Made by a program: the position numbers and the translations under genes
Notes under the pieces: model-generated
The model's input: only the letters and a program-made list of their open reading frames with translations
What the model was told of the DNA's origin: nothing
Database searches by the model: none
NCBI GenBank assembly: GCA_030706745.1
Contig: JAUZNX010000009.1
Coordinates: forward strand, 58,740 to 122,739
Direction of reading: 5' to 3'
Source: Bacteroidota bacterium
GTDB lineage: Bacteria > Bacteroidota > Ignavibacteria > Palsa-1295
DNA: 64,000 nucleotides
In this document: piece after piece, positions 1 through 64,000 of the stretch
Layout: the number at the start of each line of letters is the position of its first letter
Position numbering within the stretch: the stretch's first letter is position 1

Positions 1-10
1 CTGGCTTCGT

Positions 11-2122
11 TTATTCCACGATCATCGCCACCCGCTCGGCGCTGCCATTTATTCGCACGATGCATTCGTACATTCCCGCCGGCAAACCCGAGGGCTTTTG
101 CCACACGAAGGAGTGCTCGCCCGCATCCACCGCACCCGCAAACACCCGCGCGACTTCCTGGCCGAGCAGGTTCACGACTGTGACCTGCGCGAAGCCCGCA
201 GCGGGTGAGGAGAGCGTGATGGTGGTGGAAGTGGTAAGGGGGTTGGGATAACAGACCAACATAGCACGTGATGATTTCTTGATTGGCACCGAAAGTGATG
301 AGACCATCTCTCGAATGTTGCGGCGCCAGACTCCTTGCACGGATCCACCACAGTAAATATCTGAATTTAGAATGGCTAACGCGGAAACACTCAGTCTGAG
401 CAGCCCAGTGTTCGCAGATTGCCAGAACAACCCTTGATTGGTTGAAGCAAACACCCCAAAATCACTACACGCAAACAACAGGCTATCGCGGGAAGCAAGA
501 GCATATATCCGGCTCTTTGGCAAACCATTATTAGCAGGCAGCCACGTTGCCCCGTCGTCGGTCGATTTCCACAAACCCAAATCGTAGGTGTACTTGAAGA
601 GAATCCCAGACGAACGAAAGAGTCTGCCAGAGATCGAATTTGTCGCCACCTTCTCCCAGTGGGTTCCAAGGTCGAGGCTTCTGAATATTCCACTGTCAGC
701 CAAGGCGAAGACAAGACTATCGTATCCGACAAGGCTCCAAACGTAACCCCAATTTAGGGCGACAGATAACATTTCCCAGGTCTTACCTGTGTCAGGTGAT
801 CTAATTAGAGCAGGACGAGATTGCGAATAGGAATAGGTCGAGGCGATCACAATGCCTCGGCTGCTCACGGCTGCGTACCAGTAGTAATTGTTAGAATTCG
901 AGTCAAAGTTCCTCCTTAACCAATGCCCGCCGCTGTCCCAAGAAACAAGAACCCCATTCTCGTAGGAGAACAGCAGCAGTGCATCGCCAACGAATACCAA
1001 GCATTGCAGAGAGCCAAGATTGCCTTCCCTGAGCTCCCATGAATCGCCCATATCCGAAGACGAAGAGATCGCACCGTCCTCACGTGACACAATGCTGTTG
1101 CCAAACACATCCAGCTGATTAACGACTGACCCATACAATCCGTGATCTTCAAGAACCCACGTTGCACCCGAGTCCGTCGAGCGAACAACGCCGGCACCGG
1201 TTCCTGCAAAGATCCCGTTGTTATTTTGTACGAGCCCTCTGAAAGTCTTGTTCGGAAGCCCGGAGTCGGATTCCGTCCATCGCTTGCCCCCGTCAGTGGA
1301 GACAAGAAGGCCACGATCCGTACCAAGAAGGACGCGATTTGATACCTGAAGCACGCTCAGAGCCACCAAGCGAAGAGAATCCCATGTCAGTCCATCATCA
1401 TTAGAAAAATACGACTCACTGTCAATTGCTACCACGACGCTACTCCCTGAGGCGCAACCACCATTGCTATAATAACTGATTTGGGGCAGCAGCACATTGA
1501 CCGGTTTCCATGATTGGCCGAAATCATTCGATCGGTACAGGCTCAACCCATGGAGAAAATAACCATACGGATCCGAATGTAGAATTGCAAACAGTTCCAT
1601 CCCATTGGAAACCAATTGCTCGACAGGCCATGGGCGGTCAACTGTATCCGAAATGCCCCGGCCGGTCGGAAGTCCCTTGTTGGCTAAGTACCAGTGGTGG
1701 CCAGCGTCGATTGAACGAATGACAGTACTGTTCGAATTATCAAAGGCAAAAAGTACGGTATCTATAGCCGCTTGAATAACCGTCTGGGAATCTGGCAGTT
1801 TCCTCCAACTCTGACCTGTGTCTGTCGAAAACCACGTCGGATTTGATGAACCGTAGTATGGCGTTAGATAGATGGTATTCCGAGATTTGACCAACCAAGG
1901 ATCGAAGGCAGCATCTGATAAACTGCTAATCCAAGTCTGACCTGAATTCGAACTCCTGTAAGGTCCGCCCTCAGTCGCTGTGACCAACTTATCCCCGATC
2001 GAAAGGAGCGAGTAAACGGGGGCATGATACGGCCCATTCGTCTGCACCCACTGCCCACGACCAGCGGAAGTCGATAGTGCGAGGAGCGCAAAGACCAAGA
2101 GACGTGTGAACGAGTGCTTCAT
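11..2122 (-). CDS. Secreted BNR/Asp-box beta-propeller protein with C-terminal T9SS type A sorting domain
   Basis: Signal peptide; many SxDxGxTW Asp-box repeats; C-terminus YPNP...VNLLGQEV...LPAGMYECIV is typical of a T9SS CTD. Confidence 0.85.
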   Translation of the reverse strand: MKHSFTRLLVFALLALSTSAGRGQWVQTNGPYHAPVYSLLSIGDKLVTATEGGPYRSSNSGQTWISSLSDAAFDPWLVKSRNTIYLTPYYGSSNPTWFSTDTGQSWRKLPDSQTVIQAAIDTVLFAFDNSNSTVIRSIDAGHHWYLANKGLPTGRGISDTVDRPWPVEQLVSNGMELFAILHSDPYGYFLHGLSLYRSNDFGQSWKPVNVLLPQISYYSNGGCASGSSVVVAIDSESYFSNDDGLTWDSLRLVALSVLQVSNRVLLGTDRGLLVSTDGGKRWTESDSGLPNKTFRGLVQNNNGIFAGTGAGVVRSTDSGATWVLEDHGLYGSVVNQLDVFGNSIVSREDGAISSSSDMGDSWELREGNLGSLQCLVFVGDALLLFSYENGVLVSWDSGGHWLRRNFDSNSNNYYWYAAVSSRGIVIASTYSYSQSRPALIRSPDTGKTWEMLSVALNWGYVWSLVGYDSLVFALADSGIFRSLDLGTHWEKVATNSISGRLFRSSGILFKYTYDLGLWKSTDDGATWLPANNGLPKSRIYALASRDSLLFACSDFGVFASTNQGLFWQSANTGLLRLSVSALAILNSDIYCGGSVQGVWRRNIREMVSSLSVPIKKSSRAMLVCYPNPLTTSTTITLSSPAAGFAQVTVVNLLGQEVARVFAGAVDAGEHSFVWQKPSGLPAGMYECIVRINGSAERVAMIVE

Positions 2123-2268
2123 AAGCGGTATAAAAATACGACAATTCGGGCTGAGCTATTCCAAAAATGTTGTGAGATTGGTTAGGAGCCGGGATCTTTG
2201 GCACGAGCACGAACTCGCTGCTGTTCTGCCAGCGCAATTTTGGACTTGCGGGAACGCGCTTCTCGGAG

Positions 2269-2320
2269 TTTTCAAGAAAGTGGTGCCATTATGAAAATTA
2301 AACTCAAATATTCAAATTGA
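2269..2320 (+). repeat. AT-rich dispersed repeat, copy A
   Basis: TTTTCAAGAAAGTGGTGCCATTATGAAAATTAAACTCAAATATTCAAATTGA matches the reverse complement of 51481-51532 at 44/52 positions (hand alignment). Confidence 0.75.
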
Positions 2321-2351
2321 GTCGGCTTTTCTTTCCATGTGAAGGAGAATT

Positions 2352-2405
2352 ATGAAAAACAAACTCAATTCTCAAACAACTAAATACCTCCAAGAAAGAA
2401 AATGA
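2352..2405 (+). CDS. Possible 17-aa upstream micro-ORF MKNKLNSQTTKYLQERK
   Basis: GAAGGAG at 2341-2347 precedes the ATG; its TGA overlaps the next ATG (ATGA, 2402-2405). Confidence 0.3.
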   Translation: MKNKLNSQTTKYLQERK

Positions 2406-2761
2406 AGATCAAGCTCCTCGATATTTGTCATGCACGTTCGGGCGATAAAGGCGACGCGGCGAATGTGGGTCTCATCGCTCGCGAAGAGCGCTACTATCCC
2501 CTCATCAAGGAAAAGGTGACGCGCGCGGCGGTCAAGAAACACTTTAAGGGGATTTGCCTGGGTCCGGTCGAGCGATACGAACTACCGAACCTTTGGGCGC
2601 TCAACTTTCTGCTGCACAACACGCTCGGTGGTGGGGGCACAGTGAGCTTGAAGCAAGATGCGCAAGGCAAAACGCTTGCGGCGGCGTTACTCCGAATGGA
2701 GATCGATGTGCCTCCAGCTTTGATGCGTCCGCTGAAGGTGAACGGTCGGACTAAGAAGTAA
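2402..2761 (+). CDS. Stand-alone AtuA-like C-terminal (ferredoxin-fold) domain protein
   Basis: HARSGDKGDxANVG and LGGGG...DAQGK motifs. Confidence 0.8.
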   Translation: MKIKLLDICHARSGDKGDAANVGLIAREERYYPLIKEKVTRAAVKKHFKGICLGPVERYELPNLWALNFLLHNTLGGGGTVSLKQDAQGKTLAAALLRMEIDVPPALMRPLKVNGRTKK

Positions 2762-2764
2762 GCG

Positions 2765-3292
2765 ATGCTTACTCGCCTCCAGCGGCTCGCGAGCGAGACG
2801 TTGCACGAGAACCCGTGGTGGCAGTACCGACACGATCGGTATACCCATCCCGATGGCTCGGAGGGCGATTTTTTTTATGCGCATACGCGTGGCGCGGTCT
2901 TCGTGATACCCGAGTATGATGATGGCCGCGTTCTCATGCTTCGGCAATTCCGCTATCTGAACCAGCGCGAGAGTTTGGAATTTGTTGGCGGCGGAATAAA
3001 GGAAGGGCTTACGCGCGAGGTATCGGCCCGCGAAGAATTGCTGGAAGAATCGGGACTTTTGGCCGATAGATTAATCCCGTTGGGCTGGTTCAATCCTATG
3101 AACGGTCTGAGCGATGAGGAGTGTTACGTCTTCCTCGCTACCGGCCTGCATTCCAATAGCGCTCATCCGGAAGTTTCGGAAGAATTCGAACCGGTGTTAC
3201 TTACGCTTCCCGAAATCGATCGACAGATTTCGTCGGGCGAAATTTGGGACGGGATGACACTCGCAGCCTATAGCCTTTACCGCTTTCGTTGA
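2765..3292 (+). CDS. NUDIX hydrolase (ADP-ribose pyrophosphatase-like)
   Basis: Nudix box GGGIKEGLTREVSAREELLEESG. Confidence 0.9.
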   Translation: MLTRLQRLASETLHENPWWQYRHDRYTHPDGSEGDFFYAHTRGAVFVIPEYDDGRVLMLRQFRYLNQRESLEFVGGGIKEGLTREVSAREELLEESGLLADRLIPLGWFNPMNGLSDEECYVFLATGLHSNSAHPEVSEEFEPVLLTLPEIDRQISSGEIWDGMTLAAYSLYRFR

Positions 3293-3303
3293 ACTTTGGT
3301 CGC

Positions 3304-4383
3304 ATGAAGTTGAAACTCGCAATCTTACTTCTCCTTTCCTTCGCCTCTTCGCTCGCAGTCGCTCAGCACAATCCTGCTTCGCAGGAATTCCGCCTGCACT
3401 TTAAGGAAGGGGATCTTTGGCGCGTGCAAACGACTGAGGTCCTCCGGCTCATGATGCACTTTCCTCAGGTCGATCCGATGGATGCCAAGCCAAGCATTCG
3501 CACGACGGTATACTCCTTTACCTACGCGATCGAAAAGACTCTTCCCGATGGTTCGGCCGTCATTGGCGCAACGCTCGACTCGTTCAAGACGCGGATTATG
3601 TTTGGCGAAGGGAAGCATGCGGAGGACTTCTTTCATTTCAACTCCGCAGTCGATTGGGACCTCGAACATACCCTTCGAGACATCAAGACACTGCCACGCG
3701 CCCAATTCCTCGGTCAAACACTTCGCTTTACGATGCGGCCCGATGGCACCGTTCACGATTTTCAGAACCTCGCCGACTTTCATCAAAATGCCATCGGCAA
3801 AGGCTATGACTACGACATGGTCCATGCGGTATTGTCTTTATCGGATTCATTGCGGATGGGGCAACTGCTGGAGTTCGGTTTCGGCGGGCTGGCCGCCACC
3901 GGTGCAGAGTACCGATCGCCTTCCACGGCGACAGAAATCCCAATGGTTCGAAAAGTCTCGTTCTCATCGGCTGGCAAACGTGCCGCGAATGTGAGCGTCG
4001 TCTACTCGGATCCACAGGAGCATATTGATTATCTTGAGGGCATCGCGACGCCCATGGGTATTCTGAAATTTCAGGGTGGCGGGCAAGGCAACATTCTGAT
4101 GCACGAGAATTTCTTGAAGCATGGTTCCTACCGAGACACTGCGAACGTTGTTCTCGCAATCGATATCGATACGGTGCCGGAAGAGATCACGAGGCTCGTT
4201 ACGACGGACGTCACGCCGATTCCGGTACTTCGCGCAGGCAAGCAAGGAGGGCGGATCACGGTACAAGAAATCGAGTCCCACGAGGCACCGGTACCGAAAC
4301 ACGAGCGTTCCTCACCCGAGAATTCAAAAACCATCCCTGTGGATACCCTCGGCACTCGAGCGCCTTCCACTATTAAACCATAG
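3304..4383 (+). CDS. Secreted hypothetical protein (DUF6263-like)
   Basis: ATG at 3304 gives signal peptide MKLKLAILLLLSFASSLAVA; beta-rich body similar in layout to the next gene. Confidence 0.65.
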   Translation: MKLKLAILLLLSFASSLAVAQHNPASQEFRLHFKEGDLWRVQTTEVLRLMMHFPQVDPMDAKPSIRTTVYSFTYAIEKTLPDGSAVIGATLDSFKTRIMFGEGKHAEDFFHFNSAVDWDLEHTLRDIKTLPRAQFLGQTLRFTMRPDGTVHDFQNLADFHQNAIGKGYDYDMVHAVLSLSDSLRMGQLLEFGFGGLAATGAEYRSPSTATEIPMVRKVSFSSAGKRAANVSVVYSDPQEHIDYLEGIATPMGILKFQGGGQGNILMHENFLKHGSYRDTANVVLAIDIDTVPEEITRLVTTDVTPIPVLRAGKQGGRITVQEIESHEAPVPKHERSSPENSKTIPVDTLGTRAPSTIKP

Positions 4384-4393
4384 CAATACTCCT

Positions 4394-5461
4394 TTGAACT
4401 TCAGGACCACCCTTCTTTTCGCCGGACTCACAATTCTTGTTGCATGCGGTAAAAAGGATACCGCTCCTACAACCACGACGACGACCACAATCGACACGAC
4501 TGTAAAGGCCGAGCCTGTTGTCATTGCGGACACGAATCATCATCTCTATTTTCGGCCGGTAGCCGGGAGCGTCCGGCGCTATCACGTCATCGACCGCATG
4601 ACTGCCGAAGCAACCGATGCACAGCCGGGCGGCCAGACAGACAAGCATGCCGGGACCAGTCAGAATGAATTCTATGTGACGGCCACGACGGGAACTACGG
4701 GAAGCGATAGCAGCGTCGAACTTACCGTTCGAGTTGATTCGATCAGTCTGTCGGCCGATCAGGACACAACGCACACGCGATACTCGAGCAATAACGCGAA
4801 GGACCGCGCCAACGAGCGCTACAGGCAATTTAATATTATGATCGGCAAGACGATCAAGGTACGCGTCGACAAATATGGCGATCTTGCGGCCATGACCGAT
4901 GTCAGTGCGATCTCGGGTGCCCTCATGAGTCAGGTCCCGGATTCCCTCCGATCGAATCCGCGCATCCAACAAATGGCAACGCAACAGGCCCAGGAAATTG
5001 CCAATTCATATCTGATGCGTGTTCTGGTCCATAGCCCGACGCGAGCGTTAATCAAAGACACAACGTGGCGCCATAGCTCCGACGTTAATCTCAATATTGC
5101 TCAGGGACTGAGCTTCCCGGTTACGGTTGCGGCCTCAGAGACTGTCCGCGGGCTCGAGCGACGTAATGGACGTGTCCTTGCAGTGCTGGAAGACAATACG
5201 ACAACAACCCCAAAGAAACTCGTCCTGCAGGAAGGCCCCACCAAAGCAACGATCAGTAATTTCGTTGCGACCTCGCATGGTGTCGCCCGCGTCGACGATG
5301 CAACGGGCGTGCTGTTCCATCGCGCACTCGATGAGAAGCGGAGTTTCACGTTTGTTGTGGAGAATACCCAGCACCCGGGCGAGCGTCGTTCCATCTCTCA
5401 GAATGGATCGGAGACTCTGACCGTAGAGTTGATCGCAGAGACACCAGTCGCCAAACCATAG
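4394..5461 (+). CDS. Hypothetical lipoprotein (DUF6263-like)
   Basis: In-frame TTG at 4394, just after the upstream stop, gives MNFRTTLLFAGLTILVAC (lipobox) and a Thr-rich linker. Confidence 0.7.
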   Translation: MNFRTTLLFAGLTILVACGKKDTAPTTTTTTTIDTTVKAEPVVIADTNHHLYFRPVAGSVRRYHVIDRMTAEATDAQPGGQTDKHAGTSQNEFYVTATTGTTGSDSSVELTVRVDSISLSADQDTTHTRYSSNNAKDRANERYRQFNIMIGKTIKVRVDKYGDLAAMTDVSAISGALMSQVPDSLRSNPRIQQMATQQAQEIANSYLMRVLVHSPTRALIKDTTWRHSSDVNLNIAQGLSFPVTVAASETVRGLERRNGRVLAVLEDNTTTTPKKLVLQEGPTKATISNFVATSHGVARVDDATGVLFHRALDEKRSFTFVVENTQHPGERRSISQNGSETLTVELIAETPVAKP

Positions 5462-5624
5462 CCGTTCGAATGAAAATGTTCGATATCATGGGTGTTCGCG
5501 GAATTCGTTGACACTCCATGAGGTTCGTATTTCTGATCTGCGCGCGCCCAGACGGCGCAGAAGCCGAAATGTGGACTGTCCGAATGGTGATTACGCGGAC
5601 CGTACGATTGCCCAGCGGTAGTAG

Positions 5625-7997
5625 ATGATATCAAGCGACGATCGCAAGCCTTATCGTGGATCAAAGGTAGACGGTACGTCCAGCACGACACCTGGTGTGC
5701 AGGGCAGTACCTCGAATGGCCGCAATTCGCAGCCAGTGAAGAAGATTGTCTTCGACGATTTTCAAATCACCCGTGCCGAGCAGCAAGCGCAAGTCGATGA
5801 GGAACGTCGCGTCTGGCGCGAACGCGAAGAACGGACGCAGCGGGAAAAAGCACCGCTCTTTCGTCGGGCTGTGCCACGTCTCAAATCGCTTCGCGATGAG
5901 ATGATCGGTGTTCAGAATAAGCTTCCATTTTTCAAACGTCATCGCGATTCGGATTCTCAGCTTGAATCGGAGACGCCGCCAGCCGATACTACATTCGATC
6001 CAACTCCGGATTATGCGATTGGCCACGAACCATACTTCGCGGATCACGAGCGGGCCGTAGTGCATATTACACGAGCCTCGCAGCCCCCCCCCATATCAGA
6101 AGGACCAGAGCACTTGCGATTTGCGCCCGAGGAGCAGACGACCGAATGGATTGACGATTCATTGCCGGTTGAGCAGATTGGCATTGATGAGGCTAGCACG
6201 CAAATGAACTCGGAGTACATTCTTGATGAGGTGCTGCCGGAAGCCAAGTCTATCCCAGAGCCGTGGCAAGACGATTCGATCGAGGAGGAACTTCGTGCCG
6301 AAGCCATCCTTGAGGATTTCGTCGAAGTGGTCGAGCCTGCCGATGAAGCATATCCGGATGAGTCCCAGATAGCTGCCGAGCGACCGGCCGAGGACCCGAG
6401 GACATCCGATGAGCCACGAATCGAGCCGACGATGCAGGTGTACCTGGACTCACTTCGATCGTTCGACTCGCAGCCCCGCCGCGCAAGCGATGCGCGCGAT
6501 CCCCGGAGCGATTTCGTTGTCATCCTGGCCGAGCAATTGGACATCCTTCGCGAACAGGTCGCTGCCACATCGGCAATGTTCTTTTGGGTGAATTCGAAGC
6601 GGCAGCATTTGGTACTCGAAAGCGCTGCGCTCGACGATCGTGCGTATCAATTCCTTGTCTCCGACAAGCGCTTCCCGATCGAGTTGGACGCGGTCAGCCG
6701 CGTTGCGACCAAACGTAAACCGGAGTTGCACTCGGTCATTGCTCCTCAAGCCGAACGTGATCTCATCCCCTACTACGGTGAAGCGATCGGTATTTCGTCT
6801 TTCGCGGGAATGCCCGTCTTCTTTGGTGAAGGTCTTGTCGCTGTTCTGACCGTGGACTCCGCAACTCCGGAGCAATTTACACCGGAAACGCTCCGGATCT
6901 TGACGAGCCATTCACGACTTCTTTCGGCACTGATTCGATCGTACATAGAGAAGTATGATTTACTGGCATCGGCTCGCGCACTGGATGCGGCCCGAATGCT
7001 GAATCAGATAGTGAGCCCTGACCAATCTGCGCGGTTGCTTCGGGAGCGTCGGAATCCGGACTATGTGCTTCGCGCGCTCACACAAGCCGCCAGCGAAATC
7101 ATCGACTGGGACTGGCTGGCATCGGTTTCATTCGACTCCGCACGGCGCACTTGGTCGATCTCCAGCCTTCAGTCGAAACACGGTGGCGCTTACGTTCCAC
7201 CGATGACAGCGATCTCGCTCGAAGAGAGCCTTGTCGGCAAATGTCTCGCCGGTGGACAGAGCGTTCGGCAGGACTCGCTCGGATTGCAGAGCATCCGATA
7301 CAACGTGGAAGAAGACCGGCCCGGCGCTATGGGCCATGCATTCTTAGTGATACCGATCCGGACCACAAATCGAAATTATGGAGCACTGGCGATCGAACAT
7401 TCCGAGCGAGCGCATTACACTGATGCAGACGTTGAGACTCTCGAGCACCTCTCGCGGAGTGCAGCTGCGGCACTCGAAATCATGGCACTCAGTGAAATTG
7501 TCAGCGAGCGGGCACTCACCGATCTTTTGACAGATCTTCTGAATAAACATGGGCTTCACATGCGCACGCGCGAAGAACTGGCGCGCGCGACGCAATTTGA
7601 TGAGCCGTTGACCCTGGTCTTGTTCGAAATCGATGGTGCTTCGGAATTTGCCACGCGCTTCTCGCAGGAAGATTCGGACACCATCGTGCTTTCGCTTGCG
7701 CGACTCTTGCGATTTGGTGCGCGTCCATTCGATGTAATTGCGCGCACGGATGAGCATACGCTTGCCGCCCTGCTCATTCGGATGCCGGATGAGGATGCCT
7801 ATCTCTGGAGCGAAAAGATGCGAAAGATGATCGTGAGCGAAGTCATCGCGATGGGCCGGCGAAGCTTTTCGGTGACGGTCTCGGCCGGCGTTTCCGGGGC
7901 CAGACGGGACGGCTCGGTGGACGAACTAATTGCCGGCGCGGAACTTGCGCTTGAGCGTGCGCGTGAACTTGGCGGAAACAATGTAATCGTGTATTAG
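5625..7997 (+). CDS. Acidic N-terminal region + 2 GAF domains + degenerate GGDEF domain
   Basis: Two GAF-like segments; DLLTDLLNK...RPFDVIARTDEHTL...VTVSAGVS diguanylate-cyclase fold with the GGDEF motif replaced. Confidence 0.85.
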   Translation: MISSDDRKPYRGSKVDGTSSTTPGVQGSTSNGRNSQPVKKIVFDDFQITRAEQQAQVDEERRVWREREERTQREKAPLFRRAVPRLKSLRDEMIGVQNKLPFFKRHRDSDSQLESETPPADTTFDPTPDYAIGHEPYFADHERAVVHITRASQPPPISEGPEHLRFAPEEQTTEWIDDSLPVEQIGIDEASTQMNSEYILDEVLPEAKSIPEPWQDDSIEEELRAEAILEDFVEVVEPADEAYPDESQIAAERPAEDPRTSDEPRIEPTMQVYLDSLRSFDSQPRRASDARDPRSDFVVILAEQLDILREQVAATSAMFFWVNSKRQHLVLESAALDDRAYQFLVSDKRFPIELDAVSRVATKRKPELHSVIAPQAERDLIPYYGEAIGISSFAGMPVFFGEGLVAVLTVDSATPEQFTPETLRILTSHSRLLSALIRSYIEKYDLLASARALDAARMLNQIVSPDQSARLLRERRNPDYVLRALTQAASEIIDWDWLASVSFDSARRTWSISSLQSKHGGAYVPPMTAISLEESLVGKCLAGGQSVRQDSLGLQSIRYNVEEDRPGAMGHAFLVIPIRTTNRNYGALAIEHSERAHYTDADVETLEHLSRSAAAALEIMALSEIVSERALTDLLTDLLNKHGLHMRTREELARATQFDEPLTLVLFEIDGASEFATRFSQEDSDTIVLSLARLLRFGARPFDVIARTDEHTLAALLIRMPDEDAYLWSEKMRKMIVSEVIAMGRRSFSVTVSAGVSGARRDGSVDELIAGAELALERARELGGNNVIVY

Positions 7998-8245
7998 GCC
8001 AGCCAGCGGCTGCACTGGATGGTCGAGCGGTTCCGGGAATATACGACATTTTTTCGCGAAATCCAAATTTGGCTCGGAACCTACGAAAATGAGTGGCCGT
8101 TCATGGTGGCACAATCGCATCAGCATTTGTATTTAATGGCTGAATTGACTTCATTTCGGGAGATGATTGGCCTGTTCGCCTTTGGCGGGCCTTCCGCCCG
8201 TGCTTTTCAACCTCGGTCCCGAACAACCTTGGTAACCGTCTAACC

Positions 8246-9121
8246 ATGCGCATTTCGAAGCAATACACCAACCGCGAGAGTCAATCGCTCGATATGTACC
8301 TTCAGGAAATCGGCAAGGTCGATCTTCTGAACTCGGACGATGAAATTCGTCTGGCAAAGTTAATTAAGAGCGAAGCGCCGGAAATGCAGAGTGCATCCCA
8401 GCGGGCGCTTGAAATCCTGGTCAAAGCCAATTTGCGCTTTGTCGTCTCGGTCGCGAAACAATACCAGAATCAAGGTCTTTCGCTCGGCGATTTGATCAAT
8501 GAGGGGAATTTGGGCCTTATCAAGGCGGCCCGGCGATTCGATGAGACCCGCGGCTTCAAGTTTATCTCCTATGCTGTCTGGTGGATTCGTCAATCCATCC
8601 TGCAGGCACTCGCGGAACAATCGCGCATCGTGCGTCTGCCGCTGAACCGAGTCGGCGCTCTGAATAAGATTTCGAAGAAATTCTCCCAGCTTGAACAGGA
8701 GTTCGAGCGCGAGCCATCCGCCGCCGAATTGGCCGATAAGCTCGATATGACGACGAACGAAGTCGCCGAGACCCTTAAAATTTCGGGTCGTCATCTTTCA
8801 GTCGATCAGCCGTTTGCCGTTGGCGAAGATAATCGGCTGCTCGATGTGCTCCAGGATATGGCGCAGACGCCGCCGGACTCCACGCTGATGAGTGATTCGC
8901 TCAAGTTGGAAGTTTCCCGCGCCCTGACCGCACTCTCCACCCGCGAACGCGAAGTACTTGAACTGTATTTTGGCCTCAACGACATTCACCCGCTGACGCT
9001 TGAAGAGATTGGCGAGAAATTCGCTCTGACCCGCGAGCGCGTCCGCCAGATCAAAGAAAAGGCGATTCGCCGACTGCGGCACACCCCGAAGACGAGACCG
9101 TTACAAAGCTATTTGGGATGA
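8246..9121 (+). CDS. rpoD: Primary sigma-70 factor, short Bacteroidota type (no region 1.1)
   Basis: [40 protein letters not shown]...TRERVRQI; 291 aa. Confidence 0.9.
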
Positions 9122-9154
9122 TCCACCGAGGTTAAACGACCGGACGGATCGGTT

Positions 9155-9820
9155 CTATAGGAACTGGAATAGGTCTATCAGCGAAGCGATCGCGTAGTCT
9201 GGCTGTAGCTCCAGCAGTCTCTCTCCACCAAACCCATACAGAGCGGCCACAGTCTTTACTCCTGCGTTCTTGCCGGCCATGATATCTGCTGCCGTATCAC
9301 CGACCATTATAGCATCTGCCGGTTTTACACCAAAGACATCGAGCGCTTTCAATAATGGTTCGGGATCGGGCTTAACACGAACGACATCCTCCGCAGAGAT
9401 GATAATATCGAAAAGGTGAACGATACCGGTTTGTTCGAGTGACCGAATGGAGGTGCGGATCGAGCGCGTAGTGATTGCCCCGATCTTTATGCCACGCGCG
9501 CGGAAGCCTTCGAGAACGCTCAGGGTATCGGGAAACAACCTCGCCAAGTGCAGATTCTCAGACTGGAACGTCCGATGCGCTTGGCACAAAGCTGTTACAT
9601 CATGGCCGGGCGCCATTTCCATGTAGACTTCTTCGAGCGGACCGCCCATGAGATGGGAGATCCTCTCCCGTGAAAGCCGCTCGACCCCATGCAATTCAAA
9701 TGCATGTTCGAACGCACCGTAAATAAAATCGAACGTATCGAGAAGAGTACCATCGATATCGAAGAGAATAGCCTGTAGCGTATTGAGAAGCATAGTTTGC
9801 AAGTAACGAGGAGCATCCAC
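9155..9820 (-). CDS. HAD-family phosphatase (Gph/PpaX-like)
   Basis: FDIDGTLLDT, KPDPEP and MVGD motifs; start may be 9793. Confidence 0.9.
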   Translation of the reverse strand: MDAPRYLQTMLLNTLQAILFDIDGTLLDTFDFIYGAFEHAFELHGVERLSRERISHLMGGPLEEVYMEMAPGHDVTALCQAHRTFQSENLHLARLFPDTLSVLEGFRARGIKIGAITTRSIRTSIRSLEQTGIVHLFDIIISAEDVVRVKPDPEPLLKALDVFGVKPADAIMVGDTAADIMAGKNAGVKTVAALYGFGGERLLELQPDYAIASLIDLFQFL

Positions 9821-9839
9821 AAATTGTTAGCAGAAGCGT

Positions 9840-10778
9840 ATGGCTGTTCAATTTCAAGACTACTACGAAATCCTTGGCGTGCCCCGGACGGCAACCGAGG
9901 ACGAGATCAAGAAGGCCTATCGCAAACTTGCGAGGCAGCACCATCCTGATCTGAATCCGAACGATAAGACCGCCGAGGAGCAATTCAAGAAGATCAACGA
10001 AGCCTACGAAGTACTGAGTGATAAAGAAAAGCGCGCGAAGTATGATCGCTTCGGTGAGAACTGGAAGACCGGTCAGCAATTTACACCCACTCCCGAGTGG
10101 GGTCCGGCACAGGGCGGATACCCTGGCGGCGGCAGCTATACGTTCACCAGCGGTGGCGGTGAAGATTTCTCCGAATTCTTCCAGCAATTCTTCGGACCTG
10201 GTATGGGGTTCGGCGCCGCTACTCAACGTCGCCGAACTGGATTTGCCACGCGTGGCAGCGACGTCGAGGCCGAATTACCTGTCACCATCGAAGAAGCATT
10301 TCATGGGACAACCAAACAGTTTACGATCCGCCGCGCGGACGGCACCACCAAGACATATAAGGTTAAAATCCCGGAGCATTCTTTCGCCGGAAAACAAATT
10401 CGGCTCGCGAGCCAAGGGGAGGCCGGTACTTCGACTGCTGGCGATCTGCTTCTGACGCTGGTGTATCAAAATCATCCCTACTATGATATCGACGGGTTCG
10501 ATCTCCACCGCGAATTGGATCTTGCCCCATGGGAAGCTGTACTCGGTGCGAAAATACCGATGGAAACGCTCGATGGAAATGTGCGCCTCACAATCTCGCC
10601 CGCCACTCAGAATGGCCACCGGCTTCGCCTTGCGAATCGGGGACTCTACCGTTCTAATGGCTCGCGCGGGGATCTCTATGCTGTGGTAAATATCGAAATT
10701 CCTGAGAAGATGACTGCGAAAGAACGGGAGCTCTGGGAAAAACTCCGAGAGACATCAGACTTCGATCCGAGGGCATAG
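9840..10778 (+). CDS. cbpA: DnaJ-class co-chaperone (CbpA-like)
   Basis: J domain with HPD, G/F-rich region, C-terminal DnaJ domain, no Zn finger. Confidence 0.85.
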
Positions 10779-10780
10779 GT

Positions 10781-11458
10781 TCAGCCTTCTGTCACTAGTT
10801 CGCGCGTTAGACGAACGTTAAAAACTGTCTCGAAGGCGCGTTCAGTCGCAAGAATAATTTCATCCATCGGCTGGTGTGAGCCGAGCACCTTCGCGAGACT
10901 CGTCACGCCACGATCGCGAATACCGCAGGGCACAATATGCGCGAAGTAGGAGAGATCGGTATTGACATTAAATGCAAAGCCATGCATGGTGCACCAGCGC
11001 GATGCATGAACACCGATCGCGCAAATCTTCTCTTCGTTGGCGGGCCCACCGACCCAAACGCCCGTTCTGCCCGCGACGCGAAATCCAGAAATATTATACG
11101 CCTTCAACACCTCGATGATAACGTCTTCGAGCGCGCGTAAATACCAGCCTAAGTCCTCTTTGAAATGCGCGAGATTCAGGATCGGATATCCCACAAGCTG
11201 CCCAGGTCCGTGATAGGTCACATCCCCTCCTCGTTCGATCTCGAATCTCTCGGCGCCGAGCGCAGTCAGCTTTTCATCGGTCAGAAGAAAATTCGCAAGT
11301 TCGGCTCCCCGACCGAATGTATAAACATGAGGGTGTTCACAGAGGATTAATGTATCCTCGGTCTCGCCGTGAACGACACTCTGAAATATCTCTCGCTGAA
11401 AATCCCATGCCTCCTGGTAAGGCATGCGATCAAGCTGGATAAGTTGGACTGGTTGCAT
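10781..11458 (-). CDS. lipB: Lipoyl(octanoyl) transferase
   Basis: EHPHVYTFG, RGGDVTYHGPGQLVGYPI, KICAIG, HGFAFN, IVPCG. Confidence 0.95.
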   Translation of the reverse strand: MQPVQLIQLDRMPYQEAWDFQREIFQSVVHGETEDTLILCEHPHVYTFGRGAELANFLLTDEKLTALGAERFEIERGGDVTYHGPGQLVGYPILNLAHFKEDLGWYLRALEDVIIEVLKAYNISGFRVAGRTGVWVGGPANEEKICAIGVHASRWCTMHGFAFNVNTDLSYFAHIVPCGIRDRGVTSLAKVLGSHQPMDEIILATERAFETVFNVRLTRELVTEG

Positions 11459-11500
11459 AATACCGTGACCATGAACGGCGCACAGCCGGGACCAGTGCCA

Positions 11501-14500
11501 CTACTCAAGAATCATTAACCGCCGGGTGGCAACGAAGCCTTCCGAAGTAACGCGAAGAAAATATGCGCCGGAAGGAAGATTGCTCAGGTCCCAGTCGATG
11601 GCAGTGTTCTGAATGTCAAGTAAAATCTGCATTCTCTCTCGCCTCTCTCCCAGAATATCGAGGATCTCCGCGCTGGCCGGCCGGGCACCTTCATCATGCT
11701 CGATCGTGAAGTGCGCCATTCTATCCATGACTTGTACGTGTGAAACAAAAATCGGCAATCCGCGAAGCTGATTCTGGATTGTGCCTTGACCACAGACGAG
11801 TTCGATATGGAACTTTGAACTCTCGGTCGAATCTAGTTTGGCTATGCATGAGACCGGAAGCGGACTCGAAGGAAGAATGCTATCACAAGTAAATGTGATA
11901 GCCGTGCTATTTTGCGGAGCGAGATAGGAGTGGAAATGCAGCGTTGCAATCGTCGGACGATCCACGACCGGGGTGAATGTGAATGAGCGCAACATGTCAC
12001 CGCCAGTCAGCCGCACAGTGTTGACCAACTGGATGTCAGCCTCCTCGATACTCTGATAGCCCAACAGGTCATTATCGTTCTGAATGCTGAATGCAAACTT
12101 GCTGAGTCCCGTTGGGATCAGACCTTGCCGAGTTAGCCGAACAACAATATCCTGATCTGTAAATGCACTAGGTATATCATTGTTACCAAGCATGAGTGAG
12201 AAATGAGAGGGATATTCAATGCTTGCCAGCAGCGGCATCGTGAGCTGACCGGAATCGGAATTACTATTGAGATGCAAGACAGCACTCACGGCCGCAGGCT
12301 GCCCGATTGTGTCAGGCGAGAAGTGCAAGTGTTCGAGGATGGAATCGCCAGGCGGAATTGATATAGGATAAGACATGTCGGTCCAATAAGACCGATTGAT
12401 TCCACTGATGGAATCTCCAAATACGGTCACCACATCGCATCCAGAGTTCTTCACCCACACTGCTGTATCCCGCTCTTCGCAAACATGGACGCTATCAAAG
12501 GCTAGTGTCTTTACATTAAGCGCGGCAATGCGAGAGCCATGCGTCACATGAGCCTCAAGTGGAAGTGTTCTATCAGTTGGATTCTCGTCGTACGCGCCAA
12601 TACCATGGACATGAAATGTCGCGGAAAAGATGCCGGTATCACCAGAGCTAAAACGCACCTTGAACTGGTGAGAGGAATCCGGTGCGAGTGAAATATTCGC
12701 TGTATCCAAAAGTGCAAACCGACCTGCCGGATCGATTTGCATGCTGGAAAGCAAGAGTGTATCACATCCATCGTTGGCGATTGTGAAGTACTGTATAGTA
12801 TCCGCATTGCAAATCGTCATCTCTCCAAAATCGAGCAACGGGTCTCTTAGTGAGAGAATAGCATTGCCGGGTACTGCATCCGCAGAGAGCCGGACCTGCT
12901 GACTGGTGACGCCTTTCTTTGTCAGCCCATCGAGCAAATACGAAATGAATTGAGTGCTCGATCCGGGCGAAGTGGGAGTAAAATGTACGCGAATGGAAAA
13001 TGCGCTATCGGGTGGCAGCCGGAGTGGAAGGGTAACATCGCTCGCGCTCCACCCGGACTGCCAAAGCGTCGTGTTCTTTGTTACCCAGATGGTGTCGCAG
13101 CCAAAATTGCGAAATGTAACGACAGTGTCGAAGGTGGAACACATTGAAGTAGTGTCGAGCTGGAGCATCGAAACGTCTGGCTCCAGATCGCCGCTTTCAT
13201 TTGTGAAGGTGACAATTATTTCGAACGTGGTATCGAACGGCCGAAGCGTCTGGTCGTCGATCCCCGTGAGATGGAAGTAAATCGCGGTGGCACGGGCAAG
13301 TCCCTGTGGCGGAAATATCAGCCGGAGTGTGTCCCAAGTGCCTGCGGTGACCGTCCTGGGAAATAAGAGGTTGCTCTGGTATTTCAGTGCTGGATCGACT
13401 GCAATATTGCAGGTCCAAAACTGGACGCTATCGCATGGTGACGCCTGAAGGAATATCGGCACGATCGATTGAATGCAATTCGAAACCGTCAGCGTATGAG
13501 GAGCTTTGATGATCGGCGAAACCACTGGCGTTGCTGACAGTGGGATATTGAGAATCGTATCGAATATCTTATTTCCCTCGAGGAGCAGACCGTGGCAATG
13601 CACTTTGATGATGAGATTTCCCGGATGGCGCGCGAAGACTACAAACCGGACGGTGTCAGGCTGACCAGCAATGAGCGTATCGGGAAGTGTTTCCGACGAA
13701 GAAACTACAACAACATTGGTATCGAGCTGGAGTGAATCAAAGACGACAGAGCCGCAATCCGAAGTAGACAAGATTATCGGAATTGGAAACAAATCGCAAG
13801 TCTTCGCGGTAAGCTTCGGTTCAAGTTGAATCTGTGGCAATGGAGAGACGCGATGGACAGCGACGTCTTGGAGCCACTCGTAGTCCCGACAGCCATCAGA
13901 AGCTTGTAGCGTGATGTGAAGTGTTTCATCTTTTTGCGAAGAGTCTATAGCGAGCCAGAGTACGGTGACACCGTCGGGTGCGCAAACGAAAGTCGTATCA
14001 ATGGTCCGCTGACCGGAGTGCAGGATGAGATGGCCCGAAAGTCGGCGGCCATATCCGGTTATGACAACTGGAATCGTCGCAGGCCCGCATGGCAATTCCG
14101 TATCCAGCACCGTTACTGGGATTTTGGGACGAGCATTGAGCGAGGCTCCTTTGCAGATCCAGACCTCATTCGCGCTCGTCGCGACGATCGTATCTCCTTG
14201 TGGACCGAATACACAGAAGTGGTAATCCTCACCGCTTGCCGCCGGCCCACGAATGAAATCCCAACTGAATCCTGCATCCACGGAGCGGTAGACTCCTGAC
14301 GGTTCGTAATGATACAGGACGCCATCGGCACCTTCCATCAGGTCCTCTCGCAATCCTGTCTGTTGCGAGGCAAAATGCCAGCTTCTTCCGCTATCGAGGG
14401 AATATCTCACTGGACCATCTTCTCCCATTGCAAAGAACTCTCGGCGACAGGTATCGCCATAGATCCCCCATCCACCGACAGCACTCCCCGAAGGAATGGC

Positions 14501-15013
14501 TCCAACTGACCATGTGAGTCCCACATCCAAAGAATAATTTGCCCATAGGCCATCATCATTAATGGCCGCGCAAATATTGGAGTCGATCCGAGCGAAGCTG
14601 CCGGGTGCGCGGAGGCCATGGATCTTTCCATCGCTGGCACGGTAGACATCCCACGCGGCGGTTTCCGGCACTGTTATCTGACTCCAGGTTACACCGCTAT
14701 CGAGCGATTTCCAAACCTCGAGGTTCGCCGCGGAATAGAGCACTCCATCGATGACGCGCAACGATTGAGGCGTAAGCCCGCTATAAGTGCTTTGGGTCCA
14801 GAAGCCATTCCGATAATAATACAGCCCTTGAAATGGTCCGGAGGCTACCCCGACCTGGGAATTCCAAAAATAGACACAGTGAAGATTTTCATTCGCCGGC
14901 CCCAAAGCACCGATCTGAACCCAGCTTTGCCCAGTCGCCAATCTTGGGCACAATGAAATTACCGCTACGAGAAGCGCGAAGACGCGTTGCCAAAAACGGG
15001 ACGTTCGTACCAT
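11501..15013 (-). CDS. Large T9SS-sorted protein: Asp-box propeller + repeated Ig-like (ASH/Cep192-like) domains
   Basis: Signal peptide from M22 of the ORF; SxDxG repeats; repeated N.GCD...(V/L)P..(L/I)...DS modules; C-terminal DILG...DLSNLPSGAYFLRV. Confidence 0.8.
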   Translation of the reverse strand: MVRTSRFWQRVFALLVAVISLCPRLATGQSWVQIGALGPANENLHCVYFWNSQVGVASGPFQGLYYYRNGFWTQSTYSGLTPQSLRVIDGVLYSAANLEVWKSLDSGVTWSQITVPETAAWDVYRASDGKIHGLRAPGSFARIDSNICAAINDDGLWANYSLDVGLTWSVGAIPSGSAVGGWGIYGDTCRREFFAMGEDGPVRYSLDSGRSWHFASQQTGLREDLMEGADGVLYHYEPSGVYRSVDAGFSWDFIRGPAASGEDYHFCVFGPQGDTIVATSANEVWICKGASLNARPKIPVTVLDTELPCGPATIPVVITGYGRRLSGHLILHSGQRTIDTTFVCAPDGVTVLWLAIDSSQKDETLHITLQASDGCRDYEWLQDVAVHRVSPLPQIQLEPKLTAKTCDLFPIPIILSTSDCGSVVFDSLQLDTNVVVVSSSETLPDTLIAGQPDTVRFVVFARHPGNLIIKVHCHGLLLEGNKIFDTILNIPLSATPVVSPIIKAPHTLTVSNCIQSIVPIFLQASPCDSVQFWTCNIAVDPALKYQSNLLFPRTVTAGTWDTLRLIFPPQGLARATAIYFHLTGIDDQTLRPFDTTFEIIVTFTNESGDLEPDVSMLQLDTTSMCSTFDTVVTFRNFGCDTIWVTKNTTLWQSGWSASDVTLPLRLPPDSAFSIRVHFTPTSPGSSTQFISYLLDGLTKKGVTSQQVRLSADAVPGNAILSLRDPLLDFGEMTICNADTIQYFTIANDGCDTLLLSSMQIDPAGRFALLDTANISLAPDSSHQFKVRFSSGDTGIFSATFHVHGIGAYDENPTDRTLPLEAHVTHGSRIAALNVKTLAFDSVHVCEERDTAVWVKNSGCDVVTVFGDSISGINRSYWTDMSYPISIPPGDSILEHLHFSPDTIGQPAAVSAVLHLNSNSDSGQLTMPLLASIEYPSHFSLMLGNNDIPSAFTDQDIVVRLTRQGLIPTGLSKFAFSIQNDNDLLGYQSIEEADIQLVNTVRLTGGDMLRSFTFTPVVDRPTIATLHFHSYLAPQNSTAITFTCDSILPSSPLPVSCIAKLDSTESSKFHIELVCGQGTIQNQLRGLPIFVSHVQVMDRMAHFTIEHDEGARPASAEILDILGERRERMQILLDIQNTAIDWDLSNLPSGAYFLRVTSEGFVATRRLMILE

Positions 15014-15031
15014 GACCGGGATCCAATATAA

Positions 15032-15039
15032 TACATTTG
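15032..15039 (+). promoter_or_regulatory. Bacteroidota-type -7 promoter box TACATTTG
   Basis: Matches TAnnTTTG in the divergent gap upstream of ymdB. Confidence 0.4.
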
Positions 15040-15200
15040 CGGGAAATCCGGCTCTATTGAGAATTTCTGCTCGCATTCAATTAGGGTGCAATCTCCAGAA
15101 TCACTGCGGAAGCGAAGAATTTATTAGTTATCAGGCAGAAGATTTCGTCTCCTTCATAGGCCGGGGAGCCTTATCCACCTCGGTTTCTGTTCCTCCGCCA

Positions 15201-16160
15201 GTGAACGATCAGACAAATCCATCCTCGAACGGCTCCCCATCGCTCCCGGCGACCAAGTCGGAGGTGCGCGTACTTTTTATTGGCGATATCGTCGGTACGG
15301 CCGCGCTGGCGATGGTCGTGCGGATGCTGCCCTCACTCAAAGCGAAGTATGCCTCTGATTTTATCATCGCCAATGGCGAAAACATCGCCGACGGCAAATC
15401 GCTGACAAAGAAGCATGCCGCTGATCTCTTCGGAGCTGGCGTGCAGGTCATCACGAGCGGAAATCATGTCTGGGATCGATGGGATGCCCGCGAGATGCTA
15501 TCGAACGATCGTCGCATTTTGCGTCCCGCGAACTACCCGCGCGAAAATGCTGGCTCGGGTCTTCATATTGGCGAGACTGCGGATGGCATTAAGATCGGCG
15601 TGCTGAACCTTCAGGGCCGCACATATATGCAGACGATCGACTGCCCCTTTCGCGTATCGAACTGGGCGCTGGATAAGATCGCGGAATTCGCGCAGATCGT
15701 CATCGTCGATATGCATGCTGAAGCGACGGCTGAAAAGCAGACGATGGCACGCTATCTTGACGGCAAGGTCAGCGCCGTGCTTGGCACGCATACGCACGTG
15801 CAAACTGCCGATGCTCAAATCCTGCCGAATGGCACATCGTACATCTCGGATGTCGGAATGACCGGCCCGTACGAAAGTGTGATCGGAATGAAGATCGATA
15901 TTGCAGTGCGCCGGTTCCTGAATCAGACGCCCTACAAGTATGACATTGCGAAGGATGGGATTCGCATTGCAGGCGTAAGTCTCACGATCGACGTGGCTAC
16001 TGGTGCCACACTCGAGATCGAGCCGTTCATGTTTCCGGATTTCGAACGTACGCGGATGCCTCTCATCGATGTCGATGCGATCGACGAATCCGACATGGCA
16101 CTCGAACAGCCTGAAGAAGGCATCCCGGCAACGGAAGAGCCCGAAGTCAGTAATGGCTGA
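15201..16160 (+). CDS. ymdB: YmdB-like metallophosphoesterase (TIGR00282 type)
   Basis: FIGDIVG, ANGEN, TSGNH, DMHAEATAEK, GTHTHV, DVGMTG; start uncertain (GTG 15201 chosen). Confidence 0.9.
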   Translation: MNDQTNPSSNGSPSLPATKSEVRVLFIGDIVGTAALAMVVRMLPSLKAKYASDFIIANGENIADGKSLTKKHAADLFGAGVQVITSGNHVWDRWDAREMLSNDRRILRPANYPRENAGSGLHIGETADGIKIGVLNLQGRTYMQTIDCPFRVSNWALDKIAEFAQIVIVDMHAEATAEKQTMARYLDGKVSAVLGTHTHVQTADAQILPNGTSYISDVGMTGPYESVIGMKIDIAVRRFLNQTPYKYDIAKDGIRIAGVSLTIDVATGATLEIEPFMFPDFERTRMPLIDVDAIDESDMALEQPEEGIPATEEPEVSNG

Positions 16161-17049
16161 AGCTCGCATCATCGATGGGAAGCGGATCGCTGAAGAACTC
16201 CGCAACGAGATTGCCCTGGAGGCTGCCGAATTTCTGAAGAAAACAGGAATTCAGCCCCGCGCGGTGTTCATCCTGGTCGGCAATAATCCCGCGAGCGAAG
16301 TATATGTCCGCAACAAAGGCCTCGCTGCAGAGCAAGCCGGATTTTCGCACGAGACGATTGCACTTCAAGAAAATACTTCCGAGAGTGCACTGATCGATCT
16401 CATTCGAGCGATCAATGCAGATCCCGCGACTCATGGCTTGCTGGTGCAATTTCCCTTGCCGCGCCATATCAACGAAGAACATATAATCGAGGCACTCTCG
16501 CCGGATAAAGATGTCGATGGATTCCATCCAATCAATGCCGGGCGACTCCTGATTGGCAAAGGCAATTTCTTTGCTCCCTGCACGCCGGCTGGCGTGATCG
16601 AAATTCTCTATCGAGAGAAAATCGAAGTCAGCGGGAAGCATGCCGTAATTGTGGGTCGCTCGAATTTAGTAGGCAAGCCGCTCGCGATGCTGCTCGCGCA
16701 AAAGAATCCGAAAGCGAATGCGGTCGCAACGATTGCACACACCGGAGCTGGTTCACGACTTGTAGAGATCACGCGACAAGCAGATATTCTCATCGCCGCG
16801 ATGGGTGTGCCGCTGGCAATTACATCCGACATGGTCAAGCCTGGCGCGGTTGTCATCGATGTTGGGATTAACCGGATCGAGGACGCGTCGAAGAAATCGG
16901 GATATCGCTTAGTGGGCGATGTGGATTTCGAGGCCGTACGGCATATCGCCAGCGCAATTACTCCTGTGCCTGGCGGCGTCGGGCCGATGACAATTGCGAT
17001 GTTGCTCAAGAACACACTGACGGCTGCCGAAAGGCAAATTCTCAAATGA
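16153..17049 (+). CDS. folD: Methylene-THF dehydrogenase/cyclohydrolase
   Basis: IIDGK, YVRNK, KDVDGFHP, GRSNLVGKP, TPVPGGVGPMT; ATG 16153 overlaps the ymdB end. Confidence 0.95.
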   Translation: MAEARIIDGKRIAEELRNEIALEAAEFLKKTGIQPRAVFILVGNNPASEVYVRNKGLAAEQAGFSHETIALQENTSESALIDLIRAINADPATHGLLVQFPLPRHINEEHIIEALSPDKDVDGFHPINAGRLLIGKGNFFAPCTPAGVIEILYREKIEVSGKHAVIVGRSNLVGKPLAMLLAQKNPKANAVATIAHTGAGSRLVEITRQADILIAAMGVPLAITSDMVKPGAVVIDVGINRIEDASKKSGYRLVGDVDFEAVRHIASAITPVPGGVGPMTIAMLLKNTLTAAERQILK

Positions 17050-18008
17050 TGCGTTTCGGTATCTTCGGTCACCAGCAACGCGCCGGCTCGCGCGAAACAC
17101 TTACCCTCCTGCTGAGGAAGATCGTAGAGCGATTTCCGAGTTCGCAGATTGTCCTGGCCGATGGCATGGCTTCCCTTATGGCTCCGGGCACGGTGGAAGT
17201 GTTAGCGTCACTCTATGATCTGGCCCGTACGAGCGATGTGATATTCTCCATTGGCGGTGATGGCACGATGCTCATGGCTGCCCGAGCGATCGAACGCACG
17301 AACCCCAATGCGAAACTCGTCGGCATCAACTTAGGAAAGCTCGGCTTCATCTCCGAGCATCCGCCGGCAGAGATGGACTTGCTCCTGGACGAGCTCGCGA
17401 GCGACTCACTTGTCACCGAGCATCGCCTGATGTTGCGCAGTACGGTCAGTAGCGAAACCACTGAATTGCCACGTGTCAATCAGGACGATCTCGAACCAGC
17501 CCGAGTCGGCAGCACCGCGCCGGAAATCGCGCTCGATGCTCTGAATGAAATTGTCATCGATAACTACGGCTCGACGCGAATGCTCACGTTCGAGATTTTT
17601 GTGAATGATGCACTGCTTGGCCGTATTCGCGCCGATGGAATTATCATAGCAACGCCAACCGGATCGACTGGCTATGCAGTCAGTGCTGGTGGCCCTATCA
17701 TCGAGCCGACGAGCCGTGTCATGCTTGTGACACCGATCGCTCCGCACTCGCTGAATATTCGTCCCATCATCGTCCCCGAAGAAGCACGCGTGCGCGTCCG
17801 CAGCTTTGCTGATGCCCCCCAACAGGCGCTTGTCGTCGCCGATGGACAAGAACAAGCGATCGTCCGAACGCCCTCGGTCGTAACAGTTCAGGCCGCTCCC
17901 AATCGGCTGAAACTCCTGCGCCGCCGCGAGCGCTCGTATTTCGATCTGCTCCGAACAAAGCTCTTTTGGAGCGCAGATACGCGAGACGCCGGCTCCGTCC
18001 GGATGTAA
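17046..18008 (+). CDS. nadK: NAD(+) kinase
   Basis: GGDGT, GKLGF, LNE, DGIIIATPTGSTGY..SAGGP. Confidence 0.95.
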   Translation: MMRFGIFGHQQRAGSRETLTLLLRKIVERFPSSQIVLADGMASLMAPGTVEVLASLYDLARTSDVIFSIGGDGTMLMAARAIERTNPNAKLVGINLGKLGFISEHPPAEMDLLLDELASDSLVTEHRLMLRSTVSSETTELPRVNQDDLEPARVGSTAPEIALDALNEIVIDNYGSTRMLTFEIFVNDALLGRIRADGIIIATPTGSTGYAVSAGGPIIEPTSRVMLVTPIAPHSLNIRPIIVPEEARVRVRSFADAPQQALVVADGQEQAIVRTPSVVTVQAAPNRLKLLRRRERSYFDLLRTKLFWSADTRDAGSVRM

Positions 18009-18009
18009 G

Positions 18010-18190
18010 TATTCTGCCCGCAACCGGGAATCCTCGAGGCTTCGTATTCTTGGCCTCTCATTTCAAGTGACTGGACCCCTGTAACGGGCGAATGTCCCCC
18101 TGAAATTTCAAGCCTTGAAGTCGAAGCGAAGACGACCCCCTTCACCCTATATAACAAGGTTCGACCCTCAGGCTGTTGCATGAACATCAT
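18010..18190 (+). ncRNA. ssrS: Probable 6S RNA
   Basis: About 180 nt after nadK with long-range pairing (GCAAC/GTTGC, CCTCGAGG/CCTCAGG, TTGGCCT/AGGTTCG); 3' part GACGACccccTTCACC...AAGGTTCG resembles the 6S 3' motif; strand and ends approximate. Confidence 0.6.
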
Positions 18191-18330
18191 AATTCTATAT
18201 ACTATCCAGAATTATTCATCGAATATTCATAAAGCGTTGCCGTCTTTCGCGCTGCATACCGCAATGTATATCATTTAGCAAGAGTACTCAGGAGGCGGCG
18301 ATGTTCCTATTATTCGTATCGAAAAAATGT

Positions 18331-18346
18331 TGGCACATGGTTCGCA
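18331..18346 (+). promoter_or_regulatory. Possible sigma-54 (-24/-12) promoter TGGCACATGGTTCGCA
   Basis: GG-N10-GC spacing, about 85 nt upstream of ATG 18433. Confidence 0.35.
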
Positions 18347-18432
18347 CTCAGCGCAAGTCCCAAGCCTTGGCAACCTTGAGCCGCGATCCCCGCTCTAAAG
18401 TATATCTGCAAAATACAGAAAGAAGTACCATC

Positions 18433-18930
18433 ATGCGTATTCCATTAAGACTATTCCTATTCTTCGGACTCGTCGCGCTGGCCGCGCCGGCGTTCGCGCA
18501 AGTCCACCTTAGCATTAATATTGGGCCGCCACTGCCCCGGCACGAAGTTGTGGTCCGCTCGGTCGTTCCGGGAGCGATCTGGATTCCCGGTTACTACACC
18601 TATAGTCAATTCGATGAAGACTATGCGTGGCATACCGGTCGGTGGGAGGCTCCGCCGGCACCGCACCAGATCTGGGTGGCTCCGCGCTATGTCCACCGTG
18701 GTACGGGCTACGATTACTATGAAGGCGGATGGCGCGACAACGGCAAGCACAAGGGCCAGTTCAAGCAAAGAGGCGGCGCAGTGCAAAGCTATCAGGTTCG
18801 TGACAATCCGGGTCGAGGCAACAACAATCCCGGCCGCGGTAACGAAGGCCATGGTAATAAAGGCAACGGCAACGAGGGGCACGGCAACGAAGGCCATGGA
18901 AACGGCAACGGTCACGGGCGCGACAAATAA
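18433..18930 (+). CDS. Secreted YXWGXW-repeat protein with Gly/Asn/His low-complexity tail
   Basis: Signal peptide; WIPGYY, YAWHTGRW, WVAPRY, YYEGGW repeats; GNEGH repeats. Confidence 0.85.
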   Translation: MRIPLRLFLFFGLVALAAPAFAQVHLSINIGPPLPRHEVVVRSVVPGAIWIPGYYTYSQFDEDYAWHTGRWEAPPAPHQIWVAPRYVHRGTGYDYYEGGWRDNGKHKGQFKQRGGAVQSYQVRDNPGRGNNNPGRGNEGHGNKGNGNEGHGNEGHGNGNGHGRDK

Positions 18931-18955
18931 CGCGAAGATTTTTCTTGACACCGTT

Positions 18956-18990
18956 GCAGTACCCGCCTCATGGCGGGTGCTGCTGTTTTA
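18956..18990 (+). terminator. Intrinsic terminator
   Basis: GCAGTACCCGCC-TCAT-GGCGGGTGCTGC followed by TGTTTT. Confidence 0.7.
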
Positions 18991-19138
18991 GAGAGGCGCA
19001 ATGCATAGCCATTGCGCCTTGCTCCACCGATCGGCGAAACATTTTTGTGATAAGCCAAGGGTGGAGTGAAACGGAATCTTGCTGCGGATTTGATGGCTGG
19101 ACGGGGGCGGAAATTGTTGTGACAGCAGTATAGATTAC

Positions 19139-19432
19139 TTGGAACATGACTTTTACTGCCATGATGCGGACAAAGGGCTTGAGATCGATTCGATATTTTA
19201 CTGGAAAGATTCTCAGTGGGAGTTCATTGCGACGAGCACTTTTGACGAAAAGAACCGCATTGAAAGCTGGCAGGGCTTTCGCGGCGGGTCGACGATGCGT
19301 CATTGCCGTGATGAATATGGCCGCACAATAAGGGACGAATCCTTTGGTATTATGGACTCGGTGTCATTCAATGAAAATGGGCTAGAGACAGGATCTTTCC
19401 GATTCAAACCGCGAGGTAAGACCTTCGATTGA
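19139..19432 (+). CDS. Hypothetical protein or gene fragment (97 aa)
   Basis: TTG start, no signal peptide; protein-like composition; frame open only back to a stop at 19091. Confidence 0.3.
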   Translation: MEHDFYCHDADKGLEIDSIFYWKDSQWEFIATSTFDEKNRIESWQGFRGGSTMRHCRDEYGRTIRDESFGIMDSVSFNENGLETGSFRFKPRGKTFD

Positions 19433-19615
19433 AGCAAGACTAGATATGGTTATAATTAAGCAAGCCCTAATTGGAGTCCTTGACGGAACTTTCACCCCTC
19501 CCAAAGGCTTATAGCGCGGCTGAAAAAAAGGGGTTTTACACTGAAAATGTGAATAACTGGCCCCTGCTCGCTCCTTGAAAAGGGGCGATAATAGAAGATT
19601 TTAGAGGAAAACGAC

Positions 19616-20074
19616 GTGGCAGGCAAGAATACCATCGAAAACGGGCGGATTACACGCTCCACGAAGCAGAGCGAAGTTGAGCGGAAATGGCATCTCGTCG
19701 ATGCCGATGGACAGACCGTAGGCCGTTTGGCCACGCGCGTTGCGACCATCCTGCGCGGCAAGCATAAGGCGACGTTCTCGCCGCATGTCGATACCGGCGA
19801 TTTCGTCGTGGTCATCAACGCCGAGAAGATCAAGATGACTGGCAAGCGCATGGAGCAGAAGACGTATTATCATAATACGCTCTATCCGGGCGGCGACCGC
19901 CACGAGAAATTCAGCGAGCTGATGGCCAAGCACCCCGAGCGCATCATCGAAGAAGCGGTCAAGGGCATGCTTCCGAAGAACTCGCTGGGCCGCAAGACCT
20001 ACATGAAACTGAAGGTCTACGCTGGTCCGAAGCACGAGCACGAGGCGCAGAATCCGGTAGCATTAAGTCTTTAG
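19616..20074 (+). CDS. rplM: 50S ribosomal protein L13
   Basis: [42 protein letters not shown]. Confidence 0.98.
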
Positions 20075-20082
20075 TATTTAGG

Positions 20083-20197
20083 GTCATTGCGAGGAGCGAC
20101 GCAGGAGCGACGAAGCAATCCCTGACAGGTTTACGAAGCAGTTCGGCTCACTTTGAGCGGGATTGCTTCAGAGGGCTAAAGCCCTCTTCGCAATGAC
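20083..20197. repeat. Palindromic REP/RPE-like element, copy 1
   Basis: GTCATTGCGA...GAAGCAATCCC...GGGATTGCTTC...TCGCAATGAC nested inverted repeats. Confidence 0.85.
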
Positions 20198-20214
20198 GGT
20201 ATTAGAATATTACA

Positions 20215-20619
20215 GTGGCAAAACAAGCACATATTTACATCGGTCGCCGGAAGAACGCGGTAGCGCGGGTCTTCCTCACTCCGGCCGTGAGCGGTCAGGA
20301 AGCGTTGATCAGCATCAATGGCCGCACGTTCGAGAATTTCTTCCCGAATTCGCTGCACCGCGATGACGTCGTTCGTCCGTTCAAGGTAACGAACACGTTC
20401 GGCAGCTTCAGCGTCCAGGCCAACGTCAATGGCGGCGGCACCACGGGACAGTCCGGCGCGGTGCGCCTGGCGATTGCCCGTGCGCTCTCGGAGATGAACG
20501 AAGAGAACAAGCCGCTCTTGCGCAAAGCCGACCTGATGACGCGCGATCCGCGTATGGTCGAGCGCAAAAAACCTGGCCAGCCGGGCGCACGGAAGAAATT
20601 CCAGTTCTCCAAGCGATAA
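20215..20619 (+). CDS. rpsI: 30S ribosomal protein S9
   Basis: GRRKNAVARV, GGGTTGQSGA, RDPRMVERKKPG...QFSKR. Confidence 0.98.
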   Translation: MAKQAHIYIGRRKNAVARVFLTPAVSGQEALISINGRTFENFFPNSLHRDDVVRPFKVTNTFGSFSVQANVNGGGTTGQSGAVRLAIARALSEMNEENKPLLRKADLMTRDPRMVERKKPGQPGARKKFQFSKR

Positions 20620-20625
20620 TTTTTC

Positions 20626-20687
20626 CATTGTAACCCTTGCGGTTACAATGTCCGGTAGGGGCTAATGGCATTAGCCCCTGTTGCCGG
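20626..20687. other. Two adjacent strong hairpins after rpsI
   Basis: CATTGTAACC/GGTTACAATG (10 bp, 20626-20650) and AGGGGCTAATG-G-CATTAGCCCCT (11 bp, 20657-20679). Confidence 0.6.
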
Positions 20688-20731
20688 TAAAGCGGGCTAA
20701 CGCCGTTAGACCCTACGATTTTCAAAACAGA

Positions 20732-20788
20732 TACGGACCCAGCCGGTCTGCCCGGTGTCCAGCAATGGATAGCAGATGTGGCTCCGTA
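20732..20788 (+). promoter_or_regulatory. Probable rpsB (S2) leader RNA structure
   Basis: Nested helix TACGGA/TCCGTA, GCC/GGC, TCTGC/GCAGA, TGTCCA-GCAA-TGGATA ending 22 nt before the rpsB ATG. Confidence 0.55.
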
Positions 20789-20810
20789 GAGATTATAACC
20801 AAACATTGAC

Positions 20811-21638
20811 ATGAGAATCAGTTTAGAAGACCTCCTCGCTTCAGGTGCGCATTTCGGTCACCTGACCCGCCGTTGGAATCCGAAGATGAAACCGTACATC
20901 TTCATGGAGCGCAACGGCATCCACATCATCGATCTTAAGAAGACGCAGGCACTCGCCGAAGAGGCGCTGGAAGCGGCTGAAAAGCTCGCGGCCGAAGGCA
21001 AGCGATTCCTCTTCGTCTCCACCAAGAAGCAGCTCCGCGTGATGGTCCGCGAGGAAGCCGAACGCTCAGGGCAGTTTTTCGCCACCGACCGCTGGTTAGG
21101 CGGCATGCTCACCAACTTCACGACGATCCGCAAGTCGCTCAAGCGCCTGAAGGATATCGAGAAGATGGAAGAAGAAGGCTCAATCGATAATTTCACCAAA
21201 CGCGAGCGTCTCGATTTCTCCCGCGAGAAAGAGAAGCTCACGAACACACTCGGCGGTATTGTCGAGATGCGTGGACTGCCTTCCGCCATGCTCATCATTG
21301 ACATCAAGAAGGAGCACATCGCTGTCGAGGAAGCACGCAAGCTCGGTATTCCGATTTTCGCGCTGGTCGATACGAACGTCGATCCCGACTTGGTCGATTA
21401 TCCGATTCCGGCCAATGACGATGCACTGAAGTCAGTGCAGATCTTCGTGCACGCGTTCGCTGATGCCATCAATAATGGCCGCGCAGCAGCCCGTGCGAAG
21501 AAGACGGATGAAAGCGTATCCAGCGAGTCACGCGAGGACCGCATTCCGATCGAGCGCCGTGGCCGCCGTATCGAACTCGAAGCTTCTGACTTCGAGATCA
21601 GCCCGGTGCAGCCGGTGCCTGCAACTGCAGCAGAGTAG
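20811..21638 (+). CDS. rpsB: 30S ribosomal protein S2
   Basis: [38 protein letters not shown]. Confidence 0.98.
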
Positions 21639-21644
21639 ACCGAT

Positions 21645-21721
21645 GAGACTTATAGGGCCTATTAGACGTATAGGTCCTTTTGAGAATACACAATAGAACT
21701 TAGCACTCAGAACTCAGCACT
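21645..21721. repeat. Degenerate 9-mer (x4) and 7-mer (x4) tandem arrays
   Basis: gagacttat/agggcctat/tagacgtat/aggtccttt, then tagaact/tagcact/cagaact/cagcact. Confidence 0.7.
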
Positions 21722-21725
21722 CCCG

Positions 21726-22589
21726 ATGGCAATTTCTCCCGCACTCGTAAAGCACCTGCGCGATAAGACCGGCGCAGGTATGGCAGATTGTAAGAAGGCT
21801 CTCGAAGAAGCCAATGGCAACGAAGAGCAGGCGATTGAATTCTTGCGCAAACGTGGCGCGGCATCCGCGACCAAACGCGCCGATCGCGTGGCAAAAGAAG
21901 GTGTGATCGTCAGTGCTGTTGCCGGCGATAAGACCCGCGCCATCATGGCCGAAGTCAACTCTGAGACCGATTTTGTCGCGCGCAACGAGACGTTCATTCA
22001 GTTCGCACAAGAGATCGCGGATGCGGCACTCGCGGCGAACCCGAGTACGCACGAAGCGTTCTTGCTCTCGAAGCTTTCGAATGGCGCGACCATCGCCGAG
22101 GAAGTGGGCGCTCAAACCGGACGGTTGGGCGAGAAGCTCGAAGCGCGGCGCTTTGAGATGGTTTCTGAACCTTCGGGTTTCGTCACGAGCTACATTCATC
22201 CCGGCTCGAAGCTTGGCGTGCTCGTGGCCATAAGCGGCGCCAAGGATGGCACTGCCGCAGCGCTCGGACGTGACATTGCCATGCAAATTGCCGCGATGAA
22301 CCCGATGGCGCTCAAGCGCGATGATATCAAGACCGATCAAGTTGAGAAAGAGTTGGATATCTACCGCACGCAGGCCAAAAACGAAGGGAAGAAAGACGAG
22401 ATCATCGACCGTATCGCCAAGAACAAGCTGGAGAAATTCTATCAGGATAATTGCCTGCTCGAGCAGAGCTTCATCAAGGACGCCGCGAAGACGATCACCG
22501 ATCTACTCAAGGAAGCCGGCCAGGGCGTGACCGTCACGGGGTTCGTCCGCATGCAGCTTGGCGAGATGCATAAAGACGCTGCGGAGTAA
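21726..22589 (+). CDS. tsf: Elongation factor Ts
   Basis: VKHLRDKTGAGMADCKKAL, EVNSETDFVARN. Confidence 0.98.
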   Translation: MAISPALVKHLRDKTGAGMADCKKALEEANGNEEQAIEFLRKRGAASATKRADRVAKEGVIVSAVAGDKTRAIMAEVNSETDFVARNETFIQFAQEIADAALAANPSTHEAFLLSKLSNGATIAEEVGAQTGRLGEKLEARRFEMVSEPSGFVTSYIHPGSKLGVLVAISGAKDGTAAALGRDIAMQIAAMNPMALKRDDIKTDQVEKELDIYRTQAKNEGKKDEIIDRIAKNKLEKFYQDNCLLEQSFIKDAAKTITDLLKEAGQGVTVTGFVRMQLGEMHKDAAE

Positions 22590-24137
22590 TCACTCCCACT
22601 CGATCGTCGCCGGCGGTTTGGAGCTGATGTCATAAACGACGCGGCTGAGTCCTCGGACTTCGTTGGCGATACGGTTGGCGACATGCGCGAGGAACTCGTG
22701 CGGCAGGCGCGCCCAATCGGCCGTCATGCCATCGACTGAGGTGACGGCCCGCAGCGCGACAACTTTCTCATACGTCCGCTCGTCACCCATTACACCAACC
22801 GTTTGCACCGGAAGCAACACGGCAAACGCCTGCCAGGTCGATCCATATAAATCCTTAGAGCGGAGTTCTTCAATAAAGATCGCATCCGCCGAACGGAGCA
22901 GTTCGAGCTTCTCTCGCGTGATTTCGCCAATGACGCGTATCGAAAGTCCCGGTCCCGGGAATGGATGACGGTCGATGAAATGCTCCGGTATTCCGAGCGC
23001 CCGGCCCACGTTGCGGACCTCGTCCTTGAACAGCTCGCGCAACGGTTCGATTAGCTTCAGGTGCATCTTCTCCGGCAAGCCGCCCACATTGTGGTGCGAC
23101 TTGATCGTTGCCGATGGACCTTTAAACGATAGCGATTCGATCACGTCCGGATAGATCGTCCCTTGCACCAGGAATTTCGCATCGCGGAATTTCGTGGCTT
23201 CCCCGGCCAGTACATCGATAAATGCTTTGCCGATAATCTTGCGCTTATCCTCCGGCTCACTAATGCCGGCGAGACGGTCGAGAAAGAGATCGGACGCATC
23301 GTGAAAATCGAGATCGATGCCAAAGTGATCGCGAAACGTGTGGACGACTTCCGCACTCTCGCCGCGGCGCATGAGGCCGTTATCGACATGTATGCACTTA
23401 AGCTGGTTGCCAATGGCCCGATGCACCAGCACAGCCGCGACCGCTGAATCGACGCCGCCCGAAAGCGCGCAAATGACCGTATCATCGCCCACACGCGCTT
23501 TGATTTCAGCTACCGTGGACTCGATGAAATCCGCCGGATTCCACGTCGCTTCCAGGTGCGCGATCTCGAACAGGAAATTCGAAAGAATCTCCTTGCCAAA
23601 TTCCGTGTGTGCAACCTCGGGATGAAACTGAATCGCGACGATGGACTCGTCCGCGTTGGCAATGCCGGCGAATGGCGCATTCACGCTCCGCGCCGTGACA
23701 TGAAAGCCTGAAGGAATCTTGTCCAACTTGTCGCCGTGCGACATCCAAACGGTGGAGCGCTCGGGAATATCTTTGAAAAGCTTTGATGTCTTATCTTCGA
23801 CGGTGATCTCAGCTCGGCCATATTCCCGGTGCGCACCTTTCGAGACTTCACCGCCCATTTCGTGCGCGATGAGTTGCAGACCATAACAAAGGCCCAAGAT
23901 CGGCTTCCCCATCCGGAAGATTTCAGGCGTGGGCCTCGGTGCGTCCGGCGCATACACACTGAATGGGCTACCCGAAAGAATGATCGCGCGTGGATTCAGG
24001 GTGGCAATCTCTTCGAGCGGCGCATTACAGGGCAGGATTTCCGCATAGACGCCAAGCTCCCGGACACGCCGGGCGATCAGTTGCGTGTACTGTGAACCGA
24101 AATCGAGAATTAGAACGGAATCTCCGCTGTGGGCCAT
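22590..24137 (-). CDS. guaA: GMP synthase (glutamine-hydrolysing)
   Basis: [45 protein letters not shown]. Confidence 0.98.
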
Positions 24138-24218
24138 GAGATAGTTGGCGAACTAATAGTGGCGTTTGGAAGGGACGGAGAACACAAGAGAATCGTGAGT
24201 AAATCCAATGAAAACACC

Positions 24219-24324
24219 GTCATTGCGTGGAGTGCGAAGCACGACGAAGCAATCCCAGGCACGAAGACCGAGTCTTTCTCGCAAATGAATGCTTCGTCAT
24301 CCCGTCGGGCTTCCTCGCAATGAC
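24219..24324. repeat. Palindromic REP/RPE-like element, copy 2
   Basis: GTCATTGCG...CGACGAAGCAATCCC...TGCTTCGTC...CCTCGCAATGAC. Confidence 0.8.
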
Positions 24325-24333
24325 ACCAGGAGA

Positions 24334-25638
24334 CTATGAATTCGCAGCTATCTCAGATACTGTAGCCCGTTGCGCTTCAATCGTCCGCTCGATGTCTGCG
24401 TTCGAATGCGCCGCCGACACAAACATTGCCTCGAATTGCGAAGGCGCAAGATAGATACCACGTTCGAGCATTGCGCGGAAATAGTTGCCGAATGCCGCAG
24501 TGTCCGATTTAAAAGCCTGATCGAAATTCGTCACCGGATTCGCGGTAAAGAACAGGCAGAGCATCGAGCCGACACGCGTCTGCGTCGCCGCAATGCCGGC
24601 CGATTGAAGATTGGCCATGAAGCCGTTAGCGAGTGCGGCAGACTTCTTCTCCAATTCGGGATATGGATTCTCCTGCTGCAAAATCCGGAGCGTGGCAAGT
24701 CCTGCCGCCATAGCAAGCGGATTACCGGAGAGCGTACCAGCTTGATAGACCGGACCACTTGGCGAGAGCGTCTCCATGATGTCACGCCGCCCACCAAAGG
24801 CACCGACGGGCAAACCGCCGCCGATGATCTTGCCGAGCGTAGTAAGATCGGGACGAATGCCATAGAGCGACTGCGCGCCGCCCAACGCGACGCGAAAGCC
24901 GGTCATCACTTCATCGAAGATCAGCACGATTTTTTCGCGATCACACAGAGCGCGAAGTCCTTTGAGAAAATGCTCACTGGCTGGGACGACACCCATGTTG
25001 CCGGCAATCGGCTCCACGATGATCGCTGCGATCGCGCTGGGATTCAGCGCGACGAGCATCTCGACACTGGCGAGATCGTTGTAGCGGGCATTCAACGTGT
25101 CCTGCGCGGTGCCCCGCGTGACGCCTGGCGAATCCGGACTCCCAAGCGTGAGCGCACCCGAGCCGGCTTTGATCAAAAATGAATCAGCGTGGCCATGATA
25201 GCAGCCTTCGAACTTGACGATCTTCTCACGGCCCGTAAACCCTCGCGCCAAGCGGACAGCGGACATGGTCGCTTCCGTGCCGCTCGAAACCAACCGGAGC
25301 ATCTCGATTGACGGCATCAGCTTTTTGACCAGCTCGGCCATTTCGATTTCGAGTTCAATCGGCGCGCCAAAGCTGGTTGCAATGCGAGCTTGCTTCTCGA
25401 TTGCTTCGACGACCTTGGGATGCGAATGCCCGAGAATCAGCGGACCCCATGAGCCGACATAGTCGATGTACTTGTTGTCATCGGCATCCCAGATATACGC
25501 GCCCTCACCGCGCGAGAGAAACAGCGGATCGCCGCCAACAGAGCGGAATGCCCGCACTGGCGAATTTACACCGCCGGGAATGGAGCGCTTAGCTCGTTCG
25601 AAAAGGGATTGGCTACGAGTAGTCGATTTCTGTTTCAT
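24334..25638 (-). CDS. hemL: Glutamate-1-semialdehyde 2,1-aminomutase
   Basis: [49 protein letters not shown]. Confidence 0.97.
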
Positions 25639-25661
25639 AGACTCTATAGATTCTATAAAAT

Positions 25662-26687
25662 CTATTTGCTCAGCACTTTTGCCGCCCGCAATGCGAAGTA
25701 GGTCAAGATAATCGAAGCCCCTGCACGCTTGATCGCAAGCAGCGATTCCATCATCACGCGCTCTTCGTCGATCCAGCCGTTGGCTCCGGCTGCAAGAATC
25801 ATGGAGTATTCACCACTCACCTGATACGCGGCAGTCGGCATCGCGAATTGCTCGCGAATGCGGCGGATAATATCCAGAGAGCTGATCGCAGGCTTGACCA
25901 TGATAATATCCGCGCCCTCTTCGATGTCGCGCTGAACGACACGGAGCGCTTCATCGGAATTCGCAACATCCATCTGGTGTGATCGGCGGTCGCCAAAGGT
26001 CGGGGTGCTTCCTGCCGCATCGCGGAACGGGCCGTAAAGGCCCGAGGCATATTTCGCCGAATAACTCATGATCGGCAGCGAGGTAAAGCCGCTTGCGTCC
26101 AGTGCCTCGCGGATGGCGCCGATGCGACCATCCATCATATCGCTCGGCGCGATGAGATCGCTGCCGGCCTCGGCATGACTGACGGCTTCGCGCACAAGCA
26201 GCTCAACGGTCTTATCGTTGACAATCTCGATGCGGCCATCGTGCGTTCGCTCGACCACACCGCAATGACCGTGCTCCGTGTACTCGCAGAGACACACATC
26301 GGTCGCGACGAGTAGCTCGGGAAAGCGACTCTTGATCTCGCGGACTGCTTCCTGAATCACGCCTCGATCGTTATAGGCTTCTGAGCCAAACTCATCCTTA
26401 TGCTCGGGAATGCCGAACAGGATCACACCACCCAGGTTTGCTTCGAGTGCGGACTCGCACTCGCGGAGGATGCCGTTGATACCAAGCTGATCGACACCCG
26501 GCATGGATTTGATCGGCTTGCGAAAATTCGCGTCGCCTTCAATGGCGAAGAGCGGCAAAATAAGATTGCGCGGCTCGAGCGAGGTCTCCCGGACCACGCG
26601 GCGGTGCATTTCCGTCATGCGCGTCCGCCGTGTCCGCGAGCGCGCGGTTACAAGTAAGTCTTCCTCTGAATGTTCGTGCGTATGCAT
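25662..26687 (-). CDS. hemB: Porphobilinogen synthase (Zn type)
   Basis: [37 protein letters not shown]. Confidence 0.97.
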
Positions 26688-26708
26688 ATTAATAAGCGAA
26701 TTCGGGCC

Positions 26709-28034
26709 TCAAACAAGGCTGGCGGCGAGTTCCGTTGCACTCTTGATGCAAGCGCCCATGGCAATGCCACCACGATAATTACCAACGAAATGCAGTCCAG
26801 GATTTGCGCTCTCGGCAGCGGAAATGGCATTCAATACCGAATCGTATCCAACGTTGTACTGCGGGATCGCGCGCTTCCAGAGCCTGGCATGTCGGAACAC
26901 GGGTGCGCCATTCGACTGGAAGAGCGCTCGCACTTCTCGCTCGGCATTTTGAAGGATCTGATCATGACTCCATCCCATGACTGCTCGGTTGCGAGCGCCG
27001 CCCGCCAACACGGTTAGCAAAACGTGTCCATCGGGCGCGCGGCCCGCAAAGTTCGAGGAAGAATAGATCGCGCCTAAAATACTGCGGCCTTCCTTGCTCG
27101 GAATCAGTCCGCCAAATCCTTCGATCTTCGTCAGGAATTGATCTTCGCGAAAGCCAAGATATGCGACGGCTATTGGAGGATAGTCAACTGCCGCCAGTTC
27201 GGCTGCCAGCGAGATCGCGATGGATTCGATGAGCGGTGCGGTGCTATGCGCCGGCAGTGCGAGAATGATATTCGGCGCCGTAAAGCTCTCGCTCGCGGAG
27301 CGGAGCGTGTAGCCAGTCGCACCATGAGTGAGAGTCAGCGCCTCTTTATGGAATTGTATGTCACCCGCAAGCTCTTCGCGAATCCGCTCGATCAGCTCGC
27401 CGAGGCCATTCGGAAATGAGATAATGCGCGGTTTCACCCGGTTCGGGTCTTTCTTGCGCATGAGCATGCCTCGAATCATCGAGCCATATTGCTGGTCGAG
27501 CTGCCAGAAGACCTTGAACGAATGCCGTACGCTGAGCTTTGTTGGATCACCAGCATAAATGCCAGTCACAAATGGATCGGCTGCTTGCTCATACAGTTCT
27601 CGCCCAAAGTGTCGCAGAAAATAGCTCTCGATGGTTTCGTCTCTTGCGGTGCATGGCGATGTAAATATCTCTCCCAACACGCGAAGCTTTCCACCGAATG
27701 AGAATAATGGCGTCGTGACTGCCTGAATCGGACCCACCGGCGCCTGCACCCACCGGCCATTGCGAAGAATGAACCGCTTCTTGGCATTCGGACTGGCTTC
27801 CACCGCTCTCGCTGTCAATCCAACTGATTCGATGAGATCCACCGTCTCCCGGTTTTCGATGCGCAGAGAATTCGGGCCGGACTCAAGCAAATATCCATTG
27901 ACCCGCTCGGTGAGAATCTTGCCGCCGGCGAGATTTGCTTCTTCGAGAACGAGAACGCTCGCGCCGCGCTGCTTCAACCGATAAGCACACGTAAGTCCGG
28001 TGATGCCGGCGCCAACGATGATATAGTCAGGCAT
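26709..28034 (-). CDS. hemY: Protoporphyrinogen oxidase, HemY-type flavoprotein
   Basis: GAGITGL, E.GPNS, GIYAGD, IPQY.VG, GNYRGG. Confidence 0.92.
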   Translation of the reverse strand: MPDYIIVGAGITGLTCAYRLKQRGASVLVLEEANLAGGKILTERVNGYLLESGPNSLRIENRETVDLIESVGLTARAVEASPNAKKRFILRNGRWVQAPVGPIQAVTTPLFSFGGKLRVLGEIFTSPCTARDETIESYFLRHFGRELYEQAADPFVTGIYAGDPTKLSVRHSFKVFWQLDQQYGSMIRGMLMRKKDPNRVKPRIISFPNGLGELIERIREELAGDIQFHKEALTLTHGATGYTLRSASESFTAPNIILALPAHSTAPLIESIAISLAAELAAVDYPPIAVAYLGFREDQFLTKIEGFGGLIPSKEGRSILGAIYSSSNFAGRAPDGHVLLTVLAGGARNRAVMGWSHDQILQNAEREVRALFQSNGAPVFRHARLWKRAIPQYNVGYDSVLNAISAAESANPGLHFVGNYRGGIAMGACIKSATELAASLV

Positions 28035-28123
28035 TGTCGGAACAAGGATTTGCGGAGATTATGGGGATGAGCAAGATGAGTCAACATTTCTTCGATCAAT
28101 TCCAATCTCTTCGACCTCTTAAA

Positions 28124-28154
28124 TCTATAGCGTGTGGGCGGCACACGCTATAGA
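28124..28154. other. 13-bp perfect hairpin in a divergent intergenic region
   Basis: TCTATAGCGTGTG-GGCGG-CACACGCTATAGA. Confidence 0.65.
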
Positions 28155-28222
28155 GGAATCATTTGTGTCGCGACGTCCTTACTCATCTGATTTATTCCAT
28201 TCCTCCCACGAATTCGTAAGCT

Positions 28223-28717
28223 ATGTTTAACAAACTCGGCAACACTTATTCATTCCTCCTCACACTGATCCTGCTAACCGTTTCGGTCTCAAGTTGCGAT
28301 AATCGCCGAGCGGGAGAGATTCGCGCCGCGCGCAATTTCGCTGGATCTGTCGTGCGTAACGACATCGCGGCACGAGATTCGATGATCGCGACAGCGAAGT
28401 TGCAAGCGGCGTTTGCAAACGACTCCATCGGAGGCCATTTGCGGCAATGGTTCGGGACGTTCTGCGATAGCCTTGGAAACCGCACTAATTCCGACGAATG
28501 GAGATTGGATGCCGACCGTGACTTGCGGACAGCGCTCAACGGAGCTCTGATCGATACCGCTGAAATCGAGGAAACGGGCACAGTCAGGGTGAGTAACGGC
28601 CTCATCTTCGAAAATCCCAGCAGTGAACCGTTCTTTTGGATGGTCCGCCAACGTGGCAAACCCTGGCGAGTCGCCTTTGTAACAATGGGCGACACGACCA
28701 TGGATTTTCGGCAGTGA
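28223..28717 (+). CDS. Hypothetical lipoprotein
   Basis: Hydrophobic N-terminus ending VSSC; no family recognised. Confidence 0.6.
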   Translation: MFNKLGNTYSFLLTLILLTVSVSSCDNRRAGEIRAARNFAGSVVRNDIAARDSMIATAKLQAAFANDSIGGHLRQWFGTFCDSLGNRTNSDEWRLDADRDLRTALNGALIDTAEIEETGTVRVSNGLIFENPSSEPFFWMVRQRGKPWRVAFVTMGDTTMDFRQ

Positions 28718-28722
28718 CCGAA

Positions 28723-29481
28723 TTAGCTTAGCATCAGCCGCACTTCATCTGCCACGCCGGGTGCGCAGCTTGCGAGATGTCCGCCATCGATGCGTCGCGC
28801 CCCACTAAAATCGAAATACTCGCCACCGGCTTCCGAAACGATCACGCCGAGCGGCGCGCTGTCCCAAATCGCCATGCGTGCATCGAGCATCGCTTCGGCG
28901 CGGCCAGTCGCAACGAGAATGTGCCCGTAGCAATCGCCCCATCCGCGGTAGATACCGAATGTGCGGGTGATCGCGTCATACTTGGCGCGTCCGATCAGTT
29001 CTTCGAGGCGTCTGGGGCTTGTCGTGCAAAGAAGAGAATGGGACAAATGGGACTGATGCGACGCATGGGCCAGATTCCCATTCCAGTAGCAGCCTTCGCC
29101 AACGCCAGCCGAGACGGTTTCACCAAGCGCGGGAAGATGCACGATGCCATGCGTGACTTCACCCGATTGCTCCAGCGCGATCAACACACCATAGATCGGC
29201 ACGCCATGCACGAAGCTCTTCGTGCCATCGAGCGGATCGAGGATCCACCGGCGTGCCGAGTTCGAGCCCTGTTCGCCAAATTCCTCGCCAAGAATGACAT
29301 CGTTTGGAAAATGCTCGCGAATCCGCGCACGCAGATATTCTTCCGATTCACGATCGGCGCGCGTCACGGGGCTGGCGTCGCCTTTCGTGATGATCTCAAG
29401 ATCGGGCTGGCGGAAATACTTTAGAGTGATCTCGCCCGCGCCACGCGCGATGTCTTCCAGGAAGAGGCGTAGGTCCATCAT
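28723..29481 (-). CDS. hisN: Inositol monophosphatase-family histidinol-phosphatase
   Basis: GEEFG, WILDPLDGTKSF, GWGDCYG, WDSAP; start overlaps the hemH stop. Confidence 0.85.
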   Translation of the reverse strand: MMDLRLFLEDIARGAGEITLKYFRQPDLEIITKGDASPVTRADRESEEYLRARIREHFPNDVILGEEFGEQGSNSARRWILDPLDGTKSFVHGVPIYGVLIALEQSGEVTHGIVHLPALGETVSAGVGEGCYWNGNLAHASHQSHLSHSLLCTTSPRRLEELIGRAKYDAITRTFGIYRGWGDCYGHILVATGRAEAMLDARMAIWDSAPLGVIVSEAGGEYFDFSGARRIDGGHLASCAPGVADEVRLMLS

Positions 29482-30476
29482 TCGTGTCTCAGTGCTTCGA
29501 TTTCTTTCAGGGCCACATCCGCCAGGCATTCGATGAAGAGCGGATGTGCGTTCAACCCTTTCATCACGCGGTAGTTCGTGATGCCAGATGCTTCGGCGGT
29601 CTTGCGCTCTTCGATGTCAAGTTCGTGCAGGGTCTCGATGTGATCGCTCACGAACGCAATCGGTATAACAAGCATGTCCGTGACACCTCGAGCGCCCAAC
29701 TTGATAAGCATGTCATGCGTCGAAGGTTTGAGCCATCGTTTCGGGCCCACCTTGCTCTGAAACGAGAGCAAGTACTCGTGGTCGTGCCCACGCATATCCA
29801 TGACCAACTCCATCGTCTCACGGATTTGAGCCGAATAGGGATCGCCACGCTTCACCATGTCGAGGGGTGTGCCGTGCGCGGAAAAGAGCAGCAGTACATC
29901 TTTCGGATTCGGAAATTGCGCAAGCCCCTCCTCGATCCGAGTGTTGATCGCTTCGAGATACTTCTCATTCTTATAATATTCGCGAACGCGGCGCTCACGG
30001 AACGCAGCATGTTGTCGCGCCAACTCGCGGTCCCACTCGTTGAAGCTCGAACCAGCGTTTGCCACAGCGTATTGGGCATAGAGCGGAAGAAGAATCACCT
30101 CCTGAACCCCATCATGCACAAGTGCGGACATTGTATCGGCCGTGAATGGCTTCCAATACCGACCGGCAAGACGCACCGTGACACCGAGACTTGCGTGCTT
30201 CGCATCGAAGTATTGCTGCAACGCGCGGACCTGCTCCTCCGTCCGCTCAACGATCGGTGACTTTCCTCCAATCTCCGCGTACTTCTCCCGAACTGATGGA
30301 GCACGTCGCTTGGAGATTTGTTGCGCGACAAACGTCTGGAATTTCGCGCCGAAGGGCAGCTCGAAAATATCCGGGTCGCTAAAAAGATTTAGGAGAAACG
30401 GCTCGACAGCTTCGAGCGAATCGGGTCCGCCGAATTGAAGGAGAACGATAGCGATCTTGCTGCGTGATTCAGTCAT
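29478..30476 (-). CDS. hemH: Ferrochelatase
   Basis: LLQFGGP, GGKSP, LLPLYAQY, FSAHG, FQSKVG...WLKP, FVSDHIETL.ELD. Confidence 0.97.
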   Translation of the reverse strand: MTESRSKIAIVLLQFGGPDSLEAVEPFLLNLFSDPDIFELPFGAKFQTFVAQQISKRRAPSVREKYAEIGGKSPIVERTEEQVRALQQYFDAKHASLGVTVRLAGRYWKPFTADTMSALVHDGVQEVILLPLYAQYAVANAGSSFNEWDRELARQHAAFRERRVREYYKNEKYLEAINTRIEEGLAQFPNPKDVLLLFSAHGTPLDMVKRGDPYSAQIRETMELVMDMRGHDHEYLLSFQSKVGPKRWLKPSTHDMLIKLGARGVTDMLVIPIAFVSDHIETLHELDIEERKTAEASGITNYRVMKGLNAHPLFIECLADVALKEIEALRHE

Positions 30477-30478
30477 GT

Positions 30479-31333
30479 TTACTGACTTTGTTGCCTGCCC
30501 AAATGTTTTTGGGCTTGCACGATCATGTCATCGAACGCATTGGCCCCAATCTGATAGGGGTACTTCTCGTAAACGGCATTGTCTTCGTTGATCGTGAGTC
30601 CGTTCTTGATATCGTCTCGTCCCTCTATCATCAATGCAAGCGGAGGGTTCGTTGGATCGAGGGCCATCATGCAGCGGACTTTGTAGTACTTCGCGTCTGC
30701 AAAATGTGGATATGACTCGATCGCGCGGTCGAAGGATAATACAGCGGCGCCATAGCGCTGCTCTTCATACTGTGCTATGCCGATATAGAACATGTGCATG
30801 TAATGGACCCAGTCCTTACCGGCTTCACCATCATGCCTGATGCAGGTTGAGAAGAGCGATTCTGCACTATCGTACTGGCAGAGCTGTAGATAGGATAGCC
30901 CGAGATAGAAGTTGTACTCATGGTCCATCACTCCCGCAGTGGGACGCTGCCGTTGTGCGGCCCGAAAGTCCTGGATTGCCTCGCGATATTGCTTCGAAAA
31001 GATACACTTGATGAAGGCCCGATAGTCGAGCCACATCATGGAATCGTACTTGACCGCACTATCGAGGTACGGCATTCCGACCTCGTACTTCATTTGCTTG
31101 AAGTAGGGCATCGCGCGCTGCTGCCAGAGATAGGCATCGTCGTGCGAGAGCGCAATGGCGCTATCGATATACATTGCTCGTTCTCTCGAAAACAGTGGAT
31201 GCAGCCAAGCTCCGTGATCCAGAAATCGCTCTCGCACGGAATCGCGGTGTGTTGGTGGCTGGCTGTTGTTCGTTTGCGCGGATGCGCAGATGCTCAAAAC
31301 GGTTAGTACGACGAGTAGACCGAGTGATTTCAT
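30479..31333 (-). CDS. Secreted TPR-repeat protein
   Basis: Signal peptide; several TPR-like helical pairs (YNFYLGLSY, FYIGIAQY, AKYYKVRC). Confidence 0.75.
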   Translation of the reverse strand: MKSLGLLVVLTVLSICASAQTNNSQPPTHRDSVRERFLDHGAWLHPLFSRERAMYIDSAIALSHDDAYLWQQRAMPYFKQMKYEVGMPYLDSAVKYDSMMWLDYRAFIKCIFSKQYREAIQDFRAAQRQRPTAGVMDHEYNFYLGLSYLQLCQYDSAESLFSTCIRHDGEAGKDWVHYMHMFYIGIAQYEEQRYGAAVLSFDRAIESYPHFADAKYYKVRCMMALDPTNPPLALMIEGRDDIKNGLTINEDNAVYEKYPYQIGANAFDDMIVQAQKHLGRQQSQ

Positions 31334-31345
31334 GCGATCGACAAG

Positions 31346-39501: not shown

Positions 39502-40782
39502 TTATGAAAGCGTGGACTTTGCCGTATCCAAAAACGCGGCAACATCGGCTTCCGATGTGTAAATGTGGACGCTGAACCGGCTGGCTTCCAGGCCTCCCTC
39601 CGGCACGATACGGGTGCGGACTTTGCGCTTCGCCCACATCTTTTCGTAGAAATCCTTATAGTCCATGTTCTCCAGCTTGATCGTCGTAATACCGGTCATC
39701 GAACTCGGCGGGGTTAAGAAATGGAAATGTCCCGGCGCCAAATCCTTCAAGCCATTGCGAAGCATGGTCGTCAGATGGATCACACGTTGCTCGATCTTAT
39801 CAAATCCAATCTTCTCCTGAAACTCGATCGCACAGTGCAATCCATCGAAGAGCGCAAAGTTTTGCGTTGCGAAATCGTAGCGCGAAGCGGTTGGCAGGAA
39901 CTCCAAACGGGCATCATAACCCCAATACTTATCCGCTTCTCCGCCACTCCATGTCGGAATCACATGCTCCCGGAAGTCGGAGGCGATGTATAGGAATCCG
40001 ATTCCTTTGGGTCCGCAGAGCCATTTGTGACCGCATGAGGCATACGCATGGACTCCTAAGTCCTGCACGTCCGTCTGAAGCATTCCCGGCGGATGAGCGC
40101 CATCGGCGATCATCCAGATGCCATGCTCGCGAGCAAGTTGCGAAATGCGCTTGATCGGCAGCAAATGGCCAGTCGTGCAGGTCAGGTGCGGCATTGAAAT
40201 GGCGCGCGTGCGCGGCGTGATCGCGTCTTTGATCCGCTGCAAGAATTCATCGTCGCTGTATGGCTCCCACTTTTCGTTCGTGAGTGGGATGAATTTGATG
40301 ACAATGCCGTCGCGATTCTTCCGTGCAAGCCAGGGAATCGCATTGCCGGCATGTTCCTGATTCGTCAGCAGAACTTCATCGCCGGCCTTTAAGTCAATAC
40401 CACTTGACACAATGGAGACTGCTTCGCTGACGTTATGCGTGAAGGCAATATCATCACCGCTCTTTGCATTGATGACCCGGGCGATAGCTTTGCGAATTCC
40501 TTCGTAATCCCCACCGTAGTCACCCGTGGCATCGACATGCTCGATGCGTTTCGTTACTCGGTCGGTGACCACGAGCGGGCTGGGGCCCATCGTGCCATTG
40601 TTGAAATAGAGGACTTCGCGCGAAATGGGAAACTCATCGCGAATAAGCGACCAGTACTGCTCATCTTCGGCAATTGGGATCTGTTTCAAGCGTCCGTTGG
40701 TGACGGCCAGTGAAATATCACGGAAAGCAACGTTCAGCGCAGCAGACGTTGCAGTCATTTTCAAGAATGTTCTTCGGTCCAT
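39502..40782 (-). CDS. Class V PLP-dependent enzyme (cysteine desulfurase/isopenicillin N epimerase-like) with Tat signal
   Basis: MDRRTFLK twin-arginine motif; YFNNGTMG, DGAH, SCGHKWLCGPKG. Confidence 0.9.
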   Translation of the reverse strand: MDRRTFLKMTATSAALNVAFRDISLAVTNGRLKQIPIAEDEQYWSLIRDEFPISREVLYFNNGTMGPSPLVVTDRVTKRIEHVDATGDYGGDYEGIRKAIARVINAKSGDDIAFTHNVSEAVSIVSSGIDLKAGDEVLLTNQEHAGNAIPWLARKNRDGIVIKFIPLTNEKWEPYSDDEFLQRIKDAITPRTRAISMPHLTCTTGHLLPIKRISQLAREHGIWMIADGAHPPGMLQTDVQDLGVHAYASCGHKWLCGPKGIGFLYIASDFREHVIPTWSGGEADKYWGYDARLEFLPTASRYDFATQNFALFDGLHCAIEFQEKIGFDKIEQRVIHLTTMLRNGLKDLAPGHFHFLTPPSSMTGITTIKLENMDYKDFYEKMWAKRKVRTRIVPEGGLEASRFSVHIYTSEADVAAFLDTAKSTLS

Positions 40783-40917
40783 GGTAGCACGTGGCGGTGA
40801 ACGATCGCTCACTCATGAGGCTACTAAATGCGATTCAGGGACAAAACATTCTGAACCTCGATGGACTAAACGACGAAAGGACTCTGGTGACAGAGTCCTT
40901 TCGATTCAGGTATTCCT

Positions 40918-41172
40918 TCAATGCGTCGTTCGCTGCTTCTTCGTCCGAAGCAAGAACCACCCAACTCCTCCGAGTACCACGATGGCCGGACCGATCAACT
41001 CGAGGCCAGGAGTGAATTGCTTTTCCCAGGTCTGCGTCACGGTACCGAAGAGTTCATCTTTCACTTCGATCATGTGCTGAGTCGTGGTCCACATCTGATG
41101 TCCACTTGCCATCCACCAAATCAGAAGTCCAGCGGCGGCGATGAACAGAACGAACGCGATATTCTTTTTCAC
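40918..41172 (-). CDS. Small two-TM membrane protein
   Basis: 84 aa with two hydrophobic segments; start abuts the YceI stop. Confidence 0.7.
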   Translation of the reverse strand: MKKNIAFVLFIAAAGLLIWWMASGHQMWTTTQHMIEVKDELFGTVTQTWEKQFTPGLELIGPAIVVLGGVGWFLLRTKKQRTTH

Positions 41173-41859
41173 TTATGTCGTGCTTTTTTTCTCCGCATTG
41201 CCGAAAAGCTGCGCGGAAATCTTGATGGTTTCGCCGACCTTGCTGCCAATATTGCCTTCAGTCCCGGCGATGTTAAAGTCTTTGAGCGAAATCGTAAAGT
41301 CTGCGGTAATCATGACGAGATCGCCTGGAGCCCGCTGCCGCGTCTTGTCGCTTTCTGGCACGTAGGTCATCTTGAATGGAATTGTCACTGTCTTGGTCAC
41401 ACCATGCAGCGAGAATGTCCCGATTGCATTACCGGTAGCAATATTGCCACTGGTCTTGACGTCTTTCATGCTCGTAATAGTAAAGCCAATCGCCGGGAAG
41501 CGCCGCGCGTCAATCCATTCGGCACTTTGCAGGTGGTTGTCGCGGGTCGCATTGCCGGTCTTCATGGTCGCAGATTTTGTCTGGACCGAACCACGCAATG
41601 TGGAAAGATCCCGGGGATCGAGGGTGAGCGTTCCACTCACACCTTCGCTGGAGCCCTTAATGCTCTCGAGCGGGGCGTCGCTGATCCAGATAAACTGGTT
41701 ATGGCCGACTTTATCGTTGAACGTAACCGTCTCGGAGCCATTGCTCGCAACTGCAAGCCCTTGTGCGAACGTGCTTCCAGCCAGCAGCAATATCGCGATC
41801 GTAAACGCGAGAACGAAATGTGTTTTGACCATTGTGTATCCCATAAGTTTGGTTGTCAT
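41173..41859 (-). CDS. YceI-family periplasmic lipid/quinone-binding protein
   Basis: Signal peptide; TGNATRDNHLQSAEW, FPAIGF, GTFSLHGVTK, DFNI; GGAGGAG SD upstream. Confidence 0.92.
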   Translation of the reverse strand: MTTKLMGYTMVKTHFVLAFTIAILLLAGSTFAQGLAVASNGSETVTFNDKVGHNQFIWISDAPLESIKGSSEGVSGTLTLDPRDLSTLRGSVQTKSATMKTGNATRDNHLQSAEWIDARRFPAIGFTITSMKDVKTSGNIATGNAIGTFSLHGVTKTVTIPFKMTYVPESDKTRQRAPGDLVMITADFTISLKDFNIAGTEGNIGSKVGETIKISAQLFGNAEKKSTT

Positions 41860-42002
41860 ATTGTCTCCTCCTAAAGACGCCAGAAGTACCCTCGAAGTTA
41901 CAACGGCTGGGTGAATCTTTGTTTAGACATTAAATCTTCACGTACTAATAACTCCATGCTGCGGCTAATATCACGAAAGAACAGGCCATTATGAACATCA
42001 TC

Positions 42003-42977
42003 TCATTGACACTCCATCGCCCCCTGATCGATCCATTGTCCAATCATCAGAACCTGATTTGGTGTCAGCGCCGGCGCCGGCGGTGGTGGCATTCTCGAAT
42101 TCATATTGAAGTCCACGATCCGTTGATATAACCGACTTGCTCGGGCATTGCCGGGCTTAACATCACTGAGAGTCCGTCGATAATCCAGAAGAGGGCGCGA
42201 TGATCCATCATGGCAACCACTTCCGGTGCAACTCTGCATGATCGGCTGAATGTCACGCGAGAAACAGCGTAGCGAATCCGTGCTTTTCAATAACGTGATC
42301 GTCGCAAGCGAGGTATCGGTAGCGGATGCAGCCTGAATGAGGGTGATCGAGCTATCGCGCTCAATGGATGCTGGTGCGGTGTAGAGCCCCGAATTCGTGA
42401 TCGTCCCGGGTCCGCTGACAATGCTCCAAGTCAGTGCCGGGATGGACCCACTCTGAATCGTGTCGATCTCGAACTGCTGCATTCGGTTCGTCAGCATCGT
42501 CACGGCGATCGGCGAAATCGTAAACGGGGCATCCGGTGACGTCGTCATGACGATGGTGCACTCGGCGTACCGGGTCGGATCTTCGACAGAACTTGCTCGA
42601 ACCACGATAATCGTATCGGCGAGCGAAATGAAGTTCGCGGCATGGTATTGAGCGGATAATCCAGTGCCGACAACAGAATCTCCGCCCGGACTTTTGATGA
42701 TGGTCCACGTAATCGCGGCCGAGTGCGACACGCCGCGGATGTCCGCCGTTAAATCGAGTATGCCGTTGATCGGCACGGTCGCACGACTCGGAGACATCGT
42801 GACCGTTAGTAGGCTCACGTCAGGATTGCCCGAAATGGTGTACATACATCCACCGCCCATCGCCATCACGAGGAAGACAAGCAACAAATGACGAATGAAG
42901 AAGGACGAATGACGAATGGTATCATCATTCCTCCTATTCGCAATTCGTAATTTGTAATTCGTAATGTTCTTTGACAT
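42003..42977 (-). CDS. Lipoprotein with two Ig-like domains and a C-terminal c-type cytochrome domain (planctomycete-cytochrome-like)
   Basis: Lipobox-like GGGC; Ig-like repeats (TWxIV..PG..G.YxAP); FSRDIQPI..CTGSGCH...RMPP...IGQWIDQGA. Confidence 0.8.
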   Translation of the reverse strand: MSKNITNYKLRIANRRNDDTIRHSSFFIRHLLLVFLVMAMGGGCMYTISGNPDVSLLTVTMSPSRATVPINGILDLTADIRGVSHSAAITWTIIKSPGGDSVVGTGLSAQYHAANFISLADTIIVVRASSVEDPTRYAECTIVMTTSPDAPFTISPIAVTMLTNRMQQFEIDTIQSGSIPALTWSIVSGPGTITNSGLYTAPASIERDSSITLIQAASATDTSLATITLLKSTDSLRCFSRDIQPIMQSCTGSGCHDGSSRPLLDYRRTLSDVKPGNARASRLYQRIVDFNMNSRMPPPPAPALTPNQVLMIGQWIDQGAMECQ

Positions 42978-42985
42978 GAGAAATA

Positions 42986-44200
42986 TTAGTAGAATAAGTG
43001 GATCTGGCCGGTCCATTGTCCCGTGAACGTGCCGGTGCCCGTGAGCGGATTCTTTTGTGTCACGCGATACTCCGGGCGGAGTTCGATATAGGGAGCCGGG
43101 AAAAACTCGAATCCGAACAGGAACGCCTGCGAGAATCCGAGATCGACGCCGGGATAATGCTCCGTCTGACCATAGTCATATCGCCACTCGATATCGAGCC
43201 ATGACATTAACTCCAGATTCCCGAGTACGGAGAAGTTTCTTGTAATCCGTTCATCCGCGTTTTTCGAATACATGCCTTCCACGTAAATCGTAGCTTTATC
43301 GGCAAGGCCGACTCCTGTAAAGACATTGTACATCTTGAAGGAACCGTTGGCCAGGATCGATGCGCCGACCTCACCATTGAGGCCCTGATCGAGCAATTGC
43401 GGCCAGAGCATCACGCGGCCGGAGATACTGGGACGCGAAAAATCAAAGTTCGATTTGACGACGCCGATCGTCGGATCGACTTGCGCCAAATTGTACGAAT
43501 TGAAAATCCCTGCGTTGACGGTGAGCCAACGAATGCCTTCGTATGTCAACTCGGCTCCCATTTCATTGTAATACGGAGGGATAAGCACGGTCCCCTGAAT
43601 CGCAGCTTCCTCATGCACGAACTCGGTGTGGTCATCCTGCCGGATACTGATCGAAGGTTCGATCATACCAACCCGGATCGAGGGCAGCGAAATCGACGGC
43701 TGGTATTGAATGGCAGCGTCGTAATCGGTCTCGCCAGGATATAACCCCGCCGATGTTCCGAAGACCCCTTTCGTACTCGTCAGACTGCGGACATAAAGGC
43801 TTGCGAAATTGATATTCGTGTATGCCGAGAGTTCCGGAGTTGCGATGTATCCAAGCGAGCCGGTAAGCTGCATGGGAATCAGCAATTCCTGATGGGTCTT
43901 GGACTCACGCACGAGTTGAAATCTCATGTCGGCACCAGGAATGAACTTGCCGCCAAAGATCGTATTCGTTGCCGGGATGCCGGACGTATCTGGCCCGTGC
44001 CATTTTACGAGTCCGGTTTCGTTCATCATTTCCCATCCGAGTTGGGTACGGAGTCCGCTTCCCTGCGGATTGAAATGGCAGACGGAGCACCGCGTGCCGG
44101 TCAGCAGCGAAAACCGCGGGATCGCTTCGGATGAACATGGCACAAGCACTAATGCGGTTAGTGATAGTTGGCAGATGATGCCGAATCTGATGCGCGGCAT
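42986..44200 (-). CDS. Outer-membrane beta-barrel with N-terminal CxxCH haem motif
   Basis: Signal peptide then IPRFSLLTGTRCSVCHFNP; alternating beta strands; aromatic C-terminus QIHLFY; start could be 44254. Confidence 0.75.
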   Translation of the reverse strand: MPRIRFGIICQLSLTALVLVPCSSEAIPRFSLLTGTRCSVCHFNPQGSGLRTQLGWEMMNETGLVKWHGPDTSGIPATNTIFGGKFIPGADMRFQLVRESKTHQELLIPMQLTGSLGYIATPELSAYTNINFASLYVRSLTSTKGVFGTSAGLYPGETDYDAAIQYQPSISLPSIRVGMIEPSISIRQDDHTEFVHEEAAIQGTVLIPPYYNEMGAELTYEGIRWLTVNAGIFNSYNLAQVDPTIGVVKSNFDFSRPSISGRVMLWPQLLDQGLNGEVGASILANGSFKMYNVFTGVGLADKATIYVEGMYSKNADERITRNFSVLGNLELMSWLDIEWRYDYGQTEHYPGVDLGFSQAFLFGFEFFPAPYIELRPEYRVTQKNPLTGTGTFTGQWTGQIHLFY

Positions 44201-44270
44201 TTGGTGCACCACCTGGTTTAATGAGGTGATCGTTCGGTGAAAGATGTGGGTCATTTGAGGTTCAAAATGG

Positions 44271-44744
44271 TTAGACCAGCTTCACTTGGAGCACCTTCGC
44301 TGCCGCGTCGTATGTCGTATCGTATGCGACGAGCGGCGATGGCGCGGGGCCGGAAACCACGGACCCTTCGAGGGTGAAGTACGAATTATGGCAAGAGCAG
44401 TGGATGTCGGTTCCGGCCAGTTGAGAATCAACCGGACAGCTCGCGTGCGTGCATCGTTGCGAGAAGGCATGCCAAGTGGTGCCGTTGGTCAAGGTGATGA
44501 GGACCCCCATCCCATCCGGCCCTGTAATTCCGGAAGCCACTTTGTAGGGATGCGACGGAGTGATATCCGATACGTCAACGGCAACCTTGCCATCTGGTCC
44601 AACCGGATTTGAAGCCGCAATCGGGATAATCGGCGCAGACGTGGGAAGACATGCCTCAATAACAGGCAGAACCGCCAGGCCCATCGCCACGCCCCCCGTT
44701 AGTTTGCCTGCTCCGGCAAGAAAACCTCTTCGAGTTAATTTCAT
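44271..44744 (-). CDS. Tat-exported Rieske [2Fe-2S] protein
   Basis: MKLTRRGFL; CTHASC and CSCHNSYF boxes; possible lipobox IEAC. Confidence 0.92.
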   Translation of the reverse strand: MKLTRRGFLAGAGKLTGGVAMGLAVLPVIEACLPTSAPIIPIAASNPVGPDGKVAVDVSDITPSHPYKVASGITGPDGMGVLITLTNGTTWHAFSQRCTHASCPVDSQLAGTDIHCSCHNSYFTLEGSVVSGPAPSPLVAYDTTYDAAAKVLQVKLV

Positions 44745-44845
44745 TTGCTTATAGACACCAAATTCTATGTTGCGTCACGCCAACATGATTAACGTTAGAC
44801 AAAATTCATGCGGGGATTGAATAAGCCCGCAATTCACCCCGATTC

Positions 44846-45529
44846 TCATCCTTCGATCACCATGATCGCTCTCACGGTAAAATATATTGCCAATACGATC
44901 ATCGCGACTCCAAAGCCGATCGTGACCTTCTTCGTACGCTCCCTCGTGATTGACTTCTTTGCTCGGTAGGTGGTGATTGCCAGCAGCGACAAGTAGGAGC
45001 CAATTCCGAGACCTCCGGCAACCAGGAAGAGTACCCGCGTCTGGAGAGTAAGCTCGCCCGTAATCCCCAGATCCTTTACGAACCGAGCTGCCAACAGCCA
45101 CCACGCGATCATCATCGGGTTGGTGAAGGCCAGCGAGAATCCCGTCACGTAGCCGATCGCTGGATTCCGCAATCGGCTTGGGGTGTCCCCCGGCTTGGCT
45201 GTGGCCGTCGATCGCGGCATCTCCTCCTCCTCCCGGCTTTCTCGGATGGCGGCTATTCCCAAGATCATCGTGAGAATCGCATTGACCAACCAGAATACAG
45301 CTTCGACTTCGGGCCGCTGCATGAACAATGCCAACCCGAACATCGCGGCCGATCCATAAACGAGATCCGACGATACCGAACCTGCAACAACGGCAAACGC
45401 GGAACCGAGGTATCCGGCCAGGGCACGTCGAGCCGTCTCGAATTGCGAGGCACCGACCGGAATCGCTGCAAGAAATCCTAACACGTAGACGCATCCAAAC
45501 AGTAATATCGTATTAATGAGCGAAGGCAC
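44846..45529 (-). CDS. LysE-family translocator
   Basis: AAIPVGA, GFSLAFTNP..IAWW, six hydrophobic segments. Confidence 0.85.
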   Translation of the reverse strand: MPSLINTILLFGCVYVLGFLAAIPVGASQFETARRALAGYLGSAFAVVAGSVSSDLVYGSAAMFGLALFMQRPEVEAVFWLVNAILTMILGIAAIRESREEEEMPRSTATAKPGDTPSRLRNPAIGYVTGFSLAFTNPMMIAWWLLAARFVKDLGITGELTLQTRVLFLVAGGLGIGSYLSLLAITTYRAKKSITRERTKKVTIGFGVAMIVLAIYFTVRAIMVIEG

Positions 45530-46913
45530 GTTCTGAAATGGCAGAGCGGTCCGCTGCCGGAATAGTGATTTGGAAGGGCCGATTCATTGCAACGCGGTGG
45601 AAATGGCTGTCAATGTGCGCCTCGATCGAGGACACAGGAAGCTCATCGAAGCATCGGACTTCCTGACAGAATTTTCCGTACTTATTGATGCAGGTAATAT
45701 TCCGGCAGGGGGTCGGCGCCGCAACGGATCGTGACGGCACATCCTGATTCGCGGGTACATGATATGGCAGTGTGGAATCGTAGCCGTACATGCGGGAATC
45801 TGTCGCACCATAGATAGCCAGCACCGCGGTCTGATTCCGCAGCACCGGATAGCCATCGGCCGAAACCTTACGACAAGCCGCAATATGTAAAGGACCGGTA
45901 TCGCCGGCCACGAACATATCACACGCATCCATGAGCGCGGTATAGACCCCAAGCGGAACGTGCGGAATAACTACCAACTTTTTTTTGAGTTCGGGCGGGA
46001 TGGCTCGAATTAGTTGCTCGTGGAGATTTGCGAAAGTAAATGGCTGTCCAAGCAGGACCGAAGAGATCTCATCATTATCGAGCGCATGCCGAAGCAAGCG
46101 GACCAGGACCTTGAATGGGACCAGCCCAAACCGAGAGGTTGCATCCACATGGTAAAAGATCATTCCGCTTCCGACGCGTAGGTTATGAGTCCTAAGAAAT
46201 TGCCGGGCGTCTTCGATGGCATCGATCCCAAGATAGACCGCGTTCGTATTGAGATGTTGTTCAAATTCCCCGATCCGATCTTCATCGTGCTCCATTCGAG
46301 CCGCACCATGATTCTCGAGAAACTCATGCAAAAATGTGCGGGCGAGCAACGAGACGTGGCGCTCTTCGTTCGTCTTCCACGCTCGAAAGACGTATGCCGC
46401 GAACGGCACATAGAGTTGCAGCACTTGGTGATGCGTGTGGGTTGCGAGCGTTCGCTTCGAGATGAACGGGCACATGTTCAATACAACCGAAAAACGCTCG
46501 CAGTGCAGCAGCGCGCGAAGCCGCGCAAGGTCCTCGTTTGATGGCATCCCTCGCATGCCGCGGAACATGTTGTGAACGAAAATACCTGGCATACGCTCGA
46601 GAAGCTCACCGCCAGATTGATTGCATGCCAGATGCACCTCGGCCTCAGGAAACTCGGCTTGCAGCAACGGCAAGCATTGCGCCCCGAGAACGGCATCGCC
46701 GATGTTGATATCCACAATGAGTAGAATCTTCGAGGGCGAGCGAACGGACTGCCATTGTTTCCGATATCGCCTCAAATACCATTGATAGACCACGGGACGG
46801 CCAAGAATGCCAAGTAACATCCGCTGAAAGAGTCTCGGCACCCAAAACGGAGCGCGGTCCGTCATCCGGTCCAATAATCGAAGACCTAACTTCGAGAATC
46901 CAGTATTCGTCAT
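45513..46913 (-). CDS. Glycosyltransferase family 9 (heptosyltransferase-like)
   Basis: NIGDAVL, FVAGDTGPLHIAA, AIYGAT. Confidence 0.85.
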   Translation of the reverse strand: MTNTGFSKLGLRLLDRMTDRAPFWVPRLFQRMLLGILGRPVVYQWYLRRYRKQWQSVRSPSKILLIVDINIGDAVLGAQCLPLLQAEFPEAEVHLACNQSGGELLERMPGIFVHNMFRGMRGMPSNEDLARLRALLHCERFSVVLNMCPFISKRTLATHTHHQVLQLYVPFAAYVFRAWKTNEERHVSLLARTFLHEFLENHGAARMEHDEDRIGEFEQHLNTNAVYLGIDAIEDARQFLRTHNLRVGSGMIFYHVDATSRFGLVPFKVLVRLLRHALDNDEISSVLLGQPFTFANLHEQLIRAIPPELKKKLVVIPHVPLGVYTALMDACDMFVAGDTGPLHIAACRKVSADGYPVLRNQTAVLAIYGATDSRMYGYDSTLPYHVPANQDVPSRSVAAPTPCRNITCINKYGKFCQEVRCFDELPVSSIEAHIDSHFHRVAMNRPFQITIPAADRSAISERAFAH

Positions 46914-46984
46914 AATCGTATGTTCCCTTGGCGCGGACTCCGTGAAAAAAGTGAGTGTGGTGAGTCCTCGTCTGCTGTTTCTGT

Positions 46985-48019
46985 CTACGGAGAGAAACTA
47001 ATAAATGCGGATAGGCCTGCATTGAAAGGTGAAGAGCGATCGTCGATCGGCCGGCGATAGCTCGTCAGACTGGCAACGCCTGCTTGCAGTGACGTAGTGA
47101 GTGAATATGCAATCGACGCTTCGGCAGAAAGACCAGCTCGCCGCGATTGTATTGTGCTTTGCGTGTGCGCTGTTGGATCGAGTATGATCGATGTCGTGAC
47201 CCAATAGCTGGGTCCCAGCATGGCGCTTAAAACAAAATTCCCCAATTGGGTCGTCGCCCCAGCCTGAATACCAAACTGCAATTCGGTTTCCGACAACCGG
47301 ACGGAGCCATCTGCAAGATGATGGAGTGCAGAATCCCGATTGTCACGATGACCAGTACCTAAACGGGCTTCAATCGCGAACATCTTCCAACCGTCGATCA
47401 TCCCGAGTTCAGCGCCTTCGGTTGTCATATGAAATTCTTTGAACAGGAATCCACCATCGAATCGGGCGAACAACGAAGTCGATGGCATTTCACGATAATT
47501 TATTTTTGAACTCAGCGCCGCGCATGTGGGCGACTTGGTACAAGCCGGCTCCGACGGAGGAGCTGCGATGATCGAATCAGATTCTTCAGGTAGAGTCATC
47601 GCTGCAATCGTAGCTTCACCAATTAAGGTTGGTTGATTCGCCACAGCGACAAATCTCGGTTTACGAGTGGGCGCGATACCTCCAACGGGGCAAGACATAG
47701 GTACCATCGGGATTCCACGCGAAGCATGAGCCACGCCGGTTGGAACACGACCCGTCGGGTTGGATGCAGGATAACTTCCCGTCGAAGGTGCGATCCCTGC
47801 ACTCACCATACATATGGCAATTGTCCCAAGCGCCACCCACTCTGCAAACAAGCCACGGAACGCTGCTCGAATCGTGAACCAGAACGAAGCAGTGCTTGCC
47901 CGATCGAGGACAAACTCGCGAATCCGCTCAACGCCAAGCGGGGAATGCAGCGCACGAAGCGGCTGGATGTAATCGAACCCCTCTTCGCTCCGTTGCGGCA
48001 TGCGTTTGAATACTCTCAT
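46985..48019 (-). CDS. Putative anti-sigma partner: N-terminal region, TM, Pro-rich linker, beta-rich C-terminal domain
   Basis: ATGA overlap with the ECF sigma stop; TM WVALGTIAICMVSAGI; amphipathic beta strands ending AFISFSP. Confidence 0.6.
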   Translation of the reverse strand: MRVFKRMPQRSEEGFDYIQPLRALHSPLGVERIREFVLDRASTASFWFTIRAAFRGLFAEWVALGTIAICMVSAGIAPSTGSYPASNPTGRVPTGVAHASRGIPMVPMSCPVGGIAPTRKPRFVAVANQPTLIGEATIAAMTLPEESDSIIAAPPSEPACTKSPTCAALSSKINYREMPSTSLFARFDGGFLFKEFHMTTEGAELGMIDGWKMFAIEARLGTGHRDNRDSALHHLADGSVRLSETELQFGIQAGATTQLGNFVLSAMLGPSYWVTTSIILDPTAHTQSTIQSRRAGLSAEASIAYSLTTSLQAGVASLTSYRRPIDDRSSPFNAGLSAFISFSP

Positions 48020-48585
48020 GATTGTTGAAAGCGAAGCGTTGCATCAAGCAGCCCAGTACTCAGCACCGCTTCCGATAGCTCTGTTGGCGTGTCCGACAGC
48101 ATGGTTTTGATGCTCCGTCGCGCCCGCGCCAGTCGCGATTTGACACCGGAAAGACTGATCCCTTGAATTGTCTGAATCTCTTTGAGAGATAACCCGGACA
48201 GCTCAAAAAGAACAAGGGCCTCCCGTTCACGGAGTGGAAGCCGGTTTAGAGCAGCGATCAATACTGCAAGATCGTAAGCAGATTCACTCGTCAGTTCGTA
48301 AGGTGCTTCACCGGCTTCCGAAAGAGGCACAAAGAGCCGCCCACGCCATCTCCGGCGGCGATGCAACCGTACTGCGATCGTGCTTACGAATGCATGAAAG
48401 GCGGAGGGATCGCGCAAGTTCGGGAAACTCCGATAGGCCGCGACCCATGTATCACTCATGAGATCGCACGCTTCATCATACGACCGCGCGAGCCCTCGCG
48501 CCAACTGCCAGAGGCTGTGGCGTTCGCGATCGACCAATTCCCAAAAATCTTCGTGTGTCGTTTCCACCGTTGTCTCTGGACCCAT
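48016..48585 (-). CDS. ECF sigma-70 factor
   Basis: ACDLMSDTWVAAY, LNRLPLREREALVLFELSGLSLKEI..IQG...SGVKSRLARAR. Confidence 0.92.
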   Translation of the reverse strand: MGPETTVETTHEDFWELVDRERHSLWQLARGLARSYDEACDLMSDTWVAAYRSFPNLRDPSAFHAFVSTIAVRLHRRRRWRGRLFVPLSEAGEAPYELTSESAYDLAVLIAALNRLPLREREALVLFELSGLSLKEIQTIQGISLSGVKSRLARARRSIKTMLSDTPTELSEAVLSTGLLDATLRFQQS

Positions 48586-48632
48586 GCGGACCGATGAGCA
48601 CTCACTGAAGAGAACTCTTCGAAGGATCGCTT

Positions 48633-48752
48633 GTGATGCGCCCTATGACATTAGTGACCGGAATTAGAAAAAAGACTTCGGCCGGAGAAAAATTGTTTCT
48701 GTCTTTCAGGCAATCCAACAGTAGTGTAAAGCCAAAAGTTAGGGCGCATCAC
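48633..48752. repeat. 13-bp perfect inverted repeats flanking 94 bp upstream of the ECF sigma gene
   Basis: GTGATGCGCCCTA (48633-48645) and TAGGGCGCATCAC (48740-48752). Confidence 0.7.
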
Positions 48753-48831
48753 CGCCCTTCGCGGATTGTTACTGAAAATTCACCGTTAGTATTGGATACC
48801 CAACCGATACCTCCTCGGAGGTTAGTCAGAA

Positions 48832-49497
48832 TCAATACAATCGAATGGCAGCTTCTTTAAGCAGGTATAAGGGCTCCGCGAAACGCGGGTGATGGACGAC
48901 AAAGAAGTTGCCTCGTTCGCTGTAGATGTTTAGTTCATCACCAACCTGCGCGTCGGTCAGTACCGAATCCTGCGTGGTGTCACGATACAGCAGCGCAAGC
49001 TGATTGACGAGCACACGACCGACCAAGGGATCACGCAATGCAAAATGCTCTGTCGCCTCTGTTGGGGATCGCTGCTTCTGGATAAACGTCGTGTCAATGC
49101 CATGGCCTTTCACGTGCAGACGTGCGCTAATAAGCTCCCGCGTTTCCGGGATGAACACATGCGCGATGCCGGACTCATCGAAAATAACCCGCTCGGGTTT
49201 CTTCACCAGATTGCATGACTGGCACTCCAGCATAATCTTTGGAAGCGATGGAATTGCCGTCGGCTCGGAAGTGCGAAACACTCGAAAGTAAATCGTATCT
49301 CCTTCCCAACCATGTTGACCAACGTGGTATGTATCCGGATTTCTCGGAACCGACGAACTACAGCCGGATGCGATCAAAAAAACAGTGAATAGTGGATAAA
49401 GAACGACGAAGGACAAACGCGCCGGTCCAAGCCGAGTATCTCTTGCCTCTCGTTTTGCACTCTCCATTTCTCGATCTCCGATATCTTCGTTCCTCAT
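48832..49497 (-). CDS. Hypothetical lipoprotein with C-terminal SH3-like segment
   Basis: Lipobox IASGC; AQVGDELNIYSERGNFFVV; start uncertain. Confidence 0.65.
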   Translation of the reverse strand: MRNEDIGDREMESAKREARDTRLGPARLSFVVLYPLFTVFLIASGCSSSVPRNPDTYHVGQHGWEGDTIYFRVFRTSEPTAIPSLPKIMLECQSCNLVKKPERVIFDESGIAHVFIPETRELISARLHVKGHGIDTTFIQKQRSPTEATEHFALRDPLVGRVLVNQLALLYRDTTQDSVLTDAQVGDELNIYSERGNFFVVHHPRFAEPLYLLKEAAIRLY

Positions 49498-49511
49498 CTA
49501 TTGAACGATAT

Positions 49512-50180
49512 CTATTGAATGATCTGTACGGCTTCTGCTTCGACAAATCCCTCTCCGCCATCGACCGACACCGAATAGATTTCACCTTCGCGCGAGAGAA
49601 GGCCCAAGATCGTACCTTGCGGCAAGATCTTCAGCACTTCCTTCTTTGTCTTATCCTTGTAAATTGCAATTCCTTCTGGAGCAATCACCTTAAGCTGCGT
49701 AATCTTTTTCGTCGCCACTTTCTTTTGTGGTGCGGCGGTTGTTTCGGTTGTCGTCGTGCTTGGTCGAGCTCGTCGAGCATAGAAGCGACTCAGCGGAGCT
49801 GGCGCCGTGTCGGTTCGCGCGATCGCACTGCCATGCAACACGATTACGGAATCCTTTTTACCCATGGAATAGAGCGTGAGGACAAGATCCTCAGTCGGCG
49901 ACACCTCGTACACCGCATCGTTATGTTGATCGAATCGCTCTACCATTCGATTGTAACCCGGATCGCATTTCCCGCACTCGAGTACAACGCTGTCCTTCTG
50001 CGAATCCCATCGCGCGGAACTCCCTGGATTGAGCGCGACCAACAGTGAATCACCGGCCCGGTTCACATAGAGCTTTGCAGGCACATAATAGGTGCAACTC
50101 GCGAGCGTGCACGCAACAAGCACGACTGAAAACAGAATGAGGAATGATGAAAGTGTGTGTGGTAGGAATTGGTGATTCAT
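49512..50180 (-). CDS. Hypothetical lipoprotein with C-terminal SH3b-like domain
   Basis: Lipobox LASC; Thr-rich linker; LPQGTILGLLSREGEIYSV...GFVEAEAV. Confidence 0.7.
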   Translation of the reverse strand: MNHQFLPHTLSSFLILFSVVLVACTLASCTYYVPAKLYVNRAGDSLLVALNPGSSARWDSQKDSVVLECGKCDPGYNRMVERFDQHNDAVYEVSPTEDLVLTLYSMGKKDSVIVLHGSAIARTDTAPAPLSRFYARRARPSTTTTETTAAPQKKVATKKITQLKVIAPEGIAIYKDKTKKEVLKILPQGTILGLLSREGEIYSVSVDGGEGFVEAEAVQIIQ

Positions 50181-50249
50181 TGTCTTCACTCTATTCACGA
50201 ACGCGTTGAGAAATTGTTCTAATCATTCATCCATTTCGGTATCCATCCA

Positions 50250-51401
50250 TTATGGAAGGGGTCCAAGGAAATTATCGATATGGATCGTATCCGCAGGCTG
50301 GAACGTCTGCAACAGTTTGCCTTTTCGCCACGCATTATCGACCTTAAAATATCCATAGACCCCCTTGGCCAGCGTCAAGCTGTCAAAGATCACGATCTGC
50401 TCTGTCGCAGGCAGGAAGCGCTCGCCTTCACCATGCTCGAGCGCGCGGTCAAGTTCCAAACGACTTTGGTACATTCGCGGCGATACGAAAAGCTGCACTT
50501 CCCGTGGAAGTTCGATCACGATCATACCCGGCGCTTGGCTTCTTTGCGCCGCTTTCTGTATAGTCTCGGGTTTCGGAACGGACGGTGCATGCACCAGGGA
50601 GCGCACCAGATAGTACACAATCGCCGCAGCCAGGACAATACTTGGAATCGCCCACAACCGCCGCGATTGCCAGCCGGAAATCGCACCTCGGATCGACATG
50701 TGGTCCACCTCCGACACCTGCGTTGCCCGATCGTGGCGAGCATTCGTCTCACTATGCTCGAATGCGTTGCGCTCGAAAGCTTCGGCCAGAATTTCCATCT
50801 CGCCATTCGTCAGCGCCTGCGATTTTTGGTCCATCGCTCGCAGCAAATTCGGGAGGTGCGAGATGTTCCGGGCAAGCGCAAAATCCAAAGTCATCGAGGC
50901 GAATGGCTGGCCATTCTCACCGGATTCTACGCGGATTTCCCGGACCGGGCCGTTAAAAATCGCCACAAGCGAGGTCGTCAAGGCACCATCATGACCCAGC
51001 CGCTCAGCGAGCGATTCGAGCTCTTTCGACGCATTCTGCAGGGTTTCGAACGGATTTTCGAAGCTCGAGCGCACATGCGCGGGACTTTCCAAAAGCCACG
51101 CGCCACGACGCGAGCCTCGAATTGACCCCGACTCGCCGTAAAACGCCACCAAGCCGATGCCGCGCGACCAAAGCACCGCAAAATGATCGCGCCCGAGCGA
51201 GGTCGGCTGACGCACCAGATGCAGGATTTCCCGGCTATGCGCGGCAAATTGCTCCGCCACATCGGCGATTCGTAGCAATGCCATCCGATTCTCCTCCAGC
51301 GAGAATTCGGGGCCGGTCACGCGAACATCGAGCACGGGGTTGTTTTGGTTGGGTTGCCTGTCCGAAGCGCAACGATCATGCAGCGAAAGAGTAATGTTCA
51401 C
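50250..51401 (-). CDS. Membrane protein with degenerate NERD-like N-terminal domain
   Basis: DHFAVLWSRGIGLV...GSIRGSRRGAW...FENPF resembles the NERD layout; one TM; periplasmic C-terminal domain; start uncertain. Confidence 0.6.
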   Translation of the reverse strand: MNITLSLHDRCASDRQPNQNNPVLDVRVTGPEFSLEENRMALLRIADVAEQFAAHSREILHLVRQPTSLGRDHFAVLWSRGIGLVAFYGESGSIRGSRRGAWLLESPAHVRSSFENPFETLQNASKELESLAERLGHDGALTTSLVAIFNGPVREIRVESGENGQPFASMTLDFALARNISHLPNLLRAMDQKSQALTNGEMEILAEAFERNAFEHSETNARHDRATQVSEVDHMSIRGAISGWQSRRLWAIPSIVLAAAIVYYLVRSLVHAPSVPKPETIQKAAQRSQAPGMIVIELPREVQLFVSPRMYQSRLELDRALEHGEGERFLPATEQIVIFDSLTLAKGVYGYFKVDNAWRKGKLLQTFQPADTIHIDNFLGPLP

Positions 51402-51480
51402 GATGAAACAATCGTGCCAATAACAAGAATTCTGGCCTGGTCAATTGCCAAGAGAAACACGCATTGCCCAATGCCACCTA

Positions 51481-51612
51481 TTCATTTTAGTATTTGAGTT
51501 TGTTTTTAATAATGGCACCATTTTCTTGAAAAGAAAAGTATACTTCCCTCGGTTCATTTTAGCATTTGAGTTTGTTTTTCATGAACCGCGTTCCCGATTT
51601 TTTGAATAACTC
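51481..51612 (-). repeat. AT-rich dispersed repeat, copies B1/B2
   Basis: 30-mers at 51481-51510 and 51553-51582 differ at 2 positions; homologous to 2269-2320 and 2352-2368. Confidence 0.75.
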
Positions 51613-51813
51613 TAAAGATGAATCCAACATTGGGCGTTCGGTCTCGCGGAATTCGTTTGTTCCTGCTTCTCCTTTAGCCGACGGAAGCGCCGCCTGAAGA
51701 GTCCAGTGACTTAACATTTGATGCAGAAGGAACCGATGCTTGAAATCTACCTGTCATCGGGAGCGCGAACGGCCAAAACCGTGTAGTGTCACGCATGACC
51801 GGACATCCTTAGC

Positions 51814-53175
51814 ATGACCCATCATCCATCGATGCTCGAAAAGAAATACGTTTTGTTCATCACCTACTATTTTCCACCGGCCGGCGGGCCGGGGGTGCAG
51901 CGGGTCACGAAGTTTATCAAGTACCTTTCGGAGTTCGGCTGGACACCGATCGTGCTGGCTCCGGAGAACCCGGAATACCAAGCACGTGATGAATCGCTGG
52001 TGAAGGAGCTGCCGGAGAACCTCATCATCCGGCGCGCACCGATCTTCGAGCCGTACGCGCTGTACCGCCGCTTCACAAGCAAGCCAGCCGGGCAATCGCT
52101 GGATGTGAATGTGATTAAGGAGGCTGGCGCGAAGCTTTCTTGCACGGAGCGCATCGCCGAGTTTATCCGCGGCACGCTGTTCATCCCGGATGCAAGAATC
52201 GGGTGGTATTGGAGCGCGGTGAAGGAAGGCCGGCGCATTCTGCGCGAGTATCCGGTGAAGATGATCTATTCATCCTCGCCGCCCTATACTCCAGCGCTTA
52301 TCGCGAGAAAGATGCGGCGAGTCTCGAGAGCGCCATGGATTGCCGGGTTTCGCGATCCGTGGACCGGATTCCACAACACGCCGGACCGTTGGCTGTTGCC
52401 GCGCAAGATCGATCGATCGCTGGAGCATTCGGTCTTCGGCGAAGCGGATCTGGTGGAAGTTGCATGGCAAGGCATCGCGGAGGATGCGATGGCGAAATAT
52501 CCGGATTTGCCACGCGAGAAGTTCATTCACATCCCGAACGGCTTCGATAGCGCGGATTTTCCGGAGCCGGACATCCGGAAGCGCGCCGCGCGACCGAACA
52601 ATGCGAAGTGTACGATCACCTATTCCGGTTCGCTATATGGTCCACGGAATCCGCTAAGCTTTCTGAAAGCGATCGAGCAGTTGATCGAGCGGCGTGAGAT
52701 CGAGCCGGAGAAATTGCATCTGCGTTTCGTCGGGCGGTTCGGCTCGGAGATTCACGAGATGCTGGACCGGCCAATGATTCGCGCAATGGTCGAGAAGATC
52801 GAATACGTGCCTCATGCGAAGGCGGTGGAGCTGTTGCTCGATAGCGATGCGCTGCTGCTCATCGTTGACGAAGTCCCGACCGTCGCGCACATCGTGCCGG
52901 GCAAAGTGTATGAGTATTTGGGCGCGATGCGGCCCATCATCGCAATTGCGCCGCCGCACAGCGCCATTGGTGAGTTGCTGCGCGAGACACAAGCCGGCGA
53001 AGCTGTCGCGCAAGCGGATATCGATTCGCAAGCGCGGCTCGTTAAGCGAGTCTTTGACAATTGGGCTGGCGGTGCCTCCGGATTTGCGATGGATCCGAAC
53101 GTCATCTCCCGCTATGAACGCCGCGAATCAACGCGGACGCTGGCAGGTCTCTTCGATCGCCTGACGCGACAATGA
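51814..53175 (+). CDS. Glycosyltransferase family 4
   Basis: TYYFPPAGGPGVQR, FRDPW, IPNGFD, YSGSLY, PGKVYEY. Confidence 0.9.
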   Translation: MTHHPSMLEKKYVLFITYYFPPAGGPGVQRVTKFIKYLSEFGWTPIVLAPENPEYQARDESLVKELPENLIIRRAPIFEPYALYRRFTSKPAGQSLDVNVIKEAGAKLSCTERIAEFIRGTLFIPDARIGWYWSAVKEGRRILREYPVKMIYSSSPPYTPALIARKMRRVSRAPWIAGFRDPWTGFHNTPDRWLLPRKIDRSLEHSVFGEADLVEVAWQGIAEDAMAKYPDLPREKFIHIPNGFDSADFPEPDIRKRAARPNNAKCTITYSGSLYGPRNPLSFLKAIEQLIERREIEPEKLHLRFVGRFGSEIHEMLDRPMIRAMVEKIEYVPHAKAVELLLDSDALLLIVDEVPTVAHIVPGKVYEYLGAMRPIIAIAPPHSAIGELLRETQAGEAVAQADIDSQARLVKRVFDNWAGGASGFAMDPNVISRYERRESTRTLAGLFDRLTRQ

Positions 53176-54032
53176 CTTGGGAAGAACTGGTCGCTGAGGC
53201 CTCGATGAGACTCAAGACGGCCGGAATCGACGATGCGCAAGCGAATGCCGAGTATATGGCAGCGTTCGTCAGTGGCGTTCGAGGCCGCGCGGAGTGGCGA
53301 GCCATACGGCGTGGAAAAGTCCGGCAGGAGCAAGCCGATGCGTTCAACGAGTTGATCGTTCGGCGCGAGCTTCACGAGCCGCTGCAGTATATCCTCGGCG
53401 AGTGGGAATTCTTTGGACTACCAATCATCGTTCGACCCGGCGTACTGATCCCGAGACCCGAAACGGAAATCCTGGTCGAGGAGGCGCTCAAAGAAGCGGC
53501 TGTCATGCCAGCAGGAATCACGATTGTCGATGTCGGCACTGGCTCTGGGGCGATCGCGCTGGCTATGGCAAAACATCTACCAGCCGCCAGAGTGCATGGT
53601 GTGGACGTAAGCGCAACAGCGATCGCGATTGCAGAAGAAAATCAAGCGCGACTTGATCTTGCGAACGTGCAATTCCGCCAAAGCGACATGATGCAGCCGG
53701 AATGGCTCGGCACCCTGCAAGGAACAATCCATCTGCTGCTGAGCAATCCTCCATACGTGAGCCTTGAGGATTTTGAGACACTCGAACCGGAATTGCGCGA
53801 GCACGAGCCTCGCGAAGCGCTGACCGATGAGGGTACTGGTCTTACCTTCTATTGCCGACTTGCCGAGCAGGCCGGAGCATTGCTCGCTCCTTCAGGCCGG
53901 TTGCTCGTGGAACTTGGATTCGGTCTGAGCGAGCGTGTTGCAGACATTATGAGCAGTGCCGGACTGTATGTCTTGCGGATCGTCCCCGATCTGGCAGGTA
54001 TCCCTCGAGTTCTTGTCGCGAGCCGACGTTGA
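53172..54032 (+). CDS. prmC: Release factor glutamine methyltransferase
   Basis: EPLQYILG, LIPRPETE, DVGTGSG, SNPPY. Confidence 0.95.
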   Translation: MTWEELVAEASMRLKTAGIDDAQANAEYMAAFVSGVRGRAEWRAIRRGKVRQEQADAFNELIVRRELHEPLQYILGEWEFFGLPIIVRPGVLIPRPETEILVEEALKEAAVMPAGITIVDVGTGSGAIALAMAKHLPAARVHGVDVSATAIAIAEENQARLDLANVQFRQSDMMQPEWLGTLQGTIHLLLSNPPYVSLEDFETLEPELREHEPREALTDEGTGLTFYCRLAEQAGALLAPSGRLLVELGFGLSERVADIMSSAGLYVLRIVPDLAGIPRVLVASRR

Positions 54033-54052
54033 GTCCGAGCGATAACCTCTGC

Positions 54053-55489
54053 TCAGACTTCGAACAGCTCGTGATGCAGCTTTCGCAACGCCGGCCGGCC
54101 TTCTGAATCATCCACGAATGCGATGAGGCTTTGCTCGATTGGAATGATCGCATGAAGATGGCATGCACGAAGGCTTCGTGAAATTTGCGCCGTGAATTTT
54201 CCCTCGAAGGGTTCGCTCTTCCCTTTGCGGATTACGACAGCAATGGCCGCAACCGACGCGGGCTCTGTCACGCTGAATGCGTCTCGATCGATTGCACTCG
54301 CAATCCGGCGCCGATCATCGCGTGAAAAGATCGCGATTGTTTCCGCCGGTGTAGACCACCTGGCAAACGCGCTGGCGAGTGCTTCCTGCATTCGTTCGTG
54401 TTTGCGGCGATCGGGCTTCGGAGTTCGGTCTTTACGAGAAATCCGAATCATGACAAGTTTCTCTTCGAGCGCAACGGCCAGTGCGCGTTGCGTCCGAGTG
54501 GGCGATGCGATCTCTCGCGTGAGCATCGTATGTCGCGCCGCCTGATGACCGCCCTTGCCGAATGGCGTCGCAATCCTCAGGACCGTCGGTGGTTTGGATT
54601 GCATCAATGGATGCGCGAACGATGGAAACAGCACGCGAGCGCCGCGGCGACCAATTTCCTCCGCCTCATCGAACCGTAGCGAGCGAATGAGCCTCGCATG
54701 TGGTACAAGTTCAGGATCGGCAGTGTAAATGCCGGGTAGCATTTTCCAGATTACAACTTCTTCGGCGCCGAGCGATGCCGCGAGCAAGGTCGCCGTGAGA
54801 TCGGAACTTTCGCTTCCCATCGTTGTCGTTACGCCATCTGGCGTGGCCCCGACAAATCCCTGCATCAATACGACTTCGGATCGCCGGAGGCGCGGAGCAA
54901 TCAACTTCTCGGCGCGATCTGCGACGGCAACCGTGTCCGGCACGGCGTGTCCAAAGGATTCATTCGTGATGAAGACTCGGCGGGCATCGATGGTATGCAT
55001 CGGAATATCCCGCTCGATGAGCAACGCCTGAACGAGCGCCATTGCAAACTGCTCTCCGTGAGCAATTACGGCATCGCGCGAACGTGGCGAAAGCTCGCGT
55101 GTGATTCCGATGCCCTCCAGAAGCGATCGAACGCTTGTGCCGATTTCTTCGAACGCCTCGAAGAGATCGTCTTCTCCATCGAGGCCCAGTGTGGCGGCCA
55201 GTTGTTCGTGCTGCGCGATGGTTCGGTCGAGCGCAATTTCCGCTTCCGGTAGCTTCCCTGCTTCGGCAAGTTCAGCGGCATGTGCGAGTTGGCGCGTCGT
55301 ATGGCCGATGGCACTGACGACCACGACCAGACCTCGGATCGTACCAGACGTCCGCTCGGCATTCTTCTTCGAGCTACTTCTTCGAGCCCGGGCAACTTCG
55401 CGGGCATACCGCTCGCGCACGATCTGCGCGAGCGCTTCAAGTCCCCGTTTTGAGCGCGCCAGCGCGCCGCCAAATTTATATACGATCAA
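54053..55489 (-). CDS. lysC: Aspartate kinase-family protein (divergent)
   Basis: KFGG, VVVVSA, QGFVG, SDLTA, GIYTADP, EEIG..GA.VL.P. Confidence 0.75.
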   Translation of the reverse strand: MIVYKFGGALARSKRGLEALAQIVRERYAREVARARRSSSKKNAERTSGTIRGLVVVVSAIGHTTRQLAHAAELAEAGKLPEAEIALDRTIAQHEQLAATLGLDGEDDLFEAFEEIGTSVRSLLEGIGITRELSPRSRDAVIAHGEQFAMALVQALLIERDIPMHTIDARRVFITNESFGHAVPDTVAVADRAEKLIAPRLRRSEVVLMQGFVGATPDGVTTTMGSESSDLTATLLAASLGAEEVVIWKMLPGIYTADPELVPHARLIRSLRFDEAEEIGRRGARVLFPSFAHPLMQSKPPTVLRIATPFGKGGHQAARHTMLTREIASPTRTQRALAVALEEKLVMIRISRKDRTPKPDRRKHERMQEALASAFARWSTPAETIAIFSRDDRRRIASAIDRDAFSVTEPASVAAIAVVIRKGKSEPFEGKFTAQISRSLRACHLHAIIPIEQSLIAFVDDSEGRPALRKLHHELFEV

Positions 55490-55556
55490 GCTTTCGTCGC
55501 AAGTAATGAGTCCGAAGTAACGAGTAACCGCCGAAGCCTGTTCTCACATTTCACAA

Positions 55557-56141
55557 ATGTGGAATATTTTAGAATTCGATGAAGTCCTCTCCACCAGCAC
55601 GCTTGCGAAAGAGCGATGGATTGCAGGCGAGGCGAAGCATGGCGATGTGTTCCAGGCCCGGCACCAGACTGGTGGCCGCGGGCGCATTGCCGGCCGTCAG
55701 TGGCACGACCAGTCGGGAGCATCATTGCTCATGACAATTCTTCTTGAGCATTTGCCGGACACTGTACTTCGCCATGCGACGCTAGACAGTTTACAATCAT
55801 TCCAAATGATGGCGGCGCACGCCACGATTGCGGCGGTCCGTGAACTCGCCAGCACTTCGATCGAACCGGAACGGCTGGCAATAAAAGAGCCGAACGACAT
55901 CCTGCTCGATGGCCTGAAGCTATGCGGCATCCTGACCGAGGCTGTCTGGCAAGGCGATGCATTGCGCGCACTCTTTATTGGGATCGGGCTGAACGTTCAT
56001 CAGTGGGGCTTTGAAGGCACGCTCGCAGAAACAGCCATCTCTCTTGAACAAGCGCGGATCTCGACAACGGTGAATAATGTGCGCGACGAAATTCTTCGTG
56101 CCATAGAAAGAACTCTCCTCTCTCCGTTCTCCGTTACGTAA
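55557..56141 (+). CDS. birA: Biotin-protein ligase, catalytic domain only
   Basis: STST, QTGGRGR, KEPND, KLCGIL, IGIGLN. Confidence 0.85.
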   Translation: MWNILEFDEVLSTSTLAKERWIAGEAKHGDVFQARHQTGGRGRIAGRQWHDQSGASLLMTILLEHLPDTVLRHATLDSLQSFQMMAAHATIAAVRELASTSIEPERLAIKEPNDILLDGLKLCGILTEAVWQGDALRALFIGIGLNVHQWGFEGTLAETAISLEQARISTTVNNVRDEILRAIERTLLSPFSVT

Positions 56142-56146
56142 GCACG

Positions 56147-56977
56147 ATGTCACTACTTGCTGTCGATATTGGGAATACGTCGACGACGCTTGGCTTCTTC
56201 GACGAGCAGGGTACGTTGCGTCATCGGTTCGATATTCCGACACGCACGCTGACGCATCGTGCGCTGACGCACGAAACGCTCGATGCTCCACTCGCTCCGC
56301 TCGGGAAACCCGTTACGATCGGCATCGCGAGTGTCGTGCCGTGGGCATCCGATGAGTTGATTGTCGTTCTGCATGAGATTTATCCCGACGCGACCGTACT
56401 TGTAATTTCGAGCTCGAACTTGCCACTCCAAATCCGATATCCGCATCCCGAAGAACTTGGGACGGACCGGCTCCTGGGAGCACTGGCAGCCTTTCGGCTC
56501 TTCGGCGAACGCGAACACCGGCCCTGCATCGTGATCGATCTTGGCACCGCCACGACCTATGACTGCATAACAAGCGATGGCGTGTTCCTGGGCGGCGCAA
56601 TTGCTCCGGGCCTCGAACTTAGCGCCGAAGCACTTGCTCAGCGCGCCTCGCAACTGCCATCGATTGCACTCTCCTTTCCGGATAACGTGATCGGCCAAAC
56701 GACTGTCGAAAGTATGCAGTCCGGCGTGCTATTTGGTGGCGTCGCTGCAATCGAAGGTATGATCGAGCGGTTGCGTCAGGCGGCGTTCCCCGAGGAACGC
56801 CCGATTGTGATCGCAACAGGTGGATTGTCCAAACTCATTGAAGGTCGCACGCAGGCATTCACGCATGTGGACCCGGCACTCGTGCTGGAAGGCATCAGAA
56901 TCGCTGCCGAACTTTCGGCTGAGCAGGCATCCGAATCCGAAGAATTGGTCGACACCACCAACACAATTAAACTTTAG
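56147..56977 (+). CDS. coaX: Type III pantothenate kinase
   Basis: DIGNT, LGTDR, IDLGTATT, GGAIAPG, ATGG. Confidence 0.95.
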   Translation: MSLLAVDIGNTSTTLGFFDEQGTLRHRFDIPTRTLTHRALTHETLDAPLAPLGKPVTIGIASVVPWASDELIVVLHEIYPDATVLVISSSNLPLQIRYPHPEELGTDRLLGALAAFRLFGEREHRPCIVIDLGTATTYDCITSDGVFLGGAIAPGLELSAEALAQRASQLPSIALSFPDNVIGQTTVESMQSGVLFGGVAAIEGMIERLRQAAFPEERPIVIATGGLSKLIEGRTQAFTHVDPALVLEGIRIAAELSAEQASESEELVDTTNTIKL

Positions 56978-56979
56978 AC

Positions 56980-57171
56980 ATGAGAATCGGTAACGAAGAA
57001 TTCGAAATTCTGGTCCGGCGCCAAGGCGAAACCGGCTACTCTGCATTTTGCCCACAACTCGAACTGATCGTGCGCGGCACCGCACACCAACAGGTCGAAG
57101 AGAAGATGAAGCAACTCATTGTGGAACATGTCGCCAAGCGCGACGCCGCCGCACCGAAGGAACAAGGCTGA
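56980..57171 (+). CDS. Small HicB-like protein
   Basis: GYSAFCPQL...RG...VEEKMKQLI resembles the HicB N-terminal fold; 63 aa. Confidence 0.5.
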   Translation: MRIGNEEFEILVRRQGETGYSAFCPQLELIVRGTAHQQVEEKMKQLIVEHVAKRDAAAPKEQG

Positions 57172-57236
57172 GGGCAAGGCCAGAGAAGGTTTCACTTCAT
57201 TCGGCATTGCCCTCGTCAGTAGCCGATCACTTAGAT

Positions 57237-59831
57237 ATGACTGAATCCCTTCATCCCTCGTCTTTCATACCTCAACCTTCAAGCACCATTCCACGTATTT
57301 CCGCGCGATATGCATGCGTCGCGCTTTCGCTTCCGTTCAAATTCTATTCGGGTGGCTCGGATGGACTCTGGTACGCAATTCCACCTGAACTCTCCGAACT
57401 AGCTCATCCGGGCTCGCGCGCGCTCGCTCCACTTGGTAAGCGCGAGAAGACCGGCGTCATTGTCGCAGTCGCTACGGAAGCACCCGATATTTCGTCGAGA
57501 CTTCGTCCAATCATCGATGTGCTGGACTCCGAACCGGTGTTCGACTCAGAATTTCTCGCATGGACCAAGTGGGTTGCAGCATATTACCTGACGTCATGGG
57601 GTGAAGTGCTTGCCGCCGCTCTTCCCGAGGGACTCAAGCCGGAATCGCGAAGCCGAGCGGTGGCGATTTACAACGCAGATTACGCTTTCCAACTTGACCG
57701 AGCGCCTCGCCGCAAGGAGATATTCGAGGTAATTGCCGGCCACGCAGATGGCATTTCTGTTCAGCGACTACAGCAGCAATTGCAGAGACACAGTCTTTAT
57801 GCCTCCTTGAATGCACTCGAACGTGATGGCCTCATTCGCATCGAACGTCCGCTCACGTCGCGCGCATCCGTTCGCAAAGAGGCTGTGGCCTCGCTTGCAA
57901 TTGAAGTCGGCTCCGCTGAGTTGTCCTTACAGCTCACGACAATCGAACGACAAGCGCCGAAGCAAGCCAGCCTGTTAATGGCATTGATCGATGAAACACG
58001 TCGTGAATCTCCTGTGCCCGTCAAACGACTCCTTAAGCGAGTGAATAGTAGTAAGGCTACATTCGATGCGCTCGTCGAGAAGGGAATCGTCTTAGCAGGA
58101 TCGCGCGAGATTCTTGGATCTACTTCGTCCGCTAGGTCCACCGAGTCCACGGACGACATTTCGAAGCTTCGGCTGACGCTCGAACAATCGGAGGCTGTCG
58201 GACAAATCCGCATCGCACTCGAGGAGGCCAAAGCGAGGACCTTTCTATTGCATGGCGTAACGGGTTCGGGCAAAACCGAAGTCTATATTGCGCTTGCTCG
58301 CCAGGTGCTTGATGTCGATGGCGGTGTGTTGATCCTCGTGCCAGAAATCGCGCTGACGCCGCAGCTGATCGATCGTTTTCGCAGAAGACTCTCGCTTGGG
58401 GATAGCGATGAAATCGCCGTGCTCCACTCGCGGATGTCAACCACCGACCGCTTTGCAGCCTGGCGCTCCCTTGCGTCGGGACGAATCAAGCTTGCCATCG
58501 GTGCTCGCAGCGCTGTGTTCGCGCCCATCCGTAACCTTCGACTCATGATCGTCGATGAAGAGCACGAAGCGACCTACAAGCAATACGACAAGACCCCGCG
58601 CTATCACGCCCGCGACATCGCCGTGATGCGCGCTGCACGATTGAACGCCGTCACGGTCCTTGGCAGCGCAACACCGGCGATCGAATCGTACTATAATGCA
58701 CGACAGGGCAAATACGAATTGCTACACCTTCGTGAGCGGGCCAAACAGGCGGCACTCCCTTCGGTGCGTGTCGTCGACTTGCGTACCGCTGAGAATCGCC
58801 GCGATTTCGCAAAAGCACGCTCATCGGTAACCCCTGAATTGCGCGAGGCGATTAAAATACGTCTCGAGCGTAAAGAAGGCATCGTCCTGCTGCAAAACCG
58901 TCGGGGATTCTCGACCTACCTCGAGTGCATTGCCTGCGGCGAGCCGGAAATGTGTCCAAACTGTGCGGTCACGCTGACATATCACCGCGCCCGCGACCAG
59001 ATGCGCTGCCATTATTGCGGACACACCGCCCAAAAGCGAGCAACATGTTCAACATGCGGCAAAGAATCCATGCGACTTGGCGGCATGGGCACCGAGCGAG
59101 TGGAAGATGATATTCGCAAGGCATTTCCAGAAGCACGGCTGCTGCGAATGGACTTGGACACGACCGCGCGCAAAGGCGCATATCGTAAGATCCTTACAGC
59201 ATTCGCAAATGGCGAGGCCGACATTCTGCTCGGCACCCAGATGGTCGCGAAGGGACTCGACTTTCCGCGTGTCACACTCGTCGGTGTTGTGAGCGCCGAT
59301 ACCAGCCTTTGCATTCCGGATTTTCGTTCGGCCGAACGCACGTTCCAGTTGCTCACACAAGTTTCCGGCCGCGCTGGGCGCAGCATGGAGTTGGCAGGTG
59401 AAGTCCTAATACAAACTTTGCAGCCCGCGCATCCGGCCATTGCCCTTTCGGTCGCACATGATTATGAAGCGTTTTATAATCTCGAGCTCGCCGACCGCAC
59501 GAGTCTGCGCTATCCGCCGCTGAGTCGGCTCATCCTCATCGAATTTCGCGGTGAGAAAGAAGCAGAAGTCCGCGACCGCGCCGAGAAATTCGCAACGCTT
59601 TTGCCTGAGCGCGCGGCATATTACGAACGAATTGGTCCGGCACCACCGGCGATCACCAAACTCCGAGGCGAGTACCGCTGGCACCTCATCATCAAGAATT
59701 TCAAATCACACGATGCCAACGGCGAGCGCATTCGTCGGCTCATCATGGGCGCGCTCGAACAATATCAAAAGCGATTCGCCTCGCGCGATGTGAAGGTCAT
59801 CGTTGATGTCGATGTGCAGGGGGTGGCATAA
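57237..59831 (+). CDS. priA: Primosomal protein N'
   Basis: GVTGSGKTEVY, PEIALT, DEEH, SATP, paired CxxC motifs, GTQMVAKG.DFP, QVSGRAGR. Confidence 0.97.
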   Translation: MTESLHPSSFIPQPSSTIPRISARYACVALSLPFKFYSGGSDGLWYAIPPELSELAHPGSRALAPLGKREKTGVIVAVATEAPDISSRLRPIIDVLDSEPVFDSEFLAWTKWVAAYYLTSWGEVLAAALPEGLKPESRSRAVAIYNADYAFQLDRAPRRKEIFEVIAGHADGISVQRLQQQLQRHSLYASLNALERDGLIRIERPLTSRASVRKEAVASLAIEVGSAELSLQLTTIERQAPKQASLLMALIDETRRESPVPVKRLLKRVNSSKATFDALVEKGIVLAGSREILGSTSSARSTESTDDISKLRLTLEQSEAVGQIRIALEEAKARTFLLHGVTGSGKTEVYIALARQVLDVDGGVLILVPEIALTPQLIDRFRRRLSLGDSDEIAVLHSRMSTTDRFAAWRSLASGRIKLAIGARSAVFAPIRNLRLMIVDEEHEATYKQYDKTPRYHARDIAVMRAARLNAVTVLGSATPAIESYYNARQGKYELLHLRERAKQAALPSVRVVDLRTAENRRDFAKARSSVTPELREAIKIRLERKEGIVLLQNRRGFSTYLECIACGEPEMCPNCAVTLTYHRARDQMRCHYCGHTAQKRATCSTCGKESMRLGGMGTERVEDDIRKAFPEARLLRMDLDTTARKGAYRKILTAFANGEADILLGTQMVAKGLDFPRVTLVGVVSADTSLCIPDFRSAERTFQLLTQVSGRAGRSMELAGEVLIQTLQPAHPAIALSVAHDYEAFYNLELADRTSLRYPPLSRLILIEFRGEKEAEVRDRAEKFATLLPERAAYYERIGPAPPAITKLRGEYRWHLIIKNFKSHDANGERIRRLIMGALEQYQKRFASRDVKVIVDVDVQGVA

Positions 59832-59832
59832 G

Positions 59833-60531
59833 TCAAAGATATTCCCCCGCCGTCAGCCGCCCCAACTGCGGTTCATAGACAGCGGCGATGTCGAACAAGA
59901 TGCGGGAAATTGCTTCGGGTGTCGGGTGCTGTGTGATGTCTTCGTCCGGATAAGCAGCACGTCGCATGTCCGTTTGCATCGCGCCGGGATCGAACGCATG
60001 AACACGGATGCCTCTGTCTCGCACTTCCTCGCGCAGTACTTGCGTAAAACCTTCGAGCGCGAATTTGCTCGCTGCATACGCGCCCCACGTTGCTTTGCCC
60101 TTGACTCCGGCACCGCTCGAAACATTAACGATTACTCCGCTCCTTGTCTCCAGCATCGGACGCAGTACAGCCTTTGCAAAGTAAAATGCCCCGTTCAAAT
60201 TGATGTCAACGACTTCCCGCCACGTCTCGTCTGGATAGGCCTTAATCTCCTCCTTTGGCCCAAGAATGCTGGCATTGTTAACTAATACATCTACTCTCGA
60301 CCACCGTCCCAACACGCGTTCAATAAAGCCACGGACGGCATTGGCATCCGAGACATCGAGGGCCTGCGTCAGCAGATTGGTACTCGGTAGCTCGGCTTCG
60401 AGCATGGCCAAATCGGCCTCATCGCGAGCGCATGTAGCGACAGACCAGCCTTCTGCGAGCCATTTGCGAACAGAGGCTCGGCCCAAGCCGTGGGTTCCAC
60501 CGGTAATAATGACGACCGATTCCATTGCCAC
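59833..60531 (-). CDS. Short-chain dehydrogenase/reductase
   Basis: TGGTHGLG, NNAS, YAASK, DPGAMQTDMR. Confidence 0.9.
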   Translation of the reverse strand: MAMESVVIITGGTHGLGRASVRKWLAEGWSVATCARDEADLAMLEAELPSTNLLTQALDVSDANAVRGFIERVLGRWSRVDVLVNNASILGPKEEIKAYPDETWREVVDINLNGAFYFAKAVLRPMLETRSGVIVNVSSGAGVKGKATWGAYAASKFALEGFTQVLREEVRDRGIRVHAFDPGAMQTDMRRAAYPDEDITQHPTPEAISRILFDIAAVYEPQLGRLTAGEYL

Positions 60532-60571
60532 TTAAACCTTGCCACTGTCGTTTTCGTCCGTTGCATAAATC

Positions 60572-61930
60572 ATGATTCGCCGCCTCTACAAAGAATATCG
60601 GCTCCAAATCGGCTTCGCGTTTCTTCTCGTTGTCTTCGAGAACGTCGCGTATATTGCCGAGCCGTACGTCTTTGGCAAAGCGATCGATGGGTTACGCGAG
60701 GCACACCGCGTTGAGGAGGAAGTAGATTCCAGCATGACGGGCCTGCAGCTACGGCAAGTTGCAGATTCCGTCCGGCAGCATGTACTCGATTCGCTCAGAA
60801 TCCTCGACTCCATCCGTCAGCGGGATTCTGCGGCTATCTCCGGTCTCCAAGAACATGCCCTCTTCCACTACGCCGCCTATCGGACGGATCCCGCCGATTT
60901 GGCCTATGCTTCATACCGCTTCATTGCCCACAAGAAAGCGCGAGCCGATACAGTAGAAGTGCAGCTTCCCCCGGTGGGCACTCCCGAGCGTGCGACCATT
61001 GATAGCATGAAGCGCGTGCTCGCAAAGCGGGACTCGATCCGCAGCCGGCGCCGGCACTCGCTACTGAAAATGCCGCGCGAAGCCGCGCGCGATTCCTTGC
61101 GGCGCGAATTCAAGGCCAGTAAGTCTCCCGGTCCAGGCAAGCCGGCTGGAACTCAGCCGCCGACGAATGACCGGCCACTGTCATTCTATGTCACGCGTGA
61201 AGTCGGGCCGTTTATTCCACCGCTGATTCCGTGGATCGTGCTCTTCCTCGTCAATTCCAGCCTCGGCGCGTTCCGGCGGTTGTATGACACAAGAATTTAC
61301 ACGCGCATGTTCGCGAATCTCTCGAGCGATGTTGTCGCCCGGCAGCTTGCGCAGGGTGAGGACCTTTCGAAAGTCGCCGCCCGAAGTTCGATGGCCTGGC
61401 ACAATATCGAGTTCTTCCAGTACAACGTACCGGAGTTTTTGGAGCAACTCATCGCTGTCGGCGGTGCTGTGATCGCGCTCGGTCTCTTCGACTGGCGGCT
61501 CACGCTCGTCGGGAGCATCCTCATCGTATTGGTACTCATCGGTAGCCGGTATTATATGCGAGCGCTACAGCGGATCCAAAGCAAGCTGCACGATTGGTAC
61601 GAGGAAGAATATAATATTTTCTCGACCCGTGAACCGGGCAAGATTCGGCAGTACTACTCCGACATTTCGGAGCTGGAAATCAAGTACTCCACTCGCTCGA
61701 CTTTCAGCTATAGCGTCATCCGTGTCTTCTTGCTTTTCATGTTTCTGACGACGCTCTATATCTCGATCGATCTCGACCGATTCACGATTGGCGCCCTCTA
61801 CTCAATCGTCGCCTATGTTTGGAGTTTCGTCACTGCCACGGAATATATCCCCTATCTCTCCGAGAAGTGGGTTGAGCTGAAAGATGCTTCCCGCCGGATT
61901 ACCGACACGGTCCCCGTAGAAGCAGCCTAA
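60572..61930 (+). CDS. ABC six-transmembrane-domain protein with large inserted loop, no ATPase domain
   Basis: EPYVFGKAID, RRLYDTRIYTR, multiple TMs; about 170-aa hydrophilic insert after TM1. Confidence 0.7.
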   Translation: MIRRLYKEYRLQIGFAFLLVVFENVAYIAEPYVFGKAIDGLREAHRVEEEVDSSMTGLQLRQVADSVRQHVLDSLRILDSIRQRDSAAISGLQEHALFHYAAYRTDPADLAYASYRFIAHKKARADTVEVQLPPVGTPERATIDSMKRVLAKRDSIRSRRRHSLLKMPREAARDSLRREFKASKSPGPGKPAGTQPPTNDRPLSFYVTREVGPFIPPLIPWIVLFLVNSSLGAFRRLYDTRIYTRMFANLSSDVVARQLAQGEDLSKVAARSSMAWHNIEFFQYNVPEFLEQLIAVGGAVIALGLFDWRLTLVGSILIVLVLIGSRYYMRALQRIQSKLHDWYEEEYNIFSTREPGKIRQYYSDISELEIKYSTRSTFSYSVIRVFLLFMFLTTLYISIDLDRFTIGALYSIVAYVWSFVTATEYIPYLSEKWVELKDASRRITDTVPVEAA

Positions 61931-62011
61931 GAAACTTGCGCGGTATCATGGAACATTCGCCTGGGTCCACTCGTATTGCATTGGTATCAATATAATTGGC
62001 ATCCATCCAAC

Positions 62012-62476
62012 ATGAATCATCCGGTTACTGACATTCTGAATGGCTTTCGAGTCATGGTGCATGCGCTCCAGGCTGGATCGCGAAGTTCCGAAGAAAAGCA
62101 CGGGATCACGGGCGCGCAGCTCTTTGTGCTCGAAAAACTTCGAGAAGCGCGCTCCCTGACTGTCAGCGAACTTGCCGCCCGAACGCATACCCATCAAAGT
62201 ACCGTATCGGTCGTCGTCTCGAAATTGGTCGAGAAGGGACTTGTCGCCCGAGAACGTTCAGAAAAGGATGCACGGGTGCAAATGCTTTCCATCACAACTC
62301 GCGGACGCGAGGTTTTGCGGCGAACGCCAGAAACCGTGCAAGACCGCTTGGTCGCCGCCATTGGCGAATTGACCGAGTCCGAACAGACTCGCTTGCATAG
62401 CTTGCTGAGCAAAGTCCTGGCTGGTGCGGGACTTGCGGATGTCCAGCCCGCCCTCTTTCTCGAAACTCGGCAGTGA
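62012..62476 (+). CDS. MarR-family regulator
   Basis: ITGAQLFVL, VSELA...HQSTVSVVVSKLVEKGLV.R...DAR. Confidence 0.9.
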   Translation: MNHPVTDILNGFRVMVHALQAGSRSSEEKHGITGAQLFVLEKLREARSLTVSELAARTHTHQSTVSVVVSKLVEKGLVARERSEKDARVQMLSITTRGREVLRRTPETVQDRLVAAIGELTESEQTRLHSLLSKVLAGAGLADVQPALFLETRQ

Positions 62477-62493
62477 GCCGACAAACTCAACGC

Positions 62494-64000
62494 ATGAAAG
62501 GTAATCAAGATAGATTCTCGAAATTCAAAACGCCGATTGGCGAGTCAGTCCAAGACAAACGGCTCTTGCCGATCACAGGTCTCGCCCTGGTGATCGGTCT
62601 CTCGGCCGGTGTCGTTTCGCAAATCGTGACGGCGATGATCGGATTCGTCACCAATCTCTCGTTCTTCGGGCGGGCTTCGACTCACTTTTCGTCGCCATCG
62701 GAAAATCATATTGGGCTCTGGGTCCTGGTCGTCCCGGTTGTCGGTGGCATCATCGTGGGCATCATGGCGCGCTATGGATCGAAGGCGATTCGCGGTCATG
62801 GTATACCGGAAGCCATGGAGCAAGTGCTGCTGAACCAGAGTCGCATTCCTCCCCGCATCACGATTCTCAAGCCGCTTTCGGCTGCTATCTCGATCGGCAC
62901 CGGTGGACCGTTCGGCGCGGAAGGTCCAATCATCTCTACCGGCGGCGCAATGGGATCGCTGATGGGTCAGTTGCTCCGCACGACGGCTGACGAGCGCAAG
63001 GTACTGCTCGCCGCGGGCGCGGCAGCGGGTATGTCCGCAATCTTCGGTGCGCCGGTCTCGGCGGTACTACTGGCGATTGAATTGTTGCTGTTCGAATTCC
63101 GGAGCCGCTCGTTTATTCCCGTAGCGATTGCCAGCGTTGCCGCAACTGCTGTACGCGTGTTCTTTGAGGGACTCAAGCCGAGCTTCAGCATGCCGATCCT
63201 CCCAACCCCAACGGAAGGTGCGATCGTCACGTATGTACTCATCGGTGCGGCGACGGGCCTTGCGTCCGTCTGGATCACGCGAGCGGTCTACTGGATCGAG
63301 GATGGGTTCGAAAAACTGCCCGTCCACTGGATGTGGTGGCCAGCCATTGGTGGCGTGGCCGTTGGAGTGATCGGCTACTTTGTGCCGCGCACGCTGGGCG
63401 TCGGATATGACAACATTTCCGGCTTCCTAAGCGGCACATTCACGACAGAGACGCTGCTCTTGCTTTGCGCGTTCAAATTCCTGAGTTGGTCGATTGCGCT
63501 TGGCAGCGGTACCTCTGGCGGCACGCTTGCACCGCTATTTACCATTGGTGGCGCACTTGGCTCTGCAATGGCAGCCGGTATTCACATCGTCTTTCCCGGC
63601 ATTCAGATCGATTTGCGGATGGCGGGTCTCATCGGCATGGCGGCAATGTTCGCTGGCGCATCGCGAGCATTGCTGGCGTCGGTCGTCTTTGCATTCGAGA
63701 CGACTCTGCAATCATCCGGCCTCCTGCCACTCCTGGGCGGATGCTCCGCCGCGTATCTCATCTCGACAACGATGATGAAGCATACGATCATGACCGAGAA
63801 GATCGCGCGGCGCGGGTTACGAGTCCCGTCCGATTATGGTCCCGACCATCTGGCGCGCACGTTGGTCCGCGACCGGCTTTCGCGGACCGTCGCGACCGTC
63901 TCCGCAAGTCAGACCATTGCCGAGATTCGGGCCTGGTGCCGTACATACGCGCTCGGCTCCGAACATGGTGGATTCCCCGTCCTGGACGAACATGGCGAAC
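62494..64000 (+). CDS. ClC-family chloride channel protein, truncated by window end (absent from ORF track)
   Basis: Translated by hand from ATG 62494: GHGIPEAME, GTGGPFGAEGPII, GTSGGTLAP. Confidence 0.9.
   Translation, partial: MKGNQDRFSKFKTPIGESVQDKRLLPITGLALVIGLSAGVVSQIVTAMIGFVTNLSFFGRASTHFSSPSENHIGLWVLVVPVVGGIIVGIMARYGSKAIRGHGIPEAMEQVLLNQSRIPPRITILKPLSAAISIGTGGPFGAEGPIISTGGAMGSLMGQLLRTTADERKVLLAAGAAAGMSAIFGAPVSAVLLAIELLLFEFRSRSFIPVAIASVAATAVRVFFEGLKPSFSMPILPTPTEGAIVTYVLIGAATGLASVWITRAVYWIEDGFEKLPVHWMWWPAIGGVAVGVIGYFVPRTLGVGYDNISGFLSGTFTTETLLLLCAFKFLSWSIALGSGTSGGTLAPLFTIGGALGSAMAAGIHIVFPGIQIDLRMAGLIGMAAMFAGASRALLASVVFAFETTLQSSGLLPLLGGCSAAYLISTTMMKHTIMTEKIARRGLRVPSDYGPDHLARTLVRDRLSRTVATVSASQTIAEIRAWCRTYALGSEHGGFPVLDEHGE

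Follow-up and report, generated by a model that had tools for sequence, protein, structure and literature searches.

Two AT-rich intergenic regions of the analysed window (a stretch of 64,000 nucleotides, C30:58740-122739, from an assembly of 3.81 Mb in 30 contigs) carry copies of a modular repeat that occurs at mostly non-orthologous positions in this genome and its congeners and that has lost one arm of its palindrome here. In our view, the two loci, A and B, probably belong to a small family of interspersed, non-coding repeats of the BOX/ERIC/BIME type that is modular, confined to the genus and in part reused as a cassette of 5' regions. Locus A is situated between a gene for a BNR/sortilin-like secreted protein and an AtuA-ferredoxin-like gene; the neighbours of locus B are an orphan 383-aa ORF and a glycosyltransferase gene. 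At both loci, the repeat is oriented towards the gene on its own strand. As the initial annotation had described, both spacers are flanked by divergent ORFs of unrelated genes and are poor in GC (41-44% vs ~54% for the window).

The likeness of the two spacers was recomputed: Positions 2269-2320 and the reverse complement of 51481-51532 are identical at 44/52 positions, exactly the proposed match. The 17-mer ATGAAAAACAAACTCAA, which had been taken to recur twice per locus, is found with <=3 mismatches at 2291(+), 2352(+), 51510(-) and 51582(-), that is, four times in the window vs 0.15 expected, a number reached in 0/100 shuffles. Also the shorter shared blocks GAGYTATTCMAAAAAT and CGGGAACGCGSTTC are present where they had been reported, the latter at 2249(+) and 51596(-). 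Aligned locally, the two spacers reach a best score of 37, and dinucleotide shuffles yield a mean of 11.2 (sd 1.7, maximum 18). The similarity consequently exceeds that of shuffled sequence by far, and it extends beyond the two spacers to the further genomic copies C to H given below. The parts of the two loci are the following (positions within the window):

2153 to 2168, plus strand: short shared block GAGCTATTCCAAAAAT, with its counterpart GAGTTATTCAAAAAAT on the minus strand at 51612-51597
2249 to 2262, plus strand: CGGGAACGCGCTTC block, which forms the composite's upstream module with the consensus CGGGAACRCG
2269 to 2326, plus strand: unit A1, TTTTCAAGAAAGTGGTGCC-ATTATGAAAATTAAACTCAAATATTCAAATTGAG (nhmmer E=8e-14)
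2329 to 2401, plus strand: unit A2, a degenerate second unit, TTTTCTTTCCATG...ATGAAAAACAAACTCAATTCT...
2402 to 2761, plus strand: gene for an AtuA ferredoxin-like domain protein, downstream of locus A (context only)
51597 to 51612, minus strand: GAGTTATTCAAAAAAT, the counterpart of the 2153-2168 block
51583 to 51596, minus strand: CGGGAACGCGGTTC block
51551 to 51585, minus strand: partial unit B1, tail only, TTCATGAAAAACAAACTCAAATGCTAAAATGAACC
51481 to 51537, minus strand: unit B2, (TTTTC)TTTTCAAGAAAATGGTGCC-ATTATTAAAAACAAACTCAAATACTAAAATGAA (E=3e-12)
50250 to 51401, minus strand: ORF downstream of locus B (383 aa, no Pfam family; context only)

The block at 2153-2168 reads TTTTTGGAAT on its opposite strand; it is similar to the TTTTTGAATTTT block found ahead of CGGGAAC in copies C and D. 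The block at 2249-2262 stands 16 nt before the TCAAG of unit A1, which consists of the half-palindrome core and the A-rich tail, without the left arm. Unit A2 extends to the ATG of the atuA-like gene, is 87% identical to copy C over 106 nt and contains a micro-ORF of 17 codons (2352-2405) that ends in an ATGA overlap with the start codon of this gene. In locus B, the partial unit B1 follows directly after the CGGGAAC block and is devoid of the half-palindrome, and unit B2 has ATT in place of ATG. For the ORF downstream of locus B, no DNA-level counterpart was found beside the glycosyltransferase gene in congeners.

The repeat unit comprises ~60 nt: The core TTTTCAAGAAARTGGTGCC is followed by an A-rich tail of the form (A/T)TTATKAAAAnnAAAC(T/G)CAAATAyTAAAATG, and the units of this genome share the consensus TTTTCAAGAAARTGGTGCC-ATTATKAAAAnnAAACTCAAATAyTAAAATG. 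Genome-wide, searches by pattern, BLAST and nhmmer returned seven full units (E 1e-12 to 1e-14) and five partial units at eight loci:

Locus A, window 2269-2401: tandem pair; neighbour, the atuA-like gene
Locus B, window 51585-51481, minus strand: tandem pair; neighbour, the orphan 383-aa ORF
Locus C, C25:44.7k: tandem pair directly 5' of a thiolase gene
Locus D, C25:202.3k: tandem pair, bordered by the stop codon of a gene for a secreted protein on one side and by the terminator of a convergent gene for an outer-membrane protein on the other
Locus E, C12:7.5k: single unit beside a gene for a secreted protein, with a RAYT-like gene ~75 nt away
Locus F, C5:69.4k: single unit 5' of an ECF-type sigma factor gene
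Locus G, C18:3.1k: tail only
Locus H, C1:487.5k: tail only; dnaK begins 262 nt downstream

The secreted protein at locus D has, judged by eye, a C-terminal tail of the T9SS type. Tandem pairs occupy four of the eight loci, the units within a pair being 61-72 nt apart, and are accompanied by the upstream block (TTTTTGAATTTT)CGGGAACRCG, which is common to A, C and D. The sequences of loci A and C share 80% identity across 163 nt; this identity ends at both start codons and does not continue beyond them. A 5' cassette of ~160 nt has apparently been reused ahead of two unrelated operons, the atuA-like one in the window and the thiolase one. The copies are multiple, non-coding and dispersed over intergenic positions beside unrelated genes, as is characteristic of small interspersed modular repeats, and their building blocks (CGGGAAC block, palindrome in half or full form, tail, TTCATTAAATGA block) recur in different combinations across loci A-H, the congener G003 and the congener copies L014, L093, L104 and L136. 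A protein-coding composite was considered as well: The frame that starts at TTG and passes through the unit is open in A, C and D and is broken in copy L013 by a 2-nt length difference, for which reason this reading was rejected.

Outside this genome, the family has a narrow range. A search with the 24-nt core (<=3 mismatches) returned 0-8 copies per genome in 13 congeners, 11 of which contain the repeat, and none with a reversed-pattern control. No copy was detected in a further 26 genomes from this family and class, and an exact-pattern scan of all GTDB species representatives produced only one match outside the genus, a chance match in a coding region of an AT-rich Rickettsiaceae MAG. Viral contigs gave 0 matches and metagenome contigs 10; public records with the same repeat are labelled as Candidatus Kapaibacterium, Ignavibacteriota or Bacteroidetes MAGs. 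Within this range, restricted to the genus g1, the positions of the unit differ between related genomes. None of the atuA-like orthologues in 14 congeners (0/14) is preceded by the unit, and their upstream regions are mutually unrelated; likewise, the side of the glycosyltransferase gene that bears locus B varies between congeners, and at the sigma-factor locus of G003, CGGGAACGCG and a GTTCATGAAC block are found where the unit would stand. Solely the thiolase site is shared, and only with G003, the closest relative, whose thiolase gene is 84% identical; the thiolase upstream regions of other congeners are entirely different. At this locus, G003 has kept both the left block and the degenerate second unit, and in the middle GTTCATGAACTCCAAACAAAAAAGAGAGA (the TTCATGAAC...AAAAGAGAGA block) replaces the half-palindrome unit of our genome. 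The composite is thus heritable over short distances and changes by replacement of modules.

The tail occurs in lineage-specific sequence variants: AAACTC is found in all units of this genome and in the copies from G003 and G010, AAACGC or AAATGC in the copies from G001, G004, G007, G012 and G013. Copies that are alike within a genome and different between genomes argue for recent copying and against anciently fixed sites. With respect to their surroundings, 42 distinct units were tallied; among their contexts, divergent spacers occurred 13 times, convergent and tandem co-oriented ones 6 times each and tandem anti-oriented ones 5 times, and no type of spacer is therefore excluded. The bias towards a facing gene is mild, the downstream gene being co-oriented in 22/34 classifiable contexts (22 vs 12).

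In congeners, the core mostly forms the right arm of a ~30-nt palindrome, GGGCACCC-GTTTTCAAGAAAAC-GGGTGCC, with TTTATKAA after it; this form folds with -12 to -19 kcal/mol (z -3 to -6.6). None of the seven full units of this genome retains the left arm, and their fold is no better than that of shuffled sequences (z about 0): They are decayed derivatives which can no longer form the hairpin. Among 22 hairpin-type copies, 95% of the stem cells pair, a share that drops to about 50-60% with a slid partner; in no case is a pair changed on both sides, and covariation does not rise above that of shuffles. Because pairing is preserved without covariation, a hairpin in RNA or in single-stranded DNA is indistinguishable here from a conserved DNA dyad. 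Scans for promoters and terminators at both loci, which occupy divergent spacers, yielded one weak promoter-like site on the minus strand and no intrinsic terminators. Some congener copies, for example L087, do fit an intrinsic terminator.

In a functional interpretation, that of a reused promoter or 5'-UTR cassette, the composite TTTTTGAATTTT-CGGGAAC-N16-TCAAG would be a promoter of an alternative sigma factor (ECF/RpoE-like) with a start near GGTGCC, and the A/U-rich tail would act as a leader whose coupled short ORFs (MVPL* overlapping MK(N/I)KLKY*; in A, the 17-codon ORF) deliver ribosomes to the gene; the carrier genes would then be co-regulated. An RpoE-like ECF promoter would be expected to combine a GGAAC -35 element with a 16-17 nt spacer and a TCAAA-type -10 element, and to go along with further regulon members and an autoregulated sigma gene. 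Several features suit this interpretation: GGGAAC-N16-TCAAG is present in A, C and D and GGGAAT-N15-TCAAG in E, loci A and C are homologous right up to the start codons, our genome and G003 show high conservation in the left part of the thiolase cassette, and ATGA overlaps join the micro-ORFs. Moreover, the mild excess of co-oriented downstream genes and the over-representation of divergent, promoter-rich spacers (13/30) are in line with a promoter, and the thiolase gene, hbd (at copy L008) and the atuA-like gene could share a role in acyl-CoA metabolism. However, a genome-wide search for GGGAAC-N15-17-TCAAR retrieved only the three repeat copies and one other site, four in total, vs three control matches, which argues against an independent ECF regulon. 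Units B2, D2 and F are devoid of the -35-like block, the G003 thiolase locus has kept GGGAAC and has no TCAAG, the spacing in hairpin-type copies is 18, and D, L004, L005 and L013 point towards a convergent gene at its 3' end. The start codon is likewise inconstant, with ATT in place of ATG in 9/40 units and peptides of varying length, which also led us to reject a leader peptide (MKNKLKY*) as the sole reading in spite of its recurrence. A scan for sigma-70 promoters gave nothing convincing, and the ECF sigma gene at locus F is associated with a different conserved promoter-like piece. Weighing these points, we regard the promoter and leader interpretation as possible and on the whole doubtful. 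By-eye comparison with the consensus sequences of sigma-54 promoters, of the -33/-7 promoters of Bacteroidota and of dif/Xer sites revealed misfits in spacing or key bases in each case; moreover, a dif site should be single-copy.

The palindrome of the congeners is one block of a longer mosaic, whose blocks follow each other in the order TTGACT-N17-TATATT, GGGCACC box, heptamer repeats, TTCATTAAATGA... block, hairpin and tail. In copies L014/L105, the succession is TATATT, GCACC, TTCATGAA, TTCATTAAATGACAATTCAATTGA, hairpin, tail and AATGGCGAAATTGGCTCGGAATCGAGGGTGATTATGAATTTGAAA; L093, L097, L100, L102, L104, L114 and L136 present the same blocks in other combinations. This genome contains ~49 copies of the TTCATTAAATGACAAyTCAAAAGAGAGAA block of this larger repeat, henceforth the parent repeat. 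A typical copy begins with TTGACT/TTGCAC-N17-TATATT and has GGGCACC ~15 nt later, followed by optional heptamer repeats (ATATGAA, GATGAAG) and CTCATTGACAA; after the TTCATTAAATGA block come an AT hairpin (TTAAAGTATTACTTTAA) and a second GGGCACC box. Such copies stand 5' of sucC, metK, rpsP, rplY, clpB, lexA, amt, oppD and many other genes; at least 10 copies are instead directed at the 3' end of a convergent gene, at a distance of 100-140 nt. The parent repeat is represented by 21 copies in G007 and 11 in G003, each with a species-specific variant (GACAAyTCAAAAGAGAG in our genome vs GAACACTCAATTGAGAG in G007); none was found in two other congeners or in 76 genomes of other genera of the class. 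It is apparently undescribed in this uncultured group. An HMM of its GGCGAAATTGGCTC...ATTATGAATATGAAATTC block did not match the units within this genome, and the link between unit and parent repeat is drawn from the adjacency of the modules in congeners and from the G003 thiolase locus.

One might go further and propose that Kapaibacterium-like bacteria possess a promoter-leader cassette of an undescribed kind, ~250 nt in length and self-propagating, of which the unit would be a single module and which would be recognised by a conserved trans-acting protein; we consider this unlikely. The cassette would bring its own TTGACT-N17-TATATT promoter, the GGGCACC box ~15 nt from the -10 element, the heptamer repeats and two palindromes, TTCATTAAATGAA and the GC hairpin; it would have been copied ahead of ~50 housekeeping genes per genome (sucC, metK, rpsP, rplY, clpB, lexA, amt), and a Y1 transposase or a global regulator would recognise the palindromes. 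If this were true, the cassette would both move and put a large share of the core genes under common control.

A role in protein binding was also proposed in the initial annotation, where the two loci were considered as paired operators of one regulator. In its fuller form, TTTTCAAGAAAATGGTGCC, the invariant core, would serve as a half-site, the full dyad being GGCACC-N16-GGTGCC in congeners; a conserved dimeric regulator or nucleoid-associated protein would bind it, with cooperative binding to the tandem pairs. The dyad-symmetric form in congeners and the distance of 61-72 nt between paired units suit this idea, as does the fact that 95% of stem cells pair without compensatory changes, which means that it is the sequence and not the pairing that is conserved. 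The core is, in addition, near-identical in many copies from species between which orthologous genes share only 70-84% identity, a conservation which is inflated in appearance by the retrieval of the copies by pattern. Operator sites should serve a coherent set of genes, and the neighbours here (atuA-like gene, thiolase, ECF sigma factor, dnaK, secreted protein, orphan ORF) have no function in common. Furthermore, the sites are not retained at orthologous genes in the 14 congeners, some copies lie in convergent spacers, and the variants shared within each genome are those expected from recent copying, not from independent maintenance. The assignment as a regulon operator or transcription-factor site consequently finds no support, and operator sites of one DNA-binding protein appear distinctly improbable. 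That the units encode small RNAs or structured leader RNAs, the third proposal, we judge very improbable: The parent repeat does have its own predicted promoter, aims in at least 10 cases in this genome at a convergent 3' end 100-140 nt off in the manner of a self-contained transcription unit, and in congeners the units combine a stable hairpin with a subsequent UUUAU, but Rfam 15 gave best scores of 12-23 bits for loci A and B vs gathering scores of 35-100, only a tRNA in the whole window and no match for six parent-repeat copies, the fold of the units in this genome does not surpass that of shuffles, the scans revealed no pair of promoter and terminator, the congener hairpin shows no covariation, and the RNAalifold consensus of 20 parent-repeat copies supports the AT hairpin alone, and weakly.

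Among the three options offered by the initial annotation, the mobile intergenic module is thus the sole survivor and the one we favour, with mobility itself unproven. Its descriptive part stands: The repeat is multi-copy and modular, has unrelated neighbours, occurs in every intergenic context, shifts in position and comes in lineage variants. As to movement, neither a mobility mechanism nor a pair of empty and filled sites came to light; a single further contig carries the locus, and its sequence is identical. When A, C and D were compared together with their flanks, they displayed no terminal inverted repeats and no target-site duplications, and no autonomous partner was identified. A classification as MITE was accordingly rejected owing to the lack of terminal inverted repeats and duplicated flank. 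Of the seven Y1_Tnp genes in this genome, none is bracketed by the unit; the hairpins at their flanks are different ones. The RAYT-like gene ~75 nt from unit E is flanked by a different REP array of its own, GTAG-GTGCAAGCTCCnGCTTGCAC; by a rough estimate, the chance of such closeness to any of the seven Y1 genes is ~0.015. In G001, a canonical Y1_Tnp gene is situated ~750 nt from a copy.

For the family of interspersed repeats that we favour, the units would spread and be reshuffled inside the lineage by duplication or by recombination between modules, a process in which a trans-acting single-strand (Y1) transposase may take part, unproven as this is. Effects on neighbouring genes would be incidental and context-dependent: The unit may supply an A/U-rich leader with a start codon near the beginning of a gene, and its hairpin-bearing form may supply a terminator-like stem. 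The copy number (0-8 per genome) is low for a selfish repeat. The near-invariance of the core across species and the retention of its right half after loss of the left arm would also fit a selected protein-recognition site. Loci A, B, C and F stand directly 5' of a gene, a position that equally fits a cis-regulatory role.

Comparison with known repeat systems helps to place the family. With the REP/REPIN elements and BIMEs of E. coli it has in common a short, dispersed intergenic palindrome, the mosaic association with other motifs (BIMEs) and the presence of Y1_Tnp genes in the genome; it differs in a copy number far below that of typical REP families and in the units of this genome not being palindromic. 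A REP/REPIN-RAYT system proper was rejected: The 5' flanks of the palindrome vary, there is no conserved GTAG, and no RAYT gene is flanked on both sides. The pneumococcal elements BOX (boxA-boxB(n)-boxC), RUP and SPRITE are small non-coding intergenic repeats of interchangeable modules which are confined to one species group and nearly absent elsewhere in the genus or family, can form stem-loops and be co-transcribed with their neighbours and have no evident dedicated host function (Croucher et al. 2011, PMC3049150). Our repeat resembles them in its small interspersed intergenic modules of varying combination and number, in its narrow range, in the stem-loops of its congener copies and in having no evident host function. 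It is unlike them in that there are 12 units here, BOX elements numbering more than 100, in that the palindrome is lost in this genome, in that the parent repeat bears a sigma-70-like promoter, and in that there is no sequence similarity. A further parallel is provided by putative mobile promoters, or promoter reuse, where highly similar upstream regions precede non-homologous genes (Nijveen, Matus-Garcia and van Passel 2012, PMC3575422) and for which Correia and ERIC elements have been named as promoter-bearing repeats (PMC3575422). Comparable features here are the 163-nt cassette common to the atuA-like and thiolase genes and the ~49 parent-repeat copies with TTGACT-N17-TATATT as predicted promoter; in contrast, the units themselves contain no recognisable sigma-70 promoter, and several copies face no gene.

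A repeat of this sort is in itself an ordinary feature and its detection a routine result. For the annotation of this genome it means that two look-alike AT-rich spacers, being copies of a lineage-restricted repeat, should not be annotated as a regulon or as a small RNA. What lends the family its interest is a concrete case in which a whole ~160-nt 5' region has apparently been reused before two unrelated operons, together with an orthologous thiolase locus in a sister species at which modules have been swapped in place. The larger, putatively promoter-bearing mosaic fills the upstream regions of many core genes and is relevant to the prediction of promoters, 5' UTRs and regulons in Kapabacteria-type genomes.

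The larger, promoter-bearing mosaic repeat, among whose modules in congeners is the palindromic form of the core, occurs in about 49 copies in this genome (G000), on contigs outside the window. In the order of its blocks, a promoter-like TTGACT-N17-TATATT is succeeded by about 15 nt, GGGCACC, optional heptamer repeats and CTCATTGACAA; thereafter come TTCATTAAATGACAAyTCAAAAGAGAGAA, an AT hairpin and a further GGGCACC. Examples are:

L052, C1:361800-362500, mosaic repeat
L053, C23:237450-238050, mosaic repeat
L054, L055 and L057, mosaic repeats

Genes downstream of its copies include sucC, metK, rpsP, rplY, clpB, lexA, amt and oppD, and at least 10 copies point at the 3′ end of a convergent gene. 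Species-specific variants are present in the congeners G003 and G007; the repeat itself is absent outside the genus, and a comparison with Rfam gave no match.

Short direct repeats of heptamers or octamers, namely ATATGAA(GT), GATGAAG(G), ATGACGA/ATTACGA and a threefold CTCAGCA that directly precedes a start codon, were observed in several upstream regions:

L052, upstream of metK, direct repeats
L057, upstream of rpsP, direct repeats
L127/L132, congeners G004 and G007, direct repeats just upstream of the thiolase ATG

They resemble the intergenic heptamer direct repeats of other bacteria, such as TAACTGA, which is reportedly found in Beggiatoaceae.

Unit E of the ~60-nt repeat adjoins a RAYT-like gene:

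C12:6724-7419, minus strand, RAYT-like Y1_Tnp gene (Pfam E=1.8e-7)
C12:6400-7490 (about 390-1480 of the extracted locus L007), region of this gene

The gene is bordered on both sides by a REP sequence of its own, ACGTGTAG-GTGCAAGCTCCnGCTTGCAC, and is followed downstream by a five-fold 32-nt tandem array. The genome encodes six more genes of this kind, three of them RAYT-like and three canonical IS200-like ones of 155 aa, and each is flanked by hairpins other than this REP sequence.

An exact match to the 24-nt core was found in a Rickettsiaceae MAG of 34% GC (contig Ga0190276_102; L021/L140), where it lies within a coding region. Because all flanking blocks of the repeat are missing there, we judged this match to be due to chance.

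Two further features lie in the window:

50250-51401, minus strand, 383-aa ORF downstream of locus B
39315-39387, minus strand, tRNA gene; nothing else in the window reaches an Rfam gathering score

The ORF matched no Pfam family, and a search beside the conserved glycosyltransferase gene found no DNA-level counterpart in any of 14 congeners; in several of them its place is occupied by an apparent membrane-protein ORF, as judged by eye from the DNA.

At locus A, short ORFs chained by ATGA overlaps span window 2284-2405. The first, GTGGTGCCATTATGA (VVPL*), which has an ATG start in copies reading AAAATGG, overlaps the second, ATGAAAATTAAACTCAAATATTCAAATTGA (MKIKLKYSN*), and the TGA of the last (17 codons, 2352-2405) overlaps the atuA-like ATG at 2402.

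Locus F precedes an ECF sigma factor gene, upstream of which lies a distinct piece:

L003:1618-1685 (contig C5), 68-nt piece with TGTAACC-N16-CGTTGGTCTTA

Most congeners have this piece conserved upstream of their orthologue of the sigma gene, and it recurs at other genomic sites; it resembles an ECF promoter through which the sigma factor at locus F would regulate its own gene.

Follow-up and report, generated by a model that had tools for sequence, protein, structure and literature searches.

A Cyc2-like haem porin paired with a Rieske lipoprotein suggests an undescribed route for electrons across the outer membrane in an uncultured Kapabacteria-type bacterium

The MtrCAB, PioAB and MtoAB systems move electrons over the outer membrane by way of a haem-holding beta-barrel; the barrel has 26 strands, the haems belong to separate decahaem proteins threaded through it, and a lipoprotein redox partner is encoded alongside. 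Cyc2, the main genomic marker for mapping microbial iron oxidation, is represented by Acidithiobacillus ferrooxidans Cyc2, Mariprofundus Cyc2PV-1 and Ghiorsea Cyc2TAG1, and consists of a short monohaem module fused to an OprO/P-like porin, amounting to ~400 aa. It has been defined by the motif AXPXFAR[Q/K][T/Y] ahead of CXXCH, by PXL four residues past CXXCH and by a 16-strand OprO/P-like porin (PMC8406198).

Here, we analyzed a five-gene cluster at positions 40918-44744 of the window, i.e. the whole stretch of 64,000 nucleotides under analysis, from an uncultured Kapabacteria-type bacterium. According to the ORF calls, all five genes are located on the minus strand:

44271..44744, minus strand: Rieske lipoprotein gene (157 aa; PF00355, E 2.6e-11; twin-arginine signal)
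42986..44254, minus strand: haem barrel gene, fused monohaem cytochrome-porin, Cyc2-like (422 aa by longest ORF)
42003..43016, minus strand: Ig/cytochrome lipoprotein gene (lipobox GGGC; CTGSGCH)
41173..41859, minus strand: YceI gene (PF04264, E 1.8e-25; signal peptide; periplasmic YceI-like)
40918..41172, minus strand: small inner-membrane hairpin protein gene (84 aa; two hydrophobic helices)

In order from the Rieske gene, the first intergenic gap is 16 or 70 nt long, according to which barrel start is taken, and the following ones measure 8, 143 and 0 nt. The probable start codon of the barrel gene lies at 44200, giving a protein of 404 aa, the same as the database copy P0001, and that of the lipoprotein gene lies at 42974. 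The YceI ATG is preceded by the ribosome-binding site GGAGGAG, and the GTG start of the small protein abuts the YceI stop codon. These values bear out the original prediction, which had described five co-oriented exported or membrane proteins with gaps of 8-70 bp among the first three genes and with YceI abutting the small gene; its designation as an uncharacterised envelope electron-transfer gene set is likewise supported. A published description of a haem-porin paired with a Rieske lipoprotein was not found in the literature.

In the barrel protein, a signal peptide precedes a cytochrome module of about 60 aa (AIPRFSLLTGTRCSVCHFNPQGSGLRT), to which a 16-strand beta-barrel is fused. Its single N-terminal haem motif, CSVCH, is positioned 12 residues past the predicted cleavage site, and the mature N-terminus (AIPRFSLLTGTRCSVCH) follows the Cyc2 layout AxPxF...T-x3-CxxCH. 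No matches to Pfam and NCBIfam were obtained. The AF2 model (16 strands, pLDDT 83.8) resembles general porins according to Foldseek, with a top TM-score of 0.56 to OprO (4rjx/4rjw). Among the 117 barrel homologues found, CxxCH is invariant in every member with an intact N-terminus, and the motifs NPQGxGxR, IPMQ, DDHT and ELRPEYR are invariant and specific to the family. DDHT is carried by a long loop (residues 181-212) between strands 5 and 6 of the AF2 model, where classical porins have their constriction loop L3.

For comparison, a set of >100 bona fide Cyc2 genes was retrieved by motif from Sideroxydans, Gallionella, Mariprofundus, Ghiorsea, Ferriphaselus and Chlorobium, and membership was evaluated according to Keffer et al. 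2021 / FeGenie, whose criteria include a total length of at least 365 aa. The window barrel (404-422 aa) possesses the signal peptide, the single N-terminal CXXCH and the 16-strand OprO/P-like barrel expected of a Cyc2 protein, and shares with Cyc2 the fusion of a short monohaem module to the porin, the mature AxPxF, the Thr three residues ahead of CxxCH and a later G-[WY]-x-M stretch. In contrast to Cyc2, its family has FSLLT in place of FAR[Q/K][T/Y], lacks the PXL segment and carries its own invariant motifs. In the window barrel, PXFAR[Q/K][T/Y] is absent and the corresponding sequence reads IPRFSLLT, in which A-R-[Q/K] is replaced by S-L-L, while P-x-F, the final T and the three-residue spacing to the Cys are kept as in Cyc2 genes. 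Similarly, PXL is not found after CXXCH (CHFNPQGSG), and hhalign places a six-residue gap at the FPxLN of Cyc2. As current Cyc2 screens require FAR[Q/K][T/Y], they would miss the window barrel family.

Profile alignment of the barrel family with Cyc2 using hhalign yielded a probability of 95.8% for the whole protein (E 8e-9, 338 columns) and 95.7% for the mature cytochrome module (E 9e-9, 33% identity), with reversed controls at <1%. The comparison of the barrel parts only was not significant (1.6-15%), as was likewise the case for accepted Cyc2 clusters among themselves (0.4%), and the Cyc2 homology signal is confined to the cytochrome module, over about 45 residues. When ad hoc profiles made from the retrieved Cyc2 genes were used to scan every ORF of the genome, they recovered only three canonical Cyc2 proteins (87-112 bits) and the two barrels of the window type, with 18-20 bits over the N-terminus only. 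By the profile-profile comparison, the window barrel is a divergent relative of Cyc2, and the cytochrome modules of the two are homologous. The earlier view that the system is built differently from multihaem porin-cytochrome systems proved true, but the nearest known relative, the monohaem Cyc2, had gone unnamed. An MtrAB-type porin-cytochrome complex was rejected, the barrel polypeptide carrying a single haem motif and the cluster containing no multihaem gene. Whereas electrons would, as in MtrCAB, PioAB and MtoAB, pass through a haem-holding barrel with a lipoprotein partner encoded beside it, the window system is predicted to have one haem as a covalent part of a 16-strand barrel and a lipoprotein bearing an iron-sulfur cluster.

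The Rieske protein contains a Tat signal (TRRGFL), a lipobox (VIEAC), a Pro/Thr-rich linker and the boxes CTHASC and CSCHNS. It displays the Rieske fold and the C-x-H and C-x-x-H ligands of PF00355, and among solved structures it comes nearest to Rieske domains of the b6f/bc type (E 5e-9). The ligands (C-x-H...C-x-x-H) are kept in all of the 60-odd Rieske genes neighbouring barrel relatives, as are the RR motif and the lipobox Cys. Like the Rieske subunits of bc1/b6f complexes and arsenite oxidase, the protein carries a signal for Tat export and has CTHxxC and CxCH[GN]S boxes with disulfide cysteines; its cluster, being bc/b6f-like in this respect, is therefore probably of fairly high potential. 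Unlike these subunits, it is small (157 aa), is encoded next to neither a cytochrome b nor a molybdopterin subunit, and has a conserved lipobox, which predicts a lipoprotein rather than an uncleaved signal-helix anchor. A cytochrome b gene is found neither within the cluster nor at any related locus, and a bc1/b6f complex is thereby ruled out. This agrees with the original prediction. The cytochrome b genes of the genome lie elsewhere, on contigs C12 and C27, where each is paired with a separate Rieske gene.

Across relatives, the Rieske gene adjoins the barrel gene in 51 of 53 distinct cases, often overlapping it by 4 bp and translationally coupled to it, and one of the two exceptions is a contig-edge locus. 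In the subset of relatives with >3 kb on both sides of the barrel (n=24), a Rieske gene is present beside the barrel in 23, YceI and the small protein in 10 each, and the Ig/cytochrome lipoprotein, which is restricted to some lineages, in 6. Co-conservation of all five genes, as initially envisaged, was thus borne out for the near-invariant Rieske/barrel pair but only in ~40% of relatives for YceI and the small protein, and in fewer for the lipoprotein. The Rieske and barrel genes form an invariant core, to which the lipoprotein, YceI and small protein are recurrent but dispensable companions. Several gene orders are encountered among relatives, namely rieske-barrel-(lipo)-ycei-small, barrel-small-ycei-rieske, barrel-small-rieske and rieske-rieske-barrel, and this shuffling speaks for a functional rather than an accidental linkage. 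A second, paralogous set (rieske-lipo-barrel) is located on contig C26 of the same genome. At 120 canonical Cyc2 loci, by comparison, a single Rieske gene and no YceI, small protein or lipoprotein gene was detected; the neighbouring redox partner of the window barrel family is a Rieske lipoprotein, not the c-type cytochrome of Cyc2.

With regard to the companions, the lipoprotein comprises two Ig-like (Big_2-type) domains followed by a C-terminal, probably PSCyt1-like c-type cytochrome domain with CX4CH (CTGSGCH) and a distal Met within RMPPPP. In 14 homologues, the lipobox Cys, C250, C255, H256 and M296 show no variation, and the AF2 model of the window protein displays two beta-sandwiches and a helical domain, the structural matches being tandem Ig folds. 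The match to PF07635 is below threshold, the motif being CX4CH and not CXXCH; four homologues carry precomputed PF07635 matches, and some carry precomputed PF02368 matches. YceI belongs to its family by a wide score (PF04264, 90.5 bits against a cut-off of 23.7); proteins of this family are of the lipocalin type and bind polyisoprenoids/lipids. The small protein has two transmembrane helices and a periplasmic loop with a conserved D-[PE]-[LI]-F-G-T, and returned no significant Pfam family; its homologues (85-146 aa) are encoded beside a barrel or YceI gene. In E. coli, yceI-yceJ encode a periplasmic YceI protein and a membrane cytochrome b561 homologue. The window resembles this arrangement in having a YceI-family gene beside that of an inner-membrane protein in a redox context, but its membrane partner has two helices, and its homologues show neither a conserved His nor a conserved Cys; lacking a conserved His, it cannot bind haem b. 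The cofactor motifs initially pointed out, i.e. the Rieske boxes, CSVCH and CTGSGCH with its distal Met, are all present and conserved among homologues to a degree far above chance, and the proposed check for conservation of Cys/His motifs was passed for barrel, Rieske protein and lipoprotein.

Cytochrome c maturation genes, which the original prediction had put forward for checking, are present in the genome. It also encodes two haem-copper oxidases and, as additional candidates for extracellular electron transfer, two decahaem cytochromes outside the cluster and three canonical Cyc2 proteins, two of whose genes are followed by a dihaem cytochrome gene.

Taken together, these comparisons suggest, with a probability that we place at roughly 0.7, that the product of the cluster is an electron-transfer module spanning the outer membrane, which has an iron-sulfur lipoprotein rather than a c-type cytochrome for a partner and is probably fed by Fe(II). 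In this model, the barrel haem would lie within the barrel lumen or beneath it, a placement also proposed for Cyc2, and the DDHT loop would be a candidate site for the substrate (a metal cation) or a candidate source of a haem ligand. At the periplasmic face, the haem would exchange electrons with the lipid-anchored Rieske cluster, which would thereby assume the role of the soluble cytochrome c (Cyc1-type) in canonical Cyc2 systems. Electrons most likely flow inward: dissolved Fe(II), or a small reductant like it, would be oxidised at the porin haem, and electrons would pass to the Rieske cluster, then to c-type cytochromes, the Ig-cytochrome lipoprotein among them, and finally to the haem-copper oxidases of the cell. 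As the weakest step of the model, an attachment to the inner membrane or a lipid/quinone link may be provided by YceI and the small protein; the quinone link, already proposed in the original prediction, would follow from the general reputation of YceI proteins. Some observations count against parts of this model. Members of the wider barrel superfamily are encoded by 215 of the 301 class genomes (71%), a spread broader than expected for a dedicated iron-oxidation trait, and the 143-nt gap between the lipoprotein and YceI genes speaks against a single unit, as YceI and the small protein could form a separate transcription unit in the window.

Electrons might alternatively flow outward, from the quinol pool via the Rieske protein to the porin haem and on to Fe(III), Mn(IV), humics or O2, with YceI as a quinol/isoprenoid carrier loaded via the two-helix protein. 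Several features would fit such a flow: the Rieske protein is the quinol-oxidising centre of bc complexes, and that of the window is nearest to the b6f/bc types; YceI-family proteins bind polyisoprenoids; and the YceI and small genes lie between barrel and Rieske in several gene orders. In addition, Ignavibacteriaceae relatives have been reported as Fe(III) reducers (PMC6344600). However, the potential of bc-type Rieske clusters with a disulfide is usually too high for the reduction of Fe(III) oxides, a semiquinone-handling partner such as cytochrome b is missing, and over half of the family members have neither YceI nor the small protein, so that the mechanism cannot in general depend on a quinol link. 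We therefore regard outward flow as possible but unlikely.

The prevalence of the barrel superfamily in 71% of class genomes would also suit a redox enzyme or protective device acting on Cu(I), Mn(II), sulfur species, peroxide or superoxide, or conditioning iron for uptake, rather than serving energy conservation. Many Cyc2 homologues come from bacteria for which iron oxidation is not known (PMC8406198; PMC6344600), and both DDHT, an invariant acidic/His motif, and ELRPEYR would be suited to binding whichever cation. Yet no co-conserved transporter, peroxidase or metal-resistance gene was found in the neighbourhood, and the c-type cytochrome lipoprotein and the other electron-transfer genes of the genome fit respiration, which renders this explanation improbable. 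No sign was found of the sulfur handling considered in the original prediction, and the neighbouring gene for a Tat-exported PLP enzyme is co-conserved at 0 of 78 loci. That Rieske and barrel are a unit and YceI and the small protein (perhaps also the lipoprotein) unrelated downstream envelope genes, as the 143-nt gap, the strong ribosome-binding site of YceI itself and the absence of both genes from 14 of the 24 long-flank relatives might imply, is improbable, because the small and YceI genes lie between barrel and Rieske at at least six loci in other families of the class (L161, L163, L166, L167, L168, L175) and hence are not chance neighbours, and the only homologue of the small protein in the whole genome is that of the window cluster.

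Returning to the inward-directed module, the near-constant pairing of pore and Rieske genes suggests an undescribed route by which electrons traverse the outer membrane. Should the family be active, a whole class of widespread and mostly uncultured Bacteroidota relatives would gain an unrecognised electron exchange with their surroundings, and the known outer-membrane electron routes would be extended by a haem-to-iron-sulfur relay. Moreover, how a monohaem porin hands on its electrons, still a question for Cyc2, would become directly testable, the redox partner being identified here by very tight gene linkage.

A broader and rather doubtful proposal sees in the family a new class of outer-membrane redox wire, whose haem-porin would depend on an iron-sulfur lipoprotein, instead of a cytochrome, as its obligate partner, with a surface-exposed Rieske protein or a YceI-quinone link depending on the lineage. 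Where a lineage has YceI and the two-helix protein, an isoprenoid quinone held by the lipocalin-type YceI may link the module to the quinone pool, with no need for a cytochrome b. In some lineages, the lipobox Cys of the Rieske protein continues as CEKDE, CETDE or CEQDE, which we take to resemble the Bacteroidota lipoprotein export signal; by analogy, the Rieske protein of these lineages may reside on the cell surface and provide an extracellular [2Fe-2S] redox site like MtrC. The lipoprotein also varies among related loci, where CxxSGCH is conserved and larger versions carry a second domain with CLGCH.

All five open reading frames of the original prediction were found exactly as claimed, on the minus strand at 40918-44744, and comprise the following features:

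44271-44744, minus strand: Rieske protein of 157 aa, with a PF00355 match (E 2.6e-11) and a twin-arginine signal
42986-44254, minus strand: barrel, consisting of a signal peptide, then AIPRFSLLTGTRCSVCHFNPQGSGLRT, then ~340 residues of amphipathic strands
42003-43016 (probable start 42974), minus strand: lipoprotein, with lipobox GGGC and a C-terminal CTGSGCH
within 40918-44744, minus strand: YceI-family protein (PF04264, E 1.8e-25)
within 40918-44744, minus strand: small protein of 84 aa with two hydrophobic helices

The public copy of the barrel (P0001) starts at M19, window position 44200. A GGAGGAG ribosome-binding site lies upstream of the ATG of the YceI gene, the stop codon of which is abutted by the GTG start of the small protein gene. 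Neither the barrel nor the lipoprotein has a Pfam or NCBIfam match, and neither sigma-70 promoters nor intrinsic terminators were predicted above chance level. The stretch separating the LysE stop codon from the start codon of the Rieske gene contains a hairpin (GCGGG-N11-CCCGC, window 44810-44830, minus strand) followed by ATGAATTTTG; the hairpin escaped the terminator scan owing to its loop of >8 nt and may be a terminator parting LysE from the redox genes. Immediately downstream of the cluster lies a Tat-signal class V PLP enzyme (SufS/PvdN-like; 39502-40812, minus strand), which was rejected as a core member, as none of the 78 related loci examined has a counterpart beside the module. LysE, a GT9-like protein and an ECF sigma pair were likewise set aside, being kept within the genus only.

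A search of 5.8 billion proteins retrieved 117 homologues of the barrel, all hypothetical and from Kapabacteria/Bacteroidota metagenome bins, and an exhaustive profile search yielded 1519 cluster representatives at E <= 0.001, of which 151 reached E <= 1e-30. The conservation of the cofactor motif is well established: CxxCH is kept in every family member with an intact N-terminus, and an alignment of 27 sequences is invariant at A26, P28, G35, C38, C41, H42, G47, R51 and M110-Q111, as well as at D189-D190-H191-T192 and E373/R375-P376-E377-Y378-R379. The AlphaFold2 model built from this alignment is confident (pLDDT 83.8, pTM 0.80) and comprises an N-terminal module of ~60 residues followed by 16 strands. 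Foldseek comparison of this model returned general porins, with phosphate porin OprO as top match (TM-score 0.56), and a PDB sequence search gave marginal OmpA matches only. The barrel has 16 strands and one fused haem, an architecture that differs from that of MtrAB-type systems, and an MtrAB-type reading of the cluster was dismissed on this account. The invariant DDHT falls into a long segment (181-212) between strands 5 and 6, the position at which classical porins carry the constriction loop L3; according to the secondary-structure string of the model, DDHT would line the barrel lumen.

Keffer et al. (PMC8406198) defined Cyc2, the monohaem fused cytochrome-porin of iron oxidisers, by a single CXXCH, by AXPXFAR[Q/K][T/Y] before and PXL four residues after it, and by a 16-strand porin of OprO/P-like structure. 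Scanning of the genome collection with this motif, back-translated, provided a Cyc2 reference set of >100 loci from known iron oxidisers (Sideroxydans, Gallionella, Mariprofundus, Ghiorsea, Ferriphaselus, Chlorobium sp. N1); a further group of loci, with FARKY, came from Bacteroidales and Nitrospira bins. These genes place the T/Y three residues ahead of the first Cys, a spacing which is identical in the window's AIPRFSLLTGTRC. Using hhalign, the window barrel and its homologues were matched to FARQT Cyc2 at 95.8% over the whole protein (E 8e-9, 338 columns), and the mature cytochrome module without signal peptide was matched to Cyc2 at 95.7% (E 9e-9, 33% identity), with a six-residue gap at the PXL segment of Cyc2, whereas controls in which either alignment was reversed remained <1%. 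Barrel-only comparisons were not significant, neither between the window family and Cyc2 (1.6-15%) nor between the FARQT and FARKY Cyc2 groups (0.4%). Homology, which is established for the cytochrome module, is therefore claimed only for this module and the common architecture, and the results indicate that the tie between the window family and Cyc2 is the same in nature as the tie within Cyc2, but more distant. Ad hoc Cyc2 profiles run against all open reading frames of the genome carrying the window identified three canonical Cyc2-like proteins (87-112 bits; contigs C12 and C6) and, as sole other matches, the window barrel and its paralogue (18-20 bits). From these sequence comparisons, we conclude that the barrel and Cyc2 are likely to work alike, with a cytochrome module that is common by descent. 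The barrel nevertheless constitutes a family separate from Cyc2, as it departs from two of the defining Cyc2 motifs.

Almost all neighbouring Rieske proteins carry a twin-arginine motif and a lipobox Cys ending the signal peptide, and are therefore predicted to be Tat-exported lipoproteins. Their cluster ligands are invariant, and each protein has either both disulfide cysteines, as in the window, or neither. The nearest solved structures are b6f/bc Rieske domains; as originally proposed, the cluster is not a bc complex, and this reading was rejected since no cytochrome b is present. In more distant lineages, the lipobox Cys is followed by an acidic motif (CEKDE, CETDE, CEQDE or CEEET; loci L161, L162, L164, L168, L170, L172, L173, L176, L178, L003) similar to the Bacteroidota surface-lipoprotein export signal, while the window's clade has a Pro/Thr linker (CLPTSAP) instead. 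In the Ig/cytochrome lipoprotein, the lipobox, C250/C255/H256 (CX4CH) and M296 are invariant, and the model shows a helical domain in addition to two that are Ig-like; PSCyt1 and Big_2 scored in some homologues, and larger versions possess an additional second domain with CLGCH. A FoxE-like reading of the CX4CH cytochrome was not adopted, as a PDB sequence search with the lipoprotein returned noise and no cytochrome. The small protein shows a conserved D-[PE]-[LI]-F-G-T loop and no conserved His or Cys, and is therefore not a cofactor carrier.

We propose a model in which the haem, located within or beneath the pore, would exchange electrons with the lipid-anchored Rieske cluster, the latter taking the place of the Cyc1-type cytochrome of canonical Cyc2 systems. 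The most probable direction of electron flow would be inward, with Fe(II) or some other small reductant as the source, since a Rieske cluster of bc type that bears a disulfide should accept electrons well and donate them poorly to Fe(III). The same expectation makes outward flow, from quinol via YceI and Rieske, an unlikely alternative, and a non-respiratory role in the handling of metal or oxidant appears more improbable still. In the inward model, the onward route to the oxidases would run via c-type cytochromes, including the Ig-cytochrome lipoprotein, and YceI and the two-helix protein, whose roles are the least secure, may provide an inner-membrane tether or a lipid/quinone link.

Linkage of the barrel to the Rieske gene is firmly established in the closer clade, where 51 of 53 distinct barrels have a same-strand Rieske gene <=3.5 kb away, mostly within ~20 nt of the barrel gene or overlapping it by 4 bp. 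Of the two remaining barrels, one lies at a contig edge. The five genes are co-conserved to different degrees: among the 24 closer-clade barrels with >3 kb flank on both sides, 23 are accompanied by Rieske, 10 by YceI, 10 by the small protein and 6 by the Ig-cytochrome lipoprotein. The order rieske-barrel-(lipo)-ycei-small occurs in the window and L002, barrel-small-ycei-rieske in L166, L167, L168 and L175 (reversed in L161 and L163), barrel-small-rieske in L162 and L164, and rieske-rieske-barrel in L003, L169, L171, L174 and L178. Recurrence of the same gene set in such shuffled orders is strong evidence for functional linkage, and we consider it improbable that the YceI/small pair, found at fewer loci than Rieske, is independent of the rest.

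No Rieske gene accompanies the barrels of the distant clade (n=21), some of which adjoin small mono- or dihaem cytochromes. Either a ~222-aa monohaem protein, the N-terminus of which resembles the barrel's cytochrome module, or a ~134-aa dihaem cytochrome precedes them (L181, L182, L187, L198; L185, L188, L192, L200), and a membrane protein of ~160 aa is often nearby. Among 120 canonical Cyc2 loci (857 kb), only one contains a Rieske gene, and genes for YceI, the small protein and the lipoprotein are absent throughout; this sole case (L043, 4140-4673, Planctomycetota bin) has the Rieske gene ~0.6 kb downstream of the Cyc2 gene. In the locus of the most distant barrel examined (L003, GCA_964408855.1, 7037-9789; 27% identity), two Rieske genes, one without lipobox, precede the barrel, and a DUF2231 membrane protein, a candidate alternative partner at the inner membrane, follows it.

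Matches to the barrel profile occur in 215 of 301 Ignavibacteria genomes (101 of 135 genera), ~65 of which, by rough count, carry barrels of the closer Rieske-linked clade (E below ~1e-84), and all 31 matches at E <= 1e-20 in a phylum sample of 301 genomes fall within this class. Canonical Cyc2 is patchier (29 of 151 genomes), and homologues have already been reported from bins of Ignavibacteriaceae and Bacteroidetes (PMC6344600; PMC8478452). In full-text literature, Kapabacteria were tied to Cyc2 only by a taxonomy mention, and neither a Rieske partner for a cytochrome-porin nor the combination of Rieske, YceI and outer-membrane cytochrome was found.

The genome carrying the window harbors a paralogous rieske-lipoprotein-barrel module (C26:215610-218540), in which the lipoprotein contains two cytochrome domains, one with CTMSGCH and one with CLGCH; contig C23 carries a third barrel, of more distant relationship. 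Together with three canonical Cyc2-like genes (C12:224283-225554, C6:68517-69866 and C12:202877-204256), one product of which begins AIPLFAHKYNTTCFTCH, its haem-porins number six; a dihaem cytochrome gene follows two of these three. Cytochrome c maturation genes, which the original prediction had proposed to look for, are present (three PF01578 matches), as are two haem-copper oxidases, one of 771 aa at C12:239264. Outside the cluster lie a pentahaem cytochrome adjoining a 1027-aa protein and two Rieske/cytochrome b pairs; two decahaem cytochromes, adjoining 781- and 831-aa proteins, are found within C12:204000-227000. Also located in this region, which looks like an extracellular-electron-transfer island, are several monohaem cytochromes, one of the Rieske/cytochrome b pairs and one of the canonical Cyc2 genes. 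Overall, these cytochromes and oxidases indicate an organism with ample means for electron transfer both in the periplasm and outside the cell. The same Rieske lipoprotein subfamily has a third member in this genome (C30:130888-131358; E 2.5e-39 to the neighbourhood profile), encoded ~8 kb past the window end without an adjacent barrel.
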